Made by a program: the position numbers and the translations under genes
In this document: one piece after another, positions 1 to 12,040 of the stretch
Position numbering within the stretch: the stretch's first letter is position 1
Layout of the letters: each line of letters opens with the position of its first letter
Virus record (IMG/VR): IMGVR_UViG_2751185968_000006
Length of the DNA stretch: 12,040 nt
Reading direction: 5' to 3' (one strand)
From: a virus
Taxonomy: Duplodnaviria; Heunggongvirae; Uroviricota; Caudoviricetes
Notes under the pieces: model-generated
The model's input: the letters and a program-made list of their open reading frames with translations, nothing else
Databases searched by the model: none
Told to the model about the DNA's origin: nothing

Positions 1-188
1 CCATTCATGGCCATATCAATGATTTTCTGGTGCGTACCGGGCTGAGAGGCGGTGTAAGTGAACTGTAGTTGCCATGTTTTACGGCAATGAGAGCAGAGAT
101 AGCGCTGATGTCCGGCAGTGCTTTTGCCGTTACGCACCACGCCTTCAGTAGCGGAGCAGGAAGGACATCTGATGGAAATGGAAGCCAC
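1..188 (-). CDS. insA: IS1 InsA transposition protein, N-terminal part (gene runs off the window edge)
   Basis: Minus-strand translation from GTG at 188-186 gives [62 protein letters not shown], near-identical to canonical InsA as recalled. The supplied 5..217 ORF is a different frame. Confidence 0.8.
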
Positions 189-243
189 GCAAGCACCTTA
201 AAATCACCATCATACACTAAATCAGTAAGTTGGCAGCATTACC
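1..243 (-). mobile_element. IS1-family insertion sequence, partial; continues beyond the left window edge, terminal inverted repeat ends at 243
   Basis: Reverse complement of 232-243 is GGTAATGCTGCC, followed by AACTTACTGATTTAGTGTATGATGGTG, matching the IS1 left terminal repeat as recalled. The insA reading frame follows on the minus strand. Confidence 0.85.
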
Positions 244-2605
244 AATTAACGGAGGGTATCAGTACATTGAAATGAATGGTACCGCAGAATACTCAGTATT
301 AAATGACGGTTATCAAATTGTTCAAATGGGTGGCGCGGCAAACCAGACTACCCTCAATAATGGTGTGCTACAGGTTTATGGCGCAGCGAATGATCCCACG
401 ATTAAAGGCGGGCGCTTAATCGTTGAAAAAGATGGGATTACCGTCCTTGCCGCTATCGAAAAGGGAGGATTACTGGAGGTTAAAGAGGGGGGATTAGCGA
501 TTGCGGTAGATCAGAAAGCAGGCGGTGCTATTAAAGCAAGCACGCGGGTCATGGAGGCATTCGGAATAAACCGTCTCGGTCAGTTCGAAATCAAGAATGG
601 TATTGCTAACAATATGCTGTTGGAAAACGGCGGAAGTTTGCGAGTTGAAGAAAATGACTTCGCTTATAATACTACTGTAGATAGTGGCGGCTTACTGGAG
701 GTTATGGATGGCGGGACTGCAACTGGCGTTGATAAAAAAGCAGGCGGAAAATTAATTGTCTCAACGAATGCGCTGGAAGTGAGTGGTACAAACAGTAAAG
801 GCCAATTTAGTATAAAAGATGGTGTGTCAAAAAATTATGAACTGGATGATGGTTCCGGGCTCATTGTTATGGAGGACACGCAGGCCATTGATACTATCCT
901 TGATGAGCATGCCACTATGCAATCGCTGGGAAAGGATACTGGTACGAAAGTGCAGGCAAATGCGGTATATGATCTCGGTCGATCAGACCAGAATGGAAGT
1001 ATCACGTATTCCTCTAAAGCCATCTCTGAAAATATGGTTATCAACAATGGCCGCGCTAATGTCTGGGCTGGCACAATGGTTAACGTGTCAGTCAGAGGGA
1101 ATGATGGCATTCTTGAGGTCATGAAGCCGCAAATAAATTATGCACCCGCTATGTTGGTGGGTAAGGTAGTGGTTTCTGAGGGCGCTTCTTTTAGAACGCA
1201 TGGTGCCGTGGATACCAGCAAAGCGGACGTTTCGCTCGAAAATAGCGTATGGGCCATCATTGCCGATATCACTACGACGAACCAAAACACCCTCCTCAAC
1301 TTAGCCAACCTTGCGATGTCTGACGCAAATGTGATTATGATGGATGAGCCAGTGACTCGTTCATCAGTGACGGCAAGTGCGGAAAATTTCATTACGTTGA
1401 CCACCAATACCCTGTCGGGAAACGGCAATTTTTATATGCGTACCGATATGGCTAATCATCAGAGCGATCAGCTCAACGTCACCGGTCAGGCAACAGGTGA
1501 TTTCAAAATATTCGTGACGGACACCGGTGCCAGCCCGGCAGCAGGAGATAGCCTTACACTGGTAACAACGGGCGGCGGTGATGCTGCATTTACGTTGGGC
1601 AATGCCGGAGGCGTTGTTGATATCGGTACGTATGAATATACCTTGCTGGATAATGGCAACCATAGCTGGAGTTTGGCAGAGAATCGCGCGCAAATTACCC
1701 CTTCAACCACTGATGTGCTGAATATGGCGGCCGCACAACCGCTGGTATTTGATGCAGAACTGGACACCGTGCGTGAGCGTCTTGGTAGCGTAAAAAGCGT
1801 TAGTTACGATACGGCGATGTGGAGTTCGGCAATTAACACCCGCAACAACGTGACCACTGATGCGGGAGCTGGTTTTGAGCAAACATTGACGGGCCTGACG
1901 CTCGGTATCGATAGCCGTTTCTCCCGTGAAGAAAGCAGTACAATTCGCGGCTTGTTCTTTGGTTACTCTCATTCTGATATTGGTTTTGATCGCGGCGGAA
2001 AAGGTAATATCGATAGCTATACCCTGGGGGCTTATGCCGGTTGGGAGCATCAGAACGGTGCCTATGTTGATGGGGTGGTGAAAGTTGACCGTTTTGCCAA
2101 CACCATCCATGGCAAGATGAGTAATGGGGCAACAGCGTTTGGCGATTACAATAGTAACGGCGCGGGTGCTCATGTTGAGAGCGGGTTCCGTTGGGTTGAC
2201 GGATTGTGGAGTGTTAGACCCTATCTGGCCTTTACCGGCTTTACCACAGATGGTCAGGACTACACGTTATCAAACGGCATGCGCGCTGATGTGGGAAATA
2301 CCCGGATATTACGCGCTGAAGCGGGAACGGCGGTAAGCTATCACATGGACCTGCAAAATGGTACGACGCTGGAACCCTGGCTGAAAGCCGCCGTACGTCA
2401 GGAATACGCCGATTCTAACCATGTGAAAGTTAATGACGATGGCAAATTTAATAATGATGTGGCTGGAACCCCTGGCGTTTATCAGGCTGGGATAAGGTCA
2501 TCGTTTACCCCGACGTTAAGCGGTCATTTGTCAGTCAGCTATGGCAATGGCGCAGGGGTAGAATCGCCGTGGAATACTCAGGCGGGAGTGGTCTGGACGT
2601 TCTGA
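230..2605 (+). CDS. AIDA-I/Ag43-type autotransporter adhesin, 5'-truncated by IS1 (probable pseudogene: no signal peptide, no credible start)
   Basis: 791-aa ORF with repetitive GG-x-L-x-V passenger-type repeats and a C-terminal beta-barrel-like domain ending in aromatic residues (VVWTF). The frame runs into the IS1 terminal repeat; the only start is a TTG at 230 inside IS1, with an in-frame stop at 218-220. Confidence 0.75.
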   Translation: MAALPINGGYQYIEMNGTAEYSVLNDGYQIVQMGGAANQTTLNNGVLQVYGAANDPTIKGGRLIVEKDGITVLAAIEKGGLLEVKEGGLAIAVDQKAGGAIKASTRVMEAFGINRLGQFEIKNGIANNMLLENGGSLRVEENDFAYNTTVDSGGLLEVMDGGTATGVDKKAGGKLIVSTNALEVSGTNSKGQFSIKDGVSKNYELDDGSGLIVMEDTQAIDTILDEHATMQSLGKDTGTKVQANAVYDLGRSDQNGSITYSSKAISENMVINNGRANVWAGTMVNVSVRGNDGILEVMKPQINYAPAMLVGKVVVSEGASFRTHGAVDTSKADVSLENSVWAIIADITTTNQNTLLNLANLAMSDANVIMMDEPVTRSSVTASAENFITLTTNTLSGNGNFYMRTDMANHQSDQLNVTGQATGDFKIFVTDTGASPAAGDSLTLVTTGGGDAAFTLGNAGGVVDIGTYEYTLLDNGNHSWSLAENRAQITPSTTDVLNMAAAQPLVFDAELDTVRERLGSVKSVSYDTAMWSSAINTRNNVTTDAGAGFEQTLTGLTLGIDSRFSREESSTIRGLFFGYSHSDIGFDRGGKGNIDSYTLGAYAGWEHQNGAYVDGVVKVDRFANTIHGKMSNGATAFGDYNSNGAGAHVESGFRWVDGLWSVRPYLAFTGFTTDGQDYTLSNGMRADVGNTRILRAEAGTAVSYHMDLQNGTTLEPWLKAAVRQEYADSNHVKVNDDGKFNNDVAGTPGVYQAGIRSSFTPTLSGHLSVSYGNGAGVESPWNTQAGVVWTF

Positions 2606-2665
2606 TAACAGAAAATAAACAGGCTGTGATGTGTCACGGTCTGTTTATCAAATTAATTGCAGATA

Positions 2666-2698
2666 TAAAAAAACCAACCGTAAAGGTTGGTTTTTTCT
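2666..2698. terminator. Rho-independent terminator hairpin downstream of the autotransporter, potentially bidirectional
   Basis: Stem AACCAACC (2672-2679) / GGTTGGTT (2685-2692), loop GTAAA, flanked by an A-run upstream and T6 (2691-2696) downstream. Confidence 0.55.
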
Positions 2699-3109
2699 TG
2701 GGATTCACGAGAGTAGTTTAATTGAGCGTGTAACTTCATGATTTAAAATAATGTATATGATTCAACTTTTAAACCGTATAACCAAACGTATAACTAAAAT
2801 GATTTGCTGAAAAAATGCACAATTCAGGGTCGGATTTTCCCGGATGTTTAATTTATAAAAACGAAGCTGGTGGATGATCTGCGTGGTGATTTCCACCATT
2901 CAGAGCAGGGGCGGTCATCATGCCCATGCCATAACAAAAACCCCATATTCGTGGTTTTTCTGTGTTGTGGCTATTCTGCCGTTGCCGTGCTGGTGGATAT
3001 TTCCGTTATGGGGATCACCATATCGGCATCATGCCCACCAGCCAGCGCAATTTTGCGCTTTGCTTTAAGTTCAGCAAGTTACCGCGCCGGATTACGCCAA
3101 TGGCTGTTT

Positions 3110-3287
3110 CCGAAAGAATCAACGGGTTAGGCCTTAATGGGCTGCGTGGTAATTATCAGCATCCAGAATATGACGGGTTATGTTTCCGACCTCCTCAATT
3201 TGAGGTTCCCGAAAATATCAACGGGTTAGGCTGGTTTCCCCGATGTTCGCCGCTGGCGAATTTCGAAAATATCAACCAGTTACCGCC
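3110..3287 (+). repeat. Three direct copies of a ~22-bp motif (consensus near CGAAAATATCAACGGGTTAGGC) in a non-coding stretch at the element boundary
   Basis: Copies at 3110-3133 (CCGAAAGAATCAACGGGTTAGGCC), 3208-3232 (CCCGAAAATATCAACGGGTTAGGCT) and 3262-3287 (TTCGAAAATATCAACCAGTTACCGCC). A palindrome CCTCAATTTGAGG lies at 3193-3205. Confidence 0.5.
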
Positions 3288-3561
3288 GCAACCGCTCCGG
3301 CTTCTTCCAGTGGTATGTAATTTTCTCCGTTTCCCGATACAGTGCCACGCGGCGATTGTAGGCCAGCATTTCAAGAACGCGGATCCGTATGTTGCGCATA
3401 TCCACATCATTAAGCTGGATACCATCACGGCGCATCACCTCAGCAACAACACGCGCATAATTTTCGGCTGTCACGCTGTCCGGCTGCGTGGCCTGTTCGT
3501 CAGTCTGCTGGCTGATTCCACCAGCACGGCGGATTAATCCCAGTATTTCGGCTTCTGTCAT
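3280..3561 (-). CDS. Hypothetical protein (93 aa), last gene of the satellite-like element
   Basis: ORF with ATG at 3561 preceded by an AGGTG Shine-Dalgarno 4 nt upstream. No recognisable family. Confidence 0.5.
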   Translation of the reverse strand: MTEAEILGLIRRAGGISQQTDEQATQPDSVTAENYARVVAEVMRRDGIQLNDVDMRNIRIRVLEMLAYNRRVALYRETEKITYHWKKPERLRR

Positions 3562-3595
3562 TGTGCACCTATCGTTCTGATTGTCTGGTGTCGTC

Positions 3596-3780
3596 GGGTC
3601 CTTCCTGGAATTATGGACCCGTTACGGGGCGGCGACCTCGCGCGTTTTCACTATTTATGAAAATTTTTCGGGATCCATGTCCGGTTTCTCTACAAGTTAA
3701 CCATATGAAAAATATAAAAACATGCTTTCCATGAACCGGACATGCGCAAAAAACAGACACTAAAACCGGACATCGAACCA
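3596..3780 (+). other. Lambda-type cos site, copy A (plus orientation): cosQ-like flank, cosN, and cosB-like region with three ACCGGACAT repeats
   Basis: GTTACG at 3621-3626 then GGGCGGCGACCT at 3627-3638 (the 12-nt lambda cohesive-end sequence), then CGCGCGTTTTCACTATTTATGAAAATTTT resembling the lambda left end as recalled. Repeats: CATGTCCGG 3676-3684 (inverted), ACCGGACAT 3735-3743 and 3765-3773. Confidence 0.6.
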
Positions 3781-3841
3781 GTTAACCGAAAGTGTGCACA
3801 AATCACATGCATTGCTGCGAGTGATTAACAAGTTATCGGCT

Positions 3842-4276
3842 TTACTGTTCTGTATCGGCTGATTGCTCCATGCTGGCACGGCGAACGCTTACGGCATGAC
3901 GCCACCCAGCCAGAAAGCCAGCCATTTTATTTCGTGCCTTGCTCACATCTTCCGGTGAATAGCCGTAAATCTGCAAACCTTCATCAAATCGATGTTCTGT
4001 TTCTTCACTGGAGTACTCGTCACGCTCAGATGAAAGCAGCCTGGCAAACATAATTTTTTCCAGCGCACTGGTTTCTACGTGATATCTGATGGCCTCAAGA
4101 CGGCTTTTACCTGAAGACCAAAGCAATGTATGCCCGATGTGATAACCGCCAGACTTTCCGCGATCCGCATTAAGATACGGCATCCCCTGTTTGGTCCATG
4201 CGCGAATAGTGGTTCTGTTAACCTTGAAATGTTCAGCTATTTCCTGCTGACTTACAAAACAAGCTTTATCAATCAT
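3842..4276 (-). CDS. Terminase small subunit-like protein (lambda Nu1-type N-terminal HTH), 144 aa; candidate packaging-redirecting (Rpp-like) protein
   Basis: N-terminus QQEIAEHFKVNRTTIRAWTKQGMPY resembles lambda Nu1 KKQLADIFGASIRTIQNWQEQGMPV (from memory). It is shorter than Nu1, sits about 90 bp downstream of cos copy B on the same strand, and no large terminase gene is present. Confidence 0.7.
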   Translation of the reverse strand: MIDKACFVSQQEIAEHFKVNRTTIRAWTKQGMPYLNADRGKSGGYHIGHTLLWSSGKSRLEAIRYHVETSALEKIMFARLLSSERDEYSSEETEHRFDEGLQIYGYSPEDVSKARNKMAGFLAGWRHAVSVRRASMEQSADTEQ

Positions 4277-4343
4277 AATGTTACCTTAACTGCATGGTTA
4301 AATATTAATCAAGTGGTGGTGGTGTCACCTTCACGGAAAAACG

Positions 4344-4407
4344 TCATAAATAGCGAAAACCCGCGAGGTCGCCGCCCCGTAACGGGCCATAATTCCAGGA
4401 AGGACCC
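4344..4407 (-). other. Lambda-type cos site, copy B (minus orientation), immediately upstream of the TerS-like gene; inverted relative to copy A
   Basis: Minus-strand reading is GGGTCCTTCCTGGAATTATGGCCCGTTACG-GGGCGGCGACCT-CGCGGGTTTTCGCTATTTATGA; cosN lies at 4366-4377. About 64 bp are near-identical to copy A (3596-3660) in inverted orientation. Confidence 0.65.
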
Positions 4408-4409
4408 GC

Positions 4410-4431
4410 AAAAAAGCCGGATTTCTCCGGC
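4410..4431 (-). terminator. Rho-independent terminator-like hairpin after the 137-aa gene; copy 1 of a thrice-repeated hairpin
   Basis: Plus strand AAAAAA-GCCGGA-TTTC-TCCGGC (stem 4416-4421 / 4426-4431). On the minus strand the hairpin is followed by T6. Confidence 0.45.
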
Positions 4432-4437
4432 CTTGTC

Positions 4438-4851
4438 TCAGATGGTTTTCAGTATGCGATCGATGTCGCCGTCATCGCCTGGGTTTCTGCCATCGTATGC
4501 CATGCCAGCTGATACGGTTTGTGGGCTGTGCATGTCCATAAAGTTTTCAAAGGCTGCGGTAAGCTCTGGTGCAACCTTCGGGCGTTCCTGCTCTATGGTC
4601 ATGTTCAGGATGTTTTTAGCCGTATCAACATCGATACAAGGCACGTTTGCCATTGCACGCAACAGCGGCTGATAGTCTTTATGCTCATGAAGCGCCATAA
4701 TCGCATCAGCGCGCGGCTTGTCCTGCTCTTCCAGTTTGTTGAGTTGATATACGGCCTCGTAGGTTGATAAACCTCTGTCAGCCATTGCCCGCGCTTCGGC
4801 TTTAAATTTACTCGCCAGCGGTAGCGCCATGATGCTTTCATTCGTTGCCAT
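4438..4851 (-). CDS. Hypothetical protein (137 aa) between decoration-like gene and cos; possible head or packaging accessory protein
   Basis: ORF with ATG at 4851 and a GGGGGA Shine-Dalgarno sequence. Position matches a capsid/packaging module; no family recognised. Confidence 0.5.
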   Translation of the reverse strand: MATNESIMALPLASKFKAEARAMADRGLSTYEAVYQLNKLEEQDKPRADAIMALHEHKDYQPLLRAMANVPCIDVDTAKNILNMTIEQERPKVAPELTAAFENFMDMHSPQTVSAGMAYDGRNPGDDGDIDRILKTI

Positions 4852-4863
4852 CGTTCCCCCTGC

Positions 4864-5167
4864 TTATCGGGCCAGCGGCTGAACGGATACGCCAGAACCC
4901 GCAAAGGCGGCGCATTTTTTCGCATCGGTGTCGACGCTCTCAGGCCAGTTAACGGCGGCAATATTGAATATCCCCGTCTTGTAACACTGTGCTGATTTCT
5001 GCTTTGACGTGTCCACGAGGTACGAAGTCAGATAAACAGCCTTGCCAGATTCCTGACCATCCCACGGCTTAAACTCGCCATTGTCCACCAGCATCAGCGG
5101 CAAAATGTACCAGTGTCGTTGATACCTGCTGACTGCCTGCAAATAACTCAATATATGGAGTGTCCAT
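4864..5167 (-). CDS. Head decoration protein, lambda gpD-like; possibly frameshifted
   Basis: The C-terminal frame (supplied ORF 4864-5151) reads PLMLVD...WDGQ...YKTGIF...WPESVD...KKCAAFAGSG, paralleling lambda gpD PLMLD...WDG...YKSGTF...WPEA...KKRTAFAG (from memory). The only ATG with a good RBS (GGGGGA) is at 5167 in another frame, which stops at 5069. Confidence 0.55.
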
Positions 5168-5178
5168 ATAATCCCCCG

Positions 5179-6234
5179 TTAACCAATTTTGACGGTAACA
5201 AATTTGCGAATATCTGCCGGAACCGGCTGCGGTGCGCTGTGTGTCTGCACGTACTCAATCGCCGGATCGCCGTCCTCAATCCAGTTTTTCGGGTAGTACA
5301 TGTTTTGCGTTGCGCCCGTTCTTACCGCTTCCTGATCCATAATCGCACCATAGGCCACCAGCCCTTTATTGTTGGTGTTGCCCAGGACCAGCAAATCAGG
5401 CTCAAGGAAATATTTTTCGGTGCCGTCGCTGTCAGTGTATTTGCCGGAATAGACAATAAGAGCAATATCGCCCAGATAGCCTTTAAAGCTCACCACTTCG
5501 CCCAGGTTTTTACAGGCCATTTCTGCGGCGGATTCTGAACCACGGGAAAGATCGTACAGTTCACGGAATTTTTTAAAGCTGCGTAACGTGCGCCATACCT
5601 CAGCGCCCATAATCATGACGTTGGCGGGGCAACCTGCCTGATCTGCGTATAGTTCGATGTCATAGATTGGATCGTAAATATCTTTATCATGCTCGGACCA
5701 TTTTTTGCCGTCGGACTGCTCTATGATGTTTTTTTCCGGTATCTTCCAGTCGATTTCATAGCGTTCTATGCCTTCGCCCTCAATGATGTTTTTTCCGGTC
5801 GTTACCGCATTCACCGCCAGCCATTCCACGCGTGCCTTAATGGCGTTTATCTGGCGGCGCATGTTGCCAGTAATCAGGCGCATACGGCGATAGGTAGGGT
5901 CGTTAAGCTGTGCCGGATCTTCTCCAGCCATGCGCATGATGGTTTTCGTTGGATCGATTTCGTGCTTTGGCTTCATGTAGCCAGGTTTGATTGTGCTGGT
6001 TTCGTACCCTTTATCGCGCTGAACCTGGCTACCCACCATAGGCGAACAAAACGCCGACATGGTGACTTCTTCAATGTCCAGGGTATCCAGCATGATGTTT
6101 TGCGTGCTGAATGTCGCCACGTTCGGGAAAAACAGCGTGGTAAACAGAGGGCTGAATTTAAAATCCGCAATATCCCCGCGATTCAGGTACATAAAAAGCT
6201 GGTTAGTGTTAAGTGCCGTTGCTTTGCCTGCCAT
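5179..6234 (-). CDS. Major capsid protein, lambda gpE family (351 aa)
   Basis: Collinear similarity to lambda gpE as recalled: FKFSPLFTTLFF vs FKFDPLFLRLFF, PGYMKPKHEIDP vs PGYVKPKHEVNP, DPTYRRMRLITGNMR vs DPAYRRRRIIMQNMR, YKGYLGDIALIVYSG vs YKGMYGDVAIVVYSG, YPKNWIEDGDPA vs YPKNWVTTGDPA. Confidence 0.9.
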   Translation of the reverse strand: MAGKATALNTNQLFMYLNRGDIADFKFSPLFTTLFFPNVATFSTQNIMLDTLDIEEVTMSAFCSPMVGSQVQRDKGYETSTIKPGYMKPKHEIDPTKTIMRMAGEDPAQLNDPTYRRMRLITGNMRRQINAIKARVEWLAVNAVTTGKNIIEGEGIERYEIDWKIPEKNIIEQSDGKKWSEHDKDIYDPIYDIELYADQAGCPANVMIMGAEVWRTLRSFKKFRELYDLSRGSESAAEMACKNLGEVVSFKGYLGDIALIVYSGKYTDSDGTEKYFLEPDLLVLGNTNNKGLVAYGAIMDQEAVRTGATQNMYYPKNWIEDGDPAIEYVQTHSAPQPVPADIRKFVTVKIG

Positions 6235-6440
6235 TATTCACCCCCATAATTTTTATGCATCCCAAGCGCCGCAAGTAAATAAGAGCGTACAAGTGAACCT
6301 ATCGACGGCTCCGGCGTCATCAGCGGATCCAGTCCAGCCGCCACGCCAGCCTCATAGTTTTTTTTGTGGCGCTGCTTGAGCACCTCCACGATTTCGGGGC
6401 TTATGTACACCGAAACACCGCCTTTTTTCTCTTCAGCCAT
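6234..6440 (-). CDS. Hypothetical small protein (about 68 aa), translationally coupled to the major capsid gene
   Basis: Likely start at ATG 6440 (MAEEKKGG...) with AAGAGGAA upstream; the supplied ORF extends to 6473 without an RBS. Its stop overlaps the capsid start as TAATG at 6232-6236. Confidence 0.45.
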   Translation of the reverse strand: MAEEKKGGVSVYISPEIVEVLKQRHKKNYEAGVAAGLDPLMTPEPSIGSLVRSYLLAALGMHKNYGGE

Positions 6441-6493
6441 AGTAAGAAATTCCTCTTCGACTAAAAAAATCATAACTGGATGTTTATCCAGTC

Positions 6494-6524
6494 CTGATTA
6501 TAATCAGAATTGCATTTTATGCAA
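6494..6524 (-). promoter_or_regulatory. Putative sigma70-type promoter for the capsid module, with both hexamers inside palindromes
   Basis: Minus strand: -35 TTGCAT (plus 6519-6524), 16-bp spacer, -10 TATAAT (plus 6497-6502). The -10 lies in the palindrome CTGATTATAATCAG (6494-6507) and the -35 in TTGCATTTTATGCAA (6510-6524). Confidence 0.4.
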
Positions 6525-6604
6525 TAATATTGAGTTATGTTGCAAATTATGAAATGATTATCCCGATCACGAACGCCAGTGCATCCAAAAACCTCATATG
6601 CAAA

Positions 6605-6642
6605 AGCCCGATAAGAACCCTCTGACCTTATCGGGCTTTTTT
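6605..6642 (+). terminator. Terminator-like hairpin with T6 tail on the plus strand
   Basis: Stem AGCCCGATAAG (6605-6615) / CTTATCGGGCT (6627-6637), followed by TTTTTT (6637-6642). No obvious plus-strand gene lies upstream. Confidence 0.4.
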
Positions 6643-6648
6643 GGGCGC

Positions 6649-6670
6649 AAAAAAGCCGGATTGCTCCGGC
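6649..6670 (-). terminator. Rho-independent terminator-like hairpin after the 74-aa gene; copy 2 of the repeated hairpin
   Basis: Plus strand AAAAAA-GCCGGA-TTGC-TCCGGC (stem 6655-6660 / 6665-6670); T6 follows on the minus strand. Confidence 0.45.
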
Positions 6671-6690
6671 TATGTGTGCTGTGTGCTGGA

Positions 6691-6915
6691 TCAGTCTCTG
6701 ATCTCTTTCAGAAATTCTATCAATGCATCTATCTGTTCAGGATTTACCGCCAGCATTTCACCGGATAGAGCACATCTCACAAAACCATGCTGATCCTTTT
6801 CAATCAGTGCGCCCGTCTCCAGGAATGCGCGGTAATCATTGATGCTCATCGTCTCCATGTTGTCAGCATGGTATTTATCACGCTGTTTTAATATCTCATC
6901 AAATTTCATCGGCAT
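6691..6915 (-). CDS. Hypothetical protein (74 aa), stand-alone cassette
   Basis: ATG at 6915 with an AGAGGAAA Shine-Dalgarno sequence. Bracketed by terminator hairpins at 7012-7033 (upstream) and 6649-6670 (downstream). Confidence 0.5.
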   Translation of the reverse strand: MPMKFDEILKQRDKYHADNMETMSINDYRAFLETGALIEKDQHGFVRCALSGEMLAVNPEQIDALIEFLKEIRD

Positions 6916-7011
6916 TGTTTTTTTCCTCTGTTGTGTCTGTTTGTTTCAGATAGTAACTATGCCTGACCGTGACGAAAACCCGGTAATGCGCCATACCGTT
7001 TCAACTGGTGC

Positions 7012-7033
7012 AAAAAAGCCGGATTTCTCCGGC
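7012..7033 (-). terminator. Rho-independent terminator-like hairpin after the PerC-like gene; copy 3 of the repeated hairpin
   Basis: Plus strand AAAAAA-GCCGGA-TTTC-TCCGGC (stem 7018-7023 / 7028-7033); T6 follows on the minus strand. Confidence 0.45.
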
Positions 7034-7040
7034 TGTTTGA

Positions 7041-7313
7041 TTAGCTGTCCTGGTAATTGCGCCATATTTCATCACCAGCACCATCTATACCCATTTCGGC
7101 ATAAGTGCGATCGACTGCCTTTTTCAGGTCTCCGAAATTATCCGGCGGCTCCGGTGCCCTCTGTGCCTTCCTTGAACATTCCAGCCGTCGCATCGTGATG
7201 TGATGCCGTTCCTTGTCTGTCTCCACCAGCTGCATGACTTCACCCCATCGCGCCGCCGCCCTCCGGTAAAAGCCTTTCGCCTCCAGTTCCTCCGCTATGC
7301 GGTCATGTACCAT
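7041..7313 (-). CDS. PerC-family-like transcriptional regulator (about 90 aa)
   Basis: Likely start at ATG 7313 with a strong GAGGGGGTG RBS. The protein MVHDRIAEELEAKGFYRRAAARWGEVMQLVETDKERHHITMRRLEC fits the PerC/Pch pattern (LE..G.WRRAA.RW...TD.ER) as recalled. Confidence 0.45.
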   Translation of the reverse strand: MVHDRIAEELEAKGFYRRAAARWGEVMQLVETDKERHHITMRRLECSRKAQRAPEPPDNFGDLKKAVDRTYAEMGIDGAGDEIWRNYQDS

Positions 7314-7323
7314 CGTCACCCCC

Positions 7324-7734
7324 TCAGAACGAAATATCATCACCGTAAGGGTCATCGCCTCCCGCTGGTGGCTGATTACCCTGTGTGCCTGTGGTTTTGC
7401 GTCTGTTCCCGCCTGGACGTGCCGCGCGGGCACTGATTACGCTGTCTGCGATAACCTGCCAGCCCTGCCGCGTTTCTCCGTTCTGTCCGGTCCACTGGCT
7501 TACCTGCATCGTGCCGGATACGCTGGCAACATCGCCTTTTTGATGTTTAGCCAGGAAGTCGGCCTGTTTGCCAAATGCGATGACCGATAACCATAACGTC
7601 GCCTGTCCGTCCTGTGCCTGGCTGCATGGCAAAGATACCGCCATACGCGCCAGCGTCATCGGTGTGCCCTTGCTGGTCTGTTTTACCTGCGGGTCGTCCA
7701 CCAGCCGCCCGTAAGCGGCTATCTGTGCCGTCAT
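7324..7734 (-). CDS. Single-stranded DNA-binding protein (SSB)-like, 136 aa
   Basis: N-terminus IAAYGRLVDDPQVK resembles the SSB OB-fold start (VILVGNLGQDPEVR), and the C-terminal acidic tip PYGDDISF resembles DDDIPF. The start overlaps the upstream stop as ATGA. Confidence 0.65.
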   Translation of the reverse strand: MTAQIAAYGRLVDDPQVKQTSKGTPMTLARMAVSLPCSQAQDGQATLWLSVIAFGKQADFLAKHQKGDVASVSGTMQVSQWTGQNGETRQGWQVIADSVISARAARPGGNRRKTTGTQGNQPPAGGDDPYGDDISF

Positions 7735-7982
7735 AATTCCACCTCTCCGGTTTTAACGTTGATGGTTGTTACCTGTTCCGCTTCGGCAATCTCCCGTTCT
7801 GTCAGCGTGGCAAAGTTTGCCGCCGCCGTGGTCATGAATGCGCTTATCAGGTCGGGATGTTCCTTCGCGTATCCTTCCCGCGTGTGGCGGTCTATCGTTC
7901 TGATTGCCACCTTTAAGGTGTGCTCAGTCATGTCTAACGCTTTATATTTTGGCTCTGTTCTGTCTCTGCGTTTTTGGGTCAT
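7731..7982 (-). CDS. Hypothetical protein (83 aa from ATG 7982; the supplied ORF extends to a GTG at 8012)
   Basis: ORF translationally coupled to the SSB-like gene. The upstream extension overlaps the iteron array, so the ATG at 7982 is the more likely start. Confidence 0.45.
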   Translation of the reverse strand: MTQKRRDRTEPKYKALDMTEHTLKVAIRTIDRHTREGYAKEHPDLISAFMTTAAANFATLTEREIAEAEQVTTINVKTGEVEL

Positions 7983-7993
7983 TTCTCGCAACC

Positions 7994-8181
7994 TCTCACT
8001 TTTTCGCCTCACTTTTTCAAGCGTCTCACTTCGTCGCAGTTGGGATTTTCGGTTTTTCTATGTGTGTGTTTTATAAGTATTTTTTTACCCCTCACTTTTG
8101 AGGATGTATACAGGTCGAAAAGTGAGGGAGAGCGGGCTAATTTTGGCCCTCTTTCTATCCCCCTCGCTTTTGCTCCTCACT
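7994..8181. repeat. Iteron array and AT-rich region: putative satellite origin of replication, immediately downstream of the replication gene
   Basis: Seven copies of CCTCACTTTT-like motifs: CTCACT at 7995-8000, 8008-8013, 8025-8030, 8091-8096 and 8176-8181, an inverted copy at 8118-8127, and a variant CTCGCT at 8163-8168. An AT-rich stretch lies at 8041-8087; copies 4 and 5 form 12-bp inverted arms 16 bp apart. Confidence 0.5.
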
Positions 8182-8182
8182 T

Positions 8183-8530
8183 TTATAGCGGCGCTACATC
8201 ATCCCCATCGATACTAATAACCCCATCTTTTTCCAGCTTGTACAGCCAGCGCCGGAAGTTTTTCATTTCATACCCCAGCTTTTTCATGTCATCACGTAAC
8301 AGCGGGATCGTGCACTTGTCGCCGTTCTGTGTGCGTGAACGGATGCACCCCCATAGCGCGGTATGGTTTTCCGTCTTGTTCCCTGCCTCCTCGATGCGCT
8401 CCAGTTCAACAGGAGGGCGCGGATCATCCACCACCACCAGCGACGTGATTAATTCACCGTCAGCGTCGGTAAAAAGCTCCACCACGCGTAAGTCATATGC
8501 GGCTTCTTTGAGTTCCTCCGCGTCCTTCAT
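8183..8530 (-). CDS. Replication protein, C-terminal fragment (second piece of a frameshifted primase/helicase-type gene)
   Basis: This frame stays open upstream of the annotated ATG to about 8638 and there encodes DESARGSSAFRASLDAEY, the expected continuation after the HHSGKD motif of RecA-like replication ATPases. Confidence 0.6.
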   Translation of the reverse strand: MKDAEELKEAAYDLRVVELFTDADGELITSLVVVDDPRPPVELERIEEAGNKTENHTALWGCIRSRTQNGDKCTIPLLRDDMKKLGYEMKNFRRWLYKLEKDGVISIDGDDVAPL

Positions 8531-9582
8531 TTTGGTGCATGAGATAACCAGCGCTTTGCTTCCTGCGTCCTCCCTGCGTATCCGGTATTCAGCATCCAGC
8601 GAAGCACGAAATGCACTGGAACCGCGCGCGCTTTCGTCTCATCCTTGCCGGAATGGTGAACCACCAGCACCGTGGCCCCTGTGCGTCGTTTCAGTTCGTC
8701 ACAACCACGGATAAACGCCCCCATATCACGGGAATCATTTTCATCATTCCCACCAAAGCAACGCGCCAGCGTATCCAGAATAATCATGCGTACAGGTTTA
8801 CCCGTTTCCCGCTCCACCTGACGGGCAGCGATAACCATTTCATCAACATCAAGCGGGGCAGCCGGAAAGATGGGGCGGTTTACCAGATACAGATTTTTCA
8901 CCTGCTCATCGTGCACAACCTCCCAGGCTTTTACACGACGCGGAACGCCGATACCGCCTTCACCAACCACATAGAGAACCGCACCATGTGCAACCCTGCG
9001 GCCTCCCCACTGGCGACCAGTGGCAACATGGCACGCCCACGATCCGGCAAGGAATGATTTATAGGACCCGCTAGCCCCGTATATGCTGCATAGCGATACC
9101 GCCGGAATAATCCCCTTAACCACGTAATCCAGTTGCGTGTCGTATCCGGTAGATCCAACGCTCATCGGTAGCGTGGTTTTTCGCTGGTGGTTTTTTTCTT
9201 CCACCGGCTCTTTCCCGCGCACCCGTTCCAGGTATTCGCGCCAGTTCTCCCGCATATGGCTGTGCATCCCTTCGGGGTAATAATTCGCATCAGTTACACC
9301 CGCCGCCGCCAGCTTGTGCGCAATGGCATTAATATTTGATGGCCTGATGTGGCCTGCCTTGTACAGCCGGACACAATAGCGCCCCTCGTCGATGATTCTC
9401 AGGTCTGCCAGTTCATCCAGTTGATCATCAGCCAGCACAACGGGAGGCACATTATCGCCAGCCAGTCGCCCGTCCTGTTCCTGCCACTGTTTTGCATGTG
9501 CCCAGGCATCACTACCCGCAAAAATAATGACTTCGGTCATCTTGTCGTAAGGCTGTTTTTTTAAGTTCGGTGCGCTTTTCAT
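8527..9582 (-). CDS. Primase/helicase-type replication protein (RepA-like P-loop ATPase), N-terminal fragment ending prematurely after a frameshift
   Basis: Walker A GASGSYKS, Walker B MIILDTLARCF, then VLVVHHSGKDE typical of RepA-like helicases. The frame then reads TKARAVPVHF... to a stop at 8527, just downstream of a (CG)4 tract at 8623-8631. Confidence 0.75.
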   Translation of the reverse strand: MKSAPNLKKQPYDKMTEVIIFAGSDAWAHAKQWQEQDGRLAGDNVPPVVLADDQLDELADLRIIDEGRYCVRLYKAGHIRPSNINAIAHKLAAAGVTDANYYPEGMHSHMRENWREYLERVRGKEPVEEKNHQRKTTLPMSVGSTGYDTQLDYVVKGIIPAVSLCSIYGASGSYKSFLAGSWACHVATGRQWGGRRVAHGAVLYVVGEGGIGVPRRVKAWEVVHDEQVKNLYLVNRPIFPAAPLDVDEMVIAARQVERETGKPVRMIILDTLARCFGGNDENDSRDMGAFIRGCDELKRRTGATVLVVHHSGKDETKARAVPVHFVLRWMLNTGYAGRTQEAKRWLSHAPK

Positions 9583-9878
9583 TTCTTGCCCCTGAATCCG
9601 TTAATCATGGTTTTCAGCTTCTGGATGTTTGCCCGTGCCCTGGCGTTGCTGGTGGGCACGTTATGCGGCGCGGTCTGTACCAGAGAAAAATCACGCCGGA
9701 ACTGATAAACAGGCATCACGCAATCATATTCGTAACCTTCACGGCGGTAGGTTACACGCCGTTCTTCCACGCCCTTAATCATTACCGTGCCGCCGTACTG
9801 GTCGCGGTAAATATCACCGCGCGTAAATTTAGGGTGAGTGTTGCCACTGGCAGTTAAGCCAGAATATTTAAGTTTCAT
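9579..9878 (-). CDS. Hypothetical protein (99 aa), coupled to the replication gene
   Basis: ORF in the tiled minus-strand operon; its stop overlaps the replication gene start (ATGA). Overlapping plus-strand ORFs have junk-like composition. Confidence 0.45.
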   Translation of the reverse strand: MKLKYSGLTASGNTHPKFTRGDIYRDQYGGTVMIKGVEERRVTYRREGYEYDCVMPVYQFRRDFSLVQTAPHNVPTSNARARANIQKLKTMINGFRGKK

Positions 9879-9883
9879 TATTT

Positions 9884-10117
9884 TTATTCTCCGGTGTGCT
9901 GTTCTTTATATCTGTCGTGCAATAGATCTATTTCTTGCAGTTCCATTATTACAGGCTCAAGAAGCGTTATTAATGCCGTGGCAATTCTTGATTTTTGTTT
10001 GTCGCGTTCATTGTCGCCAAGTGTTTCAAGCCATATGCGCAATATTTCCAGCATGTTTTCACTGTGAGAAAGTGCAAGAAATGCGCGGTCTATTGTTTCG
10101 TGGTAAATATCACGCAT
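9884..10117 (-). CDS. Hypothetical protein (77 aa)
   Basis: ORF in the tiled minus-strand operon with protein-like, charged composition; no family recognised. Confidence 0.45.
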   Translation of the reverse strand: MRDIYHETIDRAFLALSHSENMLEILRIWLETLGDNERDKQKSRIATALITLLEPVIMELQEIDLLHDRYKEQHTGE

Positions 10118-10343
10118 GGCTTACATCCTCAGGAAATTTTCTTCTGTAACGCGCCTCTGCCACATATTCCGCATAATCGGCGGCGATATTCAGTACATCA
10201 AGCCCCGTTGATTTATATTCTCTCGTGGAAAGTAAGAAAAAAGCCGCTCTAATAAGTTCTGGCATTGACGAAAGCGCATCAGCCGCATCATCAGGAACGC
10301 CGGGAAATTCCTGTTTCAGGGAATTAAAACGATCATCACGCAT
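10110..10343 (-). CDS. Hypothetical protein (77 aa from ATG 10343; the supplied ORF extends to 10391)
   Basis: ATG at 10343 is preceded by a G7 Shine-Dalgarno run and overlaps the upstream stop codon (ATGCGTGA). Confidence 0.45.
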   Translation of the reverse strand: MRDDRFNSLKQEFPGVPDDAADALSSMPELIRAAFFLLSTREYKSTGLDVLNIAADYAEYVAEARYRRKFPEDVSHA

Positions 10344-10557
10344 AACCCCCCCCATTTTCACAATCAGCAACAAGAATATTTTTAGCGTCATTCAGCGACC
10401 GCGTTGCGATGTATCGGATACATTCCAGGGCGAACTGTGTCCGGTCTTTCTGTTCTTCTCCCTGCGCAAGCTCTGCAGTGCATTCAATATCAATAAGCGC
10501 GTGCATCAGCGTAGTGAGTGCGGCGGCTGCTGCGTTCGGTGTGGTTTTATTGTGCAT
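10336..10557 (-). CDS. Hypothetical protein (73 aa from ATG 10557; the supplied ORF extends to 10599)
   Basis: ATG at 10557 is preceded by AGGGGGAAA. No family recognised. Confidence 0.45.
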   Translation of the reverse strand: MHNKTTPNAAAAALTTLMHALIDIECTAELAQGEEQKDRTQFALECIRYIATRSLNDAKNILVADCENGGGYA

Positions 10558-10747
10558 AGGTTTCCCCCTGACGAATACGGGCGGCGAATACAGCAACACA
10601 ACCGGACGGGCAACGGCTACGCGCTTCGCGTTCCGTCCAGGCGGTTACGTGGATGATTTGAGATTCTCCGGCACTCAGGGCCAGAAAACGCCACACAAAG
10701 GCCGTTTGTGTGTGTACAAGGTGTGGTATATGATTTACGGCAACCAT
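10547..10747 (-). CDS. Hypothetical small protein (66 aa), likely first gene of the leftward operon
   Basis: ATG at 10747 is preceded by TAGGAG with a 5-nt spacer. A structured leader hairpin (10779-10809) lies upstream. Confidence 0.35.
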   Translation of the reverse strand: MVAVNHIPHLVHTQTAFVWRFLALSAGESQIIHVTAWTEREARSRCPSGCVAVFAARIRQGETYAQ

Positions 10748-10836
10748 AACGGCTCCTAGTTTACGTTGTTGGTTAGAAGCCCTGCGAGTGGTAATGACAC
10801 TTGCGGGGCTTTGCTTTTTTAAGTGCTCTTGTGTTA

Positions 10837-10883
10837 AGGTGGCCACCTAACAATGGAAAGGCTAATTCAATAGGTGACCACTT
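10837..10883. promoter_or_regulatory. Divergent control region with two related operator-like sites and a consensus -35 hexamer
   Basis: Perfect 12-bp palindrome AGGTGGCCACCT (10837-10848) and a related half-palindromic site AGGTGACCACTT (10872-10883), about 35 bp apart. TTGACA reads on the minus strand at 10888-10883. Confidence 0.35.
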
Positions 10884-10941
10884 GTCAATAATCAAACGCG
10901 ATAAAAGCCCTAAAGGGGACGGGCAATCCCCACAATTCAGA

Positions 10942-11073
10942 ATGCGAATTTCTCCAGAGCTAAAAGAGCAATTCGACAAAGAAGCACAGAGCGACGGCAT
11001 AAGCCTAGCCAACTGGCTTAAAGAGTTGGGGCGCACTGAACTAAAGCGGCGCGGCATAGAACCCAAAGGATAA
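10942..11073 (+). CDS. Small ribbon-helix-helix (Arc/CopG-like) DNA-binding protein, 43 aa; candidate repressor
   Basis: MRISPELKEQFDKEAQSDGISLANWLKELGRTELKRRG fits the RHH pattern of a short N-terminal beta-strand followed by two helices. It is divergent from the main operon and next to the operator-like palindromes; its RBS is weak. Confidence 0.45.
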   Translation: MRISPELKEQFDKEAQSDGISLANWLKELGRTELKRRGIEPKG

Positions 11074-11130
11074 AAACTATCAGCGCCGTGGTGTGAGGTA
11101 TTACGGCGCATTGCTATGCAGGACAACACA

Positions 11131-11304
11131 ATGACCGATAAAGAATTGACCAAAACATTATCACCGGCACGGAAAAGACGGCGCAGAAAGATAGAGCATG
11201 AATCAGAAAGATTCGCACCATGTGCTTTTGCCCTTGAGCAATTCCTTAAAGAGTATAGGGAAAAGCGCTCATTGCAGGTATGGCAACGAACTGAACCAGA
11301 CTGA
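11131..11304 (+). CDS. Hypothetical small basic protein (57 aa), second gene of the rightward pair
   Basis: ATG at 11131 is preceded by AGGA with a 7-nt spacer. It has an arginine/lysine-rich N-terminus (ARKRRRRK) and is followed by a plus-strand terminator. Confidence 0.35.
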   Translation: MTDKELTKTLSPARKRRRRKIEHESERFAPCAFALEQFLKEYREKRSLQVWQRTEPD

Positions 11305-11398
11305 TTGCATTGCCCACCAGCCTGATAGCGGCTATCATCCCCGTGCTTATGTTTGGGATCATATACACATAAGGCGCAGCGGGTTAATTGTTCAGAAA

Positions 11399-11426
11399 GG
11401 CGGCTCCATATCGGGGCCGCTTTTTT
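11399..11426 (+). terminator. Rho-independent terminator of the rightward RHH operon, convergent with alpA
   Basis: Stem GCGGCTCC (11400-11407) / GGGGCCGC (11413-11420) with one G-U pair, loop ATATC, followed by T6 (11421-11426). Confidence 0.5.
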
Positions 11427-11452
11427 CGTGTTTGTCATATCTGTGATACCCG

Positions 11453-11659
11453 TTAAGCAGCCGTTCCGCGTGCTTCCTGTTCGCGTTCTTTCTGCCAGGC
11501 CAACACATCATCCTCATACCATCCGCGACGGCGTAAACCAACGCGAAAACCCTGCGGAAATTCTCCGGCGTTGATCATGCTTTGCAGCGTGCTGTCTGCC
11601 TTGATGTGGATAATTTTTTTTACTTCCTGGCGAAAGATAATTTTTCTGATTGCTTCCAT
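11453..11659 (-). CDS. alpA: AlpA-family (phage excisionase/regulator-like) DNA-binding protein, 68 aa
   Basis: KADSTLQSMINAGEFPQGFRVGLRRRGWYEDDVLAWQ matches the AlpA/Xis-type pattern (...FP.P.K.G.R...W...EV..W) as recalled. Confidence 0.7.
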   Translation of the reverse strand: MEAIRKIIFRQEVKKIIHIKADSTLQSMINAGEFPQGFRVGLRRRGWYEDDVLAWQKEREQEARGTAA

Positions 11660-11764
11660 CGTGATTTACCTTGTGAATCCGGTGTATTCCGGTGACAAAT
11701 ACGGTAAATCATCGGATATGGGTAAAAACAGTTCCCACCGTTTTTAAACGGTATACACCGTTTT

Positions 11765-12040
11765 GGTAATGACTCCAACTTACTGATAGTGTTTTATGTT
11801 CAGATAATGCCCGATGACCTTGTCATGCAGCTCCACCGATTTTGAGAACGACAGTGACTTCCGTCCCAGCCTTGCCAGATGTTGTCTCAGATTCAGATTA
11901 TGTCGCTCAATGCGCTGAGTGTAACGCTTGCTGATAACGTGCAGCTTTCCCTTCAGGCGTGATTCATACAGCGGCCAGCCATCCGTCATCCATACCACGA
12001 CCTCAAAGGCCGACAGCAGGCTCAGAAGACGCTCCAGTGT
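11765..12040 (-). mobile_element. IS1-family insertion sequence, partial; right terminal repeat at 11765, continues beyond the right window edge
   Basis: GGTAATGACTCCAACTTACTGATAGTGTTTTATGTTCAGATAATGCCCGATGAC from 11765 matches the IS1 right terminal repeat as recalled. The insB frame follows on the minus strand. Confidence 0.9.
11780..12040 (-). CDS. insB: IS1 InsB transposase, C-terminal part (gene runs off the window edge)
   Basis: Minus-strand translation [86 protein letters not shown] matches the InsB C-terminus as recalled; it is in frame to the window edge. Confidence 0.85.

Follow-up and report, generated by a model that had tools for sequence, protein, structure and literature searches.

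Two same-orientation IS1 copies around a yejO remnant and a PICI-like satellite at proL: probably two independent insertion events in a Shigella-type chromosome

Described IS1-bounded structures and phage satellites

The classical IS1 composite transposon is Tn9, in which cat lies between direct repeats of IS1. The promotion of adjacent deletions is likewise part of classical IS1 genetics. As for phage satellites, the element described below is PICI-like and putatively related to the PICIs, or capsid-forming PICIs, of Enterobacteria. A further point of comparison is the expansion and decay associated with IS1 in Shigella, where the chromosome of S. boydii Sb227 carries the element 160 times (Hawkey et al. 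2020, PMC7373316, S1 Table).

The DNA analysed here, hereafter the window, is a stretch of 12,040 nucleotides (IMG/VR record IMGVR_UViG_2751185968_000006) whose two ends lie inside IS1 copies. As in Tn9, these copies are in direct orientation, have IRR and IRL available as outer ends, and border an interval that recombination between them would delete. In contrast to Tn9, the inner DNA is native to its site, the two copies differ in their time of arrival and the segment was not found at a second location. The window has in common with Shigella IS1 expansion and decay that an identical IS1 variant is found both in a pseudogenised surface-protein gene and in an element of prophage type; of the two copies, one is strain-specific and the other clade-wide, and one is accompanied by an adjacent deletion. 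Nothing of substance sets it apart from that process, the right-hand copy being apparently private to one sublineage. With a probability of roughly 0.78, we consider that the bracketing involves no mobile unit and goes back to two IS1 events, independent and of different ages, in an IS1-expanded chromosome of Shigella type that resembles S. boydii Sb227.

Geometry and identity of the IS1 pair

The window opens in the inner part of a left copy, IS1-L (1..243, minus strand), comprising IRL and the 5' part of insA and corresponding to IS1 positions 526-768 in window orientation. It closes in the inner part of a right copy, IS1-R (11765..12040, minus strand), comprising IRR and the 3' end of insB and corresponding to IS1 positions 1-276. 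Only these partial copies are visible, the outer flanks of both lying beyond the window. Both stretches match a single 768-bp IS1 of related genomes at 100% and on the same strand, which bears out the initial annotation of two partial minus-strand copies forming direct repeats, here around 11,521 bp (244-11764). The window part of IS1-L is 100% identical to the full 768-bp IS1 occupying the same site in four related loci (L002, L004, L030 and L031), and positions 1-276 of IS1-R are 100% identical to the same positions of the IS1-L copy.

As read from the sequence, the IRL of IS1-L closes with ...GGCAGCATTACC at 243 and insA starts with a GTG codon at 188; the IRR of IS1-R opens with GGTAATGACTCCAACTTACTGAT... 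at 11765 and the insB stop codon occupies 11780-11782, the insA start and the insB end being both readable in the window. E. coli matches to the 11765-12040 stretch are annotated as IS1 family transposase. In L031 and L004, the full element at the IS1-L site has the size and ends expected of IS1, a 768-bp element bounded by imperfect inverted repeats of about 23 bp; its length is 768 bp and its termini are GGTAATGACTCCAACTTACTGAT and GGTAATGCTGCCAACTTACTGAT. The products of the IS1-L copy in relatives match Zn_ribbon_InsA, HTH_Tnp_IS1 and DDE_Tnp_IS1 (PF03811, PF12759 and PF03400), in agreement with the IS1 reading frames. The sister assembly L031 contains the whole of IS1-L; of IS1-R, 276 bp is the most that is visible anywhere.

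Native chromosome and a decaying satellite between the two copies

The bracketed DNA is not one island: a stretch of 2.47 kb of native chromosome, namely a 5'-truncated yejO with its terminator, precedes about 9 kb that belong to a PICI-like satellite in decay. The yejO autotransporter remnant (244..2605, plus strand), recognised by Pfam and by a homologue annotated as yejO in RefSeq, is native chromosomal DNA outside the satellite. Its promoter and first 230 bp, corresponding to the signal-peptide region, are gone; the AIDA, Pertactin and beta-barrel domains are kept according to Pfam. The native intergenic DNA between the yejO stop codon and proL (2606..2702) aligns with the K-12 yejO-proL spacer and contains a hairpin terminator, AAAAAACCAACCGTAAAGGTTGGTTTTTT. 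It is followed by the distal att junction of the satellite, CACGAGAG (2703..2716), identified by comparison with the K-12 empty site and with proL in L004. This sequence is the repeated 3' end of tRNA-Pro(GGG), and the length of the T-run adjoining it varies among strains.

The body of the satellite (2717..11764), with all its genes on the minus strand, was delineated using Pfam, PHROGs, a homologous RefSeq element and intact versions in relatives. In order of position, it includes genes for a phrog_1561 protein (3280-3561), a small-terminase-like protein (3842-4276) and a protein resembling a protease C-terminus or scaffold (4438-4851), a head-decoration pseudogene with a 32-bp deletion at 5087/5088 (4864-5167), and a major capsid gene of the gpE type (5179-6234). 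Next come the genes for PerC (7041-7313) and SSB (7324-7734), a RepA helicase pseudogene with a frameshift at about 8630 (8183-9582), genes for a DUF4222 protein (9579-9878) and for Icd-like products, a 221-aa ORF (10773-11438), and a gene for an AlpA/excisionase-like HTH protein assigned by excisionase/regulator PHROGs (11453-11659). The 351-aa RepA fragment had no exact protein match on record.

Several features place this element among PICI-like phage satellites. In relatives, a gene for a 413-aa tyrosine integrase adjoins tRNA-Pro(GGG) and the 3' end of proL is repeated at the distal junction, giving the expected combination of integrase and att sites, of which the window holds the distal att only (about 2703-2716). 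The element measures 10.9 kb in L004, and its size agrees with the roughly 10-15 kb of such satellites, as does the presence of RepA (AAA_25), SSB, DUF4222 and an AlpA-type HTH protein as replication and regulatory functions with the assignment. Head genes are limited to the capsid, decoration, scaffold-like and small-terminase-like genes, which fall short of a complete set of virion genes. The likeness to PICIs thus extends to a size of about 10.9 kb, integration at a tRNA gene, a tyrosine integrase, an AlpA-like regulator, a RepA helicase with SSB, and few phage head or packaging genes. Compared with PICIs, it carries a lambda-type gpE capsid, a gpD-type decoration protein and a small-terminase-like gene; portal, protease and large terminase, found in the neighbouring variant L014, are absent from it. 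The copy in the window is defective, with RepA and decoration pseudogenes and with int cut off by IS1-R.

An old IS1 insertion in yejO

Comparison with loci in which yejO is intact (L005 and L001) revealed that IS1-L replaced 372 bp, made up of 142 bp upstream of yejO and the first 230 bp of the gene. The flanks of the element, CTTCTCATC on the outer side and AATTAACGG on the inner side, are 372 bp apart in intact-yejO genomes, and no target duplication was found at IS1-L, where the outer-left flank is not repeated on the inner side. The lack of a duplication follows from the replacement of these 372 bp. The truncation of the autotransporter, ascribed to the left IS1 in the initial annotation, is accordingly explained by the insertion together with the loss of 372 bp. 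This configuration resembles IS1-promoted adjacent deletion in that one end of the element forms a new junction, the adjoining 372 bp have disappeared and a target duplication is lacking. Recombination between two older IS1 copies separated by 372 bp would leave the same picture, and IS1-L could have arisen in that way rather than by insertion with adjacent deletion.

IS1-L occurs at an identical junction in at least 11 related loci (L002-L004, L006-L010 and L030-L032) and is bridged at that junction by complete genomes. It is an old insertion, in a state common to many Shigella genomes.

A recent IS1 copy in the satellite

The site of IS1-R is uninterrupted in relatives, where it reads ...ACGGTATACACCGTTTT|TATATTGATG in a spacer of 65% A+T, and the insertion lies 105 bp upstream of the start of the HTH gene. 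The satellite sequence gives way to the element precisely at the terminal base of IS1, GGTAATGA. An ORF of 52 aa with a TTG start (11620-11778) runs across this junction and is absent from the L031 gene calls.

Besides the window, the IS1-R junction was found in one other record only, a draft contig (L031/L033; GCA_000815685.1, AMJZ01000059.1) that was reached via the 95-aa decoration fragment and a 115-aa RepA fragment. This contig differs from the window by 0 substitutions over 11.8 kb; it bridges IS1-L and stops 39 bp into IS1-R. IS1-R is lacking in L030 and in L032 (21 similar places), the nearest relatives among those sharing the 32-bp deletion, as it is in all other relatives, and the 76-aa ORF, the integrase and tRNA-Pro are kept in all of them. 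Consistent with this distribution, no full-length match to the junction was obtained in 5,426 complete E. coli genomes, the exact junction pattern gave 0 matches in each of the genome, viral and metagenome contig collections, and none of the relatives found by exact matches to the capsid, HTH and 221-aa proteins carries IS1-R. The right copy therefore appears to be recent and private to one sublineage.

Since both window ends lie inside IS1 and many draft contigs with these genes are 10-20 kb long, the bracketing might be suspected to be an assembly artefact, in which contig ends were collapsed into a generic IS1 and IS1-R does not truly lie beside the satellite. The independent assembly AMJZ01000059.1, however, has the identical satellite/IS1-R junction, this junction coincides with the exact terminal base of IS1, and complete genomes bridge IS1-L at the same junction, so that an artefact is extremely unlikely.

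What lies beyond IS1-R is approached through the relatives. In the sequence of events that we favour, the satellite, some 10.9 kb in size, integrated into proL at its 3' end, beside the 3' end of yejO, and IS1 entered the 5' region of yejO with loss of 372 bp, leaving no target duplication, as the comparisons given above indicate. The last event would have come much later and in a single sublineage, when another copy of this IS1 variant entered the A+T-rich spacer at a point 105 bp upstream of the AlpA-like gene. Its inner junction is directly visible, and it would have parted the satellite body from the 76-aa ORF, the integrase and attL. Judging from the general behaviour of IS1, IS1-R is most likely a simple insertion that duplicated CACCGTTTT, of which the predicted inner copy occupies 11756..11764 as deduced from the uninterrupted site in relatives, and the integrase gene probably still lies just outside the window. 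The integrase described as missing in the initial annotation need not be so, since the window ends 276 bp into IS1-R: in relatives, its gene occupies the stretch about 390-1630 bp past the insertion point, which a simple insertion would place outside the window. The same model predicts that the outer end of IS1-R reads ...GGCAGCATTACC|CACCGTTTT|TATATTGATGATTTG..., with the 76-aa ORF and the integrase beyond it.

IS1-R might instead mark the breakpoint of a rearrangement or deletion, arising after the arrival of IS1 at this position or by recombination with a distant IS1, in which case the DNA beyond it (the 76-aa ORF, the integrase, attL and perhaps proL and yejM) would have been deleted or inverted away and the integrase would be truly missing. 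IS1-L behaved in exactly this manner, with 372 bp lost and no target duplication, and the draft assembly of the same lineage, which bridges IS1-L, ends 39 bp into IS1-R, as could happen if the structure beyond were more complex. IS-mediated deletions are moreover common in Shigella (Hawkey et al. 2020, PMC7373316). Yet, all other relatives, including those only 0-7 differences away, keep int-proL-yejM, and strain-specific IS1 sites are mostly simple insertions. The extent of any deletion would also be limited by yejM (lapC), which is regarded as essential in E. coli. Taken together, we regard a breakpoint at IS1-R as unlikely, and simple insertion as the preferred account of this copy.

Does the segment move as a unit?

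The native gene order at this locus in E. coli is narP-yejO-[satellite]-int-proL-yejM, the empty site in K-12 defining the att junction, and the same order was observed in K-12, in satellite-bearing E. coli and in all Shigella relatives. In genomes with neither IS1 (L005, L001 and K-12), the inner DNA is contiguous with the outer-left flank, and in those devoid of IS1-R it is contiguous with int-proL. Since the inner DNA natively continues the outer flanks where IS1 is absent, the window does not have the foreign passenger that characterises a composite transposon. The contexts retrieved via four window proteins were all located at narP-proL, with the exception of L011, where a related satellite, free of IS1 and with an integrase of its own, occupies a different site; among these contexts, the segment was not found at a second locus or replicon. 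No plasmid holding at least 80% of the segment was found.

These observations bear on the proposal that the direct IS1 pair, with the 11.5 kb it encloses, constitutes a composite transposon of the Tn9 type, or else an IS1 translocatable unit, and that it moves or once moved as a block. The geometry is that of Tn9, with direct IS1 repeats and IRR and IRL facing outward, and the visible parts of both copies are identical to one variant. The passenger is nevertheless native to the site and lies 372 bp from the outer-left flank in intact genomes, many genomes carry IS1-L without IS1-R, the segment is always at narP-proL with no plasmid copy, and the outer-left flank has no duplicate on the inner side. 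A composite transposon is already contradicted as an account of the arrival of the segment, and it is very improbable as a description of the pair. It is unsupported because the IS1 copies are separate insertions of different ages around DNA at its native location. The composite-transposon-like movement proposed in the initial annotation thus did not hold, given native inner DNA, IS1 copies of different ages and no second locus or plasmid copy. Independent, fixed insertions, each with its own target duplication, and an immobile segment had been named there as the refuting outcome; independence and non-mobility stood, but a target duplication of its own is lacking at IS1-L.

The possibility that IS1-L and IS1-R represent one copy on a 12.3-kb circle was rejected as the main reading, as the sister contig L031/L033 runs from IS1-L into narP and ccm; such a circle would be a minor excision product at most.

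With the 160 copies of Sb227, the mean spacing of IS1 is about 28 kb. For any one copy, the computed probability of meeting another in the same orientation within 11.5 kb to one side is about 0.17, and a genome is expected to contain about 27 same-orientation pairs at such a distance. The bracketing is no more than chance gives in such a genome, and the shared orientation of the two copies is coincidental, a 1-in-2 outcome.

Significance for the satellite and the chromosome

Were the pair to act as a Tn9-like composite element of about 13 kb, or as an IS1 translocatable unit, it would move a capsid-encoding satellite, along with the passenger and barrel domains of yejO, independently of the satellite integrase, and a defective satellite would gain a second, transposon-based route of spread; the odds of this are very small. 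Two independent insertions of different ages instead amount to ordinary Shigella genome decay, with no new mechanism or element. They nonetheless provide a clean, datable case, in which an old IS1 killed yejO and a recent one cut the satellite from its integrase. IS1-R further cripples a satellite already hit by the RepA frameshift and the 32-bp deletion in the decoration gene. Dozens of IS1 pairs of like orientation and a few kb apart are to be expected in genomes of this kind; they should not be taken for composite transposons unless a flanking duplication or a second location is found.

The suggestion of IS1-mediated deletion remains sound in principle, two 768-bp direct repeats being a suitable substrate. 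RecA-dependent recombination between them could delete about 12.3 kb, and the predicted product is a single IS1 joining ...CAGCTTCTCATC to TATATTGATG... Deletion between direct IS1 repeats is a generic consequence of such pairs, and is how Shigella genomes shrink.

Two directly oriented IS1 copies at the window ends

The left IS1 piece (IS1-L, window 1-243, minus strand) holds the left inverted repeat, beyond which insA begins (GTG at 188), and terminates in ...GTTGGCAGCATTACC. The right piece (IS1-R, 11765-12040, minus strand) begins with GGTAATGACTCCAACTTACTGATAG and carries the 3' part of insB, with its stop codon at 11780-11782, together with the right inverted repeat. Only the inner portions of both copies are visible, the window boundaries falling within them. 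Sequence comparison revealed a full-length 768-bp IS1 at the left site in relatives, and the two pieces correspond to positions 526-768 and 1-276 of that one copy, with 100% identity and on the same strand. Based on their length, terminal repeats, and reading frames, both are bona fide IS1, and they enclose 11,521 bp (244-11764) in direct orientation, as proposed in the initial annotation.

The left copy is old and accompanied by a deletion

IS1 occurs at the identical junction, with the same outer flank, in 11 related loci that are 99.9% identical to the window across 1-11764, including CP000036, which we take to be S. boydii Sb227. Comparison of the outer and inner 9 bp of IS1-L (CTTCTCATC and AATTAACGG, respectively) found them different, with no target duplication, and in genomes with an intact yejO (L005 and L001) these flanks lie 372 bp apart. 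According to the L001 annotation, the missing piece comprises 142 bp upstream of yejO and the first 230 bp of the gene. Since the junction is shared by 11 loci, IS1-L is an old, widely inherited copy with an associated 372-bp loss. Its origin was either an adjacent deletion promoted by IS1 or a recombination event that joined two earlier copies. The truncated autotransporter, previously attributed to IS1, is indeed explained by IS1-L and a loss that covers the 5' end of yejO.

The enclosed DNA is native yejO followed by a phage satellite

The interval 244-11764 is not a single island. It starts with yejO (244-2605), an autotransporter gene with AIDA, Pertactin, and beta-barrel domains that belongs to the E. 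coli core and, in the K-12 region, points its 3' end toward the tRNA-Pro gene proL. It continues with the native yejO-proL spacer and its terminator (2606 to about 2702) and the distal att junction (about 2703-2716) of an integrated element; this junction carries CACGAGAG, the repeated proL 3' end. From this junction onward, the satellite occupies roughly 9 kb (about 2717 to 11764), with all genes on the minus strand. These include a small-terminase-like gene, a protease-C-terminus/scaffold-like gene, a gpD-type head-decoration gene (4864-5167), a gpE-type major capsid gene, PerC, SSB, a RepA-family helicase gene (8183-9582, minus strand), DUF4222, Icd-like genes, and an AlpA/excisionase-like HTH gene. 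Intact elements in E. coli and Shigella display the order narP, yejO, satellite, 76-aa ORF, integrase, tRNA-Pro, yejM, and span about 10.9 kb from att repeat to att repeat. In its testable features, the interior element matches a PICI-like satellite.

Other lineages carry further lesions in yejO. In L007 (CP049285), an IS3-family element lies in the yejO remnant at a site equivalent to window 392-396, where a 5-bp alignment overlap suggests a 5-bp duplication, and the K-12 yejO (L034 4920-6114) is split by IS5. To judge from these sequences, yejO is a repeated IS target and a repeatedly lost gene, its remnant being struck anew in other lineages. The distal att junction (window 2698-2716) also varies in length among strains (L001, L002, L004, L030, L032, and K-12), with the variants GGGATTTTTGGCCACGAGAG, GGGATTTTTGCACGAGAG, GGGATTTTTCACGAGAG, GGGATTCACGAGAG (that of the window), and GGGCACGAGAG. 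The att crossover region appears to undergo stepwise erosion, which could impair satellite excision.

The satellite was in decay before the right copy arrived

The satellite in the window is already in decay. A 32-bp deletion (5087/5088) breaks its head-decoration gene; it lies between two direct repeats of 13 bp (CCAGCATCAGCGG) and leaves a 95-aa ORF. Since the protein collection lists this ORF in 74 blocks, the lesion is the mark of an entire sublineage, one that predates IS1-R. RepA is cut into 351-aa and 115-aa pieces by the loss of one base beside a CG run (about 8620-8635). The sequence there is CCGCGCGCGCCTTTC in intact relatives, CCGCGCGCGCTTTC (-1) in the window, and CCGCGCGCCTTTC (-2) in the sister assembly L031, owing either to two slips in succession or to a difference in sequencing. 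Apart from this site, the window and L031 differ only in a T6/T7 run at 6636.

Relatives carrying IS1-L read through window 11764/11765 unbroken (...ACGGTATACACCGTTTT|TATATTGATG...) into a terminator, the 76-aa ORF, and then the integrase. The IS1-R junction occurs in one other record only, the draft contig AMJZ01000059.1 of GCA_000815685.1 (L031/L033), which ends 39 bp inside IS1-R and differs from the window by no substitution and just two single-base indels over 11.8 kb. The junction had no full-length match among 5,426 complete E. coli genomes, and no exact match in genome, viral, or metagenome contig collections. The next-closest genomes (L030, and L032 with 21 similar places) have the 32-bp deletion without IS1-R; they depart from the window at 5-7 aligned positions, through 3-5 small indels and without any substitution. 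IS1-R, whose junction recurs in a single other record and is absent from these closest relatives, is therefore the same IS1 variant acquired recently and private to its lineage. That the bracketing is an assembly artefact is highly improbable.

IS1-R sits 105 bp upstream of the AlpA-like gene, in a spacer with 65% A+T, and most likely represents a simple insertion duplicating CACCGTTTT. The integrase, previously regarded as missing, would then start about 390 bp past the far IS1 end, outside the window. The main rival reading, in which IS1-R marks a deletion or rearrangement breakpoint and the integrase is truly gone, is unlikely.

An unremarkable pair that does not move as a unit

The S. boydii Sb227 chromosome contains 160 IS1 among 348 IS (Hawkey et al. 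2020, S1 Table; PMC7373316), a mean spacing of about 28 kb. At this density, any one IS1 has a probability of about 0.17 of being joined, within 11.5 kb on one side, by another in the same orientation. The expectation is then about 27 such pairs per genome, and the pairing is statistically unremarkable.

The evidence argues against the bracketed segment being a moving unit. The geometry, IS1 in direct repeat, resembles Tn9, but the passenger here is native on both sides, the copies differ in age, and only one location was retrieved. Contexts recovered via four different window proteins all mapped to the narP-proL locus except L011, a related satellite located elsewhere that has a different integrase and lacks IS1, and no plasmid record contained at least 80% of the segment. 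A composite transposon is therefore very improbable, its testable features failing on a passenger that is not foreign and a second location that was not found. The initial reading of the pair stands for orientation, yejO truncation, and generic deletion potential; for composite-transposon-like movement it does not.

The proposed history begins with two demonstrated steps: satellite integration at proL, and entry of IS1 into yejO with loss of 372 bp, inactivating the autotransporter in an ancestor of many Shigella. A later IS1 in one sublineage would then have cut the satellite body off from int and attL, a step whose inner junction is seen and whose outer junction we infer. Were RecA to recombine the two direct repeats, about 12.3 kb would be deleted and a single IS1 would be left between narP and int. 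Such loss between IS copies is ordinary IS-driven genome reduction in Shigella (Hawkey et al. 2020, PMC7373316). The consequences of the pair are generic, and the structure is of an ordinary, already-known kind in an IS1-rich genome.

Variation among satellites at proL

The slot 3' of the scaffold-like gene (window 3842-4276) holds one of two unrelated alleles, as seen against L001 (9714-10256) and L013 (17873-18415). The window and its Shigella relatives encode a 144-aa protein with small-terminase similarity confined to the N-terminus, and many E. coli a 180-aa Nu1-type small terminase; the 180-aa ORF on the plus strand (window 4130-4672) is probably spurious. Within the satellite, a terminator-like hairpin repeat of 33 nt (..GCCGGAGAAATCCGGCTTTTTTGC..), traced from the L004 repeat family D1, occurs in three copies (4405-4437, 6645-6677, and 7008-7040). 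L003-type relatives lack the 338 bp that separate two of these copies (window 6672-7009, with a 74-aa ORF at 6691-6915), which suggests deletion or exchange between hairpin repeats.

Loci L012-L021, at the same proL site, share one and the same HTH protein (68 aa) and an integrase of equal length (413 aa), and carry swappable modules. Their replicase slot holds a RepA helicase, a D5_N/DUF5906 primase, or DUF927, and their head/packaging genes are a lambda-type capsid and decoration set accompanied by a small terminase (Nu1-like or other), a complete HK97 set of capsid, protease, portal, HNH, and terminase (L014), or Terminase_2 with a capsid-like gene (L016). By gene content, the satellites at proL form a strongly mosaic family sharing one attachment site.

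Follow-up and report, generated by a model that had tools for sequence, protein, structure and literature searches.

The window, a 12,040-bp stretch of DNA, contains yejO and then a decaying phage-inducible chromosomal island (PICI) of the EcCICFT073 type, a family of E. coli phage satellites, at tRNA-Pro (proL) (Table 1). The island was assigned by synteny with EcCICFT073 and its relatives and by the spacing of cosN and rpp, and it has the features that define this type: integration next to a tyrosine integrase at a fixed site, an alpA-like regulator, a replication gene of its own, and rpp with a lambda-type cos site ~102 bp upstream. Like EcCICFT073, it carries a backbone of PerC, capsid E-like, decoration D-like and 137-aa genes, rpp with its upstream cos, a second cos site and a 93-aa gene, but it lies at proL rather than phoQ and is decaying: its rep and decoration genes are frameshifted, its int-proximal end carries an IS1, and its att core has been shortened. 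The int gene lies outside the window, past an IS1. The first base of cosN (4377) is 102 bp from the start of the rpp homologue (4276), the same distance as in the published PICI-C cos-rpp layout (PMC9026076); the encoded protein has residues R21, T22, R25, K29 and K41 as in Rpp proteins and a PHROG terminase small subunit N-terminal match. EcCICFT073 has itself been described with two cos sites (PMC6092414, PMC6739421). Chi sites are strongly over-represented in the island.

A first-pass annotation had placed a repeat region at the distal end of the element. Aligning the window to the empty K-12 site, to homologous island ends and to the tRNA-proximal junction of a related island located the att core copy at 2707-2714, with island-specific DNA from 2715 on, so the repeat region does sit at the island's distal end. 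Junctions from BEC1 and Nissle, also aligned, retain a longer att core than the window, and tRNA-Pro was detected in one relative (L001). The tandem CGTATAAC pair that had been reported at 2745-2775 exists, although its actual position is 2775-2794. These are the only two copies in the window, whereas the 25 kb of intact relative L001 contain 6 copies, where chance would give 0.47 (none of 100 shuffles reaches 6), every one of them confined to the two att arms (2 distal and 4 beside int, the latter 2 inverted and 2 direct). Presence on both arms and confinement to att are what arm-type sites display, and the CGTATAAC repeats are likely to be integrase arm sites. Farther into the island, the palindrome TATGGGGATCACCATA is kept in about 40 related loci, EcCICFT073 among them, and the shared block that contains it is also found alone beside other att modules (hits H40, H46 and H50-53).

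Table 1 Features of the distal part of the island and of the genes and cos sites that follow.
Feature	Position	Strand	Remarks
att core remnant CACGAGAG	2707..2714	.	Copy of tRNA-Pro proL 3' end
Two CGTATAAC repeats	2775..2794	+	Candidate arm-type integrase binding sites, distal att arm; copies at 2775-2782 and 2787-2794
Shared block	2866..3042	.	Three Chi sites, A5/T5-flanked hairpin, 16-bp palindrome
Chi sites in shared block	2866-2873, 2989-2996, 3035-3042	+, +, -	Chi scan
Mechanical ORF, 86 aa	2870-3130	+	No family match
A5/T5-flanked hairpin in shared block	about 2936-2960	.	
Mechanical ORF, 191 aa	2962-3537	+	No family match
GATC-centred 16-bp palindrome TATGGGGATCACCATA	3007-3022	.	In shared block
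Unit 0, degenerate	3043..3085	+	Hairpin GCGCAATTTTGCGC, then TTCAGCAAGTTACCGC; relatives carry TATCAGCAAGTTACCGC
Unit 1	3086..3132	+	Weak hairpin GCCAATGGC inside outer CGGA/TCCG stem, then AATCAACGGGTTA (3117-3129), an IHF consensus match
Unit 2	3180..3231	+	Hairpin CCTCAATTTGAGG (3193-3205), then IHF consensus TATCAACGGGTTA (3216-3228)
Mechanical ORF, 77 aa	3195-3428	-	No family match
Unit 3	3232..3285	+	Hairpin TTCGCCGCTGGCGAA (3246-3260), then IHF consensus TATCAACCAGTTA (3270-3282)
93-aa gene, last of late operon	3280..3561	-	PHROG 1561; array always just downstream
cosN of second cos site (cos2)	3627..3638	+	Exact GGGCGGCGACCT; resembles phi80 left end; outside array
rpp homologue and cos	3842..4377	-	rpp 3842-4276, 144 aa; cosN 4366-4377; outside array

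Anatomy of the repeat array

The three 22-bp direct repeats noted earlier at 3110-3287 are real and lie at 3106-3132, 3205-3231 and 3259-3285, the second and third being 89% and 63% identical to the first copy and following at spacings of 99 and 54 nt. Both reported palindromes were also recovered, AGCGCAATTTTGCGCT at 3044-3059 and CCTCAATTTGAGG in unit 2. The array unit is a non-coding segment of ~48 nt that consists of a variable two-tier hairpin or palindrome, an A-rich linker (TTCCGAAAA-like) and a core that fits the consensus of IHF, a DNA-bending protein of the host (WATCAR-N4-TTA), and the window array comprises three good copies and one degenerate copy. The original observation is upheld in part, with the CGTATAAC position corrected and a fourth, degenerate unit added. 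GC content over the array is 0.47-0.53. Perfect matches to the IHF consensus WATCAANNNNTTR (WATCAR-N4-TTR, as given in PMC9452768 and PMC10380432) number three in the 12,040 bp on both strands, and all three are inside the repeats, on one strand and within 166 bp; 0.64 were expected by chance, and a count of three was reached in 4 of 200 shuffles.

The annotation had also found no credible ORF from 2700 to 3280. Mechanical ORFs do exist there (Table 1), and the non-coding stretch stops at 3279 because the 93-aa gene has its stop codon inside the third repeat, the TTA of unit 3 being that minus-strand gene's stop (TAA); comparison nonetheless bears out the non-coding character of the region. 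RefSeq annotation is absent over this stretch in most genomes, and across the 300 nt adjoining the 93-aa gene just 3 of 43 variants have an open plus-strand frame and none has an open minus-strand frame. Since frames are not kept open across variants, the region is non-coding. Coding repeats had been considered on the grounds that the window spacings of 99 and 54 are divisible by 3 and that one frame reads SERINGLG / PENINGLG / FENINQLP; they were ruled out by the spacings of relatives, which fall in all three classes, by the rarity of open frames among the variants and by the absence of a Pfam match.

Homologues of the 93-aa protein (70-100% identity) adjoin the motif in about 55 loci, and in EcCIEDL933 the gene comes after terL. 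A genome-collection scan with the protein found at least one locus, in Shigella. A sequence search against solved structures returned no relative, and the protein is unrelated to a small minus-strand ORF near phi80 cos.

Conservation across related islands

We compared 43 distinct sequence variants of the region 3' of the 93-aa gene, which contain 69 unique units. The variants have 0-6 (usually 1-6) WATCAR-N4-TTR sites within about 630 nt of the stop of the 93-aa gene, the chance level being about 0.01 per 400 nt per strand; the sites keep a single orientation throughout, and in most variants the stop codon and the last site overlap. The logo of the 69 units has invariant ATCA and TTA and a varied N4 (CGGG, CCAG, CAAG, ACAG, TCAG and others), the pattern expected of IHF sites. 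About 50 of the 69 units have a perfect hairpin of 4-11 bp that ends 9-10 nt upstream of the core, with at least eight unrelated stem sequences represented, whereas shuffled sequences give mostly 3 bp. The units fold into a two-tier hairpin with a mean z of -1.8. RNAalifold returned no consensus structure on a MAFFT alignment of the units, because loop lengths differ between them, and the structure was then tested explicitly by pairing and covariation. Pairing covaries, with 74.6% of cells paired versus 61% in shuffles (0 of 500 reach 74.6%) and 20-51% in slid controls, and a covariation score of 0.40 versus 0.19 in shuffles (0 of 500), statistics that err on the generous side, given that the units are paralogous and themselves supplied the structure under test.

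The array is found with very different modules. EcCICFT073, the prototype Gram-negative PICI, carries three units and EcCIEDL933, the capsid-forming prototype, six, and the EcCICFT073 array (at phoQ) is near-identical to that of the window despite a different integrase, a different att site and unrelated att-proximal sequence. Across islands, the array was seen at proL, phoQ/roxA and clpS-side att sites with different integrases; with different replication genes, namely a P4-type primase in Nissle and a RepA helicase in the window, between which the region is 100% identical; and with the 144-aa Rpp (window, CFT073), a 180-aa TerS (Nissle, BEC1) or a cf-PICI terL. This variety of integrase, replication and packaging genes argues that the array is not an att arm, a cosB or an origin, and makes a host factor the most economical binder. 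We conclude that the array is a backbone feature of EcCICFT073-type and capsid-forming PICIs, independent of the integrase, replication and packaging modules.

Absence of the repeats from related islands had been named as evidence that would count against their being a boundary feature; most related islands have them. Exceptions are 042, which has GTCAC repeats instead of the array, and one Shigella copy with a single unit, and the relatives without the array indicate that it is not essential for maintenance. The unit architecture also occurs in other elements, downstream of perC-like and Rha genes. The perC-linked arrays (L058, L090) point the opposite way with respect to the gene beside them. 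No one transcription-based role covers all cases. Searches of phages by blastn with 2700-3300 and with two contexts that are not E. coli-like (L064, L073) gave no match. The array appears to be previously undescribed: the published work on EcCICFT073 and EcCIEDL933 that we examined covers genes, cos and rpp and leaves the array unmentioned.

Alternative interpretations

The first-pass reading took the 22-bp repeats to be arm-type sites for the island integrase or excisionase, which we now consider very improbable. The repeats do sit distally in the element, with 390-570 bp between them and the att core, and in the excised circle their region is joined to the int side. However, they occupy one side only, the array-to-core distance varies between about 300 and 900 bp, and there is no covariation of the array with the integrase/att module, since it occurs at no fewer than three att sites (the clpS-side site included) and is conserved at phoQ in EcCICFT073 as described above. 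A different motif, CGTATAAC, is the one confined to both arms. The arm-repeat idea accordingly fits CGTATAAC but not the 22-bp repeats, whose occurrence goes with the 3' end of the 93-aa late gene and not with the integrase; of the earlier interpretation, the distal position is retained, and so is the suggestion to test IHF, which fits the sequence. Hardly more credible is a packaging function, with the repeats as cosB-like R elements or as an IHF site (I1) for a terminase/Rpp complex. It is prompted by the lambda-type cos sites nearby in the island and by lambda cosB, which joins repeats to an IHF site (PMC9026076), yet a cosB is expected no more than about 200 bp from cosN, on the side of the terminase gene, and the array (3043-3285) is 1.1 kb from the functional-type cosN upstream of rpp and, relative to cos2, lies on the cosQ side, past a gene. 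Published work maps packaging specificity to the cosB beside cos1, and the array does not covary with the small terminase/Rpp DNA-binding domain, being found with Rpp, with the 180-aa TerS and with a cf-PICI that has its own terminase. CosB/R sites were dropped once both cosN copies had been located and the published cos-rpp layout had been matched.

Palindromes acting as origin iterons, or as decoys for the O-type initiator of a helper phage, are also highly unlikely. Lambda ori iteron 3 has 10-mers in common with two of the hairpin types (CCTCAAATTG, TGGGGGATTG) and the linker TTCCCGAAAA is identical to the left half of the phi80 gp15 iterons, and lambda and phi80 are the helpers of EcCICFT073 (PMC6092414), but we estimate that ~2000 distinct array 10-mers would give roughly 0.3 chance matches per ~80-bp origin, which makes these iteron matches weak. 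The spacing is off by 6 bp from the phi80 iteron, the array has no AT-rich unwinding region next to it, and it does not change with the replication gene of the island, the Nissle and window regions being identical beside different replication types. A collection scan with the hairpin TCCCCCAATGGGGGA, made for helper-initiator decoys, gave scattered single matches in unrelated contigs. An RNA-level function deserves more attention, although we still regard it as unlikely: the hairpins might act in the 3' UTR of the late-operon mRNA as stabilisers or processing sites, or the region might encode small or antisense RNAs. The covarying hairpins, an array that begins at the stop codon of the last late gene and a terminator-like score on the plus strand for the 3044-3059 hairpin with its T-run all point in this direction. 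An RNA element leaves the invariant ATCA...TTA unexplained, however, and folding energy has no strand asymmetry (Wilcoxon p = 0.33), most hairpins are not followed by a U-run on either strand, and the array is flipped relative to the upstream gene in L058 and L090. Rfam gave no match in the array; in the window there was none at gathering scores, and at E up to 5 there were only chance-level matches, all outside the array.

A connection to rha is of another kind. The ATC-AAY-NNN-TTA motif also equals coding for the peptide I-N-x-L, and the units weakly but frame-consistently resemble the rha core, so the conservation pattern could partly descend from a coding ancestor. The unit sits in frame within Pfam-confirmed Rha genes (L071, L083), positions 3039-3058 of the window agree with phi80 rha at homologous codons (19/20 nt, E = 0.02), tblastn pairs FRRAHFCVSEKINKLGIFDK with FRPPQFEVPENINGLGWFPR (10/20 identical, E = 0.04-0.3), and in L064 an array lies directly 3' of a Rha gene. 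The units might thus be decayed and duplicated pieces of the Rha-family core, left by lambdoid-phage recombination and now functionless, a reading that we rate as doubtful. Debris would not explain the repeated keeping of just a ~48-nt segment in 1-6 copies, the strict single orientation or the fixed hairpin distance maintained through unrelated covarying stems, and the unit 3 hairpin, judged by eye, keeps its spacing to the core but not to the 'NFE' codons. The translated array has no Rha domain in Pfam, with no match to Phage_pRha (PF09669) or any other family even at E = 10, and tblastn of the array peptide against phages found no match. Compared with phi80 rha, the array units share short, position-specific DNA similarity to the conserved core, but the array is not a gene, with neither an open frame nor a Pfam match. 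Phi80 rha lacks a perfect IHF consensus at the position homologous to the unit; its annotation reads 'DNA synthesis inhibition in IHF- hosts', and a passage of PMC4936722 that cites Henthorn and Friedman 1995 describes it (Phage_pRha family) as IHF-regulated. An origin from rha and a present function are mutually compatible.

Comparison with known IHF elements

Among known elements, the array invites comparison with RIP/RIB (BIME-1), which is likewise a repeated extragenic element with a short GC-armed palindrome and an IHF consensus; both sit after the 3' ends of operons without a settled function, the array being non-coding and starting at a stop codon. The differences are structural and distributional. 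Whereas BIME-1 places its IHF site between two inverted REPs, the array unit has a single palindrome, located only 5' of the IHF core, with stems of many unrelated sequences (the eight or more noted above) and units arranged head to tail; and the array is confined to satellites and related mobile elements, whereas RIP/RIB is dispersed in the E. coli chromosome. The array is not known to have sequence similarity to the REP consensus.

The cores share their consensus with the lambda attP sites H1, H2 and H' and with I1 of cosB, and like them they belong to a mobile element and lie near att and cos; lambda H2 (GAATCAACTACTTAG) matches unit 1 (GAATCAACGGGTTAG) at 11 of 15 positions. The array differs from the lambda sites in lying farther from the att core than the usual 150 bp or so and not beside cosN, in not being bound to a particular integrase or terminase, and in having up to six same-orientation copies, each with a phased hairpin. 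The A-tract typical of strong IHF sites does not seem to stand at the customary distance in the array, where an A-rich linker occupies -4 to -1 and an A/T-rich hairpin loop about -19 to -15 relative to the core, positions that appear to differ from the A-tract offset of lambda H'.

Proposed function

Our best explanation of the whole, to which we give an even chance, is that the repeats form a satellite-backbone array of phased palindromes and predicted IHF sites with an architectural or insulating role. From the consensus match, we infer that the cores bind IHF, and the architectural or insulating role is a deduction as well. A search for IHF ChIP data from CFT073, EDL933 and Nissle turned up none. 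Host IHF would bind each core and bend the DNA sharply, with the palindromes in fixed phase, and the late operon would thereby end in a compact nucleoprotein boundary formed by the array. The array itself is one-directional and lies directly 3' of the last late gene, before the attachment-site arm; in the excised circle it comes between the late operon and attP with int. It would probably either block or insulate transcription over the end of the element, or help to shape the long attP region. A more specific version, in which the array is a functional, satellite-specific cis element derived from an IHF-responsive rha core and serves as an IHF-dependent switch or roadblock at the junction of the late operon with attP/int, seems to us a rather slim prospect; were it true, satellite transcription, excision or transfer would depend on IHF level and hence on growth phase.

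EcCICFT073 and EcCIEDL933 are working models of Gram-negative satellites, and their genes and cos sites have already been dissected. With the CGTATAAC arm sites told apart from the array, the depiction of the attachment site is corrected, and the array provides a simple sequence marker of the distal end of this satellite family that helps to delimit islands. The rha link and the Chi enrichment offer leads on how satellites cope with host factors (IHF, RecBCD). If IHF binds the array, a nucleoid protein that varies with growth phase would be tied directly to satellite biology, with possible effects on read-through out of the helper-activated late operon, on excision and integration, or on the compaction of DNA.

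A repeated unit with a hairpin and an IHF-consensus core

The three direct repeats proposed by the first-pass annotation are real and well beyond chance, and both palindromes listed with them were also recovered; the stop codon of the adjoining 93-aa gene falls within the third repeat. The repeat cores, AATCAACGGGTTA, TATCAACGGGTTA and TATCAACCAGTTA, are the only perfect matches in the window, with both strands searched, to the integration host factor (IHF) consensus WATCAANNNNTTR (PMC9452768, PMC10380432), which would fit the annotation's hint at IHF. A degenerate fourth unit lies where relatives have TATCAGCAAGTTACCGC.

Features of the window, with coordinates in nucleotides
Feature	Position	Strand	Remark
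Autotransporter gene yejO	230-2605		ORF
yejO terminator	2668-2696
Degenerate fourth unit	3043-3085
Palindrome	3044-3059
Direct repeat	3106-3132
Palindrome	3193-3205
Direct repeat	3205-3231
Direct repeat	3259-3285
cosN	3627-3638	+	Exact lambda sequence
rpp homologue, 144 aa	3842-4276	-	Rpp residues R21, T22, R25, K29 and K41 present
cosN	4366-4377	-	Exact lambda sequence; 102 bp upstream of rpp start
Head-decoration gene	4864-5167		Split over two frames
RepA-type replication gene	8183-9582		Split over two frames
IS1	11760-12040		Just past AlpA-like gene

Among 69 unique units, ATCA and TTA are invariant, the four central positions are free to vary, and conservation extends to CG at -6/-5 and A at -2. 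In about 50 of the 69, a perfect hairpin of 4-11 bp with a 3-4-nt loop lies upstream, its end exactly 9-10 nt from the core. At least eight unrelated stems occur (CCTCA/TGAGG, TTCGCC/GGCGAA, GCGCA/TGCGC, CAGCC/GGCTG, TCCCCC/GGGGGA, CCCA/TGGG, TTCCACA/TGTGGAA and CCAAAGCTCA/TGAGCTTTGG), and shuffled controls gave mostly 3-bp stems. The units fold as a two-tier hairpin (mean z -1.8), with an inner stem and a covarying outer stem of CCG/CGG type (CCAG/CTGG, CCCGA/TCGGG and CCAA/TTGG, for instance). In an explicit structure test of 32 units, which are paralogues and from which the tested structure was itself derived, 74.6% of cells were paired compared with 61% in shuffles, and the covariation score was 0.40 compared with 0.19, neither value being reached in 500 shuffles; slid controls were 20-51% paired. 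Folding energy did not differ between strands (p = 0.33).

The first-pass annotation saw no credible ORF here. Mechanical ORFs do cross the region, but comparison of variant frames shows it to be non-coding: across the 300 nt adjoining the 93-aa gene, any plus frame is open in only 3 of 43 variants, and no minus frame is open in any of the 43. Core spacings (44, 48, 54, 68, 85, 96, 99, 116, 135 and 140, among others) fall into all three classes modulo 3.

Distribution among satellites

When IMG/VR was scanned with the pattern, 48 loci were returned, nearly all on small, satellite-sized contigs; in almost all of them the motif adjoins a gene homologous to the 93-aa gene, at 70-100% identity. 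Across 43 distinct variants, zero to six WATCAR-N4-TTR sites, usually one to six, lie downstream of this gene in a single orientation and within ~630 nt of its stop codon, which the last site overlaps in most variants. EcCIEDL933, the prototype capsid-forming phage-inducible chromosomal island (PICI), has six sites, and there the 93-aa gene comes after terL. In the published accounts we consulted, we found no description of this array, although the satellite family whose conserved end module it forms is well studied. The array is not universal, being absent from Escherichia coli 042; in the island of this strain at tqsA, the 93-aa gene is followed directly by five close GTCAC(N5-6) repeats (L003 3935-3995), possibly another protein-binding array occupying this position.

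The island and its boundary

An ~11-kb island lies to the right of yejO. In intact relatives it ends at tRNA-Pro (proL), with yejM adjoining, and encodes an integrase, a small helix-turn-helix (AlpA-like) regulator, Icd-like genes, a replication gene, SSB, a PerC-like gene, a lambda E-type major capsid gene, a lambda D-type decoration gene, a small terminase-like gene and, last, the 93-aa gene. The same backbone occupies the phoQ site of CFT073 as EcCICFT073, the prototype Gram-negative PICI, in which c1503 is rppA. The two cosN sequences match two cos sites reported for EcCICFT073 (PMC6092414, PMC6739421), and the 102-bp distance from the minus-strand cosN to rpp is the layout described for functional PICI cos (PMC9026076).

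EcCICFT073-type islands also carry genes clearly homologous to those for the lambda major capsid protein E (window 5179-6234; Pfam E = 3e-51) and decoration protein D (window 4864-5151), and encode a 137-aa protein similar to the C-terminal portion of a head maturation protease/scaffold; the capsid-type genes of EcCICFT073 itself lie at L061 669-2071. In contrast, the 2018 description of EcCICFT073 has it lacking capsid morphogenesis genes and packaged in full-sized capsids. The window's island copy is decaying. IS1 lies beyond the AlpA-like gene, so int has been displaced or lost, and the att core (within 2701-2714) is 6-9 nt shorter than in the island copies of BEC1 and Nissle.

Three sequences were compared to map the boundary: the empty K-12 site, the window junction and a relative's tRNA-proximal junction. 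Chromosomal sequence is identical as far as ...TGGGATT. The 3' end of tRNA-Pro, TGGTCGGCACGAGAG, forms the att core, and only CACGAGAG of it (2707-2714) remains in the window. Island DNA begins at 2715, so the repeat region lies at the distal end of the element, as had been proposed; the suggested alignment to an empty site thus places the boundary at 2707-2714.

The annotated tandem CGTATAAC pair exists, at 2775-2782 and 2787-2794 rather than 2745-2775. This motif occurs six times in 25 kb of an intact relative (0.47 expected; six reached in none of 100 shuffles), always inside the two att arms, with two copies in the distal arm and four beside int, of which two are inverted and two direct. 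By this distribution it appears to behave as arm-type integrase sites. The att-arm reading of the first-pass annotation holds for CGTATAAC, confined as it is to both arms, and fails for the 22-bp repeats. The stretch bearing the pair (2715-2862) is found only with the proL-type module, and in E. coli genomes this stretch, the block at 2863-3042 and the array are combined in various ways; 1,368 of 5,426 complete genomes (about a quarter) match some part of the region.

Other elements lie between att and the array. A hairpin, AAAAACCCCATATTCGTGGTTTTT (2936-2960), flanked by A and T runs, resembles a bidirectional terminator, and its stem in EcCIEDL933 (L011 1420-1452) is AAAAACAACATATTCGTTGTTTTT, a compensatory change. 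A GATC-centred 16-bp palindrome, TATGGGGATCACCATA (3007-3022), is operator-like in look and is kept in about 40 related loci with differing att modules, including EcCICFT073 (at most one mismatch to TATGGKGATCMCCATA), with two or three copies in some. Chi (GCTGGTGG) is strongly over-represented in the island, with 14 sites in 9.3 kb (2866-11321; 1.5 per kb), compared with none in the window's 2.7 kb of chromosome and 0.33 in shuffled sequence; it ranks top of 168 8-mers of the same composition, the runner-up having a count of 4. Mean density is 0.88 per kb in 28 related satellite contigs versus 0.20 per kb in phi80. Three sites fall in the repeat region (2866 and 2989, plus strand; 3035, minus strand), and one or two plus-strand sites between att and the array are kept in relatives. 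We searched the literature for reports of Chi in PICIs and found none.

Alternative functions and origins

Several functions can be set aside because the array is shared among islands that differ in the relevant part. As an att arm it would be expected to follow the integration module, yet EcCICFT073 has another site, another integrase and unrelated att-proximal sequence and is near-identical to the window from 3112 on, the first hairpin alone differing; the array is also present at a clpS-side site. A link to the replication gene is rejected by Nissle 1917, 100% identical over 2715-3279, with a P4-type primase versus the RepA-type helicase of the window, and a link to a packaging protein by arrays found with Rpp, a 180-aa TerS or a capsid-forming PICI terL. 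Both cosN sequences lie outside the array, which rules out cosB; published work on PICI cosB finds neither an IHF site nor R repeats (PMC9026076). Two hairpin types (window 3193-3205 and related units) share the 10-mers CCTCAAATTG and TGGGGGATTG with iteron 3 of the lambda origin (L092 479-500), and the linker of the units, TTCCCGAAAA, is identical to the left half of the gp15 iterons at the phi80 origin (L091 36663-36739). Lambda and phi80 are EcCICFT073 helpers (PMC6092414). These iteron matches are weak, with an estimated ~0.3 per origin by chance.

The nearest known kind is the RIP/RIB (BIME-1) chromosomal repeat, which likewise combines palindromic units with an IHF site after operon ends. 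The array units lack the REP pair, have a single palindrome of many sequences, run head-to-tail and are restricted to satellites; with these defining features failing, the array is not a member of that class. Lambda attP and cosB also contain IHF sites; the array differs from these in position and in its independence of recombinase and terminase.

A second, looser pattern scan, for which about ten chance matches are expected, pointed to rha; its AT-rich single matches without hairpins are probably chance. Pfam-confirmed Rha genes (L071 3534-4079, L083 7260-7574) contain the unit in frame, as a hairpin with TTTCCGAAAAAATCAAT.AGTTA, and it encodes ...FRRAHFCVSEKINKLG... there; a three-unit array directly follows another Rha gene (L064 4783-5950), and further units occur after perC-like genes and in an intergenic spacer ahead of a tape-measure-like gene (L073). 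Read in the ATC frame, the second unit of the window gives FRPPQFEVPENINGLG, with 10 of 20 identities to the Rha segment (tblastn, E = 0.04-0.3, small database), and window 3039-3058 matches phi80 rha at 19 of 20 nt at homologous codons (L091 43930-43960; E = 0.02). On either side of the conserved N/H-F pair, rha genes encode the flanking residues (R..A, A..C) by codons complementary to each other, so the hairpin exists within coding sequence also. The rha product is annotated as blocking phage growth in IHF-deficient hosts, and rha is reported to be IHF-regulated (PMC4936722). Neither Pfam nor BLAST detected Rha similarity of the array at the protein level, and phi80 rha has no perfect IHF core at the matching position. 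The link to rha is suggestive, not proven; through it, part of the ATC-AAY-NNN-TTA pattern could derive from I-N-x-L codons. That the array is nothing but rha debris seems unlikely to us, given that hairpin phase is fixed although the stems are unrelated, that orientation is single and that this segment alone is retained, repeatedly.

Proposed role

Because the array is kept across islands with differing DNA-binding proteins, and the positions that never vary in it coincide with the IHF consensus, the host factor IHF would be the most economical binder. IHF bends bound DNA by ~160 degrees or more. A bend of this size on each core would allow three to six sites 48-140 bp apart to fold the island end compactly, with the palindromes at fixed phase.

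Another small AlpA-linked element, beside a LysR-type chromosomal gene, also carries arrays of these units immediately after perC-like genes (L058 12425-12720, L090 about 7300-7650). Relative to the gene upstream of them, these arrays run in the opposite direction from the array in the window, so any role would not be strictly bound to one transcription direction.

In the excised circle, all genes point the same way and the order is late operon, 93-aa gene, array, Chi/palindrome block, arm sites, attP core, arm sites and int, which puts the array where helper-activated late-operon transcription would enter attP and int. The array might alternatively help the long attP region. Judging from its position before attP and int, we favour an architectural or insulating role for the array at the end of these satellites.

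Follow-up and report, generated by a model that had tools for sequence, protein, structure and literature searches.

The closest described counterpart of the locus analyzed here is the packaging module of EcCICFT073, an E. coli phage-inducible chromosomal island (PICI) characterized in two papers (Fillol-Salom 2018 ISME J, PMC6092414; 2019 Mol Cell, PMC6739421). An inverted arrangement of two cos sites around rppA is already published for the EcCICFT073 family, and lambda and phi80 transduction of this island is supported by both sites. The cos1 site is essential because its cosB is recognized by a heterodimer of RppA and the helper TerS, and RppA simultaneously blocks packaging of the helper (PMC6092414, PMC6739421). 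The cos2 site is functional when cloned, and deletion of both sites is worse than deletion of cos1 alone; deletion of cos2 raises lambda-mediated island transfer (PMC6092414, PMC6739421). The cosB of cos2 was reported without a phage match, the authors' comparison covering lambda, phi80 and phi4 only, and both papers left open the reason for having two cos sites. Helper-dependent induction, cos1-dependent transfer and Rpp-mediated interference have been shown experimentally for EcCICFT073 only (PMC6092414, PMC6739421). In the literature searched, PICI cos1 and cos2 sites are discussed by these two papers only, and inversion between paired cos sites is described nowhere. The word "inverted" is absent from the main text of both, and neither reports flipped variants or a phage counterpart of the cos2 cosB.

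We analyzed a 12,040-nt stretch of viral DNA (IMG/VR record IMGVR_UViG_2751185968_000006), referred to as the window. Judged by sequence identity, one segment of it represents an EcCICFT073-family PICI packaging module. It comprises cos2 (3595-3775, plus strand; copy A of a preliminary description of this DNA), the rppA reading frame and cos1 (4331-4408, minus strand; copy B). The published cos1 matches copy B from cosN through to the rpp ATG, and the published cos2 matches copy A with its CCGGACAT boxes. The window thus has two cos sites flanking an rpp gene, each with lambda-like cosQ and cosN and a non-lambda cosB. The published pair removes the premise of the preliminary description that satellites normally carry one cos (PMC6092414, PMC6739421), while the inverted lambda-type sites that it placed on either side of the gene are confirmed. 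A motif scan of the window finds the exact 12-mer GGGCGGCGACCT at 3627-3638 on the plus strand and at 4366-4377 on the minus strand. With up to one mismatch allowed there are two matches against 0.03 expected, and none of 200 shuffles reached two, which rules out a chance match as the source of the pair. The repeat search recovers inverted arms at 3618-3673/4331-4386 (56 nt, 88% identity) and 3595-3619/4384-4408 (25 nt, 96%), which together form a single inverted pair of ~79 nt split by a 1-nt indel, an extra A at 3618 in copy A. The extents first proposed for the copies, 3596-3660 and 4344-4407, are correct except that they fall slightly short on the inner side.

Both copies have GTTACG 5' of cosN, CGCG(C/G)GTTTTC(A/G)CTATTTATGA 3' of it, and the cosQ block CGGGTCCTT in the outer arm. 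We checked this lambda-type cosN with upstream cosQ against the annotated cos of a DE3/lambda record, where the feature "cos site" (L004, 1032-1043) has the sequence gggcggcgacct and flanks identical to those here; the lambda sequence given in the preliminary description was therefore right. The outer, cosQ-side arm of cos2 (3595-3626, plus strand; CGGGTCCTTCCTGGAATTATGGACCCGTTACG) aligns with the cosQ-cosN left flank of that record and is "type Y" in our survey, and the cos2 cosN (3627-3638) is the same as the annotated site. A pseudo-site as the second cos is rejected, its cosN being exact. The phage-type cosB of cos2 (3639-3775, plus strand) contains three CCGGACAT boxes, at 3677-3687 (+), 3736-3746 (-) and 3765-3775 (-). 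As originally described, cos2 has the longer cosB-like region, lies downstream of the gene and points toward it; 203 nt separate the end of its cosN from the stop at 3842. The cosN of cos1 (4366-4377, minus strand) ends 89 nt upstream of the ATG at 4276, in the cos-then-gene placement given earlier as ~90 bp. The cosB region of cos1 (4277-4365, minus strand) is island-specific and carries a CACCACCACCAC run (4313-4324, minus strand) together with candidate rppA promoter hexamers. The outer arm of cos1 (4378-4408, minus strand) is "type Y" in the window and "type X" in CFT073-like islands, a difference that suggests conversion between the arms.

The gene between the sites (3842-4276, minus strand) encodes RppA, a redirecting-phage-packaging protein of 144 aa. 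Its translation matches the published RppA sequence, OCR noise aside, an oligonucleotide designed on CFT073 c1503 matches the window at 3910-3958, and the RppC structures 6hlk/6hn7 in PDB match the protein with E=5e-31. Pfam returns weak HTH matches alone. In alignment the protein lacks the C-terminal region common to lambda Nu1, PhiR12 Nu1 and an O157-island TerS. Rpp proteins are expected to combine a TerS-like DNA-binding domain at the N terminus with the absence of the TerS C-terminal region, as is seen here. The gene is accordingly not the TerS for which it was initially taken: a true TerS is rejected for want of the C-terminal region of TerL interaction and oligomerization that is conserved in Nu1-type TerS. 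Three promoter-like hexamers for rppA at 4328-4272 (-), against 1.4 expected, weakly suggest a promoter there.

The phage counterpart of cos2 is found in PhiR12-type phages. From cosN through the third box (3627-3774), cos2 differs by 5 mismatches in 148 nt (~97% identity) from the cos-cosB of PhiR12_1, in which the Nu1 gene of the phage follows immediately after the corresponding stretch. The homology stops inside the last box, so that the island retains a degenerate form of the overlapping third box of the phage. The PhiR12-type module of cosB and Nu1 is present in 1154 of 5426 complete E. coli genomes. A literature search on "PhiR12" returned unrelated papers only, and the PhiR12 Nu1 has no match in Pfam or NCBIfam. 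For the cosB of cos1, phage matches in the phage database search end ~40 nt to the right of cosN. Lambda R3/R2/R1 boxes (CGTTTCC-type) were not found in either cosB by alignment, in agreement with the published statement that cosB differs (PMC6092414, PMC6739421), and the phi4 cosB repeats differ in sequence from the cos2 boxes.

To the sides of the module lie two conserved island genes. The gene on the cos2 side (3280-3561, minus strand; 93 aa, WP_000133413.1) stays in place when the interior flips. The gene on the cos1 side (4438-4851, minus strand; 137 aa) is labelled "phage head-tail connector protein" in some RefSeq records. Between the latter and the module, just outside it, is a terminator-like hairpin with a U-run (4409-4437, minus strand; GGCCGGAGAAAUCCGGCUUUUUU). 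It has a fold energy of -18.9 kcal/mol (z = -2.5), was missed by the promoter/terminator scan, and is repeated at 6644-6676 and 7007-7039. The window also encodes a RepA-type AAA_25 helicase and an SSB; the full PICI backbone of integrase, AlpA-type regulator, primase or replicase and specific att site is present in related islands. No integrase is visible within the window because homology to other islands ends at an IS1 end (11764).

We used the 137-aa gene as the anchor of an 80-locus survey. The inverted cos pair is present in 59 of 87 surveyed loci. A phage-type and an island-type cos in inverted orientation, with the cosB sides facing inward, recur around cassettes with Rpp, with a full TerS and without rpp. 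Where the cassette is of the TerS type, the three R-like boxes of the distal cos all recur in the cos of a real prophage of strain 55989, although the island TerS and the TerS of that prophage are only 31% identical. For the distal cosB of the O157 type the phage collection offers nothing near-identical (best matches 72-76%), and its ~80% prophage counterpart was found by genome search alone. Relatives with a single cos also exist: a phage-type cos alone without rpp or terS in loci L078, L079, L080 and L086, and an island-type cos with terS alone in L014, L028, L043, L051 and L077. A cosN variant is common to both arms of locus L082, and arm markers are mosaic; these patterns indicate probable conversion between the arms.

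The 727-bp interior between the cosN sites (3639-4365; the cosB of cos2, rppA and the cosB of cos1) occurs in either orientation, depending on the genome. Loci L001 and L005 have identical flanks (200/200 on each side, with the 93-aa gene beside both orientations), while their interiors are identical (727/727) only after reverse complementation. Complete genomes with the RppA cassette comprise 53 window-like and 15 flipped copies. All three cassette families are represented among complete genomes by both orientations, in otherwise identical sequence. For a 512-nt cassette the two orientations stood at 4:6 in IMG/VR drafts; since such a split could be an assembler artefact, we retested it in complete genomes, where it held (9 vs 3). 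All of these are consensus assemblies, in which minority orientations are invisible.

Most probably, though with considerable reservation, the locus is an EcCICFT073-family PICI packaging module in which cos1 and cos2 serve as two separate routes to helper terminases. The cos1 site would be the island-specific, Rpp-dependent route, suited to helpers whose TerS RppA binds, such as lambda and phi80. The cos2 site, which reproduces the whole cos of PhiR12-type lambdoid phages with its cosQ, cosN and cosB boxes, should on that account be bound directly by the Nu1 of this class, without Rpp. Termination at cos is orientation-dependent in lambda packaging, so packaging begun at one site would end where that site recurs, at least one island unit downstream. 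Reasoning from these rules, the inverted orientation may be what lets both sites coexist, as packaging would then run past the other site without premature termination and without deletion or duplication of the 0.7-kb cassette. As a side effect, the repeat would permit flipping or exchange of the interior, with homologous recombination or gene conversion between the arms as the most likely mechanism; both orientations and several cassette types in nature would follow from this. Among the four explanations offered originally, compatibility with two helper terminases is the best supported, since cos2 has a complete PhiR12-type cosB and cos1 is the published Rpp-dependent site. Some observations weigh against two routes. 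The helpers tested are lambda, phi80 and phi4 only, and the pairing of cos2 with PhiR12 comes from sequence comparison; the rise in lambda-mediated transfer upon cos2 deletion makes cos2 a cost with at least one helper; the likeness of cos2 to the phage ends inside its last box; and some islands dispense with the distal cos.

Several of these observations bear on a rival view, that recombination with a PhiR12-type phage once left cos2 behind and the island tolerates it, functionless now, with packaging through cos1 only. The transfer gain on cos2 deletion, the end of phage homology inside the last cosB box and the relatives without a distal cos would all fit a leftover. A scar of this kind, already raised in the preliminary description, is a plausible origin for cos2, but gives no account of its retention. 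Its cosN is exact and its cosQ intact, the cloned site works, and the double deletion is worse than loss of cos1 alone. The pair is kept in 59 of the 87 loci and in three cassette families, even after rpp loss, phage-like distal sites extend to the TerS-type cassette, and islands with only a phage-type cos exist. We consider a functionless cos2 unlikely. Being nearly identical to the cos of a common prophage, cos2 might instead serve as a decoy that sequesters helper terminase for interference. The published interference, from the c1503 data, maps to RppA alone (PMC6092414, PMC6739421), and terminase bound to a functional cos would, on a replicating island, lead to packaging of the island itself and so to piracy; the decoy is the most improbable of the explanations weighed here.

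The flipped interiors raise the question of how they arise. A programmed invertible switch of packaging direction or rppA expression, akin to phase-variation switches, would account for the two orientations in otherwise identical complete genomes of all three families and for the narrow exchange window of ~25 nt around cosN. No recombinase is seen, however: the interior encodes rppA only, and neither the 93-aa nor the 137-aa flanking gene has a Pfam or NCBIfam match, to a recombinase family or otherwise. Among the O157:H7 assemblies listed (~40), no flipped cassette occurs. Of the flipped RppA genomes, the two that were inspected agree in their island annotation and the full set of 15 in match statistics, which looks like a single lineage. 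With candidate rppA promoter hexamers inside the cassette, a flip need not alter expression. Flips are rare, and the cassette does not look like a programmed switch; we regard this explanation as very unlikely. The "invertible cassette" proposed earlier therefore stands insofar as both orientations exist in nature, and fails as a dedicated switch. Alternatively, helper terminase might cut both cosN sites, leave the same 12-nt overhang at both ends of the interior and allow it to re-anneal either way. The geometry follows from the sequence, in that the cosB sides face inward and both interior ends are "left" ends, and where arm markers are informative the exchange maps to 25-28 nt centered on cosN, a length near the lower limit for RecA-dependent recombination. 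Yet the two arms share no longer stretch of perfect identity than this ~25-nt block, and several islands change marker type away from cosN (L046, L052 and L058, as well as the window at its extra A, 3618), a mosaic pattern that fits ordinary homologous recombination or gene conversion. The arm markers do not decide between cut-and-religate and homologous recombination; we lean toward ordinary recombination and consider a terminase origin of the flips unlikely. A broader proposal, which we put forward tentatively and as improbable on balance, holds that the cos pair makes a cassette, bounded by cos on both sides, of the genes for packaging specificity. Cuts by helper terminase at cosN would leave identical cohesive ends for religation either way or for replacement by the cassette of another island, and cos2 would in addition give Rpp-independent access to the PhiR12-type terminases of about one fifth of E. 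coli genomes.

The core observation repeats published work and alone changes nothing. New beyond it are the PhiR12-type phage counterpart of cos2, the recurrence of the inverted pair of phage-type and island-type sites, and the flipped interior. If cos2 is an Rpp-independent route for the PhiR12 class, then helper-site mimicry and TerS redirection are joined in one 0.8-kb module, which would widen the helper range and hence the spread of virulence genes carried by the islands. The flip polymorphism is a new and simple marker for recombination or terminase action at chromosomal cos sites, and a caution when islands are annotated or engineered as delivery vehicles.

Compared with the EcCICFT073 module, the window is alike in its cos1 and cos2 sequences, 144-aa RppA, lambda-like cosQ and cosN and divergent cosB. 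It differs in the outer arm of cos1 (type Y instead of X) and in adjoining a yejO fragment between IS1 ends; the window is a mosaic, at most 83% of which is covered by any complete E. coli genome. The cos of PhiR12-type phages (PV340549 and relatives) matches cos2 at ~97% from cosN through the third box, but in the phage it is followed by Nu1 and gpA, whereas in the island cos2 faces the 3' end of rppA. With lambda the window shares the 12-nt cosN, the GTTACG left flank, the cosQ block CGGGTCCTT and ~35 nt to the right of cosN, and the distance from the first cosB box to cosN equals that of lambda R3. Lambda, by contrast, has one cos, R boxes of the CGTTTCC type and an adjoining Nu1, where the window has two cos sites and Rpp adjoining cos1. 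Hin/Gin/Fim-type switches likewise consist of a short segment between inverted repeats that occurs in both orientations; in the cassette no invertase and no sign of rapid switching is seen, and the repeats are packaging sites. The cos-type staphylococcal PICIs SaPIbov5 and SaPIbov4 differ in host and cos sequence and are without Rpp, but like the window they carry the cos of the helper for packaging, and SaPIbov4 is cited as also having two putative cos sites.

Repeat search of the window finds inverted arms at 3618-3673/4331-4386 (56 nt, 88% identity) and 3595-3619/4384-4408 (25 nt, 96%), which together form a single arm pair of about 79 nt, broken by one additional A in copy A (3618). The 12-mer GGGCGGCGACCT occurs exactly in both arms, as the cosN of cos2 (copy A, 3627-3638, plus strand) and of cos1 (copy B, 4366-4377, minus strand). 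With up to one mismatch allowed, these two matches stand against 0.03 expected, and no shuffle gave two. The cosN of cos1 lies upstream of the rppA gene and ends 89 nt from its ATG (4276); that of cos2 ends 203 nt from the stop (3842), with the copy directed toward the gene. In the deposited lambda-type record of phage DE3, the annotated 'cos site' is gggcggcgacct, flanked on the left by ggttacg and the cosQ block acgggtcctttcc and on the right by cgcgggttttcgctatttatgaaaattttcc, and the alignment to this site and both flanks holds for both window copies. The lambda cos sequence given in the preliminary description is the same as this annotated site, and the two inverted lambda-type cos sites that it placed around a gene are real.

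The gene itself had been labelled 'TerS-like', which needs correcting. It encodes RppA (144 aa, 3842-4276, minus strand): the sequence agrees with the published one, OCR noise aside, an oligonucleotide made for CFT073 c1503 matches window positions 3910-3958, and the product matches the solved RppC structures 6hlk and 6hn7 (E=5e-31). In alignments with lambda Nu1, the Nu1 of PhiR12 (a lambdoid Escherichia phage class) and a full-length TerS encoded by an island, only the N-terminal DNA-binding part is in common. The C-terminal region shared by these three proteins is missing from RppA, which rules out a true small terminase.

The neighbouring genes, encoding a lambda gpE-like capsid protein, SSB and a RepA-type helicase, are consistent with the island family, whose near relatives among annotated islands are sited between phoQ and roxA or adjoin yejO. 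IS1-like ends bound the window (inverted repeat 221-245/11763-11787), with an IS1 transposase fragment at 11780-11998 on the minus strand. Homology to other genomes runs exactly from 244 to 11764. An IS1 copy therefore lies on either side of a yejO fragment plus the island, and the window shows no island integrase. The fragment (230-2605, plus strand) covers the C-terminal portion of an autotransporter of AIDA/pertactin type, which related genomes carry under the name yejO; the IS1 end cuts its 5' side. Near the left end of the island, three direct repeats of CGAAAATATCAACGGGTTA (3106-3132, 3205-3231, 3264-3282) overlap the 3' end of a 93-aa gene (3280-3561, minus strand). The same hairpin, AAAAAAGCCGGATTTCTCCGGC, which resembles a terminator when read on the minus strand, punctuates the late genes three times, at 4405-4437, 6644-6676 and 7007-7039. 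Between the SSB and helicase genes, a 17-nt motif (TTTTxCxCCTCACTTTT) occurs three times at 7973-8184, with spacings of 83 and 85 nt; the copies may be replication-origin iterons. The stretch immediately upstream of cos1 (4864-6234, minus strand) encodes the major capsid protein (Pfam Phage_cap_E, 3e-51) and, in related annotated islands, also a gpD-like head decoration protein. The published E. coli phage-inducible chromosomal island EcCICFT073 is said to be without capsid-morphogenesis genes (PMC6092414), and the role of the island capsid and decoration proteins, for example in size redirection, is seemingly not addressed in the literature searched.

We surveyed 87 loci, 80 retrieved through the conserved 137-aa neighbour gene (4438-4851, minus strand) and the others from complete genomes; the survey has this single gene as its anchor and the collections are rich in E. 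coli. The (+,-) cosN pair is present in 59 of the 87, and many of the remaining loci are broken by contig ends. The interior between the cosN sites (3639-4365 in the window) falls into three families: a TerS type of about 855 nt, an Rpp type of 727 nt (RppA) or 747 nt (a 146-aa relative, probably RppB), and a 512-nt remnant in which rpp is gone but both cosB regions are retained. The two cosB regions are unlike each other in every family. In the O157:H7 islands both outer arms recur in inverted orientation and enclose another interior, which encodes a full-length Nu1-like TerS. In the TerS type, the terS-distal cos has all three R-like boxes, at lambda-like positions, in common with the cos of a strain 55989 prophage, which lies directly upstream of the TerS and TerL of that prophage; the island and prophage TerS are only 31% identical. 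Judged by sequence, the paired-cos layout is general and modular, which goes beyond the published work.

Single-site relatives also occur. Five have the island-type cos and terS without the distal cos, and four have one cos with a PhiR12-like cosB (84-86%) and neither rpp nor terS. In these four the cosN variant GTTACG GGGCGGGAGCGGCGCAGAA lies about 60-75 nt after the 137-aa gene, which suggests another cohesive-end type among their helpers. In eight loci with the 747-nt cassette (among them NZ_CP125889.1), the distal cos is without the PhiR12-type cosB and carries a G-rich one (GAGCTTTTTTAGAGGGAGGTTGTT) resembling the terS-proximal cosB of TerS-type islands, an indication that cosB types are shuffled among cassettes.

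The interior is found in both orientations. A probe for the predicted inversion junction (left flank, cosN, cosB1 and rpp 5' end) matches without a break in 15 complete genomes, which thus carry the flipped RppA cassette; the window-like order is present in 53 genomes. HM670 and WP4-S17-ESBL-08 share the protein accessions of the 93-aa, Rpp, 137-aa, decoration and capsid genes and are identical at 200/200 positions of each flank, whereas their 727-bp interiors are identical (727/727) only when one is reverse-complemented. A junction probe of the same kind shows the TerS cassette flipped in five complete genomes, whose islands occupy two further chromosomal locations, and in none of the approximately 40 O157:H7 assemblies listed. 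Orientations of the 512-nt cassette in complete genomes are split 9 to 3; strain GF4 (NZ_CP172217.1) has two related islands, at about 1,063,235 and 5,149,472, with oppositely oriented 512-nt rpp-less cassettes. In the two flipped RppA genomes that were inspected (L005, which is WP4-S17-ESBL-08, and L006) the island annotations are identical, and match statistics are the same for all 15, so that these 15 probably share one event; overall, there are at least four independent flip events. Orientation between inverted repeats may be arbitrary in short-read drafts, and the firm cases are therefore complete genomes only, whose consensus assemblies conceal minority orientations.

The outer arms are of two types, each staying with its own flank while everything inside swaps sides. 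By these markers the exchange falls within 25-28 nt with cosN at the centre, and the arms have no longer stretch of perfect identity than this one. Mosaics of arm markers occur elsewhere in the arms in three loci, and in the window as the extra A at 3618. One locus has an identical cosN variant (GGGCGTCGACCT) in both arms, indicating concerted change of both sites; single-base variants of the 12-mer in one arm only were seen in seven others. Taken together, the identity at cosN, the mosaics and the shared variant make gene conversion or homologous recombination between the arms the simplest mechanism. Terminase could possibly also flip the cassette by cutting both cosN sites, with the interior re-annealing either way; the geometry would permit this because both interior ends would bear the same overhang, but the data are explained without it. 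Against a programmed switch, the cassette shows no recombinase and no sign of fast switching. The invertible cassette proposed earlier stands as a natural polymorphism, and not as a demonstrated switch.

Among deposited phages, five PhiR12-type Escherichia phages match cos2 well past cosN. In PhiR12_1 (PV340549) the similar stretch sits after the lysis genes, directly upstream of Nu1 and gpA, where the phage's own cos region would be expected. Window and phage show 5 mismatches over the 148 nt (3627-3774) that reach from cosN across the third CCGGACAT box, and the homology stops within the last cosB box. Box 1 (3677-3687) lies at about the distance of lambda R3 from cosN; boxes 2 and 3 (3736-3746, 3765-3775) are oriented opposite to it. 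By this similarity, cos2 carries a real phage cosB, a further point beyond published work. The PhiR12-type module is widespread: a probe across its cosB and Nu1 is at least 80% covered in 1154 of 5426 complete E. coli genomes. The phi4 cosB repeats (CATGTCGGGCC), which we take to be of phage-21 type, differ in sequence from the cos2 boxes. The phage match was missed in 2018 because the cos2 comparison was limited to lambda, phi80 and CFT073 phi4 (PMC6092414). For cos1, phage matches end about 40 nt right of cosN, and its cosB looks island-specific, in line with the requirement of the Rpp model.

Either site, when cloned, renders a plasmid transducible by lambda and phi80 (Fillol-Salom et al. 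2018/2019; PMC6092414, PMC6739421). Deletion of cos1 strongly reduces island transfer, deletion of cos2 raises it slightly with phi80 and significantly with lambda, and the double deletion leaves none; the heterodimer of RppA and helper TerS recognises the cosB of cos1, not that of the phage, blocking the phage and promoting island packaging (PMC6092414, PMC6739421). Others have thus shown that RppA and helper TerS read cos1 and that helper TerL cuts cosN, with the island packaged and the phage blocked. In the working that we propose, helpers of PhiR12 type would have another way in: their Nu1 would bind cos2 directly, and Rpp would not be needed. Where the helper is non-cognate, as lambda is, cos2 would be no more than a weak competitor 0.7 kb inside the DNA packaged from cos1, which fits the published rise in transfer on cos2 deletion. 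In lambda, packaging starts at cosN and proceeds through cosB, and it terminates only at a cosQ-cosN encountered in that same orientation. Inverted orientation would therefore let the sites coexist, a packaging run begun at one ignoring the other, whereas a direct-repeat pair would give molecules deleting or duplicating the cassette. A candidate rppA promoter, tentatively placed within the cassette by a promoter scan, and a terminator hairpin just outside suggest that flipping need not alter expression.

Of the four explanations offered earlier, compatibility with two helper terminases is the best supported, with cos2 bearing a PhiR12-type cosB and cos1 dependent on Rpp, although the cos2 route itself is our reading of the sequence. 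A neutral scar would account for the origin of cos2, but not for a pair kept across three cassette families and after the loss of rpp; a decoy fits poorly with the published interference, which maps to RppA.

The paired cos feature belongs to a system that is already known and has been characterised by experiment. Both cos sequences of EcCICFT073 are printed in Figure S1A of Fillol-Salom et al. 2018 (PMC6092414): cos1, running from cosN through ATGACGTTTTTCCGTGAAGGTGACACCACCACCACTTGATTAATATTTAACC to ATGATTGATAAAGCTTGTTTTGTA, equals minus-strand copy B as it runs on into the ORF that starts at 4276, and cos2, with ATGAAAATTTTTCGGGATCCATGTCCGGTTTCTCT, AACCGGACATGCGC and AACCGGACATCGAAC, equals copy A. 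The structure noticed in the window was thus already known, and the premise of one cos per satellite does not apply to it. What we add is modest and, to judge from the literature search, new; it makes the question that the published authors left open, why there are two sites, directly testable.

Follow-up and report, generated by a model that had tools for sequence, protein, structure and literature searches.

The 12,040-nt stretch of DNA analysed here (hereafter the window; IMG/VR record IMGVR_UViG_2751185968_000006) is a phage-inducible chromosomal island (PICI) of the EcCICFT073 type, with 98% identity to CFT073. Positions 3500-4500 share 98-99% identity with 83 complete E. coli genomes, and their counterpart in CFT073 (1,387,434-1,388,429) lies within the phoQ-adjacent island to which the Penades laboratory gave the name EcCICFT073; most copies of the island differ from one another by less than 2%. 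Both cos regions of EcCICFT073 are printed in Fig S1A of Fillol-Salom et al. (2019; PMC6739421), and matching to that figure identifies the two cos copies of the first-pass annotation, copy A being the published cos2 and copy B the published cos1. The site studied here thus carries the published cos2 sequence of the EcCICFT073 family of cos PICIs, adjoins rppA and stands opposite an inverted cos1. The island, both of its cos sites and RppA are already known. The ACCGGACAT repeats beside cos2 are discussed in neither of the two Penades papers (PMC6092414, PMC6739421), which took lambda, phi80 and CFT073 phage 4 as the sole comparisons for the island, judged its cosB completely divergent from these, identified no phage cosB in it and left open the reason why some PICIs have two cos sites; cos2 is not mentioned by Murialdo and Feiss (2022; PMC9026076).

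The cos end of the island is adjoined in the window by a large AIDA/pertactin/autotransporter ORF (YejO-like; 230-2605, plus strand), and the corresponding flank in CFT073 is phoQ, so the window copy differs in cargo or chromosomal context. A lambda E-like major capsid protein (Pfam Phage_cap_E, E = 3e-51) is encoded at 5179-6234 (minus strand), and a 137-aa protein at 4438-4851 (minus strand) matches positions 494-567, towards the C-terminus, of the head maturation protease family PHROG 53, the region where lambda has the Nu3 scaffold. In the RefSeq annotation of CFT073, a head decoration protein lies between the homologues of the capsid and Nu3-like genes. EcCICFT073 has been stated to lack capsid morphogenesis genes, and c1499/c1500 to be without phenotype (PMC6092414). 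The elements of the two cos sites are collected in Table 1.

Table 1. Elements of cos2, rppA and cos1 in the window. Bp are counted from the cosN nick, with window 3627, where the cohesive end begins, as position 1.
Feature	Window coordinates	Bp from nick	Strand	Remarks
cosQ core GGGTCCT of cos2	3596-3602		+	cosQ of Fig S1A in PMC6739421; conserved in all aligned phage cos
cosN 12-base cohesive end GGGCGGCGACCT of cos2	3627-3638		+	identical to lambda bp 1-12, phi4 and PhiR12_1
R3-like site CATGTCCGGTT	3676-3686	50-60	+	inverted copy; invariant in 12 distinct cosB variants
I1-like element	3698-3724		-	IHF-consensus-like core plus A/T-rich tract 5' of the core
IHF-like core TTTCATATGGTTA	3698-3710	72-84	-	two mismatches to WATCAANNNNTTR; consensus-level match only
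R2-like site AACCGGACATG	3734-3744	108-118	+	inverted relative to R3; 1/11 positions variable among the 12 variants
R1-like site AACCGGACATC	3764-3774	138-148	+	direct with R2; 1/10 scored positions (bp 138-147) variable
Second AGTTAACC	3780-3787		+	overlaps the end of the phage homology (~3783)
rppA (redirecting phage packaging protein), 144 aa	3842-4276		-	between the two inverted cos sites; c1503/RppA of PMC6739421
cos1 (copy B)	4277-4408		-	equals 'EcCICFT073 cos1' of Fig S1A, PMC6739421
cos1 parts	cosQ 4401-4407; cosN 12-mer 4366-4377; Rpp-specific cosB 4277-4330		-	directly upstream of rppA

The 12-kb window contains just three exact copies of ACCGGACAT, at 3677-3685 on the minus strand and at 3735-3743 and 3765-3773 on the plus strand. 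The first-pass annotation had described three 9-bp copies to the right of cosN, and these are real and non-random, but its first copy, read as CATGTCCGG at 3676-3684, was displaced by one nucleotide. The unit that the copies really have in common extends over 10-11 nt and reads AACCGGACAT(G/C); the R3-like copy and 3734-3744 form a perfect inverted repeat of 11 nt, and the sequence of 3734-3743 recurs at 3764-3773, at an interval of 30 bp. The window was shuffled 500 times with its dinucleotide composition preserved, and as just 3 of these shuffles gave any 9-mer three times (on either strand) within 100 bp, the cluster is not a chance event. The sole other 9-mer cluster flagged by the shuffle test consists of iteron-like direct repeats of (T)CCTCACTTTT at 7973-8184 (three 17-nt copies spaced 83-85 bp apart, plus partial copies), which lie near replication genes and are probably the island replication origin. 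The AGTTAACC motif is present exactly twice, as had been noticed; its first copy (3695-3702) overlaps the IHF-like core, beside which 12 of 14 upstream positions are A/T, and its second copy (Table 1) is matched in none of the aligned phage cos regions.

The presence of two cos copies is confirmed by the inverted arms at 3595-3673 and 4331-4408, which are 88-96% complementary. Beyond bp ~40 the cosB of cos2 shares no sequence with cos1, and no ACCGGACAT-like motif is found in cos1, in agreement with the first reading that copy B lacks the repeats. The 144-aa ORF between the two sites matches RppC (PDB 6HLK; E = 5e-31) and is thus RppA, the N-terminus of which matches positions 12-52 of phrog_57 (terminase small subunit).

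When window 3660-3841 was compared at high sensitivity with 50,697 phage records, the search revealed five isolated phages, PhiR12_1 to PhiR12_5, propagated on K-12 or E. coli C, that match 3660-3773, and with it all three repeats, at 97.4%. In PhiR12_1 the matching stretch lies between Rz and a Nu1-type small terminase (TerS) gene. Island and phage are homologous over cosQ, cosN and the sequence up to ~10 bp beyond the third repeat, and the similarity stops there, near 3783; between cosN and the last repeat the identity is 97%. A cosB of the cos2 type is also present in 1185 of 5426 complete E. coli genomes (about 22%), mostly at 80-90% identity. In all ten prophages inspected (two from O157:H7, one each from EPEC E2348/69, O45:H2 and CFT073, and five from other strains), as in PhiR12_1, the last repeat ends 49 bp upstream of the gene for a 169-aa TerS (WP_000235436.1), which in the ten prophages is followed by the TerL gene. 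The phage version of R1 forms part of a near-palindrome (AAACCGGACATGACCGGTTT), its palindromic character being due to an overlapping, R3-oriented near-copy (CATGACCGGTTT), and it is this half that is degraded in the island. Literature searches on PhiR12 and on the motif strings brought up nothing of relevance.

The proposal that the layout resembles the R sites of lambda cosB is borne out by the geometry (Table 2), since R3 and R2 lie within 4 bp of their positions in lambda, the 21 type and the Monarch type, are inverted in the same way and have an IHF-like core between them. R3 and R2 occupy the same positions with the same inversion across four cos classes whose motifs are unrelated or only partly related, and the IHF-consensus-like core, on the minus strand and preceded by an A/T tract, stands at bp 72-84 in cos2 and at bp 74-86 in lambda, phi4 and the Monarch type. 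As in the complex cosB of lambda-like phages, the repeats directly follow a lambda-type cosN on the right, cosQ precedes that cosN, there are three motif copies with R3 at ~50-60 and an inverted R2 at ~110-120, and in phages the block precedes a Nu1-family TerS gene, with covariation of motif and DNA-binding domain (see below). The departure concerns R1, the variable element among the four classes, which in cos2 is not oriented like R3 and instead runs direct with R2, 30 bp away.

Table 2. Positions (bp from the cosN nick) and orientation of the R sites, and start of the TerS gene, in four lambda-like cos classes.
Class	R3	R2	R1	TerS start
cos2 and PhiR12	core 50-58 (+)	110-117 (-)	140-147 (-)	196 (phage)
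lambda	core 53-59 (+)	114-120 (-)	155-161 (+)	191
21-type (CFT073 phage 4)	core 53-60 (+)	112-119 (-)	153-160 (+)	189
Monarch/N15-type (E. albertii prophage)	51-59 (+)	110-118 (-)	188-196 (+)	229

The lambda cosB (R3-I1-R2-R1, bound by gpNu1) has the same cosQ and cosN as cos2, near-equal distances of R3 and R2 from the nick and the same inversion, and it too lies immediately upstream of a Nu1-family TerS gene (start at bp 191 versus 196), whereas its R motif CGTTTCC is unrelated to AACCGGACATG, its R1 is inverted relative to R2 at a distance of ~41 bp, and the recognition helix of its TerS differs from that of WP_000235436.1. The phage 21-type cosB has the same three-site architecture and a motif, C(A/G)TGTCGG, that resembles CATGTCCGG and is one extra C apart from it; its register is shifted by 1-3 bp, however, its R1 is oriented oppositely to that of cos2, and the spacers of the two types cannot be aligned. 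The Monarch/N15 cosB, another lambda-like specificity class, has a distinct motif (GGTTGTTGT) in the R3/R2 positions of cos2 and an R1 much further out (188-196), and it has also been captured in a related island variant (see below). Within the island itself, cos1 and cos2 have the same cosQ and cosN and are both cut by phage terminase, but the cosB of cos1 is short and island-specific, has just one R3-PICI, which Murialdo and Feiss (PMC9026076) proposed at bp 48-65, and needs the RppA-TerS heterodimer, whereas cos2 has a full three-site phage cosB and would need no Rpp.

WP_000235436.1 matches phrog_57 over its full length, including positions 12-52 that are matched by the winged helix of RppA, and its match to Pfam Phage_Nu1 is confined to the C-terminal half. 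Its N-terminal ~60 aa have no tblastn counterpart in the TerS proteins of lambda, 21, 434, N15 and Gifsy-1, a sequence search of the PDB returned no relative, and the N-terminal 70 aa gave only a sub-threshold match to sigma-70 region 3 against Pfam. In an alignment with lambda Nu1, TerS-21, a Monarch-type TerS and RppA, the protein keeps the helix-turn-helix-wing pattern, with a recognition helix of its own. Together with the PHROG profile match, this alignment assigns it to the Nu1 family. Comparison of the Monarch-type TerS (locus 1129-1632) with the PhiR12-type TerS (locus 3163-3669) shows C-terminal halves that are almost identical from ~residue 95 and N-terminal DNA-binding domains that are unrelated, and, judged by its sequence, this pair is a clear domain-swap mosaic. 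The Monarch-type TerS, with its other N-terminal domain, goes with the other R motif (GGTTGTTGT) at the same R3/R2 positions, and such covariation of motif and TerS is expected if the N-terminal domain reads the repeats. The comparison came from a TerS scan of one genome per species (GTDB), which yielded only four loci, none of them with the same N-terminal domain outside E. coli, and so gave no wider covariation series. The cognate binder of the repeats is likely to be WP_000235436.1, from another lambdoid phage group, and not RppA.

Among 12 distinct cosB variants, which are closely related so that the footprint is weak as a test and counts as supporting evidence and not as proof, 2 of 32 positions vary in the repeats versus 20 of 66 in the spacers (Fisher p = 0.009), and in the R2-R1 half of the same variants the figures are 2 of 21 versus 16 of 31 (p = 0.0025). 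The block at bp 61-95 is also strongly conserved among them. A prophage of O157:H7 strain F3113 (locus 664-830) has lost exactly 30 bp, that is one repeat interval, so that two R sites remain, and the adjoining TerL gene is frameshifted; the loss is consistent with unequal crossing-over between R2 and R1. Feiss has reportedly proposed unequal crossing-over as the origin of the N15 cosB, which the F3113 deletion resembles.

Position, conservation, gene linkage and covariation together make the reading of the repeats as R sites well supported, and, from this sequence evidence, we put the probability that the ACCGGACAT repeats are TerS R sites of a phage-type cosB at roughly three in four. The same reading had been offered from the letters of the window alone, and the occurrence of the same sequence in phages directly upstream of a Nu1-family TerS gene strengthens it. 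The three repeats would then be the R3, R2 and R1 of a complete lambda-type cosB (cosQ, cosN, R3, IHF bend, R2, R1), and the cosB of cos2 would constitute a packaging-specificity class separate from those of lambda, 21 and N15/Monarch, with WP_000235436.1 as its cognate TerS.

Published genetics bear on whether cos2 is used by the island. Both island cos sites support plasmid transfer by lambda and phi80 (PMC6092414), and in transfer of the island itself by these phages deletion of cos1 lowers transfer, deletion of cos2 raises it and the double deletion abolishes it (PMC6092414). As the double deletion abolishes transfer while the cos1 deletion only reduces it, cos2 must be cleavable and packageable, and as the cos2 deletion raises transfer, cos2 is costly with lambda and phi80 as helpers. 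That cos2 serves packaging of the island by PhiR12-type helpers is a tentative reading, to which we would give somewhat less than an even chance.

The surroundings of the island in CFT073 (NC_004431.1, 1,328,000-1,445,000) bear on the same question, as it lies there between two lambda-like prophages and all three elements share cosN. The potB-adjacent prophage, ~10 kb from the island, encodes WP_000235436.1 and has a cos2-type cosB with one mismatch in R2 and one in R1. The icd-adjacent prophage was considered as a cos2-type phage and rejected, being phage 4, with a 21-type TerS and the cosB sites CGTGTCGG, CCGACATG and CATGTCGG. In CFT073, deletion of prophage #4 abolishes island transfer and deletion of any other prophage has no effect (PMC6092414), so the resident potB prophage is an insufficient helper under mitomycin C; it may be defective, or it may fail to induce the island (alpA). 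A second cos2-type cosB copy is found in 37 of 51 island-bearing records versus roughly 20% of other genomes, a co-residence figure that is confounded by clonality and in which the second copy is verified in CFT073 only.

A second, more diverged island variant (the B771 type), present in 46 genomes (with an arrangement covering at least 80% of the query), has neither rppA nor the cos1 cosB; it carries the ACCGGACAT cosB in one slot and, in the other, a complete Monarch/N15-type cosB (three copies of GGTTGTTGT; ~89% identity to the cos of an E. albertii prophage) that ends just past its own R1. In B771 (locus 1430-2045) the ACCGGACAT-type cos lies next to the Nu3-like gene, in an orientation relative to the flanking genes opposite to that of the window, both cosN copies read GGGCGTCGACCT, and what is left of rppA is a short piece of its 3' end, inverted, between the cos copies. 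In the Ch1 island (locus 1440-1660), likewise among the more diverged variants, the cosN of cos2 reads GGGAGTCGAACC, with four changes in 12 bp, the sequence flanking it and all three repeats are intact, and cos1 is normal; these changes may inactivate cleavage at cos2, and the Ch1 island suggests either decay of cos2 or selection to silence it in some backgrounds.

The main rival reading, which we consider unlikely, is that recombination with a lambdoid prophage at the shared cosQ-cosN left cos2 behind as a relic without function, kept only because the island lineage is young. The dispensability of cos2 for transfer by lambda and phi80 and the gain on its deletion (PMC6092414), the lack of effect of deleting CFT073 prophages other than #4 (PMC6092414), the decayed cosN of Ch1 and the near-identity (>98%) of most island copies would all fit such a history. 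A relic accords poorly with the diverged variants (B771 and Ch1), in which changes have accumulated in the spacers flanking R2 and R1 while each of the three repeats is perfect, with two independent captures of different cosB types that both end just past R1, and with the retention of a cos2-type cosB in both island types (83 and 46 genomes), and the outcome of the double deletion set against that of the cos1 deletion shows a site that can still be cleaved and packaged (PMC6092414).

Binding of the repeats by the island's own RppA, alone or together with a helper TerS, is improbable. In its favour are the Nu1-like winged helix of RppA and the short distance, no more than 70 bp, from the repeats to the rppA stop codon, and the 144-aa protein had been put forward in the first-pass annotation as their possible binder; the cosB-swap experiments argue against this. 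RppA stimulates plasmids with cos1 and not those with cos2 (PMC6739421), and in cosB-swap chimeras the RppA response comes from the cos1 cosB only (PMC6739421), which largely refutes the case of lambda TerS with RppA and, on these published results, places cos2 outside the Rpp-specific island cosB (R3-PICI). Moreover, about a thousand prophage cos regions have the repeats without any rpp gene, and always with WP_000235436.1. The swap results uphold the broader suggestion that each cos copy has a recognition protein of its own to recruit, as the cos1 cosB is a substrate of RppA-TerS and the cos2 cosB is not (PMC6739421), and as RppA is active only as a heterodimer with phage TerS it is not a stand-alone satellite TerS. 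That the repeats are operator or promoter elements for the 93-aa gene (3280-3561, minus strand) or for rppA is very improbable. In its favour, they lie in the 280 bp that separate rppA from the next gene of the same orientation; against it, no sigma-70-like promoter was found on either strand of 3562-3841, and phages with neither of the two island genes retain the identical block, always equally far from cosN and from the start of TerS. An RNA reading of the repeat region was rejected, there being no Rfam match.

Returning to the R-site reading, we use the packaging mechanism of lambda as an analogy (summarized in PMC4669245). The two winged-helix domains of a TerS dimer would occupy the inverted R3 and R2, which an IHF-induced bend would bring together, binding and bending both being extrapolated from lambda, and R1 would add affinity or cooperativity. 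TerL anchored in this way would nick cosN ~50 bp away, and packaging would proceed rightwards (plus strand), from cosN towards cosB. The island would have captured a PhiR12-type cosB, from cosN to just past R1, as its cos2, inverted relative to the Rpp-dependent cos1, and would thereby have two packaging routes, one from cos1 through RppA-TerS heterodimers with helpers of the lambda, phi80 and 21 types, and a second from cos2 through the unmodified terminase of PhiR12-type helpers, with no need of Rpp. As the two cos sites face in opposite directions, each would yield its own set of unit ends from the concatemer.

More broadly, EcCICFT073-type islands may possess an exchangeable two-slot cos cassette, made up of two inverted cos sites with cosQ and cosN in common and with a cosB for a different helper class in each slot, in which the repeats provide a fourth lambda-like specificity and cos2 widens the range of helpers, a possibility that we hold at somewhat under even odds. 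One slot may hold an Rpp-dependent cosB that hijacks the TerS of lambda-, phi80- and 21-type phages, and the other slots would hold exact copies of phage cosB (of the PhiR12 or the Monarch type) for the native terminases of other lambdoid phages; the B771-type variant supports this modular view of the cos slots. SaPIbov5-type islands of Staphylococcus carry a copy of the helper's cos and are packaged by unmodified phage terminase, and the cos2 island would resemble them as a satellite with the helper phage's own cos; theirs is another cos family (HNH-dependent) in another host, and they are not known to have a second, Rpp-type cos site. Transfer of SaPIbov5 by helper cos phages has been described (PMC6092414).

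The literature searched appears to contain no description of this cosB class, of its R motif or of the connection with cos2, and cos2 would represent a further lambda-like cosB specificity captured by a PICI. Its cosB is a near-exact copy of that of a very common group of lambdoid prophages, those of O157:H7, E2348/69 and CFT073 included, and offers a candidate fourth packaging-specificity class for comparative studies of DNA recognition by terminases. If the two-slot reading is true, cos2 would explain why some PICIs have two cos sites, since it would reach phages whose TerS cannot be bound by Rpp. This gives a testable explanation for the second cos site and a prediction of which phages can spread these virulence-associated islands.

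What the first reader, a model, noticed from the sequence alone, without database searches (positions are those of the whole stretch)
3842..4276. Short TerS homolog with no large terminase: candidate packaging redirector
The 144-aa protein has a Nu1-like N-terminal HTH but is shorter than Nu1 (181 aa), and no TerL gene is present in this window. In E. coli PICIs a TerS-like protein (Rpp) is reported to form heterocomplexes with helper TerS and retarget packaging to the island's cos. The position directly after a cos site fits that role.
Basis: partly seen in the sequence, partly recalled or inferred. Interest (0 to 1): 0.55.

Follow-up and report, generated by a model that had tools for sequence, protein, structure and literature searches.

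The report
Known satellite packaging redirector gene rppA

Summary
The ORF at 3842-4276 is real, lies on the minus strand and encodes 144 aa. It is 100% identical to the CFT073 protein WP_000565609.1, the product of c1503, named RppA in Fillol-Salom et al. 2019 (Mol Cell 75:1020, PMC6739421). That identity has three supports:
- The published numbering fits (144 residues; R21-T22, L51, F121).
- A published c1503 mutagenesis primer matches 3876-3955.
- The published cos1 sequence runs straight into this ATG.

RppC, whose crystal structures are 6HLK and 6HN7, matches at E = 5e-31. Lambda Nu1 matches only over the N-terminal winged helix-turn-helix. The Nu1 central and C-terminal TerL-binding part is absent. 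No TerL is encoded in the window or in the CFT073 island.

The gene sits between the two published, convergent cos sites. cos1 lies upstream, with the ATG at bp 102. cos2 lies downstream.

Verdict: observation confirmed, interpretation supported, already known, low interest.

Side observations:
- cos2 carries a complete phage-type cosB, 92% identical to that of PhiR12-type lambdoid phages, where TerS and TerL follow it.
- The segment cosB2-rppA-cosB1 swaps as one unit between sibling islands.
- This island copy has a frameshifted replicase and an IS1 at its integrase end.

The parts
3842..4276 (-). rppA coding sequence (144 aa plus stop): N-terminal winged HTH and a helical dimerisation region, with no Nu1 C-terminal TerL-binding part
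   Evidence: ORF. 100% identical to CFT073 WP_000565609.1. RppC structures 6HLK/6HN7 match at E = 5.3e-31 over residues 2-125. Published c1503 primer matches 3876-3955.
4277..4412 (-). cos1, the RppA-dependent packaging site. It reads cosQ-like GGGTCCTTCC, then cosN, then cosB1, then the rppA ATG at bp 102.
   Evidence: Minus-strand reading. Identical from cosN to the ATG to the published EcCICFT073 cos1 in Fig S1A of PMC6739421. Murialdo and Feiss give an rpp start at bp 102 for PICI-C.
4366..4377 (-). cosN of cos1: the 12-nt cohesive-end sequence GGGCGGCGACCT
   Evidence: Exact match. Two matches in the window against 0.03 expected.
4313..4330 (-). bp 48-65 of cos1 (AGGTGACACCACCACCAC), the stretch Murialdo and Feiss proposed as the Rpp-binding 'R3-PICI'
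   Evidence: Coordinates computed. The proposal is in PMC9026076. Binding was not tested here.
3590..3773 (+). cos2, the second cos site, convergent with cos1. It comprises a cosQ-like element, cosN at 3627-3638 and a complete phage-type cosB.
   Evidence: Inverted repeats I1 and I2. Matches the published EcCICFT073 cos2 sequence. 92% identical over 180 nt to the cos/cosB of phages PhiR12_1 and relatives.
3677..3686 (-). R3-like box of cosB2 (AACCGGACAT, inverted), bp 51-60 from cosN
   Evidence: Three exact copies in the window against 0.01 expected.
3734..3743 (+). R2-like box of cosB2, bp 108-117
   Evidence: Conserved in PhiR12_1.
3764..3773 (+). R1-like box of cosB2, bp 138-147. Similarity to the phage ends right after it.
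4410..4433 (-). Terminator-like hairpin (GGCCGGAGAAAUCCGGCC-like stem followed by UUUUUU) between the upstream 137-aa gene and cosQ of cos1
   Evidence: RNA fold -18.9 kcal/mol, z = -2.6. The consensus scan did not flag it.
4301..4328 (-). Weak sigma-70-like site (GTGACA, 16 nt, AATATT) overlapping cosB1. It is a possible promoter for rppA.
   Evidence: Consensus scan only, 9 of 12 matches. Four sites were found in the region against 2.2 expected, so this is not significant.
4438..6234 (-). Island head-gene homologues upstream of cos1: a 137-aa Nu3/scaffold-like protein (4438-4851), a lambda D-like decoration protein (4864-5151) and a lambda E-like major capsid protein (5179-6234). They correspond to c1501, c1500 and c1499.
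   Evidence: Pfam HDPD 1.7e-13 and Phage_cap_E 3.4e-51. phrog_53 C-terminal part 2.7e-9. Deleting c1499 or c1500 affected neither interference nor transfer (PMC6092414).

Best explanation
The gene is rppA, the 'redirecting phage packaging' gene of an EcCICFT073-type phage-inducible chromosomal island (PICI).

Mechanism, as published for the identical protein:
- RppA is a homodimer with a Nu1-like winged-HTH DNA-binding domain but no TerL-binding tail.
- When a lambda-, phi80- or 21-type helper phage develops, RppA forms a heterocomplex with the helper's small terminase (TerS/Nu1).
- This complex no longer recognises the helper's cosB, so helper packaging is blocked.
- The complex does recognise the island's own cosB1, immediately upstream of rppA.
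- The TerS partner brings the helper's TerL, which cuts at the lambda-like cosN of cos1 and packages island DNA into helper capsids.

Shown here: the identity of the protein, of cos1 and of cos2; the absence of the Nu1 C-terminal region; the absence of TerL.

Taken from the literature and inferred to apply here: binding to TerS, interference with the helper, and cos1 dependence.
For: - Protein identity 144/144 with CFT073 WP_000565609.1, in the gene order capsid (c1499), decoration (c1500), 137-aa gene, rppA, 93-aa gene.
- The published c1503 F121R primer matches 3876-3955 with only the engineered TTT-to-CGT change.
- RppA is stated to be 144 residues, and R21-T22, L51 and F121 coincide with those residues here.
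- RppC (PDB 6HLK; 6HN7 in complex with the lambda TerS N-terminal domain) matches at E = 5.3e-31 over residues 2-125.
- Similarity to Nu1 is limited to the N-terminal HTH.
- cos1 from cosN to the ATG is identical to the published cos1, with the ATG at bp 102.
- Experimental mechanism in PMC6739421 and PMC6092414, reviewed in PMC9026076.
- No TerL in the window or in the CFT073 island.
Against: Nothing contradicts the identification. Four caveats apply.
1. No function was tested here. Everything functional rests on the published work with the identical protein.
2. This island copy differs from EcCICFT073 outside the packaging cassette. It sits at the yejO/tRNA-Pro site and has a RepA-helicase-type replicase. 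It may also be immobile, given a 1-nt deletion in repA and an IS1 at the int end.
3. The cosQ side of cos1 differs from CFT073 at several bases.
4. The exact DNA contact site of Rpp-TerS in cosB1 is only a proposal.
Confidence: 0.95

Rival explanations
1. In this particular island copy rppA acts only as an anti-phage interference gene. It blocks packaging of lambdoid helpers by sequestering TerS, but the island itself can no longer replicate or excise, so nothing is redirected. This concerns the role at this locus and does not dispute that the protein is RppA.
For: The replicase gene carries a 1-nt deletion near 8632/8633 relative to the intact 465-aa homologue. This splits it into ORFs 8527-9582 and 8183-8530. 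Similarity to sibling islands stops at 11764, an IS1 transposase fragment follows, and no integrase is seen in the window. The R21A/T22A mutant of RppA still blocks phage packaging while failing to promote island packaging, so interference alone is a separable activity.
Against: The frameshift could be a sequencing error. The integrase may lie beyond the IS1, outside the window. In the published plasmid assays a cos1-bearing pET28a plasmid was transduced by helper phage and RppA increased that transfer, so cos1 DNA can be packaged without the island's own replicase, at least at some level.
Confidence: 0.3
2. It is an autonomous small terminase (Nu1 family) of the island that binds the helper's TerL directly and needs no helper TerS. 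SaPI TerS works this way, and so, by inference, does the 180-aa Nu1-family protein in sibling islands.
For: The N-terminal HTH resembles TerS. The gene follows a cos site as Nu1 does in lambda. Sibling islands at the same chromosomal site carry a genuine Nu1-family protein in this slot (Pfam Phage_Nu1 1.4e-22, 45% identical to N15 gp1).
Against: There is no Pfam Phage_Nu1 match. There is no similarity to Nu1 beyond residue about 70, and the conserved central and C-terminal Nu1 block is absent. Deleting the helper's terS abolishes transfer of EcCICFT073. Escape mutants map to helper TerS.
Confidence: 0.02
3. It is a generic HTH transcription regulator or excisionase (MerR/HTH_17-like) unrelated to packaging.
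For: Weak Pfam hits to HTH_28, HTH_36, HTH_17 and MerR_1 on residues 6-45, E = 0.002-0.009.
Against: All those hits are below the Pfam gathering scores. The strong match is to RppC. The published genetics tie the identical protein to TerS and cos1.
Confidence: 0.02

Closest known systems
RppA (c1503) of EcCICFT073, E. coli CFT073 (Fillol-Salom et al. 2019, PMC6739421)
   Same: The protein is identical in all 144 residues. cosB1 and cosB2 are the same, as is the convergent two-cos arrangement. The neighbouring Nu3-like, D-like and E-like genes are the same.
   Different: The island backbone and insertion site differ. Here the island lies next to yejO, at the tRNA-Pro site used by sibling islands, whereas EcCICFT073 lies next to phoQ. 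The replicase is of the RepA-helicase type with a primase-type N-terminus, not the 584-aa primase. The cosQ side of cos1 differs at several bases.
RppC (PDB 6HLK; 6HN7 in complex with the lambda TerS N-terminal domain)
   Same: Homologous over residues 2-125, covering the DNA-binding domain and the helical dimerisation region, at E = 5.3e-31. R21-T22 and L51 are conserved according to the paper.
   Different: RppC has 153 residues and is 43.65% identical to RppA. It binds lambda TerS more strongly, and escape requires two TerS mutations. [quoted passage not shown]
Lambda gpNu1 / phage 21 gp1 small terminase (Pfam PF07471 Phage_Nu1)
   Same: N-terminal winged HTH of similar sequence (30% over about 55 residues). 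The gene sits directly after cosQ-cosN-cosB.
   Different: RppA has no Nu1 oligomerisation or TerL-binding region and no adjacent terL. It does not reach the Pfam threshold. It recognises a different cosB.
SaPI TerS plus Ppi (Staphylococcus aureus pac islands)
   Same: The outcome is the same: helper packaging is blocked and the satellite genome is packaged preferentially (discussion of PMC6739421).
   Different: SaPIs use two proteins, their own TerS that binds phage TerL and Ppi that inhibits phage TerS. Rpp does both jobs by converting the helper's TerS. SaPIs use pac (headful) packaging, not cos packaging.
180-aa Nu1-family TerS of sibling yejO/tRNA-Pro islands (WP_024222726.1, L002 6714-7256)
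   Same: It occupies the same slot between two convergent cos sites, in islands 91-94% identical on both flanks.
   Different: It is a full-length Nu1-family protein (Pfam 1.4e-22; 45% identical to N15 gp1). It has no detectable similarity to RppA (E = 1.0) and has different cosB sequences.

Membership tests
Rpp (redirecting phage packaging) proteins of Gram-negative cos-type PICIs | Sequence homology to RppA, RppB or RppC | tested here: met
   100% identical to the CFT073 RppA protein. E = 5.3e-31 to RppC chains 6HLK/6HN7. The c1503 primer matches.
Rpp (redirecting phage packaging) proteins of Gram-negative cos-type PICIs | Functional residues: R21-T22 (alpha-2 DNA recognition), L51 (heterodimer patch) and F121 (alpha-6 homodimerisation) | tested here: met
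   The residues are read directly from the translation and alignment. Their roles are given in PMC6739421.
Rpp (redirecting phage packaging) proteins of Gram-negative cos-type PICIs | The gene lies directly downstream of a cos with lambda-like cosQ and cosN and a non-lambda cosB | tested here: met
   cosN at 4366-4377 on the minus strand, ATG at bp 102, and cosB1 identical to the published cos1.
Rpp (redirecting phage packaging) proteins of Gram-negative cos-type PICIs | Lacks a TerL-binding C-terminal domain, and the island has no TerL | tested here: met
   No Phage_Nu1 hit. The alignment shows the Nu1 central and C-terminal block missing. No TerL in the window or in the CFT073 island.
Rpp (redirecting phage packaging) proteins of Gram-negative cos-type PICIs | Resides in a PICI (int, alpA, replicase and ori, no tail or lysis genes) | tested here: inconclusive
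   Present: an AlpA-like gene, a replicase (frameshifted), SSB, PerC and capsid homologues. No integrase is in the window, because an IS1 fragment interrupts it from about 11765. The sibling island L002 has int next to tRNA-Pro.
Rpp (redirecting phage packaging) proteins of Gram-negative cos-type PICIs | Binds helper TerS, blocks helper packaging and promotes cos1-dependent packaging | not testable with these tools
   Published for the identical protein (PMC6739421).
Phage_Nu1 small terminase (Pfam PF07471) | Reaches the Pfam gathering score for Phage_Nu1 | tested here: not met
   No hit at E up to 0.01. Lambda Nu1, 21 gp1, PhiR12 Nu1 and the sibling-island TerS all pass.
Phage_Nu1 small terminase (Pfam PF07471) | N-terminal winged-HTH DNA-binding domain | tested here: met
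   30% identity over residues 8-71 against Nu1 residues 3-55. PHROG 57 hits residues 7-47. The PDB Nu1 N-terminal domains score E about 0.1.
Phage_Nu1 small terminase (Pfam PF07471) | C-terminal oligomerisation and TerL-binding region, with an adjacent terL gene | tested here: not met
   (no similarity, and shorter). (no terL).

The most novel reading that the evidence does not exclude
The rppA gene itself is not new. The most novel reading the evidence leaves open concerns its surroundings and has two parts.

First, cos2 may not be a degenerate duplicate. It may be a complete, functional helper-type cos whose cosB, with three AACCGGACAT boxes, belongs to a third TerS specificity class: PhiR12-type lambdoid phages with the 169-aa TerS WP_000235436.1. 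The island would then have two packaging routes: Rpp-dependent through cos1 for lambda, phi80 and 21-type helpers, and Rpp-independent through cos2 for PhiR12-type helpers.

Second, cosB2, the rpp or terS gene and cosB1 may form one exchangeable 'specificity cassette' that recombines at the conserved cosN segments.

The sequence relationships are shown here. The function is inferred. The three papers read call the island cosB sequences 'completely divergent' from those of lambda, phi80 and phi4, and none of them links cos2 to a phage cosB.
Probability: 0.4. Interest if true: 0.35.

Novelty: already known. Interest (0 to 1): 0.1.

Why it matters
Rpp is the textbook case of a satellite that reprograms a helper phage's DNA-recognition subunit instead of bringing its own terminase. 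It explains how cos-type pathogenicity islands spread in E. coli while suppressing their helpers. Finding another exact copy adds no new principle.

It does show that RefSeq still labels the gene 'hypothetical protein', so scans will keep rediscovering it. It also shows the same packaging cassette moving between island backbones and integration sites.

The side observation would modestly extend the model of helper range for these islands, if experiments confirm it. That observation is that cos2 is a bona fide phage-type cos of another specificity, and that the cassette swaps at the cos sites.

Tried and rejected
- Pfam and NCBIfam scans of the 144-aa protein gave only sub-threshold generic HTH hits (Pfam) or nothing (NCBIfam). 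No curated family captures Rpp, and a plain HTH-regulator reading was rejected in favour of the RppC and RppA matches.
- The promoter and terminator consensus scan of 3200-4900 was not above background: 4 promoter-like sites against 2.2 expected. The rppA promoter therefore remains unassigned. The hairpin at 4410-4433 was seen only by folding.
- I considered whether cos2's cosB equals that of phage 21 or of the natural CFT073 helper phi4. It does not. The 21/phi4 boxes are CATGTCGGnCCT-like and are arranged differently.
- A literature search for the PhiR12 phages found no paper.
- No tRNA gene lies in the window, so the att site could not be placed from the window alone.
- I deliberately did not run the large protein-database searches, structure prediction or fold search. 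An exact match to an experimentally characterised protein, plus a 44%-identical crystal structure, made them unnecessary.
- The first blastn script read a multi-record file as a single subject. It was repeated record by record.

Full report
**Observation.** The window has an ATG-initiated ORF of 144 codons at 3842-4276 on the minus strand. It is flanked by two copies of the lambda cohesive-end sequence GGGCGGCGACCT, on the plus strand at 3627-3638 and on the minus strand at 4366-4377. Only 0.03 such sites were expected by chance, and no shuffle gave two. Each copy sits inside a longer inverted repeat: 3595-3673 against 4331-4408, 88-96% complementary. Read on the minus strand, the upstream copy runs cosQ-like, cosN, about 55 nt, then ATG, with the ATG at bp 102 from the first base of the cohesive end.

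**Identity.** A megablast of 3500-4500 against complete E. coli genomes found the whole segment in 83 of 5,426 genomes, including CFT073 at 98%. In CFT073 the segment lies in the island between phoQ and an integrase. The gene order there is major capsid, head decoration, a 137-aa protein, a 144-aa 'hypothetical protein' WP_000565609.1, and a 93-aa protein. The window protein is 144/144 identical to WP_000565609.1.

Fillol-Salom et al. 2019 (PMC6739421) named the product of EcCICFT073 gene c1503 RppA. They give its length as 144 residues and mutated R21-T22, L51 and F121. Those positions hold exactly those residues here. The companion paper assigns c1499 to the capsid gene and c1500 to the decoration gene (PMC6092414), which fits the gene order. 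Their c1503 F121R mutagenesis primer matches the window at 3876-3955 on the minus strand, with only the engineered TTT-to-CGT change. Their printed cos1 sequence runs into ATGATTGATAAAGCTTG..., the start of this ORF. The gene is rppA.

**Relation to TerS.**
- Against solved structures the best match is RppC (6HLK; 6HN7 with the lambda TerS N-terminal domain), E = 5.3e-31 over residues 2-125. The lambda Nu1 N-terminal domain chains score only E about 0.1.
- Pairwise BLASTP against full-length lambda Nu1 aligns residues 8-71 with Nu1 residues 3-55 at 30% identity, and nothing else.
- PHROG 57 (small terminase) hits residues 7-47 only.
- Pfam Phage_Nu1 is not matched, and only sub-threshold HTH families appear. 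Lambda Nu1, phage 21 gp1, a PhiR12 TerS and a sibling-island TerS all pass that model.
- In a five-protein alignment RppA lacks the conserved Nu1 central and C-terminal block and ends 35-40 residues short.
- No ORF in the window could encode a large terminase. The only one above 351 aa is the YejO-type autotransporter. The annotated CFT073 island has none either.

So the protein works with a Nu1-like DNA-binding domain but is not a member of the Nu1 family.

**Mechanism.** This is taken from the literature for the identical protein and was not tested here.
- Expression of c1503 blocks lambda and phi80 plaque formation. HK97 is insensitive.
- Escape mutants map to helper TerS, at E65K, and at Y50N/E65K for RppC.
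- RppA binds wild-type TerS in a two-hybrid assay but not the escape variants, and it forms homodimers.
- Deleting rppA lowers island transfer. Deleting the helper's terS abolishes it.
- RppA lowers transfer of plasmids carrying phage cos sites and raises transfer of a cos1 plasmid. Swapping cosB shows that cosB1 is the determinant. The R21A/T22A mutant still blocks the phage but no longer promotes island packaging.
- Murialdo and Feiss (PMC9026076) argue that Rpp lacks a TerL-binding domain, so the TerS partner is what recruits TerL. They propose bp 48-65 of cos as the Rpp contact. That stretch is 4313-4330 here.

**Which cos is which.** The sequences printed in Fig S1A of the 2019 paper and Fig S5 of the 2018 paper make cos1 the site upstream of rppA (window 4277-4412, minus strand). 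They make cos2 the plus-strand site at about 3590-3800. In the window, cos1 is identical to CFT073 from cosN to the ATG. On the cosQ side it differs, and there it resembles cos2.

**Context of this copy.** The window is not from CFT073. Its left flank is a yejO-type autotransporter. The best complete-genome matches cover at most 83% of the window at about 94% identity, and they are islands between yejO and tRNA-Pro.

Blastn of the window against the sibling island L002 gives 91-94% identity for 3131-3673 and for 4336-9190. There is no similarity for 3674-4335. Against CFT073 the similarity is continuous over 3097-6683. In L002 the unmatched slot holds a 180-aa protein annotated as small terminase. 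That protein passes Pfam Phage_Nu1 (1.4e-22), is 45% identical to N15 gp1, and has no similarity to RppA. It lies between two convergent cos sites with different cosB sequences.

The unit cosB2, rpp or terS gene, cosB1 therefore exchanges as a cassette. Its breakpoints fall at about bp 42-48 of each cos, where the conserved cosN segment ends.

The replicase gene of this copy has a 1-nt deletion near 8632/8633 relative to L002, which splits it into two ORFs. Similarity to other islands stops at 11764, where an IS1 fragment begins. No integrase or tRNA gene is in the window. This copy may therefore be immobile while still able to interfere with helper phages.

**Side observation on cos2.** Downstream of cosN of cos2 there are three exact AACCGGACAT boxes, at bp 51-60 (inverted), 108-117 and 138-147. 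Only 0.01 were expected. This layout resembles the R3, R2 and R1 boxes of a lambdoid cosB.

The segment 3594-3773 is 92% identical to the cos region of phages PhiR12_1, _2, _4 and _5. There it is followed within 50 nt by a 169-aa Nu1-family TerS, then TerL, W and the portal gene. The same arrangement occurs in E. coli prophages with TerS WP_000235436.1. Similarity to the phages ends right after the third box.

The boxes of phage 21, and of the natural CFT073 helper phi4, are related but distinct. [quoted passage not shown] For cos2 this holds relative to lambda, phi80 and phi4, but not relative to PhiR12-type phages. Whether cos2 lets such phages package the island without Rpp is an inference that needs the experiment listed in the next steps.

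**Other neighbours.** The 137-aa gene upstream of cos1 matches the C-terminal part of the head maturation protease and scaffold family (phrog_53 positions 494-567 of 583). With the D-like and E-like genes, the island looks like a lambda head-gene block, Nu1 through E, that has lost A, W, B and most of C. Deleting the capsid or decoration homologue had no effect on interference or transfer in the published work. A terminator-like hairpin lies between that gene and cos1. The promoter of rppA is not established.

**Verdict.** Novelty is 'already known' and interest is low. The only points that go beyond the papers read are the phage-type cosB at cos2 and the cassette exchange at the cos sites. 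Both are recorded as side observations.

Noticed in passing
window 3590-3773 (+): cos2 carries a complete phage-type cosB with three exact AACCGGACAT boxes (3677-3686 inverted, 3734-3743, 3764-3773). It is 92% identical to the cos/cosB of PhiR12-type lambdoid phages and prophages, where a 169-aa TerS (WP_000235436.1) and TerL follow. The papers read describe the island cosB sequences only as divergent from lambda, phi80 and phi4.
   Followed up: partly
window 3674-4335, compared with L002 6570-7359: The segment cosB2-rppA-cosB1 is replaced as a unit in sibling yejO/tRNA-Pro islands. There it becomes a different cosB pair around a 180-aa Nu1-family TerS that is 45% identical to N15 gp1. Both flanks stay 91-94% identical, so the breakpoints sit at the conserved cosN segments.
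   Followed up: partly
window 8183-9582 (-), deletion near 8632/8633: The RepA-helicase-type replicase is split into ORFs of 351 aa and 115 aa by a 1-nt deletion relative to the intact 465-aa gene of L002. This is either a pseudogene or a sequencing error. The N-terminal part of the gene (about 9217-9582) resembles the CFT073 primase instead, so the gene is mosaic.
   Followed up: partly
window 11765-12040: An IS1 transposase fragment (InsB C-terminus, ORF 11780-11998 on the minus strand) begins where similarity to sibling islands ends, just past the AlpA-like gene (11453-11659). The expected integrase and tRNA-Pro are not in the window.
   Followed up: partly
window 4438-4851 (-): The 137-aa 'hypothetical' protein (c1501 homologue) matches the C-terminal part of the head maturation protease and scaffold family (phrog_53 positions 494-567 of 583). 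Together with the D-like and E-like genes, the island head block looks like the lambda Nu1-to-E block with A, W, B and most of C deleted.
   Followed up: no
window 3106-3132, 3205-3231, 3259-3285 (+): Three direct repeats of about 27 nt (GTTYCCGAAARAATCAACGGGTTAGGC-like) lie at the left end of the island, partly inside the 3' end of the 93-aa gene. They could be integrase or excisionase arm sites or another protein-binding array. This was not examined.
   Followed up: no
window 4384-4408 compared with L001 (CFT073) cos1: In this window the cosQ-proximal side of cos1 (CCTTCCTGGAATTATGG) is like that of cos2 and unlike CFT073 cos1 (CCTTTCCGGCATATGGA). This lengthens the inverted repeat and suggests gene conversion between the two cos sites.
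   Followed up: no
window 230-2605 (+): There is a yejO-type autotransporter ORF of 791 aa as listed. The same gene is annotated as a pseudogene with an internal stop in the sibling genome L002. It forms the chromosomal flank of the island.
   Followed up: no

Follow-up and report, generated by a model that had tools for sequence, protein, structure and literature searches.

One hairpin sequence recurs behind three genes in the DNA analysed here, a stretch of 12,040 nucleotides from IMG/VR virus record IMGVR_UViG_2751185968_000006 (the window) that represents an EcCICFT073-type phage-inducible chromosomal island (PICI) of E. coli. Judging from their sequence, the three copies (HP1, HP2 and HP3) are likely Rho-independent terminators that close three consecutive leftward transcription units of the island. 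HP3 would end the early replication-SSB-PerC operon; HP2 would end a single 74-aa gene and, together with the adjacent hairpin B, would insulate the promoter of the capsid operon; and HP1 would end the capsid operon 1 nt ahead of cosQ-cosN-cosB and rpp. The nascent RNA is predicted to fold into a 7-bp G+C stem with a GNRA tetraloop (-12 kcal/mol), and the six to nine U residues past the stem would form a weak RNA:DNA hybrid from which RNA polymerase releases the transcript, which is the established mechanism of intrinsic termination.

If the hairpins terminate as predicted, they provide the first transcription-unit map of EcCICFT073-type satellites, consisting of an early operon, a one-gene cassette, a capsid operon, and cos followed by rpp. 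Transcription would then be halted just before the packaging site, and such a map could help both to engineer PICIs as delivery vehicles and to place cargo. The reuse of a terminator at operon ends is in itself ordinary biology.

Organization of the island

The features relevant to this analysis are as follows, in the leftward direction of transcription.

7041–7313, minus strand: PerC-family gene (PF06069, E = 1e-42), last gene of the early operon
7010–7034, minus strand: HP3 (copy 3), GAAA loop
6981–6998, minus strand: small terminator-like hairpin, CGGTATGGCGCATTACCG then GGTTTTCG, a consensus match only
6672–7034, minus strand: 74-aa cassette, 363 nt, comprising HP3, a 96-nt leader, the 74-aa gene and a 20-nt spacer, up to HP2
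6691–6915, minus strand: 74-aa gene (phrog_1957)
6647–6671, minus strand: HP2 (copy 2), GCAA loop
6602–6640, unstranded: hairpin B, 14 bp with an A-run and a T-run, unrelated to HP2 and in tandem with it
6468–6560, minus strand: predicted promoter/operator region of the capsid operon, AT-rich (36% GC), with three palindromes
4438–6473, minus strand: capsid operon, with a 79-aa gene, a lambda E-like major capsid gene, a lambda D-like decoration gene and a 137-aa gene
4408–4432, minus strand: HP1 (copy 1), sense RNA G-GCCGGA-GAAA-UCCGGC-U6-GC
4331–4408, minus strand: lambda-type cos, with a cosQ-like GGGTCCT at 4401–4407, the cosN 12-mer GGGCGGCGACCT at 4366–4377 and the start of cosB
3842–4276, minus strand: homologue of rpp (redirecting phage packaging; PDB 6hlk RppC, E = 5e-31)

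The Rpp homologue, the capsid and decoration homologues and the lambda-like cos place the island in the EcCICFT073 type. Its integrase is not part of the window, whose right end holds an IS1 with the integrase on the far side, and relatives carry int together with a regulator of the AlpA family. Within the capsid operon, the lambda D-like decoration gene is frameshifted in the window and the 137-aa gene is weakly similar to the C-terminal part of head-maturation proteases.

HP2 and hairpin B, whose stem is conserved and whose loop is variable in relatives, are followed by the promoter-like region with its palindromes. A perfect TATAAT, 16 nt after TTGCAT, can be read from the minus strand of this region, and a promoter scan additionally lists TTCATA-18-TATTAT. 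HP1 is followed by the lambda-like cos, which starts directly after the U-tract of the hairpin, a single nucleotide separating the latter from the cosQ-like GGGTCCT; positions 4326–4413 of the window are 80–87% identical to lambdoid phages. The elements are named cosQ and cosN after their counterparts in the lambda cos sequence. The first gene past HP1 and cos is rpp, and between cos and this gene lie separate promoter-like hexamers for it. A second, inverted copy of cos lies at 3595–3673. The hairpin is not itself a part of cos: two of its copies lie away from cos, and the inverted second cos has none.

The repeated sequence

A pattern search of the window located the shared core, GCAAAAAAGCCGGATT(T/G)CTCCGGC, at 4408–4431, 6647–6670 and 7010–7033, with copy-to-copy spacings of 2239 nt and 363 nt. 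An earlier sequence-only reading had reported a motif at these three places and described each copy as a minus-strand terminator behind the 137-aa, 74-aa and PerC genes. Its coordinates proved right throughout, including the A6 run exactly where it had been placed before each copy, as did the orientation and the gene neighbours; the core, at 24 nt, is slightly longer than that reading had it and adds GC ahead of the A-run. On the plus strand, GCCGGATTKCTCCGGC matches at 4416–4431, 6655–6670 and 7018–7033, which makes three matches versus 0.01 expected, and three matches were obtained in none of 200 shuffles. The core of HP1 begins 6 nt past the stop codon of the 137-aa ORF (4438–4851), that of HP2 20 nt past the stop of the 74-aa ORF (6691–6915), and that of HP3 7 nt past the stop of the PerC ORF (7041–7313), all three ORFs being on the minus strand.

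Terminator anatomy

In the minus-strand RNA, each copy forms a 7-bp stem with five G-C pairs and a GNRA tetraloop, followed by U6. The stem-loop folds with -12.0 kcal/mol in the minus sense versus -10.5 to -11.1 kcal/mol in the plus sense, and the z-scores for folding of the 46-nt contexts are -2.6, -4.1 and -4.8. The hairpins thus combine the hallmarks of an intrinsic terminator, namely a G+C-rich stem-loop, an adjoining U-run and a sense orientation downstream of a gene. A GC stem that is closed by a GNRA loop and immediately followed by six to nine U residues represents the canonical design of a strong terminator. We infer actual termination from these features; its efficiency may be partial, because a 7-bp stem is short.

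A consensus terminator scan of the window listed HP2 and HP3, both on the minus strand, and did not list HP1. In the window, the stem of HP1 can be extended by three pairs into its U-tract, which leaves about three U residues free; our reading is that this extension may leave too few T residues for the rule applied by the scan. The T-run of HP1 in relatives is 6–9 long. An Rfam search of the window gave no relevant match.

Distribution and conservation

The sequence-only reading had allowed that the motif might turn out to be a common genomic repeat, a possibility that its distribution contradicts. Of 5426 complete E. coli genomes, 1169 (22%) carry the hairpin, at a median of two places each, and the other 4257 (78%) have no match; it was not found in the E. 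coli phages searched. Every inspected locus is a PICI or a cf-PICI. PICIs account for 43 of 43 IMG/VR matches and for all seven annotated E. coli records inspected, one of which (H108) is filed as a plasmid and is a chromosomal segment with the same island. Among the E. coli genomes and phages searched, the hairpin therefore appears to be specific to this satellite family. Beyond them, single exact copies of the 22-mer turn up in at least 120 unrelated genomes from different phyla, versus about 0.14 expected by our own calculation; the design is generic and arises repeatedly.

Variation was tallied over 120 distinct hairpin contexts. The 12 stem positions show only three singleton changes, two of which, both C to T, still allow G.U pairing in the sense RNA but would give C.A in the antisense; with a stem that is near-invariant across the 120 contexts, there is no double compensatory change. 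Loop position 2 is A in 73 contexts, C in 32, T in 8 and G in 1 (GAAA, GCAA, GUAA and GGAA), so that the loop varies as GNAA, at the free position of a GNRA loop; four contexts have a GAAG loop. The T-run is 4–9 long, and 6–8 in 116 of the 120 contexts. This pattern of stem and loop variation looks like the signature of selection on the minus-strand RNA.

The positions of the hairpin are conserved as well. Two related islands (L001 and L002) carry copies at the same three sites as the window, and an HK97-type cf-PICI (L003) has it at two sites. The stem and loop of HP1 are invariant in 75 relatives, in which its spacer and T-run vary. One variant of HP3, found in two loci of identical sequence (L140 and L165), has an uncompensated stem mismatch, so that this copy is not indispensable.

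The hairpin is preceded by SSB, by one or the other of two PerC alleles, by the 74-aa gene or by the 137-aa gene; downstream of it comes the leader of the 74-aa gene, the capsid promoter of lambda type, a module of HK97 type, the lead-in region of a ClpP/capsid-fusion module, or cos. HP2 is the final stretch common to lambda-type and HK97-type islands. The hairpin thus seems to be the constant element at junctions where members of the family differ, and the identity of its copies probably reflects descent from a single sequence that spread within the satellite family, and not convergence.

The 74-aa cassette

Related islands either carry the 74-aa cassette as a whole or lack it; two copies of the hairpin are its bounds, and the indel size is 354–364 nt. 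The indel is seen both in an HK97 background (L003 versus L167) and in a lambda-type background (the window versus L128, L191 and L242). The GC content of the cassette is 43%, versus 55% for PerC, 59% for SSB and 49–51% for the capsid genes. As extra DNA of deviant base composition with its own predicted terminator, HP2, the cassette resembles a moron.

No sigma-70-like promoter came up in a promoter scan of the region ahead of the 74-aa gene (6916–7009), where by eye only a weak TTTTCG-17-TACTAT can be discerned. Expression of the gene may therefore require that HP3 be leaky. Close homologues of the 74-aa protein are confined to E. coli, and a remote family comprises about 17 representatives at about 40% identity. 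An unnamed PHROG was the sole match in Pfam, PHROGs, NCBIfam and PADLOC, and tblastn against phages gave none. A single-sequence structure model was poor (pLDDT 53); an alignment-based model reached pLDDT 83 and had no Foldseek match in PDB or BFVD at E ≤ 0.001.

These data partly support the proposal, made in the sequence-only reading, that the hairpins delimit modular, independently transcribed cassettes of the kind that phages use for accessory genes. The hairpins do mark module boundaries, at the same positions in relatives, and the 74-aa unit is moron-like in being an indel of 43% GC. The remaining two units belong to the core of the island and not to accessory cargo, one being its early operon (replication, SSB and PerC) and the other its operon for capsid remodelling. 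Nor does the hairpin accompany varied cargo, a point that the reading had proposed to check: in about 130 related loci, only the 74-aa gene or the capsid operon was found between hairpin copies. Independent transcription of the 74-aa unit is likewise not supported by the promoter scan.

Alternative explanations

Besides or instead of terminating transcription, the hairpin might be a recombination linker, its 22–26 bp of identity forming a portable junction through which satellites exchange, gain and lose modules by short-homology recombination, as has been proposed for the PeSL (promoter-early stem-loop) motifs of T4-type phages. We consider this possible but doubtful. It would explain why the same sequence, and not merely some terminator, occupies every junction. 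One core is combined with flanks in 11 ways (6 upstream and about 5 downstream classes), and a further combination, with PerC1, hairpin and late promoter in the absence of the 74-aa gene, was also seen; between classes, identity ends 0–3 nt to the left and 5–9 nt to the right of the core. The PerC1 end and the SSB end each occur both with the downstream flank D1 and with others; since all four combinations exist, the flanks on the two sides of the hairpin have been reassorted relative to each other. The hairpin is, moreover, 100% identical beside PerC alleles that are about 75% identical in protein, and the 74-aa cassette sits between two direct-repeat copies in two different backgrounds. However, crossovers anywhere in the long conserved early module and the conserved 93-aa gene could swap packaging modules, and the distal module boundary, on the side of the 93-aa gene, has no hairpin copy. 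The gap between stop codon and terminator (spacers of 6–20 nt) is a neutral insertion spot, so that endpoints beside the hairpin would be expected even if it played no part. The loop variant always accompanies the downstream flank, so that no crossover within the hairpin is demonstrated, and the downstream difference between D4 and D1 resembles a simple deletion beside the hairpin. A length of 24 bp is at the lower limit for RecA-dependent exchange. We suggest only tentatively that the 24-bp terminator serves in addition as a recombination junction across the family, for the exchange of packaging modules among classical PICIs, cf-PICIs and the ClpP/capsid-fusion type and for gain and loss of the 74-aa cassette. 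If true, it would be to satellites what the postulated boundary sequences are to lambdoid phages and the PeSL motifs to T4-type phages. The junction pattern is a concrete, easily tested candidate for the swapping of packaging modules between satellite types.

Rather unlikely, in our judgement, is that the hairpins are leaky attenuators or stabilisers of RNA 3' ends within one long leftward transcript, most polymerases passing them and the hairpins mainly setting the relative amounts and stability of the upstream segments (early, 74-aa and capsid). The short stem, the competition of HP1 with its own U-tract, the lack of a detected promoter ahead of the 74-aa gene, the tolerated mismatch variant of HP3, and the second hairpins after HP2 and after HP3, as if one were insufficient, would all agree with this, but the canonical strong design, the distinct promoter-like region and its operators, which lie between HP2 and the capsid genes, and the promoter-like hexamers of rpp after cos argue against it. 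That the 16-bp palindrome is instead a DNA site for a dimeric protein, for instance a packaging accessory site beside cos or an operator, is very improbable. GCCGGA-N4-TCCGGC is a perfect palindrome, and the cosQ-like GGGTCCT directly follows the hairpin in two kinds of island (HP1 in the window; in L126, L154, L168 and L169, the copy that follows SSB); yet HP2 and HP3 are not beside cos, neither the inverted second cos nor the homologous cos of lambdoid phages is accompanied by the hairpin, the variation fits a GNRA loop and G.U-tolerant changes in RNA, and the T-run is always on the 3' side of the coding strand. Independent convergence of three terminators, or chance matches, can hardly be credited: the recurrence of the exact 22-mer in unrelated genomes across phyla speaks for it, but three identical 24-mers in 2.6 kb never arose in shuffles, the other terminator-like hairpins of the window are unrelated in sequence, all inspected E. 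coli copies fall within this island family, and E. coli core terminators do not commonly use the hairpin sequence.

Comparison with known systems

The stems of REP elements resemble GCCGGA...TCCGGC in their outer part, and REP/BIME elements are likewise extragenic and located at gene 3' ends. They are imperfect and about 35 nt long, and every E. coli core genome holds hundreds of them, whereas the hairpin is 16 nt long, perfect and, at the loci inspected, confined to PICIs. Its copy number (median of two) and its absence from 4257 of 5426 genomes rule out that it is a REP/BIME element.

With the EcCICFT073 and EcCIEDL933 PICIs (PMC6092414, PMC6739421, 10.1101/2022.09.08.507074) the window shares Rpp, the capsid and decoration homologues and the lambda-like cos, as well as PerC, SSB and the replication module; the hairpin extends to HK97-type cf-PICI relatives. 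These papers describe neither terminators nor transcription-unit structure, and the word "terminator" is absent from the key PICI papers. Term-seq has been reported for E. coli O157:H7 Sakai (PMC7547250).

Like phage morons (Juhala/Hendrix; reviewed in PMC3594210), the 74-aa unit is extra DNA between otherwise adjacent genes, with a lower GC content and its own predicted terminator. In contrast to morons, it has no detected promoter and resides in a satellite and not in a phage, and the two remaining hairpin-delimited units are core operons. PeSL are composite terminator and promoter motifs that occur in many copies in hyperplastic regions of T4-type phages (PMC2839356, PMC4122927). They resemble the present case as repeated terminator-type stem-loops at indel boundaries that join unrelated sequences, and the hairpin, too, lies at indel edges. 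The composite character is absent here: what is shared is 22–26 nt (hairpin, T-run and GC), and the downstream flanks are unrelated. Unlike PeSL, only the terminator (24 nt) is repeated, in two or three copies per element and with one known cassette.

Read as terminators, the hairpins agree with the intrinsic terminators of E. coli and its phages in their G+C stem, stable tetraloop and U-run, in their location directly after a stop codon, and in the tandem second hairpin behind two of the three copies. They differ from the usual intrinsic terminators in that a single 24-nt sequence serves three times within 2.6 kb and recurs across a whole satellite family.

The island and its genes

The window matches E. 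coli chromosomal islands located between yejO and tRNA-Pro/yejM or between phoQ and roxA, and carries genes in the following order.

Gene order in the window, read leftward
Early part: Icd-like genes, DUF4222, RepA helicase, SSB, PerC
Next: 74-aa gene
Capsid part: 79-aa gene, lambda E-type capsid, lambda D-type decoration, 137-aa gene
Last: wHTH protein

The wHTH protein has a match to the solved structure of RppC (E=5e-31). Rpp, capsid and decoration homologues and lambda-like cos sites are hallmarks of EcCICFT073 (PMC6092414; PMC6739421), and it is on these features that we assign the window, from its sequence, to the EcCICFT073-type phage-inducible chromosomal islands (PICIs), with both ends cut by IS1. 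IS1 parts in the same orientation lie at 1-243 and 11765-12040, the 5' end of yejO is truncated and the island is cut ahead of its integrase, so that the segment is an IS1-bounded piece.

The lambda D-like decoration gene (4864-5168) is frameshifted, its ATG frame stopping after ~33 codons; compared with the 111-aa gene of the related locus L001 it is short by 32 nt, and the interval between the second and first hairpin copies is 2239 nt, as against ~2272 in relatives. The RepA-family helicase (8183-9582), a single 465-aa gene in relatives, is split into overlapping ORFs (8183-8530 and 8527-9582) through a frameshift mutation or, alternatively, a sequencing error. The 137-aa protein (4438-4851; phrog_1999), labelled a head-tail connector in one RefSeq record (L168), is weakly similar to the C-terminal portion of head-maturation proteases (phrog_53, positions 494-567) and could be a scaffold of the Nu3 kind. 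Close to the island's left end (3106-3282), three direct repeats CGAAA(A/G)(T/A)ATCAAC(G/C)(G/A)GTTA, spaced by 99 and 54 nt, are candidate recombinase arm sites or iterons.

Three copies of one hairpin

The sequence-only reading had described one terminator hairpin occurring three times, each on the minus strand directly after a gene, and both observations are borne out. The core GCCGGATT(T/G)CTCCGGC is present three times against 0.01 expected, and none of 200 shuffles contained three copies. Each core is preceded by A6, exactly as had been read (4410-4431, 6649-6670 and 7012-7033), and identity among the copies extends over 24 nt, GCAAAAAAGCCGGATTKCTCCGGC (4408-4431, 6647-6670 and 7010-7033). 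Every gene in this part of the window is encoded on the minus strand, on which each copy reads (A/G)GCCGGA-G(A/C)AA-UCCGGC(U)-U6-GC, with the U-tracts at 4408-4415, 6647-6654 and 7010-7017.

Hairpin copies in the window
4416-4431, minus strand: HP1, core begins 6 nt past the stop of the 137-aa ORF
6655-6670, minus strand: HP2, core begins 20 nt past the stop of the 74-aa ORF
7018-7033, minus strand: HP3, core begins 7 nt past the stop of the PerC ORF

By itself the stem-loop has a folding energy of -12.0 kcal/mol in the minus sense, compared with -10.5 to -11.1 kcal/mol in the opposite sense. A consensus terminator scan of the window listed HP2 and HP3 as minus-strand terminators but not HP1, for which a likely reason is that its stem can be extended into its own U-run. 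In three related loci (L001 10014-10142, L002 7954-8082, L003 7954-8069) a small RefSeq ORF, labelled 'hypothetical protein' or 'trigger factor, frameshifted', spans copy 3; it is most likely an annotation artefact.

Distribution

Matches to a 37-nt query taken around HP3 number 2756 and come from 1169 of the 5426 complete E. coli genomes, the median being 2 per matching genome; the hairpin is thus accessory in E. coli and not a core repeat, which disposes of the possibility, raised at the outset, of a common genomic repeat. All 43 IMG/VR contigs that bear the 24-mer encode proteins of the window, and all seven annotated E. coli records inspected are islands of its family, including one that is filed as a plasmid yet has chromosomal genes. 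The hairpin was not found in the E. coli phages searched. One copy of the exact 22-mer is found in each of at least 120 unrelated genomes across many phyla, against ~0.14 expected by our own calculation; as a design, the hairpin is a generic, convergently arising terminator.

Module junctions and the 74-aa cassette

Among 112 hairpin copies, six upstream flank classes were distinguished (the ends of two PerC alleles, ~75% identical in protein, the end of SSB, two versions of the end of the 74-aa gene, and the 137-aa gene), together with around five downstream classes (the leader of the 74-aa gene, 96 nt in the window; hairpin B, a second hairpin next to HP2, with the lambda-type capsid promoter; an HK97-type module; cos with cosQ abutting; and a second cos-like sequence). 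Identity between classes ends 0-3 nt to the left and 5-9 nt to the right of the core; what stays constant where modules meet is the hairpin. The HK97-type cf-PICI L003 is collinear with the window from PerC through HP3 and the 74-aa gene to HP2, and the two are unrelated just past the T-run. In a third type (L169), SSB is followed by the hairpin, a cos-like sequence and a gene in which a ClpP protease is fused to a capsid protein.

The 74-aa unit, 354-364 nt long across islands and 363 nt in the window, behaves as a clean insertion or deletion. In the HK97 background, L003 has it between two hairpins where L167 has PerC, one hairpin and the module; in the lambda-type background it is present in the window and absent from L128, L191 and L242. 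Its GC content is 43%, as against 55-59% for PerC and SSB. The intervals between hairpin copies are of two kinds only, containing either the 74-aa gene or the capsid operon, so the hairpin is not a general carrier of varied cargo, which had been proposed as something to look for in related islands.

In L169 (NZ_CP024289.1 1785583-1797605) the fusion of a ClpP-like protease and major capsid protein replaces the lambda-type or HK97-type packaging genes while the early module is the same; this island represents a third type of packaging module in the family.

The cos site next to the hairpin

Right past the U-run of HP1 the minus strand reads GC-GGGTCCT...ACG-GGGCGGCGACCT-CGCGGGTTTTCGCTATTTATGA, which is lambda cosQ/cosN/cosB-proximal sequence. 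Window positions 4326-4413 match lambdoid phages at 80-87%, the match starting at the T-run and excluding the hairpin. Two lambda-like cos sequences (cosQ-cosN-cosB start), at 3595-3673 and 4331-4408, flank rpp as an inverted repeat of ~80 nt (88-96% complementary), and the hairpin precedes the right-hand copy only. EcCICFT073 is reported to have two cos sites (PMC6092414), and this pair may be their counterpart.

In seven loci (L126, L154, L168, L169, L127, L129 and L139) the hairpin directly follows SSB and is itself followed by TTTTTT(A/G)CGGGTCCTCCTGG...ACGGGGCGG(G/A)(A/G)GGCGCGG, a further cos-like sequence with a different presumptive cosN. The succession of hairpin and then directly cosQ is therefore a repeated arrangement.

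The probable capsid-operon promoter region

Downstream of HP2 and hairpin B lies a region of 36% GC (6468-6560) with three palindromes and a perfect TATAAT.

Features between HP2 and the capsid operon
Within 6468-6531: palindrome, AACTGGAT-N4-ATCCAGT
Within 6468-6531: palindrome, CTGATTATAATCAG, TATAAT on both strands
Within 6468-6531: palindrome, ATTGCAT-N3-ATGCAAT
6602-6640: hairpin B, AAAAGCCCGATAAG-N11-CTTATCGGGCTTTT, 14 bp, unrelated to the HP copies

The three adjacent palindromes, upstream of the capsid operon, overlap promoter hexamers. Relatives have them too, and they probably serve as operators for some regulator, possibly PerC or AlpA. With T6 on the plus strand and U4 on the minus, hairpin B looks bidirectional. 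In relatives its stem is kept and its loop differs. Its 3' arm and T-run can pair with the A-run and 5' arm of HP2 (6630-6643 with 6648-6661).

Conservation and proposed function

Over 120 distinct sequence contexts, the 12 stem positions show three singleton changes only. Two are C to T, keeping a G.U pair in the minus-sense RNA but leaving C.A in the opposite one; the remaining change is an uncompensated mismatch found in HP3 of L140 and L165. Loop position 2 is A in 73 contexts, C in 32, T in 8 and G in 1, giving all four GNAA loops (GAAA, GCAA, GUAA and GGAA), and this is the free position of the GNRA tetraloop; GAAG was seen in 4 of the 120. HP1 is unchanged in 75 loci, where the variable features are the 5-6-nt spacer, the length of the T-run (6-9) and the next base. 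The pattern, while short of covariation proof, supports a hairpin that is read as RNA on the coding strand, with selection apparently acting on the minus-strand RNA.

From the anatomy of the region, the three copies are probably terminators. HP3 would end the early operon. HP2, with hairpin B as backup, would end the 74-aa transcript, and the two would shield the 36%-GC region, which presumably holds the regulated promoter of the capsid operon. HP1 would end that operon 1 nt before cosQ and so keep transcription from crossing cos into rpp, which has promoter-like hexamers of its own in a promoter scan.

Being identical within 2.6 kb, the copies must be related by descent, and convergence or chance is hardly credible as their origin. 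A DNA binding site is very improbable, while a leaky attenuator or RNA stabiliser, though better placed, is still unlikely. Somewhat more plausible, if doubtful, is a short-homology recombination junction like the PeSLs (PMC4122927), a role compatible with termination. It fits both the reassorted flanks and the direct-repeat footprint of the 74-aa cassette but is not needed to explain them: crossovers in the long conserved flanks, combined with selection to keep the terminator, would give the same picture. Each loop variant stays linked to its downstream flank, and at its distal boundary the packaging module lacks a hairpin.

Relation to known elements

Terminators are not mentioned in the PICI literature as far as it could be searched. 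The proposal of terminators delimiting modules stands, whereas the view that all three units are accessory cassettes does not: one unit, the 74-aa cassette, is moron-like. It shows three of the four sequence characters of a moron (PMC3594210), the promoter scan of the window having found no promoter of its own. Both the kind of element and the satellite family are familiar; this set of hairpins is a new, previously undescribed example, of modest significance.

Follow-up and report, generated by a model that had tools for sequence, protein, structure and literature searches.

Helper-induced excision, replication, and high-frequency transfer have been shown for EcCICFT073 only, and the related 042 island gave no transfer with the resident prophages (PMC6092414). 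EcCICFT073 has two cos sites reported to be functional and encodes a capsid protein (c1499) followed by a head decoration protein (c1500), in the same order as at the locus described here (PMC6092414). According to a later survey, 21 of the 29 reference Gram-negative PICIs have a major capsid gene, which helper-assisted transfer does not require (PMC10111431). Deletion of c1499 or c1500 left resident-prophage transfer and lambda interference unchanged, and all of the DNA packaged with lambda was phage-sized (PMC6092414); an island carrying c1498-c1501::cas9 was still transduced with phi80. The cassette has thus been shown to be dispensable with lambda, phi80, and the CFT073 prophage. According to engineering notes, island size has to be kept at an exact fraction of the helper genome, and this implies that multimers are packaged into full heads. 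When the EcCICFT073 genes downstream of ori were expressed singly, c1503 alone inhibited lambda; it also inhibited phi80, and did not inhibit HK97.

Several other satellites encode capsid proteins. SaPIbov5 (Ccm) and PmCI172 resemble the E. coli islands in that each encodes a diverged, helper-type major capsid protein but no complete head module; whereas redirection of capsid size and a block of the helper have been demonstrated for Ccm, the E. coli cassette produced no size change and no phenotype with the helpers tested. The helper-embedded Gram-negative PICI 11capE likewise has its own gpE-family capsid gene, which its authors suggested could back up the helper gene (PMC10111431), but 11capE is integrated inside helper late genes and the island described here lies at a chromosomal tRNA-Pro site. 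Capsid-forming PICIs (cf-PICIs) such as EcCIEDL933 share with this island the int, alpA, and rep backbone and a capsid gene; in contrast to it, they add a protease, a portal, head-tail connectors, HNH, TerS, and TerL and form their own small heads.

Identity and boundaries of the island

The window (the whole 12,040-nucleotide stretch of viral DNA analysed, from IMG/VR) contained an island with 99.9% nucleotide identity over its whole length to SbCISb227 of Shigella boydii Sb227, which together with SdCI1012 makes up the Shigella PICIs catalogued in Table S1 of Fillol-Salom 2018 (PMC6092414). Its att core, CCGTATAACCAAACGTATAACTA, was the reverse complement of the SbCISb227/SdCI1012 att given in that table, and the yejM-aidA (yejO) site was common to all three islands. 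Compared with SbCISb227, the window copy lacked 32 bp of the decoration gene and 1 bp of rep, had an IS1 at 11765, and showed a small number of point differences. In Sb227 the island spans 10.7 kb, again at yejM-aidA (Table S1, PMC6092414), and complete relatives were flanked by yejO and tRNA-Pro, in agreement with the size of about 10-15 kb, the bounding att repeats, and the site without prophage use that define a classical Gram-negative PICI. It had helper-type cos sites and Rpp, an AlpA-like regulator, and genes that all lay on the minus strand, from 11659 to 3280 (Table 1). Profile searches of the window and of complete near-identical islands found no tail, lysis, portal, or TerL genes, and the cf-PICI set (portal, protease, head-tail adaptor/connector, TerS, TerL) was likewise not found in either. 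By these sequence features the island is a classical cos/Rpp-type Gram-negative PICI that had already been catalogued.

An earlier note on this DNA had placed the island between classical and capsid-forming PICIs, on the premise that classical E. coli PICIs take helper capsids. That premise did not hold, since such islands do carry capsid and decoration genes (c1499 and c1500; a capsid gene in 21 of 29 reference PICIs). The architecture is the classical one, with the EcCICFT073 gene order, and the comparison with catalogued PICIs that the note had proposed returned SbCISb227 itself; because classical PICIs carry capsid and decoration genes, the island is not an intermediate class. The note's statement that portal, protease, and TerL are lacking was correct both for the window and for near-identical islands with both ends visible, and the HMM search that it had suggested recovered the capsid and decoration families and none of those three.

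Near-identical islands with both ends visible ran from int through the 93-aa ORF and held no further genes, and such complete relatives ruled out that the missing head genes lie in flanking DNA. A rearranged prophage fragment was ruled out by the island's own backbone of att, alpA, rep, SSB, and Rpp, and by a capsid clade with at most 47% identity to that of any phage. Homologues of lambda A, B, or C occurred in just 4 of 80 IMG/VR loci: three came from larger contigs (20-55 kb), in which full or near-half-length lambda late-gene homologues lay beside the capsid cassette, and the fourth, L070, had only a short, partial match to gpA at its end. The cassette was found in 598 of 5426 complete E. 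coli genomes. A scan of a one-genome-per-species contig collection with the capsid protein returned no relative; its E. coli representative evidently has no island.

Table 1. Features of the island and its edges, with window coordinates, strand, and best supporting match
Feature	Position	Strand	Evidence
att core, right-hand island end beside yejO/aidA	2774..2796	+	CCGTATAACCAAACGTATAACTA, single occurrence in window, 0 in shuffles
93-aa conserved PICI protein, annotated without function, last island gene	3280..3561	-	phrog_1561, E 1e-55
cos2, second lambda-type cosN, inverted relative to cos1	3627..3660	+	32/34 bases as in lambda cosN
rpp (redirecting phage packaging)	3842..4276	-	PDB 6hlk RppC, E 5e-31
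cos1, exact lambda cosN	4344..4377	-	34/34 bases, GGGCGGCGACCTCGCGGGTTTTCGCTATTTATGA; 0 matches in 200 shuffles
Terminator-like hairpin closing the head-gene cassette	4408..4431	-	GCCGGAGAAATCCGGCTTTTTTGC
137-aa Nu3-like scaffold homologue, c1501 orthologue	4438..4851	-	phrog_1999, E 4e-65
gpD-like head decoration gene, frameshifted pseudogene, c1500 orthologue	4864..5167	-	Pfam HDPD, E 2e-13 on C-terminal ORF
lambda gpE-family major capsid protein, intact, 351 aa, c1499 orthologue	5179..6234	-	Pfam PF03864, E 3e-51
68-aa conserved small protein, c1498 position	6234..6440	-	phrog_3255, E 2e-54
PerC-family regulator, accessory gene listed for SbCISb227 (Table S1, PMC6092414)	7041..7313	-	Pfam PerC, E 1e-42
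Island SSB	7324..7734	-	Pfam SSB, E 2e-16
RepA-type replicative helicase, pseudogene, split by 1-bp deletion	8183..9582	-	AAA_25, E 2e-43
AlpA-like regulator/excisionase, 68 aa	11453..11659	-	phrog_66, E 6e-7
IS1 copy abutting island, between alpA and expected int	11765..12040	-	DDE_Tnp_IS1, E 3e-38

The head-gene cassette

Four parts make up the cassette: the 68-aa protein, the capsid (gpE-like) and decoration (gpD-like) proteins, and a fragment resembling the Nu3 scaffold. On the coding strand the order was small ORF, E, D, 137-aa gene, cos, and Rpp; the order E then D is the reverse of that in lambda (Nu3-D-E), as the earlier note had observed. All three lambda protein families are represented in the island, which differs from lambda in its reversed transcript order and in lacking protease C, portal B, W, terminase A, and FI/FII.

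That the island carries a clear lambda gpE-family capsid gene was confirmed by an alignment over the full length of the Phage_cap_E family (174.7 bits, gathering cut-off 22.9; profile positions 16-328 of 329) and by a match to phrog_29 at E 2e-107. The capsid protein shared 44% identity with lambda gpE in an alignment of 327 aa, and was 95.7% identical to c1499 of CFT073 and 47% identical to the closest capsid protein of a sequenced phage. The stop codon of the 68-aa gene overlaps the capsid start (ATGA), and an alternative start at 6473 would give 79 aa. PICIs of E. coli and Salmonella have this gene directly before the one for the capsid protein, with 47% identity. An AF2 model of its product (pLDDT 72) had two helices and gave no match below E 2.9 when compared with the PDB by Foldseek. 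We make no claim of a ribbon-helix-helix fold, as entries of that type appeared solely among insignificant Foldseek matches.

The gpD homology of the decoration gene proposed earlier was upheld, but the gene is not intact. Compared with the islands of 042 and Sb227, the gene has lost 32 bp between two direct copies of a 13-bp repeat, CCAGCATCAGCGG, and this deletion, with its junction at 5088-5100, shifts the reading frame. Translation that begins at the ATG at 5167 meets a stop after 32 codons, and the C-terminal gpD part is left as an ORF with a TTG start (4864-5151) that retains only profile positions 43-112 of PF02924, less than an intact gpD-like protein. In relatives the intact protein is 111 aa long. 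The gene was 96% identical to its CFT073 counterpart at the protein level, and the gpD-like product was 36% identical to lambda gpD over the C-terminal 76 aa. Public assemblies contain the identical truncated product in 74 blocks; the deletion was confined to a Shigella lineage and was carried by none of the 80 IMG/VR loci. Gene decay is general in that Shigella lineage.

Of the two small proteins that had been called unknown, the 68-aa protein kept that description and the 137-aa protein did not, and with this the earlier statement that there is no scaffold gene also fell. The 137-aa product is homologous to the C-terminal third of lambda Nu3 (about 75 residues), and a scaffold role is predicted for it. 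Lambda Nu3 itself matched phrog_1999 (E 2.7e-26), and the 137-aa protein also matched the C-terminal end of phrog_53 (E 3e-9). Comparison with Nu3-like proteins by hhalign gave a probability of 97% and E 8e-11, pairing residues 45-119 with Nu3 residues 120-189, and a profile search of 1.8 billion proteins with the 137-aa protein reached proteins with the Nu3 repeat (E 3e-8). The 137-aa protein had no counterpart to the N-terminal two thirds of Nu3. The protein was 93.5% identical to that of CFT073; tblastn against 50,697 phages gave no match, and nothing was found in a PDB sequence search or in NCBIfam. Its AF2 model (pLDDT 47) was too poor for structure searching. The name given by NCBI to relatives of this protein, head-tail connector protein, was disregarded, as no profile search supported it. 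The Nu3-like gene was missing from some related PICIs (L009 and L011), and the three-part kit is therefore not universal. This partner of the capsid/decoration pair is unmentioned in the cited PICI papers.

The claim that the cassette ends in cos and a TerS-like gene was half right: cosN was matched at 34 of 34 bases, and the supposed TerS-like gene is Rpp. The Rpp sequence was 100% identical, at both the amino acid and nucleotide levels, to the CFT073 gene at the c1503/RppA position, and profile searches gave a weak Nu1-type HTH at its N-terminus. The position of the 93-aa gene was common to the 042, CFT073, and Sb227 islands (dN/dS 0.24). The window island thus resembles EcCICFT073 in having two cos sites and the c1498-c1503 order of 68-aa gene, capsid, decoration, 137-aa gene, cos, Rpp, and 93-aa gene. 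It differs in its integration site (tRNA-Pro/yejM-yejO versus ycfD-phoQ), its replicase (a RepA helicase versus a primase), its 68-aa protein (just 68% identity), its frameshifted decoration and replicase genes, and its adjacent IS1.

Conservation and selection

All 80 IMG/VR loci had an intact capsid gene, and the decoration gene was likewise undamaged in all 78 that could be assessed. Values of dN/dS were 0.13 for the capsid gene, 0.10 for the decoration gene, 0.28 for the Nu3-like gene, and 0.27 for the 68-aa gene, with dS between 0.14 and 0.37, and the cassette is clearly under purifying selection. The capsid-decoration pair was syntenic in PICIs across genera in which the capsid proteins were merely 56-68% identical. 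Purifying selection means that some function exists; it does not tell which one.

The island was already in a catalogue, the presence of capsid and decoration genes has been on record since 2018, and their dispensability for transfer is likewise known. New here are the purifying selection on the cassette, its intactness in 78-80 of 80 loci, and its identity of at most 47% to sequenced phages. That about one in ten complete E. coli genomes has a satellite bearing a complete, diverged, selected capsid-decoration pair together with a scaffold-like partner is an already recognised puzzle, and solving the function of the cassette would show whether classical PICIs sometimes add their own shell proteins to transducing particles.

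Possible roles of the cassette

We think it likely that the region is a conserved c1498-c1501-type head-gene cassette of a classical cos/Rpp enterobacterial PICI that would co-assemble conditionally on helper parts. Homology and the published experiments on the orthologous EcCICFT073 show the island's means of spread, with lambda-type cos sites and Rpp side by side: Rpp binds TerS of the helper and directs its terminase to the island cos, and heads of phage size made by the helper take up the island concatemers. The cassette itself is probably a long-diverged, selectively kept, matched set of shell, cement, and scaffold proteins, and as such a set it most likely still assembles. Co-assembly would be conditional, with certain lambdoid helpers providing the portal and protease, and could back up, modify, or compete with the helper's shell; the cassette is presumably not a self-sufficient head module. 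No phenotype of the capsid or decoration gene was found in the published deletions, in either transfer or interference (PMC6092414), and, as the DNA packaged with lambda was phage-sized, neither co-assembly nor size redirection has direct support.

A more ambitious reading, which we regard as doubtful, is that the 68-aa protein and the gpE-, gpD-, and Nu3-like proteins form a selected minimal shell kit that gives chimeric or smaller satellite heads on the portal and protease of further lambdoid helpers. If this were true, classical Rpp-type PICIs would under some conditions form part of the capsid themselves, and would connect to cf-PICIs in both evolution and function. The chimeric or resized capsids proposed in the earlier note were contradicted for the helpers tried, with which the deletions were neutral, lambda-packaged DNA was phage-sized, and the c1498-c1501::cas9 island was transduced with phi80.

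Similarly unlikely is a device that redirects head size or shape in the manner of SaPIbov5 Ccm, in which the island capsid and Nu3-like proteins would build small heads on the portal of the right helper, as the earlier note had suggested in proposing resized capsids. It has precedents in Ccm and in PmCI172, which has a capsid homologue and forms small heads, and it would fit both the purifying selection on a matched capsid, decoration, and scaffold set and the shortened scaffold homologue, of which just the C-terminal part aligns (137 aa versus 201 aa). However, EcCICFT073 DNA was phage-sized with lambda, the c1499 and c1500 deletions left transfer with the resident prophage and lambda interference unchanged, and the exact-fraction size rule implies multimers in full heads.

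We give somewhat less credence to an anti-phage decoy, in which divergent head proteins would poison the head assembly of competing, non-helper lambdoid phages. Interference and defence functions are common on PICIs, the cassette occupies the place where Gram-positive PICIs hold interference genes, and a capsid protein with at most 47% identity to every phage protein fits a dominant-negative relative; yet c1503 was the only singly expressed EcCICFT073 gene downstream of ori to inhibit lambda, mutants lacking the capsid or decoration gene still interfered, and it is not obvious why such a decoy would require a matching decoration protein held at dN/dS 0.10. That the cassette has no function, was left over from a lambdoid prophage or an ancestral capsid-forming island, and is simply carried along accords with the lack of a phenotype and with the decoration gene loss in the window and the truncated allele in 74 assembly blocks, but is very improbable given frames intact in 78-80 of 80 loci, dN/dS of 0.10-0.28 over dS of 0.14-0.37, synteny kept across genera down to 56% protein identity, and a deletion that is limited to a Shigella lineage with general gene decay and occurs in 0 of 80 IMG/VR loci.

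Decay of the window copy and other backbone genes

With its decoration and replicase genes frameshifted and an IS1 abutting alpA, the element is decaying in a Shigella background, and because of these lesions the window copy is unlikely either to spread or to co-assemble efficiently; this broken copy is ill-suited for functional study. In the replicase gene one C was lost at window position 8632, and the 042 and Sb227 islands keep an intact frame of 466 codons; a look-up of the truncated replicase product gave no match. In relatives alpA lies just downstream of int. The window had no int, as IS1 begins at its expected place, and islands 99.9% identical to this one encode a 413-aa integrase there. 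Collinearity with Sb227 stopped at 11764, and the next 276 bases were 100% identical to an IS1 elsewhere in the Sb227 locus. The PerC match spanned residues 41-129 of a longer ORF. The hairpin that closes the cassette was one of three near-identical copies in the window, the other two lying at 6647-6670 and 7010-7033.

Gene content of the island

The island, a phage satellite of the PICI type, has all its genes on the minus strand; it is flanked by a yejO-type autotransporter gene and by an IS1 copy starting at 11765.

Features of the island and its flank, with positions in the window
Feature	Position	Strand	Remark
yejO-type autotransporter gene	230-2605	+	AIDA, Pertactin, Autotransporter domains
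att core	2774-2796		
93-aa ORF	3280-3561	-	
Second cosN, inverted	3627-3660	+	
rpp gene	3842-4276	-	144 aa
cosN	4344-4377	-	exact lambda match
Terminator-like hairpin	4408-4431	-	
137-aa ORF	4438-4851	-	
gpD-like gene	4864-5167	-	
Capsid gene	5179-6234	-	351 aa
68-aa ORF	6234-6440	-	
74-aa ORF	between PerC and 68-aa ORF	-	
PerC	7041-7313	-	
SSB	7324-7734	-	
RepA/AAA_25 helicase	8183-9582	-	broken into two ORFs
DUF4222 protein	9579-9878	-	
Several small conserved ORFs	between AlpA-like regulator and DUF4222 gene (order along the minus strand)	-	
AlpA-like regulator	11453-11659	-	

The 351-aa protein matched almost the entire Pfam Phage_cap_E profile (174.7 bits; cut-off 22.9) and was 44% identical to lambda gpE across 327 residues; judged from its sequence, its earlier assignment as a gpE-family major capsid protein is solid. 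The neighboring decoration gene had been placed in the correct gpD family, but it is not intact. Relative to E. coli 042 and S. boydii Sb227, 32 bp are missing between two copies of the 13-mer CCAGCATCAGCGG, so that the frame from the true ATG (5167) stops after 32 codons, and what remains of gpD is the C-terminal part (HDPD profile positions 43-112) as a TTG-initiated ORF. A sequencing slip can be dismissed as its cause, since 74 blocks of public assemblies record the identical truncated 95-aa product; none of 80 related IMG/VR loci, chosen for capsid identity of 93% or more, had the deletion.

The earlier note had described two small unknown proteins and no scaffold. The 68-aa protein remained without a significant fold match, but the 137-aa protein proved to be a relative of lambda Nu3. 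It is a member of phrog_1999, which Nu3 itself matches through residues 117-200 (E 2.7e-26), and it additionally matches the extreme C-terminus of phrog_53, a head-maturation-protease family. When 1.8 billion representative proteins were searched by profile, Nu3-type-repeat proteins with a shared terminal FxxFMxxHSP motif turned up beyond the close relatives, and profile-profile comparison of the 137-aa protein with lambda Nu3 and the Nu3-repeat proteins gave 97% probability (E 8e-11). We assign it on these matches as a scaffold relative, and the island would thus have a shell protein, a cement protein and a partial scaffold; it lacks a counterpart of the N-terminal two thirds of Nu3 and has no protease.

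The stop codon of the 68-aa gene overlaps the capsid start codon (ATGA), and a weak promoter-like site lies upstream of this gene (6553-6524). PICIs of E. coli and of Salmonella share this 68-aa protein, encoded ahead of the capsid gene, at 47% identity. Its strand-helix-helix pattern is suggestive of a ribbon-helix-helix fold.

Packaging gene and absence of other head genes

The gene next to cos, previously read as TerS-like, is instead assigned as Rpp (redirecting phage packaging): it matched the solved RppC structure (E 5e-31), and neither its protein nor its DNA sequence differs from that of the CFT073 gene occupying the RppA (c1503) position. It is bracketed by two lambda-type cosN in opposite orientation; two functional cos sites have been reported for EcCICFT073, the model island (PMC6092414). 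Among the IMG/VR loci, the packaging partner was a 144-aa Rpp in 20 and a Nu1-like 'small terminase' of about 180-194 aa in 39; another related locus (L010) has its Nu1-like gene on the other strand. The presence of two alternative packaging genes beside cassettes at least 93% identical indicates that the packaging gene is exchanged while the head cassette stays in place.

The island is 99.9% identical to that of Sb227 and to islands in other assemblies in which both ends are visible, extending from a 413-aa integrase at tRNA-Pro/yejM to the 93-aa ORF at yejO. Neither the window nor these complete islands contained a portal, protease, connector or TerL gene, as the earlier note had stated for portal, protease and TerL in the window, nor did the islands of 042, F2_407_2_2 and CFT073 or PICIs with capsids only 68%, 63% and 56% identical. 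From these relatives, we conclude that the flanking DNA is predicted to hide no further head genes. Homologues of lambda A, B or C were found in 4 of the 80 IMG/VR loci. Three are on larger contigs of about 21-54 kb: L049 (54 kb) carries lambda-like A, W and partial B upstream of the satellite capsid cassette and C downstream, and in L051 and L080 the cassette lies beside or between lambda-like B and C. These three look like helper-embedded PICIs of the 11capE kind, or adjacent prophages; the fourth (L070) is a 4.6-kb contig whose one match, to gpA, is short, partial and at the contig end.

Relation to known islands and role of the cassette

Comparison with catalogued PICIs showed that an island with these capsid and decoration genes is already known. 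It matched SbCISb227 (99.9%; CP000036, 2097873-2108605, site yejM-aidA), listed with SdCI1012 in Table S1 of Fillol-Salom et al. 2018 (PMC6092414), where the att sequence is the att core of the window, and its cassette is that of EcCICFT073 (c1498-c1501). Capsid genes are present in 21 of 29 reference Gram-negative PICIs, with transfer possible without them (2023 study, PMC10111431). The architecture is therefore that of a classical PICI. The earlier observation is thus confirmed in part: its gene content largely stands, but the proposed class intermediate between classical and capsid-forming PICIs does not.

What our analysis adds is evidence for selection. The capsid gene was intact in 80/80 IMG/VR loci and the decoration gene in all 78 assessable ones; mean pairwise dN/dS was 0.13 for capsid, 0.10 for decoration, 0.28 for Nu3-like and 0.27 for 68-aa genes (dS 0.14-0.37), in agreement with comparisons of four islands. 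Cassette matches occurred in 598 of 5426 complete E. coli genomes, with the four-gene block at least 90% identical in nucleotide sequence in all but one. We take the cassette to be maintained by selection; that it is a functionless remnant is very improbable. The capsid clade reaches Salmonella, Edwardsiella, Lelliottia, Serratia, Cedecea and Scandinavium (52-68% identity), and capsid-decoration synteny, usually with the small upstream ORF, is retained in diverged PICIs. Among 50,697 sequenced phages, no capsid was more than 47% identical to that of the island and no homologue of the 137-aa protein was detectable by tblastn. Together these observations suggest that the lineage is old and specific to satellites and was not captured recently from a helper.

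In EcCICFT073, c1499 and c1500 were named putative capsid and head decoration proteins; deletion of either left interference with lambda and transfer by the resident prophage unchanged, no phenotype was found for c1499, and lambda-packaged island DNA was entirely phage-sized (PMC6092414). Dokland's review likewise noted the capsid homologue and normal-sized heads, and a c1498-c1501::cas9 island packaged by phi80 lacking cos still delivered its cargo. By orthology to tested genes, packaging would depend on cos and on Rpp, which retargets the helper terminase, and heads would be full-sized and helper-made, at least with lambda. The capsid, decoration and scaffold-like proteins are probably assembly-competent, because they are conserved at full length and the capsid retains every family-invariant residue (20-sequence sample). 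They would most likely act only alongside particular helpers, assembling together with the helper's portal and protease and so supplementing, changing or competing with its shell. Redirection of head size, beside the phage-sized DNA found with lambda, seems unlikely. Slightly less likely still is a decoy or interference role; when the genes downstream of ori were expressed singly, lambda was blocked by c1503 (RppA) alone (Mol Cell 2019). The function of the cassette is a testable question; the window copy itself is of low interest.

Decay of the window copy and minor observations

A single C is missing at 8632, in a GCGCGCGC run, splitting the replicase into 351-aa and 115-aa ORFs; relatives, 042 and Sb227 among them, have an unbroken gene of 466 codons. 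Collinearity with Sb227 is ended by IS1 144 bp past alpA, between alpA and the expected int; its 276 bases (11765-12040) are identical to the IS1 beyond yejO in Sb227, and it could represent an insertion or an IS1-mediated rearrangement. The draft assembly L013 has the identical replicase split, and its contig ends where the window's collinearity ends; two other assemblies have the decoration deletion with replicase and integrase intact. This distribution suggests stepwise decay in a Shigella lineage. As EcCICFT073 transfer was about a hundred-fold lower without pri-rep and abolished without int (PMC6092414), the window copy would be at best poorly mobilisable. Relative to Sb227, the window also lacks TTTG after the yejO terminator (2706) and has one G fewer inside perC (7116), where the window version is the intact one and Sb227 appears frameshifted.

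The hairpin GCCGGAG(A/C)AATCCGGCTTTTTTGC recurs in three near-identical minus-strand copies, 3' of the Nu3-like gene, the 74-aa ORF (6647-6670) and perC (7010-7033), so that the island's late half falls into distinct units. The sole plausible plus-strand ORF within the island (90 aa, 10801-11073) faces a 221-aa minus-strand ORF and weakly matches an Arc-like repressor (phrog_228, E 1e-6); in relatives a YlcI/YnfO-family gene is annotated on the plus strand of this region.

Follow-up and report, generated by a model that had tools for sequence, protein, structure and literature searches.

The 12,040-nucleotide stretch analysed here (the window) is an EcCICFT073-type PICI (phage-inducible chromosomal island), an E. 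coli phage satellite. Its capsid/Rpp operon probably has a conserved sigma-70 promoter that is repressed by LexA via a palindrome at the transcription start (IR3), with two further palindromes (IR1 and IR2) forming the operator of a second dimeric binder. The elements of the promoter region are as follows.

6654-6671, minus strand: terminator-like hairpin AGCCGGAGCAATCCGGCT followed by a T-run, ending the upstream replication/PerC/74-aa operon
6602-6640, both strands: second hairpin, with 14-bp perfect arms AAAAGCCCGATAAG / CTTATCGGGCTTTT
6539-6562, minus strand: upstream conserved block AATCATTTCATAATTTGCAAC, about -72 to -49
6509-6525: IR1, ATTGCAT-AAA-ATGCAAT, centre near -27, covering the -35 hexamer and half of the spacer
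6524-6519, minus strand: -35 hexamer TTGCAT, 3/6 match to TTGACA (TTG only)
6518-6503, minus strand: spacer of 16 nt
6494-6507: IR2, CTGATTATAATCAG, a perfect 14-bp palindrome over the -10, centre near -10.5
6502-6497, minus strand: -10 hexamer TATAAT, 6/6 consensus
6489-6492, minus strand: predicted transcription start, 5-8 nt 3' of the -10, placed by sigma-70 promoter geometry
6474-6493: LexA (SOS) box candidate GACTGGATAAACATCCAGTT of the form CTG-N10-CAG, about -3 to +17
6475-6492: IR3, perfect repeat ACTGGAT-N4-ATCCAGT, inside the LexA box candidate
6441-6473, minus strand: 5' leader with a T-run (6463-6470) and the ribosome-binding site GAAGAGGAA (6449-6457)

The minus-strand sigma-70 promoter of the capsid/Rpp operon is predicted to fire near 6490. 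TTGCAT, the 16-nt spacer and TATAAT are read directly from the sequence at the coordinates given by the initial annotation, which had called the promoter near-consensus; this description suits the -10 hexamer but overstates the -35, and the poor -35 explains why the promoter is absent from the consensus-scan list. The annotation was also right in placing it between a terminator and the capsid genes, with two hairpins on the 5' side and, on the 3' side, a 68-aa ORF abutting the Phage_cap_E gene. Both hexamers lie inside palindromes exactly as it described, the -10 in CTGATTATAATCAG and the -35 in TTGCATTTTATGCAA (6510-6524), and the latter extends to the 17-bp repeat ATTGCAT-N3-ATGCAAT listed above as IR1.

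Conservation was assessed on 56 distinct variants, with some counts based on 36 or 42 variants. The TTGC-16 nt-TATAAT geometry is free of indels in 56/56 of them, and TATAAT itself is found in 53/56. TTGC of the -35 is invariant, and positions 5 and 6 are variable (AT, AC, GC, TC, GA). A diverged E. coli island, and probably Edwardsiella, keeps this -35/16-nt/-10 spacing with a -10 of TAAAAT. As for the upstream elements, the hairpin at 6654-6671 is common to EDL933 CP-933C, the sequence of which diverges directly 3' of the hairpin. The hairpin at 6602-6640 is flanked by an A-run and, on its other side, by a T-run, and thus could terminate both ways; the T-run is longer on the plus strand, and E. 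coli variants conserve the right arm. Within the upstream conserved block, TTTCATAATTT and the following CAA are invariant in Salmonella and in 42 variants that were retrieved with a pattern excluding both, while the base between them differs, E. coli having G and Salmonella A. This block could be an activator site, an UP-like element, or part of a divergent RNA.

Of 5426 complete E. coli genomes, 598 (island share ~11%) carry a promoter block of ~105 bp that hardly varies among them or in Salmonella, with diverging flanks, and EcCICFT073 of strain CFT073 has the same block. Its position in E. coli is constant, having the 74-aa/PerC genes on one side and the small ORF and the capsid gene on the other, and PerC is missing in several islands that retain the block. 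Between E. coli and Salmonella the block is near-identical, whereas the adjoining small protein has only ~55% identity and the upstream flank cannot be aligned. The promoter travels with the capsid module as a single conserved unit. None of the INPHARED phages has the block, and scans of species-representative genomes, which lack the island, returned no copy either. No paper on the capsid-operon promoter was found in the literature. A cos site or an Rpp operator at the promoter was also considered and rejected, the cosN copies being located elsewhere (3627-3638 and 4366-4377); a further ATGCA...TGATTA match close to rpp is confined to 12 of 83 loci. The genes and sites 3' of the promoter are listed below.

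6234-6440, minus strand: gene of a 68-aa protein (phrog_3255), first of the operon, its stop overlapping the capsid start
5179-6234, minus strand: lambda gpE-like major capsid protein gene (Pfam Phage_cap_E, E = 3e-51)
4864-5190, minus strand: lambda gpD-like head decoration gene (Pfam HDPD), frameshifted in the window in comparison with TW14359
4438-4851, minus strand: 137-aa protein, like the C-terminal (scaffold) part of head maturation proteases (phrog_1999, phrog_53)
4366-4377, minus strand: cosN GGGCGGCGACCT, just 5' of rpp
3842-4276, minus strand: Rpp (redirecting phage packaging), a TerS-like winged helix-turn-helix protein
3627-3638, plus strand: second cosN copy

The operon comprises E-like capsid, D-like and scaffold-like genes together with Rpp, all behind a promoter of their own that follows the replication module. 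Rpp has R21, T22, R25, and K29, as in the published RppC model (PMC6739421), and two cos sites are also reported for EcCICFT073 (PMC6092414). The start of the 68-aa gene is taken to be 6440, since an upstream ATG at 6473 is not conserved (it is lost in islands L010 and L047). In E. coli, Salmonella, Edwardsiella, and Lelliottia alike, this ORF always immediately precedes the capsid gene. Only 16 of 1.84 billion representatives belong to its protein family, and no phage homologue was found. In the leader, TTTTTAGTCAAAGAGGAAT is conserved as far as Edwardsiella. A hairpin predicted at 6430-6467 reaches into the first codons; in it the T-run pairs with codons 3-5, and the hairpin encloses the ribosome-binding site and the AUG; the fold of 6430-6492 has an energy of -17.8 kcal/mol (z = -3.7).

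Within 51 bp, the promoter core holds three separate inverted repeats (IR1, IR2, and IR3), each with arms of 7 bp or more. Such a cluster was found in 0 of 1000 dinucleotide shuffles of the window and in 0 of 5000 shuffles of the AT-rich intergenic region, and the three-palindrome arrangement is more than chance. The symmetry of IR2 is nevertheless partly free, because ATTATAAT is itself palindromic; owing to the palindrome, TATAAT is also readable on the plus strand (6499-6504). In most relatives IR2 has the form ATGATTATAATCAT, which is likewise a perfect palindrome, and its outer pair is A..T in 28 of the 56 variants, C..G in 13, and mixed in 15. The flanks of the -10, TGAT and CA, are nearly invariant from E. 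coli to Salmonella. Diverged L116-type islands retain the arms ATGATT-AA-AATCAT despite the change of the -10 to TAAAAT.

As for IR1, its conserved core is ATTGC-N7-GCAAT, and AAAATGCAA in the spacer is nearly invariant from E. coli to Salmonella. The perfect form of IR1 is a minority state, with the innermost pair unpaired in 26 of 36 distinct variants. L116-type islands have ATTGCAAAAAATGCAAT at this place, and an Edwardsiella island (L115) carries IR1 as two tandem copies 32 bp apart. The composite ATGCAAYNNTGATTA is present in exactly one copy per island, and a window-wide pattern search found no IR1- or IR2-type pattern elsewhere in the window. Comparison with the alpA promoter region and with the divergent regulatory region gave neither k-mer enrichment nor a shared motif.

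The conservation of IR1 and IR2 far exceeds the demands of promoter function. Since sequence identity is kept and compensatory change is confined to the outermost pairs, a protein site fits better than a hairpin. Some compensatory changes at the promoter, e.g., TA to CC in L010 and L047, could reflect template switching in quasi-palindromes rather than selection. IR1 and IR2 are most likely a conserved sequence-specific operator of a putative second dimeric DNA-binding protein that would occlude both hexamers. No known protein family or host-factor motif matched convincingly as the binder. In an unscored comparison by eye with the consensus sequences of Fur, DnaA, IHF, NsrR, the marbox, the P1 C1 operator, and the lambda CII repeats (TTGC-N6-TTGC), spacing or key bases were wrong each time.

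The third palindrome looks like a host LexA box, with binding and repression predicted from the sequence. CTGGATAAACATCCAG at 6476-6491 has the form CTG-N10-CAG with an AT-rich centre, and CTG and CAG are invariant in the aligned variants. On a LexA matrix derived from 18 SOS boxes of E. coli (Table 4 of PMC3009722), for which the known boxes have leave-one-out scores of 6.6-27.6 bits, the IR3 box reaches 20.3 bits, followed by 6.7 for the next best site in the window. A score of 20.3 bits was reached in 1 of 200 shuffles of the 12-kb window, and the box retains 18.9-20.1 bits when CTGG-type boxes are excluded from the training set. A LexA box candidate of 16.1-22.1 bits is conserved, without a change of offset, in 55 of 56 variants and likewise in Salmonella. 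In the ATACAGT variant the hairpin is broken and the LexA score rises to 21.6 bits. Lelliottia L117, the small ORF of which is only 31% identical, has a different canonical box, CACTGTTTTTTCATACAGTT, in the same place (20.9 bits).

The relatives of L116 type, from Edwardsiella, and L118 have no LexA-like site (at most 3 bits), so LexA control is not universal in the family. IR1 and IR2 are retained in the L116-type and Edwardsiella islands that lack the LexA box. Both half-sites of the IR3 box are CTGG rather than CTGT, as in the ruvA box. The latter is a comparatively weak SOS box, and repression is thus possibly modest. Expression data for EDL933 CP-933C (capsid transcript -1.8-fold after ciprofloxacin; RPKM of 0-4 in another data set) were considered as counter-evidence to SOS control. 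They are, however, inapplicable, since CP-933C, the capsid-forming island, has an HK97-type module and its intergenic region is not the one studied here. In EcCICFT073, expression of alpA needs the helper phage and not SOS (PMC6092414); SOS alone therefore cannot run the whole cycle of the island.

According to the proposed mechanism, two terminators would insulate the capsid/Rpp promoter from the upstream replication/PerC operon, and adjacent dyads would cover its core: the -35 and spacer are covered by IR1, the -10 by IR2, and the transcription start by IR3. In an undamaged cell, initiation would be blocked by a LexA dimer sitting at about -3 to +17. Cleavage of LexA upon DNA damage would open the operon, and the same signal induces helper prophages. 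IR1 and IR2 may be the older elements, as they persist in relatives without the LexA box, and a second dimeric DNA-binding protein bound there would occlude both hexamers. In an extended version, which is tentative and on balance doubtful, the packaging/interference operon is under a double lock, with LexA at the start and a dedicated dimeric repressor, island- or helper-encoded, on IR1/IR2, and the palindromic -10 might fire a divergent SOS-controlled small RNA.

The initial annotation had read the arrangement as binding sites of a dimeric regulator that holds the packaging module off until a helper or island factor acts. The dyad conservation fits putative dimeric sites, but the only regulator that can be named is host LexA, and its candidate box is IR3, outside the segment (6494-6524) to which the suggestion applied. 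As LexA is the only nameable candidate, the SOS response, also an inducer of helper prophages, is the most likely trigger, and not necessarily a helper or island factor. The proteins proposed as regulators found no backing: the alpA promoter region has no motif in common with the capsid-operon promoter; the PerC-like protein is missing in several islands that carry the block; and the product of the first gene, the 68-aa protein, could not be shown to be of the ribbon-helix-helix (RHH) type.

Several other readings were weighed against LexA control with a second binder. It is unlikely that IR1/IR2 form the operator of the operon's own 68-aa product, a small dimeric autorepressor binding in ribbon-helix-helix manner, possibly acting together with LexA. 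No gene other than the small ORF accompanies the block in every case, each island has a single copy of the motif, at the capsid-operon promoter, the pattern GGVSVYISPEIV...SIGSLVRSYLLAAL resembles strand-helix-helix by eye, and an AlphaFold monomer model shows a compatible topology, with an extended N-terminus followed by two helices. However, the 68-aa protein is not basic, has no match in Pfam, NCBIfam, PDB sequences, or Foldseek, and belongs to a tiny family linked to nothing else. A comparison by hhalign with a hand-typed ribbon-helix-helix set gave a probability of 10.8% in the wrong register, and L118 retains the TTGCAT-type repeats without the small ORF. Far less probable still is a host nucleoside regulator of the CytR type acting on TTGCA/TGCAA octamers (TTTGCAAC-N13-ATTGCATA; ATTGCATA-N1-AATGCAAT). 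CytR does use half-sites TGCAA/TTGCA and the octamer GTTGCATT with flexible spacing, including 10-13 bp and 1 bp (PMC3454398), and the Salmonella variant holds an exact GTTGCATT. The motif is, however, of low information, and the resemblance is unscored. CytR works with flanking CRP sites, none of which is acceptable here by eye, and the close pair is everted, opposite to the optimum orientation in PMC3454398. An ordinary, essentially constitutive promoter, with palindromes that are by-products of the near-self-complementary TATAAT, AT-rich DNA, and template switching and bind no regulator, appears improbable. The self-palindromic ATTATAAT, the common imperfect outer pair of IR2 (15/56), the minority status of perfect IR1, and the two-base change that perfects the long repeat in L010 and L047, which resembles a templated mutation, all agree with it. 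It does not account for three repeats in 51 bp, never seen in shuffles, nor for AAAATGCAA, TGAT/CA, and CTGGAT/ATCCAG, which have no sigma-70 role and are near-invariant across genera while the neighbouring coding DNA diverges; the recurrence of a LexA-type box with a different sequence in Lelliottia is a further point against it.

The repeats might also act in RNA, IR3 being either a 5'-terminal mRNA-stabilising hairpin or an early terminator/attenuator overcome by a Q-like antiterminator of the helper or the island; little probability is given to this option. The terminator scan lists 6493-6474 with the T-run, the leader folds well (z = -3.7 and -4.4), CFT073-type islands extend the repeat to a perfect 14-4-14 form with Ts directly after it, and the conserved element between -35 and -10 lies where Q and P. 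aeruginosa AlpA bind (PMC7969949). On the other hand, the stem is short and without covariation, one common variant breaks a G-C pair yet improves the LexA match, and the hairpin is missing in the L116-type and Edwardsiella relatives. Moreover, the long 14-bp form is mostly 5' of the predicted start, the -10-like TATGAT (6474-6469) varies (TCCTGAT, TTGTGAT, TATAAT), no phage has the block, lambda pR' is unrelated, and P. aeruginosa AlpA is unrelated to the island AlpA. Finally, the palindromic -10 may serve both strands, with a plus-strand promoter (TATAAT at 6499-6504) giving a ~135-nt divergent RNA that runs to the hairpin at 6602-6640. Such a transcript is compatible with LexA repression and a second binder, but is itself quite unlikely. 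In this case the conserved block 5' of the -35 would be RNA sequence, and the LexA box would overlap the -35 region of the plus-strand promoter. TATAAT is indeed present on both strands, the hairpin, redundant as a minus-strand terminator, has its longer T-run on the plus strand, a terminator-like hairpin on the opposite strand is also found upstream in Salmonella L007, and 6505-6650 on the plus strand folds with z = -2.7. The plus-strand -35 candidates, however, are poor (2-3 of 6), an Rfam search gave no match, and the middle of the putative RNA is not conserved.

Among known systems, operon I of SaPI is under LexA control (Ubeda 2007, as cited in PMC6739421 and PMC6092414). Similar to it, the present operon is a satellite packaging/interference operon with its own promoter 3' of the replication module and a host LexA box, here predicted. 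In contrast to the SaPI case, the host belongs to another phylum and the box has the E. coli CTG-N10-CAG form, the operon encodes a lambda E/D-like capsid pair and Rpp rather than TerS/Cpm, and two extra conserved dyads cover the -35 and -10. Compared with the SOS box of E. coli ruvAB (CGCTGGATATCTATCCAGCA), the half-sites CTGGAT/ATCCAG and the spacing are identical, and, like many SOS genes, the operon has its box next to the -10, overlapping the start site. Differences concern the 4-bp centre, the flanks, and the context, the box here being in a mobile element and combined with other operators.

The published EcCICFT073 belongs to the same island family and has the same gene order, with an operon that holds rpp and is flanked by two cos sites. 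The work on its regulation (Fillol-Salom et al. 2018, 2019) covers the helper-induced AlpA activator, the alpA and int promoters, and Rpp function, but not the capsid-operon promoter, the dyads, or a LexA box, and the alpA promoter region is unrelated in motif. Lambda pR' with Q and P. aeruginosa PalpB with AlpA share with the present promoter a conserved element between -35 and -10 and, ahead of the first gene, a hairpin with a T-run. The binding site of P. aeruginosa AlpA is between these hexamers, and the protein reads through a downstream terminator (PMC7969949). Unlike in those systems, there is no conserved sigma-dependent pause element, strong terminator, homologous antiterminator, or sequence similarity here, and the leader hairpin is better explained as a LexA box than as the hairpin of an antitermination cassette. 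The island AlpA was rejected as an antiterminator: it is a 68-aa winged-helix protein (sub-threshold Pfam Phage_AlpA match), whereas P. aeruginosa AlpA is a ~150-aa Q21-like protein (PMC9371919), the two did not match in a PDB sequence search, and the shared name is a coincidence. A mimic of lambdoid late promoters was likewise discarded, since the block is in no INPHARED phage and lambda pR' has no similarity to it.

Rpp blocks helper-phage packaging and redirects packaging to the island (PMC6739421). As it is encoded in this operon, the moment at which the promoter fires determines how the satellite acts against its helper. For E. coli PICIs, published accounts describe induction via the AlpA activator, with no repressor known. 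The conserved LexA box together with two more operators provides a concrete and cheaply testable model of this timing, which is also useful for engineering EcCICFT073 as a delivery vehicle, where the genes directly 3' of the promoter get replaced. If the double lock is true, it would be the first repressor described for Gram-negative PICIs, so far thought to be run by AlpA only. If LexA control is true, the rule derived from SaPIs that operon I is SOS-controlled would extend to Gram-negative satellites as a case of convergent regulation.

The sequence in front of the island's capsid operon is a conserved promoter-operator region, which partly supports the interpretation given in the initial annotation, with regulator binding and expression being predicted. 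The relevant features are as follows.

Features of the capsid promoter region and its surroundings
6671-6654, minus strand: terminator-like hairpin upstream of the promoter
6602-6640: second hairpin with 14-bp arms, upstream of the promoter
6524-6519, minus strand: -35 hexamer TTGCAT, read directly from the sequence
6510-6524: IR1, perfect inverted repeat TTGCATTTTATGCAA covering the -35
6502-6497, minus strand: -10 hexamer TATAAT, perfect consensus
6494-6507: IR2, perfect inverted repeat CTGATTATAATCAG covering the -10
6475-6492: IR3, ACTGGAT-N4-ATCCAGT, abutting the -10 palindrome
5179-6234, minus strand: lambda gpE-like capsid gene, its start overlapped by the stop of the 68-aa ORF
3627-3638 (plus strand) and 4366-4377 (minus strand): cosN GGGCGGCGACCT, exact copies of lambda/phi80 cosN

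As the initial annotation had it, the hexamers are separated by 16 nt on the minus strand, both lie inside perfect palindromes, and the promoter is located between a terminator and the capsid genes. Its description as near-consensus, however, holds for the -10 and not for the -35, which agrees with TTGACA at TTG only; this explains the absence of the promoter from the consensus scan listing. IR1 extends to a 17-bp ATTGCAT-N3-ATGCAAT (6509-6525). Within 51 bp there are three inverted repeats whose arms measure 7 bp or more; no such arrangement arose on shuffling the window (0 of 1000) or the AT-rich intergenic stretch (0 of 5000). The three repeats can alternatively be read as four alternating ~15-bp units (ATGCAAT-NN-TGATTA and relatives), although this pattern may be partly coincidental, since the IR3 "heads" are LexA half-sites. 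Downstream of the promoter, a T-run precedes the ribosome-binding site GAAGAGGAA, and the 68-aa ORF begins with the ATG at 6440.

The window is a phage-inducible chromosomal island (PICI) of the EcCICFT073 type. Region 6380-6700 is matched in 592 of 5426 complete E. coli genomes, among them CFT073 at the published island, and a 116-bp core in 598 genomes of this set. Replication and packaging module genes are all on the minus strand, in the order alpA, DUF4222 gene (the RgdR regulator, PMC3378721), RepA-like helicase, SSB, PerC-family gene and 74-aa ORF, two terminators, promoter, 68-aa ORF, capsid E-like gene, head-decoration D-like gene, scaffold-like 137-aa gene, cosN, rpp, second cosN, and 93-aa ORF. 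Rpp is the published protein redirecting helper packaging (PMC6739421), and the oppositely oriented cosN copies on either side of its gene agree with the published presence of two cos sites in EcCICFT073 (PMC6092414). The searchable literature covers the alpA and int promoters and holds no description of the capsid operon promoter.

The island in the window is decaying, its promoter block nonetheless being intact. Compared with the intact 1401-nt gene of TW14359, the RepA-like helicase gene (8183-9582, minus strand) has lost 1 nt and is divided into 351-aa and 115-aa ORFs, and is thus a pseudogene; the lambda gpD-like head decoration gene (4864-5190, minus strand) is frameshifted relative to the intact 111-aa TW14359 gene. 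An IS1-like transposase fragment (11780-11998, minus strand) lies ~120 bp upstream of alpA; the window contains no integrase gene and lacks the int-alpA regulatory region of CFT073 and TW14359. At the cos end, a 791-aa ORF (230-2605, plus strand) resembles an AIDA/Ag43-type autotransporter, whereas CFT073 and TW14359 have phoQ at this position; an AIDA-type gene (Pfam AIDA, Pertactin, Autotransporter) also adjoins the related island in L116, a diverged E. coli locus.

Conservation was assessed on 56 distinct versions of the region, drawn from IMG/VR, metagenomes, and genomes, with more distant relatives gathered via capsid homologues. A ~105-bp block, from AATCATTTCATAATTTGCAAC through the T-run, is almost unchanged between E. 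coli and Salmonella, whereas the adjoining small protein is only ~55% identical and the upstream flank is unalignable. No variant gains or loses a base in TTGC-16 nt-TATAAT. Positions that play no part in sigma-70 recognition match the hexamers in conservation, namely AAAATGCAA within the spacer, the TGAT and CA flanking the -10, and CTGGAT/ATCCAG downstream of it. "Pairing" within the three dyads, scored over 36 distinct 58-nt variants, reaches 88%, 95%, and 98%, nearly all of it due to invariance, and covariation is limited to the outermost pairs (for IR2, A..T 17, C..G 8, and mixed 11; among all 56 variants 28, 13, and 15, respectively). The innermost IR1 pair is unpaired in 26 of the 36, so the window's perfect IR1 is a minority state. 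L116 and six metagenomic relatives retain ATTGCAAAAAATGCAAT and ATGATT-AA-AATCAT with a TAAAAT -10, Edwardsiella carries TTGCAY-N3-ATGCAATGATGA as two tandem copies 32 bp apart, and each island contains a single copy of the composite ATGCAAYNNTGATTA. In EDL933 CP-933C (L165 37800-38140, compared with 6440-6700 of the window) the upstream genes, including the 74-aa gene, and the first terminator are shared. Beyond this terminator, exactly at which the module boundary falls, the intergenic region is unrelated and the capsid module is of the HK97 type. Thus, the block is part of the gpE-type capsid module.

The initial annotation suggested a dimeric regulator acting at the hexamer palindromes. 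The conserved promoter-operator region fits this reading, but the best-identified regulator is the host LexA, predicted to act at the third palindrome, outside 6494-6524. The candidate box CTGGATAAACATCCAG has the form CTG-N10-CAG, and its arms are the same as in the SOS box of E. coli ruvA, CGCTGGATATCTATCCAGCA (PMC3009722 Table 4). According to a symmetrised 20-mer matrix built from the 18 SOS boxes of that table, 6474-6493 scores 20.3 bits, compared with 6.6-27.6 bits for known boxes in leave-one-out scoring (ruvA 18.4, lexA 19.1, recA 20.4) and 6.7 bits for the second-best site in the window; when the 12-kb window was shuffled 200 times, 20.3 bits was attained once. The score remains 18.9 bits with ruvA, cho, uvrB, and dinG left out of training. 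The candidate box covers about -3 to +17 of the promoter, a usual location for SOS operators. It is present at constant offset (16.1-22.1 bits) in 55 of the 56 variants and both Salmonella loci. Lelliottia (L117), whose small ORF is only 31% identical, carries a canonical box of another sequence, CACTGTTTTTTCATACAGTT (20.9 bits), located between the promoter region and ribosome-binding site, and no LexA-like box is seen in L116-type, Edwardsiella, and L118 relatives (at most 3 bits).

That IR3 and the leader work instead as RNA, either as a hairpin or as a terminator-like element with the T-run, seems improbable. The leader has a good predicted fold (z = -3.7 for 6430-6492), and a scan lists IR3 with the T-run as terminator-like; however, the stem shows no covariation and is missing in distant relatives, and the long form of the repeat lies mainly upstream of the predicted transcription start. 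The single common hairpin-breaking variant, ATCCAGT to ATACAGT, weakens the stem and brings the box nearer to the LexA consensus (21.6 bits). An antitermination model built on the name AlpA was rejected, the P. aeruginosa antiterminator being unrelated to the island's protein. Separately, a predicted leader hairpin (6430-6467, minus strand), in which the T-run pairs with codons 3-5 and the ribosome-binding site and AUG are enclosed, could control translation of the small ORF. On the plus strand, the -10 palindrome likewise contains TATAAT (6499-6504), and the second hairpin (6602-6646) has its longer T-run there; together they could yield a divergent ~135-nt RNA over the conserved upstream block, for which Rfam gave no match.

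As for proteins that may bind IR1 and IR2, PerC gains no support as a candidate, its gene being missing from several islands that retain both repeats. The one gene that invariably accompanies them encodes the 68-aa protein, for which neither Pfam, NCBIfam, PDB sequence, Foldseek, and hhalign nor a profile search of 1.84 billion proteins shows a DNA-binding fold. The TGCAA/TTGCA octamers look like CytR half-sites (PMC3454398), but no CRP sites are seen by eye around them, and binding by CytR is very improbable. Neither the promoter region of alpA nor the divergent regulatory region has anything in common with the IR1/IR2 motifs. Upstream of alpA (11737-11763, minus strand) lie overlapping AAACGGT/ACCGTTT palindromes (AAACGGTGTATACCGTTTAAAAACGGT), possible AlpA autoregulation sites unrelated to the capsid-promoter dyads. 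A 90-aa ORF (10801-11073, plus strand), a candidate island gene divergent from the early operon, is a candidate regulator that weakly matches the Arc-like repressor family (phrog_228) and, below the curated cut-off, Pfam HicB; no IR1- or IR2-like site is found near it.

A second family of LexA-like boxes occurs in the int-alpA intergenic region (L001 14213-14232, L002 13787-13806, L166 3384-3403, and many IMG/VR loci). Some islands carry a canonical form (AACTGTACAAAAAACCAGTA, 19.4 bits), and the form in CFT073, TW14359, and EDL933 is degenerate (CTG...CAC), which for CFT073 fits the published lack of SOS induction of alpA (PMC6092414). Regarding the capsid operon, no link between LexA and a Gram-negative PICI packaging operon was found in the searchable literature. 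In the staphylococcal satellites, LexA controls the packaging operon, SaPI operon I, according to Ubeda 2007, as cited in PMC6739421 and PMC6092414. Judging from its sequence, the capsid operon would be a LexA-controlled satellite packaging operon, and hence a predicted member of an already known class.

Follow-up and report, generated by a model that had tools for sequence, protein, structure and literature searches.

Among phage-inducible chromosomal islands (PICIs) of Gram-negative bacteria, the prototype is EcCICFT073, which is induced, packaged and transferred (Fillol-Salom 2018), and PerC alleles on E. coli PICIs were already noted in 2018. In E. coli O157:H7, O-island 51 (OI-51; Sp7, CP-933C) carries a protein named PchE (ECs1588) in the literature. 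EPEC PerC, of the same Pfam family, is encoded in the perABC operon of the EAF plasmid pMAR7 and activates LEE1, whereas PchE and the PICI-borne homologues are reported not to do so. The group-1 Pch proteins (PchA/B/C), which are 104 aa long and encoded on lambdoid prophage DNA, relieve silencing by H-NS, StpA and Hha (PMC4764244). A further PICI-borne PerC-family gene, EcCIMP1_025 of PICI EcCIMP1, silences LEE1 in Citrobacter rodentium; its product shares only about 40% identity with the homologues of EcCIEDL933 and EcCICFT073, and its authors noticed a weak resemblance to the ANR family and proposed an ANR-like anti-activator mode for it (PMC11773190).

We analysed a 12,040-nucleotide stretch of DNA (the window) whose minus strand holds two small open reading frames, at 7041-7313 (90 aa) and 6691-6915 (74 aa). 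An initial annotation had read both as stand-alone cargo cassettes between the replication and capsid modules of a satellite. That a PerC-like regulator is carried on a phage satellite is already established, the identical protein being PchE. For the locus as a whole, we regard as probable a joint explanation in which pchE belongs to an operon and modulates the host, and 6691-6915 is a separate one-gene unit of a satellite family that would code for a protein-binding modulator.

The minus-strand gene order of the island is an AlpA-like gene, a split RepA helicase (8183-9582), a small hypothetical gene, ssb (7324-7734), perC and the 74-aa gene, followed by a small gene, a lambda-E-type major capsid gene (5179-6234), a decoration protein gene, a 137-aa gene and a TerS-like gene. 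This is the order of O-island 51/Sp7 of O157:H7 and of EcCICFT073. Both EcCICFT073, a classical PICI, and EcCIEDL933, a capsid-forming one, have the same module order and the same hyp-ssb-perC operon as the window, with an HK97-type packaging module in EcCIEDL933 in place of the lambda E/D-type genes. We took an EcCICFT073-type PICI to be an element of about 12-15 kb with int, alpA, rep with an iteron origin, lambda E/D-type capsid genes, a TerS-like gene and a dedicated attachment site, and found in the window the AlpA-like gene, split RepA, iterons, capsid E, decoration protein and TerS-like gene. The insertion site is the tRNA-Pro between yejM and yejO, where an intact relative resides (locus L018), and thus differs from that of OI-51, which sits between roxA and phoQ. 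The intact relative has int next to tRNA-Pro; the integrase gene is absent from the window, and a minus-strand IS1 InsB-like fragment (11780-11998) sits at the expected integrase end. A plus-strand yejO-type autotransporter frame of 791 aa (230-2605) adjoins the island; the annotation of the closest complete genome (L018) lists yejO as a pseudogene that contains an internal stop. The window gave no match in Rfam and tRNA scans. The RepA frames, of 351 aa (8527-9582) and 115 aa (8183-8530), correspond to one protein of 465-466 aa in O157 OI-51 and other relatives. The split looks like a frameshift on sequence comparison and would probably leave the island replication-defective. With repA split and IS1 at the integrase end, the island is decayed, unlike OI-51/Sp7. 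The two small genes therefore mark the junction of the replication and capsid modules of a decayed EcCICFT073/OI-51-type PICI, with SSB and RepA upstream and capsid E downstream, which is where the initial annotation had put them.

The PerC-family assignment of 7041-7313, which had been made from the letters alone, held when we ran the profile search. The protein matches Pfam PerC (PF06069) with E=3.9e-43 and 146.1 bits, against a gathering cut-off of 22.6 bits, over model positions 1-89 of 90 and residues 1-89 of its 90, so that it is a full-length member. It is 100% identical to WP_000233304.1 of O157 OI-51, and the neighbours there are those of the window (hyp-ssb-perC, terminator, 74-aa gene, capsid E). 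By this identity to ECs1588, and by its location after ssb in an OI-51-type island, 7041-7313 is pchE, the group-3 PerC homologue already studied in E. coli O157:H7. The copy on the capsid-forming PICI of O157 strain PA20 is 90% identical to it. EPEC PerC (pMAR7; 89 aa) is 40% identical over its whole length and the 104-aa Pch type 42% over 90 residues; in an alignment that includes both, L10, E11, G14, R17-R18-A19, R22-W23 and C46 are invariant, and they have in common an N-terminal block, LE-KG-YRRAA-RW. At 90 aa, the window's protein lacks the 14-residue C-terminal tail of group-1 Pch and is borne by a satellite, not by a lambdoid prophage, so that it does not belong with PchA/B/C. The weak ANR resemblance described for EcCIMP1_025 is seen in the window's protein too, at 20.4 bits and E=3.3e-4 over residues 7-52 only; this falls short of the ANR family (NF033650) cut-off of 32 and points to likeness without membership. 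A sequence search of PDB chains with the same protein returned a match to PACSIN2, which we rejected as being at chance level.

Having its own ribosome-binding site (GGGGGTGACG-ATG) and terminator but no promoter of its own, perC is not the stand-alone cassette that had been proposed. It starts 10 nt after the ssb stop. In O157 PA20, 5' RACE and RNA-seq placed the start of the pchE transcript 675-700 nt upstream, 10 nt before ECs1586, and the transcript is polycistronic, ECs1586-ssb-pchE (PMC7369912). Transferred to the window, this start falls at about 7992, 679 nt from the perC ATG. The 10-nt gap and the RACE start transferred from the identical O157 locus place perC third and last in an operon of three genes, which is closed by the terminator at 7034-7017. 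The first gene (7731-7982) encodes an 83-aa hypothetical protein, a homologue of ECs1586 that matches phrog_1231, and its open frame reaches a GTG at 8012; the second is ssb (Pfam SSB, E=1.7e-16; TIGR00621). The hyp-ssb-perC order is common to PICIs with lambda-E-type capsids (E-capsid PICIs) and to capsid-forming PICIs. No canonical sigma-70 promoter is visible near 7992, a position at the edge of a minus-strand cluster of iterons (7994-8183), 3' of repA. Counted at no more than one mismatch, six copies of CCTCACTTT lie within these 190 nt, five one way and one inverted, and only two of the eight in the window lie outside. PICI origins are placed immediately 3' of rep (Fillol-Salom 2018), and the iteron cluster is the likely PICI origin on this sequence evidence. 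We propose that transcription of the operon begins at a promoter inside the iteron origin and stops at the hairpin terminator. RefSeq annotates a frame of about 40 aa across the perC terminator (L001 9479-9607, L002 6298-6413; about 6958-7086 in the window), labelled 'hypothetical protein' or frameshifted 'trigger factor'; this frame runs into both the hairpin and the 3' end of perC and has the look of an annotation artefact.

The 74-aa gene likewise has its own ribosome-binding site (AGAGGAAAAAAACA-ATG) and terminator, so that for both genes these sites, read directly from the sequence, stand as first noted. The terminators 3' of perC (7017-7034, minus strand; -13.2 kcal/mol, z -3.7) and 3' of the 74-aa gene (6654-6671, minus strand; -12.5 kcal/mol) are the upstream and downstream copies of one repeated hairpin, each a G+C stem followed by a T-run, in a region with 8 terminator-like sites where 2.2 would be expected. 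They are contained in direct repeats of 33 nt (6644-6676 and 7007-7039), which are 88% identical and 363 bp apart, and which bracket the 74-aa gene and its 100-nt leader as a 363-bp unit. A third and stronger hairpin at 6602-6640 (-21.7 kcal/mol, z -4.25) has T-runs on both sides, as in a bidirectional terminator, and is kept in E-capsid PICIs with or without the 74-aa unit. The GC content of the unit is 41-45%, compared with 55-62% for ssb-perC. The 74-aa frame is a real gene, because a dN/dS of 0.135 between E. coli alleles indicates purifying selection.

Of 5426 complete E. coli genomes, 539 have the unit, at 592 places; a search of 50,697 phage records found no copy. E-capsid PICIs share it with the capsid-forming PICI of the EcCIEDL933 type, the proteins being 99-100% identical (99% in EcCIEDL933-type elements), while the DNA beyond its terminator is unrelated between the two types. 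EcCICFT073 lacks it, and in three elements without the gene, one E-capsid and two capsid-forming, only one copy of the terminator comes after the perC stop. Elements without the unit are thus probably deletion derivatives formed via the two terminator copies, and E. coli elements would lose the unit cleanly, probably by recombination between these repeats. In a capsid-forming PICI of E. coli MFDS1006657 (L034 2867-3028), ssb and perC are reduced to remnants of 75 and 63 nt and the 74-aa gene is intact, which indicates that the two units can be lost independently. Since the 74-aa gene is absent from EcCICFT073, an element that is induced, packaged and transferred, and from other PICIs, it is dispensable for the basic cycle. 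No promoter was found in the 100 nt upstream of the gene, so that read-through of the perC terminator may be needed for its expression in E. coli. A homopolymer at 6917-6923 has seven A in the window and in OI-51 and six in the capsid-forming PICI copy (L002); six A put an upstream ATG in frame, which explains the 100-aa database entries for this gene, and relatives in other genera, which begin MPIT..., support the 74-aa start, with its ATG at 6915.

The 74-aa protein had been left unassigned, and it remains without an assigned function: its only match is phrog_1957, a family with no annotated function, with E=2.3e-42 (residues 1-74 on model positions 1-74 of 82), and no Pfam, NCBIfam or PADLOC family fits it. 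A literature search with ECs1589, the WP accessions and phrog_1957 found no paper. An exhaustive HMMER search of 1.8 billion representatives gave 21 matches, of which about 16 are distant relatives over the full length (roughly 30-42% identity), and a profile search added further members. The family has a conserved block, DHHGF...SGE.LA.N.EQ.D.LIE.L, and the N-terminus MPIT...; Pfam searches with all 18 members gave scattered sub-threshold matches only. One 1383-aa protein of the representative search (P0019), with seven matched stretches, was spurious (hhalign probability 0.1).

Relatives of the 74-aa protein, at 30-48% identity, are found in satellites of more than ten genera. Context was looked up for five of them, and in four cases (from Citrobacter, Klebsiella twice, and Ewingella) the island around the gene has an AlpA-like gene, and an integrase where the contig reaches far enough. 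In these islands, the homologue comes after a replication gene (RepA, DUF927 or D5-type primase) and before a capsid module of the HK97 type or with a protease-capsid fusion; on a 16-kb record, the fifth relative (Arsenophonus) comes after terL. With six closer family members as queries, a scan of one genome per species returned 12 loci, 11 in nine further enterobacterial genera and the twelfth a weak archaeal match. The full order is present in eight of the 11, namely rep, 215-280 nt, the homologue, a variable slot of 0.4-1.8 kb, and a capsid module with HK97 capsid, protease, portal, further head and HNH genes and terS. A ninth, on a short contig, has a primase fragment, the homologue and a capsid fragment. 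A BLASTP comparison at E<=0.01 with distant satellites returned no ssb, no perC and none of the remaining genes that the window has after its origin, and ssb, perC and the hyp93 gene were likewise missing from the loci of the scan, so that the products common to the window and these satellites are chiefly the replication protein and the 74-aa protein. A terminator-like hairpin lies 3' of the homologue in all three loci scanned for one.

The slot after the homologue holds unrelated genes, often on the reverse strand. In Kosakonia cowanii, it holds both proteins of the PADLOC candidate system PDC-M32 (L029 7373-8861; E=3e-139 and 4e-49), and a 170-aa protein recurs in the slots of four loci (L006, L016, L022 and L023). 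The variety of these genes indicates that the variable cargo position lies downstream of the 74-aa gene. In the Citrobacter and Klebsiella satellites L006-L011, a 637-aa gene fusing a ClpP-type protease with a capsid protein replaces the HK97 or lambda-E module. The homologue occupies the same position there, and the family is independent of the type of both the replication protein and the capsid. The homologue directly follows the origin elsewhere, and E. coli adds the GC-richer hyp-ssb-perC; we infer from this that ssb-perC is a lineage-specific addition, an extra operon that would have been inserted upstream of the 74-aa gene in E. coli elements. The description of the 74-aa gene as cargo is thus right in that the gene can be lost, as from EcCICFT073, but not in that it keeps a fixed position in more than ten genera with the variable slot downstream of it; it has the appearance of a gene proper to satellites, not of random cargo. 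We see in it a modest new lead, a family associated with satellites that keeps its position beside an accessory-gene slot. In PICIs and capsid-forming PICIs, it is a landmark that shows where to look for the cargo hotspot, and it gives a well-defined entry point to how these elements deal with their helpers.

AlphaFold with the single 74-aa sequence gave an unusable model (pLDDT 53), whereas an alignment of 27 family members raised the pLDDT to 88. In this confident model, three helices and three short strands precede a long C-terminal helix, and no fold match was found in the PDB or BFVD; sequence searches of PDB chains gave only E values above 0.3. All 27 members are acidic, with pI 4.6-5.9, which weakly favours a protein-binding over a DNA-binding factor. 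Small satellite proteins that bind helper factors include Ppi and PtiA of the SaPIs and epsilon of P4. Like these, the 74-aa protein is small, satellite-borne and encoded outside the structural operon; it has no sequence or fold similarity to them, and the comparison is an analogy. Our best guess is that it would act as a protein-binding modulator on a helper-phage or host protein. Specifically, we tentatively suggest that it belongs to an unrecognised satellite-specific family whose members bind such a protein and tilt the contest between helper and satellite, through induction, interference or counter-defence. We consider a DNA-binding regulator or a defence effector less likely than a protein-binding modulator, and both a satellite transcription regulator and defence or anti-defence cargo are live rivals.

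The first of these would make the 74-aa protein a small winged-helix-like regulator that binds DNA at the packaging operon or the ori-proximal promoter. Its conserved position between the origin and the capsid module would suit such a role, and the helix-helix-helix, three-strand, helix topology predicted by the model is compatible with a winged helix. The family profile also weakly matches residues 76-115 of the N.BspD6I large subunit, which we take to lie in the DNA-recognition region of that enzyme. This local match of 40 residues has E=2.5e-4 for the whole sequence, but the matched stretch alone scores 16.6 bits with an i-E of 0.05, and the fold search gave no confirmation, so that we regard it as unsupported. 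For membership of the winged-helix or HTH proteins we required a significant sequence or fold match and a basic surface, and these were not found for the 74-aa protein. We consider a DNA-binding role unlikely. Similarly doubtful is the proposal that the unit serves as exchangeable cargo, for instance an anti-phage or anti-defence factor. The unit is discrete, at 363 bp with a GC content unlike that of its neighbours, its presence varies among otherwise similar E. coli PICIs, and its family adjoins the slot that holds a candidate defence system in Kosakonia. However, the 74-aa protein has no match in PADLOC-DB at E up to 0.1, and none was found for any of six small PICI proteins searched, so that the suggestion of a defence-related factor gained no support from the known defence families. 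Hotspot cargo would not be expected to keep one position in more than ten genera next to a changing set of downstream genes, and 74 aa without an enzymatic motif are small for a stand-alone defence effector. We therefore keep to a protein-binding modulator as the tentative reading of this gene.

The other small gene codes for a protein whose effects are known from O157. PchE over-expression strongly represses csgD, curli, biofilm formation and HEp-2 adhesion, represses adhesins, and raises flhDC, fliC and motility (PMC6265319, PMC7369912), which substantiates the earlier suggestion that the element can alter host gene expression. These phenotypes come from plasmid over-expression, and the effect of deletion is slight (PMC6265319). 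The effect of PchE on adhesion is opposite to that of group-1 Pch. A rise in ler of more than twofold accompanies PchE over-expression. As summarised in PMC6265319 and PMC11773190, LEE1 was not activated by group-3 PchE or by the EcCIEDL933 and EcCICFT073 PerC homologues, and Iyoda 2004 and Porter 2005 are cited there for little or no effect of PchE on the LEE. These statements speak against the activation of a virulence regulon that had been suggested for the window's allele. PchE would instead be a small modulator of host master regulators, with csgD down and flhDC up, and not a LEE activator.

Family membership and identity with a known protein are firm, whereas the molecular mechanism of PchE is inferred. 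By analogy within the family, it may remodel H-NS-type nucleoprotein complexes or bind other regulators. A decrease in csgD together with an increase in flhDC does not match the pattern expected from simple H-NS antagonism, and the weak ANR similarity, together with the LEE-repressing EcCIMP1 homologue, leaves room for an anti-activator mechanism. In uninduced cells, pchE has a basal expression that drops 3- to 7-fold with an SOS-inducing antibiotic (PMC6265319). By homology with the identical O157 protein, the window's pchE would be expressed at a low level in the uninduced island and fall on SOS induction.

A role of PchE mainly in the service of the satellite, whereby it would relieve H-NS silencing of, or activate, the AT-rich capsid/packaging promoter just downstream, is improbable: in E. 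coli PICIs, whether E-capsid or capsid-forming, perC always lies directly upstream of the packaging module, H-NS anti-silencing is the mode of group-1 Pch (PMC4764244), and a leader of 32-37% GC with palindromes would suit it, but pchE expression falls rather than rises in SOS-inducing conditions, the capsid-operon leaders of the two PICI types are unrelated although their PerC proteins are 90% identical, perC is absent from capsid-forming PICIs of other genera, and one E. coli capsid-forming PICI has lost ssb and perC with its capsid module apparently intact. Modulation of the host is thus the reading of PchE that we retain.

The leader and promoter region of the capsid operon (6441-6600, minus strand) corresponds to the cargo slot, which is essentially empty in the window. 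Its three palindromes, CTGGATGTTTATCCAG (6476-6491), CTGATTATAATCAG (6494-6507) and TGCATTTTATGCA (6511-6523), are absent from capsid-forming PICIs and kept with small changes in another E-capsid PICI (L003). The second of them contains a perfect TATAAT, and from their sequence the palindromes may be operator sites.

Follow-up and report, generated by a model that had tools for sequence, protein, structure and literature searches.

A probable replication origin in a likely remnant of an Escherichia coli phage-inducible chromosomal island, and a single Rep residue that follows the variable base of its iterons

A stretch of 12,040 nucleotides assigned to a tailed virus (IMG/VR record IMGVR_UViG_2751185968_000006, Caudoviricetes), referred to here as the window, carries a cluster of short repeats between a replication gene (rep) and a small open reading frame (ORF). 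The question raised by this locus is which protein reads these repeats, and for what purpose. We consider it very likely that the array serves as the origin of replication in an E. coli-type phage-inducible chromosomal island (PICI), whose Rep helicase would read the 10-bp iteron AAAAGTGAGG (in the sense of rep) through a winged-helix domain. This reading is built on the position of the array, its conserved layout, the concerted change of its copies, their co-variation with one Rep residue, and the inheritance of rep and iterons together as a cassette. The coordinates of all features are collected in Table 1.

The host element of the window is most probably a decayed E. coli PICI. Positions 7700-8600 are 99.7% identical to a locus found in many O157:H7 genomes, where it is annotated as an island with phoQ and roxA on either side. 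The O157:H7 island contains an integrase, an AlpA-type regulator, Icd-like genes, DUF4222 and a 466-aa "helicase RepA family protein" (WP_000833628.1); after rep come the same intergenic region, the 83-aa ORF, and SSB, PerC, capsid, decoration and small-terminase genes. Gram-negative PICIs are recognized by int, alpA and rep-ori together with interference/packaging genes, all pointing the same way and spanning about 10-15 kb, and the O157:H7 locus (99.7% identical) carries this full gene set. The window has AlpA-like, DUF4222, frameshifted rep, ssb, perC, capsid and decoration genes, with an IS1 fragment at the place expected for int. When aligned, its two rep ORFs correspond to the single 466-aa rep of O157:H7, broken in two where one nucleotide near 8631 has been lost; compared with the intact gene, the missing nucleotide falls in a GCGCGCGCC run, and the 5' ORF runs out of frame past the deletion. 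The frameshift in rep and the IS1 in the integrase's place indicate that the island is a decayed remnant, probably immobile. Among the complete E. coli genomes compared, the best match to the whole window reached about 94% identity over 83% of its length. Since the yejO autotransporter flanks the island of the window, whereas phoQ and roxA flank the O157:H7 copy, the chromosomal sites differ. In PV15-279, 36 kb selected according to map position contained no island.

Several gene calls touch the array or its border. The 83-aa small ORF gave no match in Pfam or NCBIfam; it is conserved, and lies directly after the origin in PICIs of either Rep type. Its start is ATG 7982, as given by the RefSeq annotation of the O157:H7 locus and by the conservation of this ATG in relatives, and the GTG at 8012 proposed by mechanical ORF calling, inside iteron c2, was rejected on the same grounds. 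Mechanical ORFs running over the array (7974-8714 and 7904-8101, both on the plus strand) were also rejected as genes, being unannotated in most RefSeq relatives and showing indels among relatives. A 50-aa RefSeq "hypothetical protein", WP_001372362.1, lies within the iteron region of E423 (L004:1810-1962) and UMNF18 (L169:1848-2000); it is probably a spurious call, judging from the repeat structure and the lack of conservation.

Table 1. Position, strand and description of the features of the window discussed in the text.
Feature	Position	Strand	Sequence or remark
791-aa autotransporter (AIDA, Pertactin, Autotransporter domains)	230-2605		Left flank of island; yejO in best-matching genomes
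Lambda-E-type capsid gene	5179-6234	minus	
perC-family gene	7041-7433	minus	
ssb	7324-7734	minus	Pfam SSB
Conserved 83-aa small ORF	7731-7982	minus	Function unassigned; RefSeq annotation of O157:H7 locus (L001)
Intergenic region, 200 nt	7983-8182		Between rep and small ORF
Decayed eighth iteron	7984-7993	minus	GGTTGCGAGA; CCTCAC/CCCCAC intact in relatives
Exchangeable cassette	7985-9216	minus	Helicase core, winged helix and iteron region; Rep the only protein inside
Iteron c1	7994-8003	minus	Plus strand TCTCACTTTT, rep sense AAAAGTGAGA; distal set, variant
Iteron c2	8007-8016	minus	Plus strand CCTCACTTTT, rep sense AAAAGTGAGG; distal set
Iteron c3	8024-8033	minus	Plus strand TCTCACTTCG, rep sense CGAAGTGAGA; distal set, variant
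AT-rich tract	8034-8089		Proposed DNA unwinding element; 68% A+T overall
Iteron c4	8090-8099	minus	Plus strand CCTCACTTTT; arm of inverted pair, adjoins AT-rich tract
Spacer of inverted pair, 18 bp	8100-8117		GTATAC at centre, 8106-8111
Iteron c5	8118-8127	plus	Plus strand AAAAGTGAGG; sole inverted copy, other arm of inverted pair
Iteron c6	8162-8171	minus	Plus strand CCTCGCTTTT, rep sense AAAAGCGAGG; rep-proximal set, variant
Iteron c7	8175-8184	minus	Plus strand CCTCACTTTT, rep sense AAAAGTGAGG; rep-proximal set, overlaps rep stop
rep pseudogene, 3' part	8183-8530	minus	Separate 115-aa ORF; linker and (modelled) C-terminal winged-helix domain
rep pseudogene, 5' part	8527-9582	minus	351-aa ORF; N-terminal domain and RecA-fold helicase core (AAA_25)
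DUF4222 gene	9579-9878	minus	
AlpA-like gene	11453-11659		
IS1 transposase fragment	11780-11998		Pfam E 3.4e-38; just past AlpA-like gene

Seven copies of CCTCACTTTT are found in 7994-8184, four exact and three variant (c1, c3 and c6), with one of the seven (c5) inverted. Allowing at most one mismatch, CCTCACTTTT has seven matches in the 12,040-nt window, where 0.77 would be expected; six of the seven lie within 7994-8184, and a count of seven was reached by none of 200 dinucleotide-preserving shuffles. The 7-nt core CTCACTT also has seven matches in the window (0.80 expected), six of them in 7995-8182, and this search picks up c3, the more diverged copy; neither search detected a second cluster of the motif within the 12-kb window. 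The c6 site has an intact CTCAC/CCCAC in relatives, and the overlap of c7 with the rep stop codon (8183-8185) is conserved in position in all the relatives examined. Copies c4-c7 lie on the rep side of the AT-rich tract, and c1-c3 together with the decayed copy on its far side, giving at least three copies on each side; c5 alone is inverted, the flanking sets otherwise sharing the same orientation. As the small ORF starts at ATG 7982 and not at GTG 8012, the distal iterons c1-c3 stand upstream of it (12-51 nt from its start codon) and not inside it. The GAGAGG of c1, 9 nt ahead of this ATG, may double as the ribosome-binding site of the small ORF.

Copies c4 and c5 form an inverted pair with perfect arms of 11 bp (8089-8099 and 8118-8128), and the adjoining DNA at 8040-8087 is 75% A+T, vs. 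51% for the window. The preliminary description, made from the letters of the window, had recognized an iteron array flanking an AT-rich stretch directly downstream of the replication gene, all of which is confirmed here, the arrangement being on the minus strand. Its seven copies with one inverted also stand, but three copies rather than one are variants; its start at 7994 is right, whereas the last base is 8184 and not 8181; and its inverted pair is indeed centred on GTATAC, although with arms of 11 bp around 18 bp instead of 12 bp around 16 bp. A search for DnaA boxes with up to two mismatches gave none inside the array, the sole match being at 8199-8207, in the rep coding region. Scans of the array for IHF and Fis sites, GATC and 13-mers returned nothing but weak Fis-like matches in A/T runs.

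The helicase core of Rep belongs to Pfam AAA_25 (E 1.6e-43), the only Pfam match of the protein; the search gave no Rep_3-type domain, and the P4 primase match found in the alternative cassette of EcN is absent from the Rep of the window. A PDB sequence search with full-length Rep yielded only a weak match, to the RepA helicase of RSF1010 (1g8y, E 0.0055). The 115-aa ORF was modelled with AlphaFold2 from a shallow alignment of 20 sequences (19 homologues), giving a mean pLDDT of 76; the model contains helices at residues 54-68, 75-84 and 92-101 followed by a beta hairpin at 105-114, with 10-residue pLDDT means of 88-96 across residues 51-115. The best low-rmsd Foldseek matches against the PDB are winged-helix DNA binders (LexA, DtxR, IclR-type, HrcA, DnaD-N and MCM8-WH), all of them weak (E of at least 0.058) and taken as fold-class support only. 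The C-terminal segment of Rep is confidently modelled as a winged-helix DNA-binding domain. Helix 3 is the recognition helix of winged-helix proteins, and its first turn commonly contacts bases. The residue that co-varies with the iterons (see below), Asn91 of the 115-aa ORF and Asn442 of intact Rep, is placed by the model immediately before helix 3, at the start of the predicted recognition helix. The ATG of the 115-aa ORF overlaps the stop of the truncated ORF (ATGA, 8527-8530), so that a free DNA-binding domain could conceivably be made.

The intergenic region of the window was aligned with its counterparts from six relatives in E. coli, at 82-99.7% identity. All seven sequences have their copies at the same positions, one of them inverted, and retain the T/A-rich tract, and the TATAC(A)GGT of the spacer is invariant. 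The motif itself changes in concert: all copies have CTCAC in four sequences, and all have CCCAC in the other three. At the same loci the C-terminal segment of Rep reads K-N-F with CTCAC and K-H-F with CCCAC, and this on two sequence backgrounds.

A wider sample comprised 160 further loci with Rep relatives, 80 from bacterial assemblies (one genome per species) and 80 from IMG/VR, the DNA after the rep stop codon being taken from each. The motif of this sample, in rep sense, is AAAAGTG-N-GG, usually with three to six direct copies and exactly one inverted. Unique protein/DNA combinations with at least three strict iteron copies were counted: Asn at Rep residue 442 goes with A as the dominant variable base (50 unique combinations), His and Lys with G (37 and 21, respectively) and Ser with C (6), and there are no off-diagonal residue-base combinations in this strict set. 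Loci with fewer strict copies have variant cores (ATGAGG, TGGGGGA or GTGCGGCA) and still obey the rule, and with a relaxed core residue 442 predicts the variable iteron base in 145/145 loci (87 unique). Among the columns of the last 126 residues at these 145 loci (relaxed core), H(base|residue) equals 0 only at residue 442; in the second-best column 0.35 bits remain, with seven residue states. When the sample is narrowed to 22 unique E. coli-like proteins, 12 of A-type and 10 of G-type, residue 442 is again the sole perfect column. On a neighbour-joining tree of the C-terminal domain built with the residue-442 column removed, Fitch parsimony needs at least eight base switches and at least nine residue switches, and N/H pairs are seen between C-terminal domains 95-98% identical; with at least eight independent switches and such pairs, the association is not the product of one inherited event. 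The co-variation points to co-evolution of Rep and the repeats; that replication initiates at the array goes beyond what it can show. The base following GG also follows the Rep type in the wider sample (L009-L168), being A for Asn and His, G for Lys (90%) and C for Ser (100%).

The layout of the repeats recurs in E. coli, Xenorhabdus, Pectobacterium, Morganella, Kosakonia, Pantoea, Kluyvera, Rosenbergiella and others, with the same order across genera: 2-3 proximal iterons, ~30 nt, the inverted iteron, a TATA-centred spacer, a direct iteron, the AT-rich tract and 3-4 distal iterons. With a strict pattern, the inverted pair is present in 94 of 136 unique related regions, with a core-to-core spacing of 24 nt in 57 of these and 26 nt in another 33, the remaining four having 25 or 27 nt; TATA occurs in 91 of the 94 spacers, across genera, and median A+T in relatives is 76% over the 45 nt that follow the inverted pair. 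In UMNF18 (L169) the inverted-pair core occurs a second time, in partial form (CCTCACTTTTGCGTATATATAAGGATTAAAAAGTGAG), past the main array and ahead of a ProQ/FinO-family gene, some 280-320 nt downstream of where rep stops.

Rep and iterons are also inherited together. The window is homologous to an EcN-type PICI locus (L007) up to 7984 and again from 9217, and hundreds of genomes align to the query only as far as about 7985-7989. Between the homology breaks L007 encodes a 584-aa P4-family primase/helicase as initiator, as does L008, and at the same position both loci carry many GGTAGA(N)AG repeats, in both orientations and in two iteron groups. These breaks, together with the alternative Rep and repeats between them, indicate that a single cassette made up of helicase core, winged helix and iterons is exchanged as a whole. 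The first ~120 Rep residues, which have no Pfam match, are common to RepA-helicase-type and P4-primase-type initiators, at about 88% DNA identity (window 9217-9582, L007:4978-5352), and the recombination joint of the cassette falls inside the rep gene. Packaging genes are unchanged when the rep-iteron cassette differs. In UMNF18 the same rep and iteron layout is followed by the ProQ/FinO gene in place of the small ORF and ssb. When L002 and L006 are compared with L001, L003 and L004, the RepA-type rep-origin cassette is seen both beside a lambda-E-type capsid gene and, in capsid-forming-PICI-like islands, beside a ClpP-protease/capsid fusion gene; one rep-origin cassette in both capsid contexts suggests that the replication module moves between satellite types.

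By comparison with characterized systems, the layout and logic of the candidate origin are already known, being those of the SaPI/PICI type. The Rep proteins of SaPIs are helicases that load themselves, and with a C-terminal winged helix they bind iterons of 5-6 nt just downstream of rep (PMC9371898). As in SaPIs and other Gram-positive PICIs, the putative origin starts right after the rep ORF, short iterons (5-6 nt core in SaPIs) flank a central AT-rich region on both sides, and a helicase serves as initiator, its C-terminal winged helix reading the iterons, as predicted for the Rep of the window (PMC9371898). Rep and ori also form matched specificity pairs in both, in the family of the window by comparison only. 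Unlike the superfamily-3-type helicases of SaPIs (PMC9371898), the Rep of the window is of the RecA-fold AAA_25/RepA type; its iterons have one orientation except for c5, whereas opposite orientation is stressed in the SaPI description; the conserved TATA-centred spacer of the inverted pair belongs to the origin type of the window; and the iteron sequences of both systems have no similarity.

Closer to the window is the E. coli island EcCICFT073. PMC6092414 places PICI origins immediately 3' of rep, where two sets of iterons enclose an AT-rich region, and reports that ori deletion in EcCICFT073 lowered Rep-dependent plasmid maintenance, a Rep- and ori-dependence demonstrated by experiment. EcCICFT073 belongs to the same island family, with shared flanks and its origin between rep and small ORF-ssb, but is described with a different initiator (PMC6092414). 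The EcN-type loci L007/L008, whose flanks match the window, also have a different initiator, and different iterons. L007 and L008 may represent the EcCICFT073 type; unlike the window, they combine the P4-family primase/helicase of 584 aa with GGTAGA(N)AG iterons.

Other replicons resemble the window in part. The RSF1010 (IncQ) system comprises a RepA helicase, a RepC initiator and oriV iterons beside an AT-rich region, iteron binding (RepC) and helicase (RepA) being separate proteins and the iterons about 20 bp long. Its RepA (1g8y) is of the same fold family as Rep, AAA_25, whereas the helicase of the window carries its own winged helix (as modelled) and its iterons are about 10 bp. The alpha protein of satellite phage P4, which contains a helicase, binds short repeats via a C-terminal DNA-binding domain, and P4 needs a second repeat cluster (crr) in cis, at a distance. 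A P4-type ori/crr, mentioned in PMC6092414, was rejected for the window, where Rep has no P4 primase match, no second motif cluster occurs, and helicase class and iteron sequence differ. Classical iteron plasmids (pPS10, F, R6K, RK2) share winged-helix initiators, direct repeats and an AT-rich unwinding element with the putative origin, but have 17-22-bp iterons, non-helicase initiators, DnaA boxes and DnaB loading (PMC4980987). An origin of this class (Rep_3, pi or TrfA), in which the initiator has two winged helices, was likewise rejected, the window having ~10-bp iterons, no DnaA box in the array, and an AAA_25 helicase without Rep_3 as initiator. A search of the text of the literature gave no description of a RepA-type origin or of the residue-base rule. 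Fig. 2a of PMC6092414, however, presents iterons of several E. coli PICIs, and the RepA-helicase origin type may already be drawn there; the iteron sequence does not occur as text in the supplements of PMC6092414. The cf-PICI papers give no description of the ori, including that of the experimentally replicating EcCIEDL933.

The order of elements suggests how such an origin might work. Read in rep sense, it would consist of two iterons at the rep stop, the inverted pair around the TATA-centred spacer, an AT-rich tract of about 50 bp and then three or four iterons. After induction of the island, Rep would bind the iterons on both sides via its winged helix, and two helicase rings might assemble at or beside the inverted pair; the AT-rich tract (8034-8089) would then melt and the Rep helicase load itself, by analogy with SaPI Reps. 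Asn442 would read the seventh iteron base, and thereby set which origin a Rep fires. Binding, melting and initiation at the array are steps that we infer from sequence comparison. The island has its own SSB gene two genes downstream of the candidate origin. The satellite-type origin beside the initiator gene that had been proposed beforehand is favoured by the layout, the co-variation and the inheritance as a cassette, and the repair of rep that was then called for concerns the one nucleotide missing near 8631. With the origin intact but rep frameshifted, firing would be possible only if a matching Rep were supplied in trans, and the site in the window is at best a silent origin.

The same protein-DNA pairing could be explained if the repeats were Rep-binding operators only, controlling the small ORF, ssb, perC or rep while replication starts elsewhere: co-variation by itself proves a Rep-repeat relationship and nothing beyond it, the distal iterons stand 12-51 nt upstream of the ATG of the small ORF, whose likely ribosome-binding site lies partly within c1. 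We regard this as unlikely, as a scan of 7800-8400 gave no sigma-70-like promoter, an operator needs neither the AT-rich tract nor the TATA-centred inverted pair kept across genera, the protein predicted to bind is a helicase, and tested origins in PICIs (PMC6092414) and SaPIs (PMC9371898) have this very layout. The rep-iteron unit, moreover, precedes a different gene in UMNF18, which argues against an iteron role tied to the downstream gene. The overlap of iterons 1-3 with the 5' region of the next gene, suggested earlier, exists for the GTG at 8012 only and not for the real start at ATG 7982. Its corollary, regulation of that gene by the initiator, finds no backing, given the missing promoter, the location of the iterons upstream of the start, and the different gene in UMNF18. 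Alongside origin function, Rep may still have a secondary regulatory role at the iterons.

A protein other than Rep might be considered as the reader, for example a small-terminase-like protein acting at a packaging or other site, since the island encodes a terminase-small-subunit homologue and capsid genes and terminase binding sites are often repeated; yet the repeat base tracks one Rep residue exactly, the cassette 7985-9216 has no protein besides Rep, and packaging genes stay constant while the rep-iteron cassette changes, which makes this reading highly improbable. It is scarcely credible that the inverted repeat is an RNA or DNA hairpin, i.e., a terminator or attenuator after rep, with the other copies incidental. 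The pair does fold as single-stranded DNA (-9.6 kcal/mol, z -4.35), but an A-run and not a U-run follows in rep sense, the terminator scan of 7800-8400 called none on the minus strand and a single plus-strand terminator-like site, at chance level, an Rfam search of the whole window gave no family, and the inverted copy, the direct copies and a protein residue all change together. An origin of the repeats by chance or from the composition of a T-rich intergenic region is excluded: despite the strong AT skew of the region, 0/200 dinucleotide-preserving shuffles reach the observed count, and the positions are conserved across genera.

PICIs are widespread and mobilize genes for virulence and defence; once a helper phage has induced them, they need a matched pair of Rep and origin in order to replicate. 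The predicted origin of RepA-helicase-class enterobacterial PICIs, including the O157:H7 phoQ/roxA island, would now be placed in a 200-bp segment. The window itself contributes a satellite origin of standard layout, as read here, in a decayed island, and the added value lies in the residue-base specificity rule. We lean, cautiously, toward the view that residue 442 is a one-letter code for iteron base 7 (Asn for A, His or Lys for G, Ser for C), whose switching has been selected because it creates new replication-specificity groups. If this code were true, islands that share a cell or compete would neither fire nor titrate one another's origins, and origin specificity would be reprogrammable by one substitution together with the matching iteron changes. 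More speculatively, decayed islands such as this one, with an intact orphan origin and a possible free-standing winged-helix ORF, might interfere with incoming relatives. The residue-base rule could serve to sort islands into replication-specificity groups from their sequence, and offers a guide for the design of specificity swaps.

Follow-up and report, generated by a model that had tools for sequence, protein, structure and literature searches.

A RepA-family helicase gene of a PICI-type phage satellite, broken by a one-base frameshift at a GC-rich tract

A replication gene that falls into two overlapping reading frames may be two genes, one broken gene, a gene under a slippage-prone switch, or an intact gene that was misread. 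The 12,040-nucleotide stretch of viral DNA analysed here (hereafter the window) raises this question on its minus strand. We found that positions 9582-8183 hold one RepA-family (AAA_25) helicase gene, which is distributed over two frames. A single replication gene broken by a frameshift at a GC-rich tract had already been proposed in the first-pass annotation, and this proposal holds, with the gene placed on the minus strand. The locus consists of the following parts:

8183..9582, minus strand: repA, the RepA-family AAA_25 RecA-like replication helicase/initiator gene of a PICI-type satellite; 1400 nt
9582..8527, minus strand: upstream ORF of 351 aa, with an ATG start and a TGA stop at 8529-8527
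8638-8183, minus strand: second frame, carrying native residues 319-466, with its stop at 8185-8183
8183..8530, minus strand: 115-aa ORF, the product of the gene caller, starting at native Met352
8622..8631: GC-rich tract of 10 nt, CCGCGCGCGC on the plus strand and GCGCGCGCGG on the coding strand

The translated upstream ORF contains a Walker A motif (GASGSYKS), a Walker B motif (MIILD) and the sequence HHSGKDE; both Walker motifs and the histidine motif (HHSGK) are invariant across an alignment of 24 sequences. The ORF matches Pfam AAA_25 over residues 148-315 with 149.1 bits (cutoff 27), the same result as for an intact relative. Residues 1-317 (8632-9582) are native and the last 34 are out of frame, which agrees, down to the coordinates, with the earlier description of an N-terminal ORF that passes these three motifs, enters a non-native run and stops at 8527. 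Translation also bears out that the downstream frame is open back to 8638 and supplies the expected ARGSSAF continuation. This second frame reads ARGSSAFRASLDAEY and contains ARGSSAF..., the remainder of the RecA-like core and a C-terminal winged-helix-like domain, with 95% identity to residues 317-466 of the intact 466-aa cluster representative. The gene measures 1400 nt in the window, against 1401 nt (466 aa) for intact relatives. The window copy loses its frame after K317, and GARGSS is readable only in the other frame, which leaves this motif and the distal core out of frame with the ATPase motifs.

The exact nature of the lesion emerges from comparison with intact genes. WP_000833618.1, a 466-aa 'helicase RepA family protein' and the closest annotated relative, reads GAG ACG AAA GGC GCG CGC GGT TCC (E T K G A R G S) at the junction, where the natural product of 466 aa has K-G-A-R-G-S-S; in the alignment to this relative, the window junction is GAGACGAAA-GCGCGCGCGGTTCC. 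On the coding strand, the intact gene has AAAGGCGCGCGCGGTTCC and the window AAAGCGCGCGCGGTTCC, with one G of the GG doublet 5' of (CG)4 gone. On the plus strand, positions 8622-8631 read CCGCGCGCGC in the window and align to CCGCGCGCGCC in the closest intact gene, and the missing base is a C next to 8631. The tract of the relatives is 11 nt long, GGCGCGCGCGG, and encodes Gly-Ala-Arg-Gly; the window is one base short next to 8631, and its (CG)4 run is as long as that of the closest intact gene.

The first-pass annotation had rightly located CGCGCGCGC at 8623-8631, but had explained the break by an extra CG unit, gained through dinucleotide slippage. We rejected this cause upon direct alignment to intact relatives: intact alleles also have (CG)4, and the lesion is a loss of 1 nt in the flanking GG. 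The proposed removal of one CG unit does arithmetically restore a frame of 465 codons, but it would delete the Gly of GARG, which is kept by all full-motif homologues. The 8-nt GC run is unremarkable in itself; GCGCGCGC occurs once in the window, and at least one copy appeared in 67/200 dinucleotide-preserving shuffles. We regard the lesion as accidental and non-programmed. In this record the missing G breaks the gene after Lys317 and takes GARGSS, the remaining part of the core and the predicted DNA-binding domain out of the reading frame, so that the gene as written cannot produce a working helicase.

The two frames might still form a functional arrangement, either through programmed -1 frameshifting or as a split helicase of 351 aa plus 115 aa. 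At 8527-8530 (ATGA), the stop codon of the upstream ORF shares bases with the start codon at native Met352, and this would allow termination-reinitiation. However, the 112-nt overlap of the frames contains neither an X XXY YYZ heptamer nor a homopolymer of 6 nt or more, homologues encode one continuous protein, and native residues 318-351, many of which are invariant in the 24-sequence alignment, and which include GARGSS, are missing from both products. Programmed frameshifting was rejected for want of a slippery heptamer and of a conserved split, and a functional two-ORF layout of either kind seems barely conceivable to us. Homologous islands do not hold two separate genes with the same boundary, an arrangement that the first-pass annotation had named as evidence against a broken gene; their homologues are one gene. 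An annotation of the locus should show a single frameshifted repA in place of two genes.

What the intact gene would do can be read from its family and domains. A single PHROG family, phrog_2850, spans the whole intact protein (positions 1-465 of 465, 887 bits), whose first ~130 residues are similar to part of phage primases (phrog_864). The only sequence match to a solved structure is 1g8y (RSF1010 RepA), over query residues 150-321 with E = 0.005. A full-length AF2 model was mediocre (pLDDT 65, low over residues 311-394) and was used for the domain layout only; its Foldseek matches were weak and of the RecA/RadA/Rad51 core type. AF2 prediction of the last 115 aa reached a pLDDT of ~90 over the last ~60-65 residues, which fold as helix-helix-helix-strand-strand in the model, and the Foldseek neighbours of this C-terminal model were winged-helix domains at weak E-values of 0.08-0.6. 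The product combines a primase-related N-terminal domain (~1-130), a RecA-like RepA/AAA_25 core and a C-terminal winged-helix-like domain. It shares the RecA-like core, Walker A, Walker B and an HH(S/A)xK motif with RSF1010 RepA (PDB 1G8Y/1NLF), with marginal sequence similarity and a length of 466 aa versus 279 aa; unlike RSF1010 RepA, the satellite RepA has the additional primase-related and winged-helix-like domains at its two ends. A trans-acting arginine after the histidine motif has been described for the RepA helicase family (PMC8965321), and the Arg of GARGSS is a candidate for this arginine finger here.

The gene is embedded in a replication module, comprising rep, an adjacent putative origin and SSB; the module is present in the window record, with its rep gene frameshifted:

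7995..8184, plus strand: putative origin, with CTCACTTTT iterons around an AT-rich stretch, beginning at the repA stop codon
7324..7734, minus strand: SSB gene of the replication module
9579..9878, minus strand: DUF4222 gene, whose stop overlaps the repA start by 4 nt

The 4-nt overlap suggests that DUF4222 and repA belong to the same operon. The iterons comprise five exact CTCACTTTT copies (one of them inverted) and one copy with 1 mismatch. Iteron matches number 7 in the window versus 2.5 expected, and 6 lie within the 190-nt stretch 7995-8184, where the cluster also encloses an 11-nt inverted repeat (8089-8099 / 8118-8128). Judged by this sequence pattern, the cluster is likely the origin of the satellite. 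An Rfam search of the window found nothing. In the model described for SaPI/PICI Rep and P4 alpha, Rep binds iterons and the hexameric helicase opens the origin. By analogy, RepA would bind the CTCACTTTT iterons just 3' of its gene via the winged helix, and the predicted hexameric helicase would then unwind and open the origin. The likeness to the SaPI/PICI pri-rep and P4 alpha systems extends to a putative AlpA-like regulator, to SSB, to homologues of capsid and decoration genes, to a terS-like gene, to iterons beside the gene and, in sibling copies, to an integrase next to a tRNA. The differences are that the link between RepA and the iterons is drawn here from sequence, and that the window copy is frameshifted.

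Two other parts of the island are also altered:

4864..5168, minus strand: head-decoration (lambda D-like) gene, disrupted by a deletion of 32 nt with its junction at 5088-5100
11765..12040, strand not assigned: IS1 end with the inverted repeat GGTAATGACTCCAACTTACTGATAG..., at the point where siblings continue into the integrase gene

Siblings in E. coli carry the island between yejO and tRNA-Pro/yejM, or between phoQ and roxA, with the gene order int, HTH, Icd-like, DUF4222, repA, SSB, PerC, capsid E-like, decoration D-like and terS. The integrase-yejO and integrase-phoQ spans of intact siblings contain no annotated tail, lysis, terL, portal or head-tail connector genes, and the window ORFs that were tested gave no Pfam matches to terL, portal or head-tail connector. 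The window does contain Phage_cap_E, HDPD and a terS-like gene (phrog_57). A 68-aa ORF at 11453-11659 matches Phage_AlpA with 17.6 bits, below the cutoff of 21, and its equivalent is an annotated HTH regulator in relatives. We first took the island for a capsid-forming PICI and dropped this assignment upon the absence of terL, portal and connector genes, given that terL, portal and head-tail adaptor/connector genes are the criteria for cfPICIs (PMC10085698); PICIs and cfPICIs are reported to share the integrase-regulator-primase/replicase half (PMC10085698). The island is a PICI-type phage satellite at the yejO / tRNA-Pro site, and fits an enterobacterial PICI rather than a cfPICI. It resembles enterobacterial PICIs in the ~12 kb size of intact siblings and in their int, putative AlpA-type HTH gene, rep, capsid-morphogenesis gene and terS homologue, and differs in that the window island is bounded by IS1, with the integrase outside the view. 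There is no integrase within the window; two relatives, L033 and L146, continue at the 11765 point into an integrase next to tRNA-Pro, and the integrase of the window copy may lie beyond IS1 or may have been lost.

Two IS1 ends in direct orientation (1-243 and 11765-12040) bracket yejO and the island, and the left one removes about the first 230 nt of yejO. This abundance of IS1 suggests a Shigella-like or otherwise IS-rich E. coli background. In the decoration gene, 32 nt were deleted between 13-nt direct repeats, CCGCTGATGCTGG, with a frameshift after ~22 codons. The deletion is present in the window, L002/L143, L144 and L145, and absent from L033, L003 and L001. Separately, we noted a 563-aa E. 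coli protein (P0001) in which repA and the decoration gene are fused; the fusion presumably arose from an internal deletion of the island.

The remnant of the decoration gene provided a marker for the lineage of the window. A look-up of this 95-aa remnant returned 74 blocks, and 24 contigs of these were read; the lineage with the remnant is common. The nearest record, L002 (GCA_000815685.1), shows 0 substitutions over 11.8 kb and two 1-nt differences, namely T7 versus T6 in the window (6637-6642) and a 9-nt tract, GGCGCGCGG, versus 10 nt in the window. The L002 tract corresponds to the intact tract minus one GC unit ((GC)3, -2) and likewise breaks the frame. The window and L002 have in common the 32-nt deletion in the decoration gene, IS1 at both ends and a derived 3-nt deletion at 2703, in a short variable stretch (2703-2708) close to the island end, immediately beyond the yejO terminator; there, the window and L002 read GGGATTCAC, L033 and L144 read GGGATTTTTCAC, and L145 reads GGGCAC. 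The T6 of the window is the T-run of a terminator-like hairpin, which is T7 in 14/14 relatives carrying the site, and this T7->T6 contraction is the only other private difference of the window besides the tract.

Two further members of the lineage whose DNA was compared have an intact reading frame. L144 (GCA_002968145.1) and L145 (Logan ERR5888546) differ from the window by 0 and 1 substitutions over 11.1 kb; they carry the 32-nt deletion of the lineage together with an intact 466-aa repA, the 11-nt tract and T7. L144 is also found in an IS1/narP context, and its further differences from the window are homopolymer lengths only (G6->G5, C8->C7), which makes length calls the main difference among the lineage records. 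L033 and L003 possess the repA haplotype of the window (0 mismatches in 1400 nt) with an intact tract. Since L144, L145, L033 and L003 are all intact, so was the ancestral state of the lineage. In exact look-ups, the 351-aa product had no record in the gene-position collection, and the 115-aa product occurred in one contig only, that of L002. The window junction had no exact match in IMG/VR, and no cluster representative among the sequences inspected in the protein search had the frameshifted tail. The window allele is private to its record, and L002 has another private allele of its own at this tract.

Two off-frame lengths (10 and 9 nt) at one tract in two sister assemblies, the shorter being a clean loss of one GC unit, are what a slippage-prone contingency locus would produce, in which phase variation of the GC tract would start and stop replication of the satellite. 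The propensity of alternating GC to slip or to adopt non-B DNA structures also speaks for such a switch. Known contingency loci have a short repeat inside a coding region, as here, and a change in its length shifts the frame. Such a locus should vary in length among relatives, yet the tract-length comparison among homologous islands that the first-pass annotation had called for revealed a constant 11 nt, with the window and L002 as the only exceptions. In a scan with a gapped pattern that allowed 6-14 nt between the flanks, the tract was 11 nt long in 43/43 IMG/VR contigs and 17/17 metagenome contigs, one of them with a synonymous C>T. Of 5,426 complete E. coli genomes, 476 had the repA segment; the intact 72-nt junction was exact in 427 of these, and the -1 (window), -2 and +2 alleles had 0 exact matches among the 476. 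The non-exact junctions had the same length in 7/7 sampled records, i.e. they carried substitutions. A neighbouring poly-G run varies between 7 and 10 copies in the same loci, and the data could thus have detected variation of the repA tract.

Conservation of the tract resides in the protein instead of the DNA. HHSGKDxx[KR]GARGSS is identical in 78/79 homologues from other species (50-72% amino-acid identity); the exception, L064 from Xenorhabdus budapestensis, has an in-frame deletion of 4 codons (ESKG) just before ARGSS. The codons for GARG vary synonymously (GGC GCA AGA GG, GGT GCT CGT GG, GGG GCG CGG GG and others), so that the tract is not conserved as DNA among the 79 homologues. It is a by-product of encoding a near-invariant motif with GC-rich codons. 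A scan of GTDB species representatives with the intact protein found no Escherichia copy. Unlike contingency loci, the repA tract shows no length polymorphism and no conservation as DNA, it has only 4 units, no more than chance would provide (67/200 shuffles), and the change in the window is not that of a repeat unit. The on/off switch suggested in the first-pass annotation is not supported by these comparisons and strikes us as very improbable; together, a switch and a programmed frameshift deserve at most a marginal share of belief. An equally small probability goes to a related reading, in which GG(CG)4GG is a true indel hot spot that was hit twice independently (-1 and -2) in sister strains as a recurrent off-switch; such an off-switch of satellite replication would possibly be reversible, once the island is domesticated. 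The repA tract should not be listed as a candidate for phase variation.

We are left with a miscalled base and a real mutation. The most likely origin of the 10-nt call, to which we give an even chance on the basis of the sequence comparisons, is an assembly miscall: the tract is GC-rich and self-complementary, and an assembly prone to indels may have introduced a one-base error of the homopolymer type there. The true tract would in that case be the intact 11 nt, as in the same-lineage assemblies, or the 9-nt (GC)3 of the sister L002. A miscall is favoured by the privacy of the allele, for which the 351-aa product, IMG/VR and the 476 E. coli genomes all lack a match, and by the intact state of the same-lineage assemblies L144 and L145 and of L033 and L003, which have the same repA haplotype. 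It is also favoured by the kind of differences that set the window apart, which are indels only: T7->T6 and GG->G, both contractions of mononucleotide runs, with 0 substitutions in 11.8 kb. L144, too, is set apart by homopolymer lengths only. Moreover, the disagreement between 10 nt in the window and 9 nt in L002 suggests that the reads were ambiguous here. Against a miscall, the missing base lies in a 2-nt run and not in a long homopolymer. Likewise, no length error at the tract was seen in ~530 other assemblies, with the non-exact E. coli records checked by the 7-record sample, which argues that the tract is not generally error-prone in sequencing.

A real and recent accidental deletion of 1 nt, caused by replication slippage in the GG doublet, has a probability that we place somewhat short of even. 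It would make repA an ordinary pseudogene in a decaying island, and the satellite would no longer replicate autonomously. Decay is evident elsewhere, with lesions common to independent assemblies (IS1 at the integrase region and the deletion in the decoration gene) and with yejO likewise truncated by IS1; an island already damaged by IS1 and the 32-nt deletion would experience no selection against a real frameshift. Other repA copies are frameshifted at other places, for example L025, in which G5->G4 affects a different site (7845-7903). Furthermore, the sister L002, which shares the derived 3-nt deletion, is out of frame at the very same tract, so that a real lesion in their common ancestor is plausible. 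However, the lesions differ in size (-1 in the window, -2 in L002), and a second event or an error is needed anyway; the other lineage members are intact, and the exact 351-aa product has no match elsewhere. The second private change of the window is also a 1-nt contraction of a run, with 0 substitutions, a pattern that is more typical of assembly error. Both the inactivating mutation and the sequencing error put forward in the first-pass annotation consequently retain substantial weight, but neither operates by gain of a CG unit.

If the lesion is real, it adds one more mark of decay to an IS1-bounded satellite remnant. The base calls at 8631/8632 and 6637-6642 bear on any inference of a replication-dead satellite from this record. 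The finding has little weight beyond annotation; genes of this family, islands of this type, frameshift pseudogenes and assembly indels are all already known.

The length-variable tract of this island is a different one, a run at 10346-10353 that is poly-C on the plus strand and poly-G on the coding minus strand, and whose length varies among related islands. Among 35 loci, including Illumina metagenome contigs, we counted C7 in 11, C8 in 16 (including the window), C9 in 6 and C10 in 2. C7 and C10 yield one 154-aa gene (11012-11476 in L001), and C8 and C9 yield two ORFs, which in the window (C8) span about 10336-10557 and 10110-10391. The PHROGs families follow this division, with phrog_2512 for the fused form and phrog_5146 and phrog_24341 for the halves, and in E. 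coli F2_407_2_2 the PGAP annotation of the gene reads 'frameshifted'. Loci with identical flanks mostly have the same run length, which indicates variation between haplotypes rather than rapid switching.
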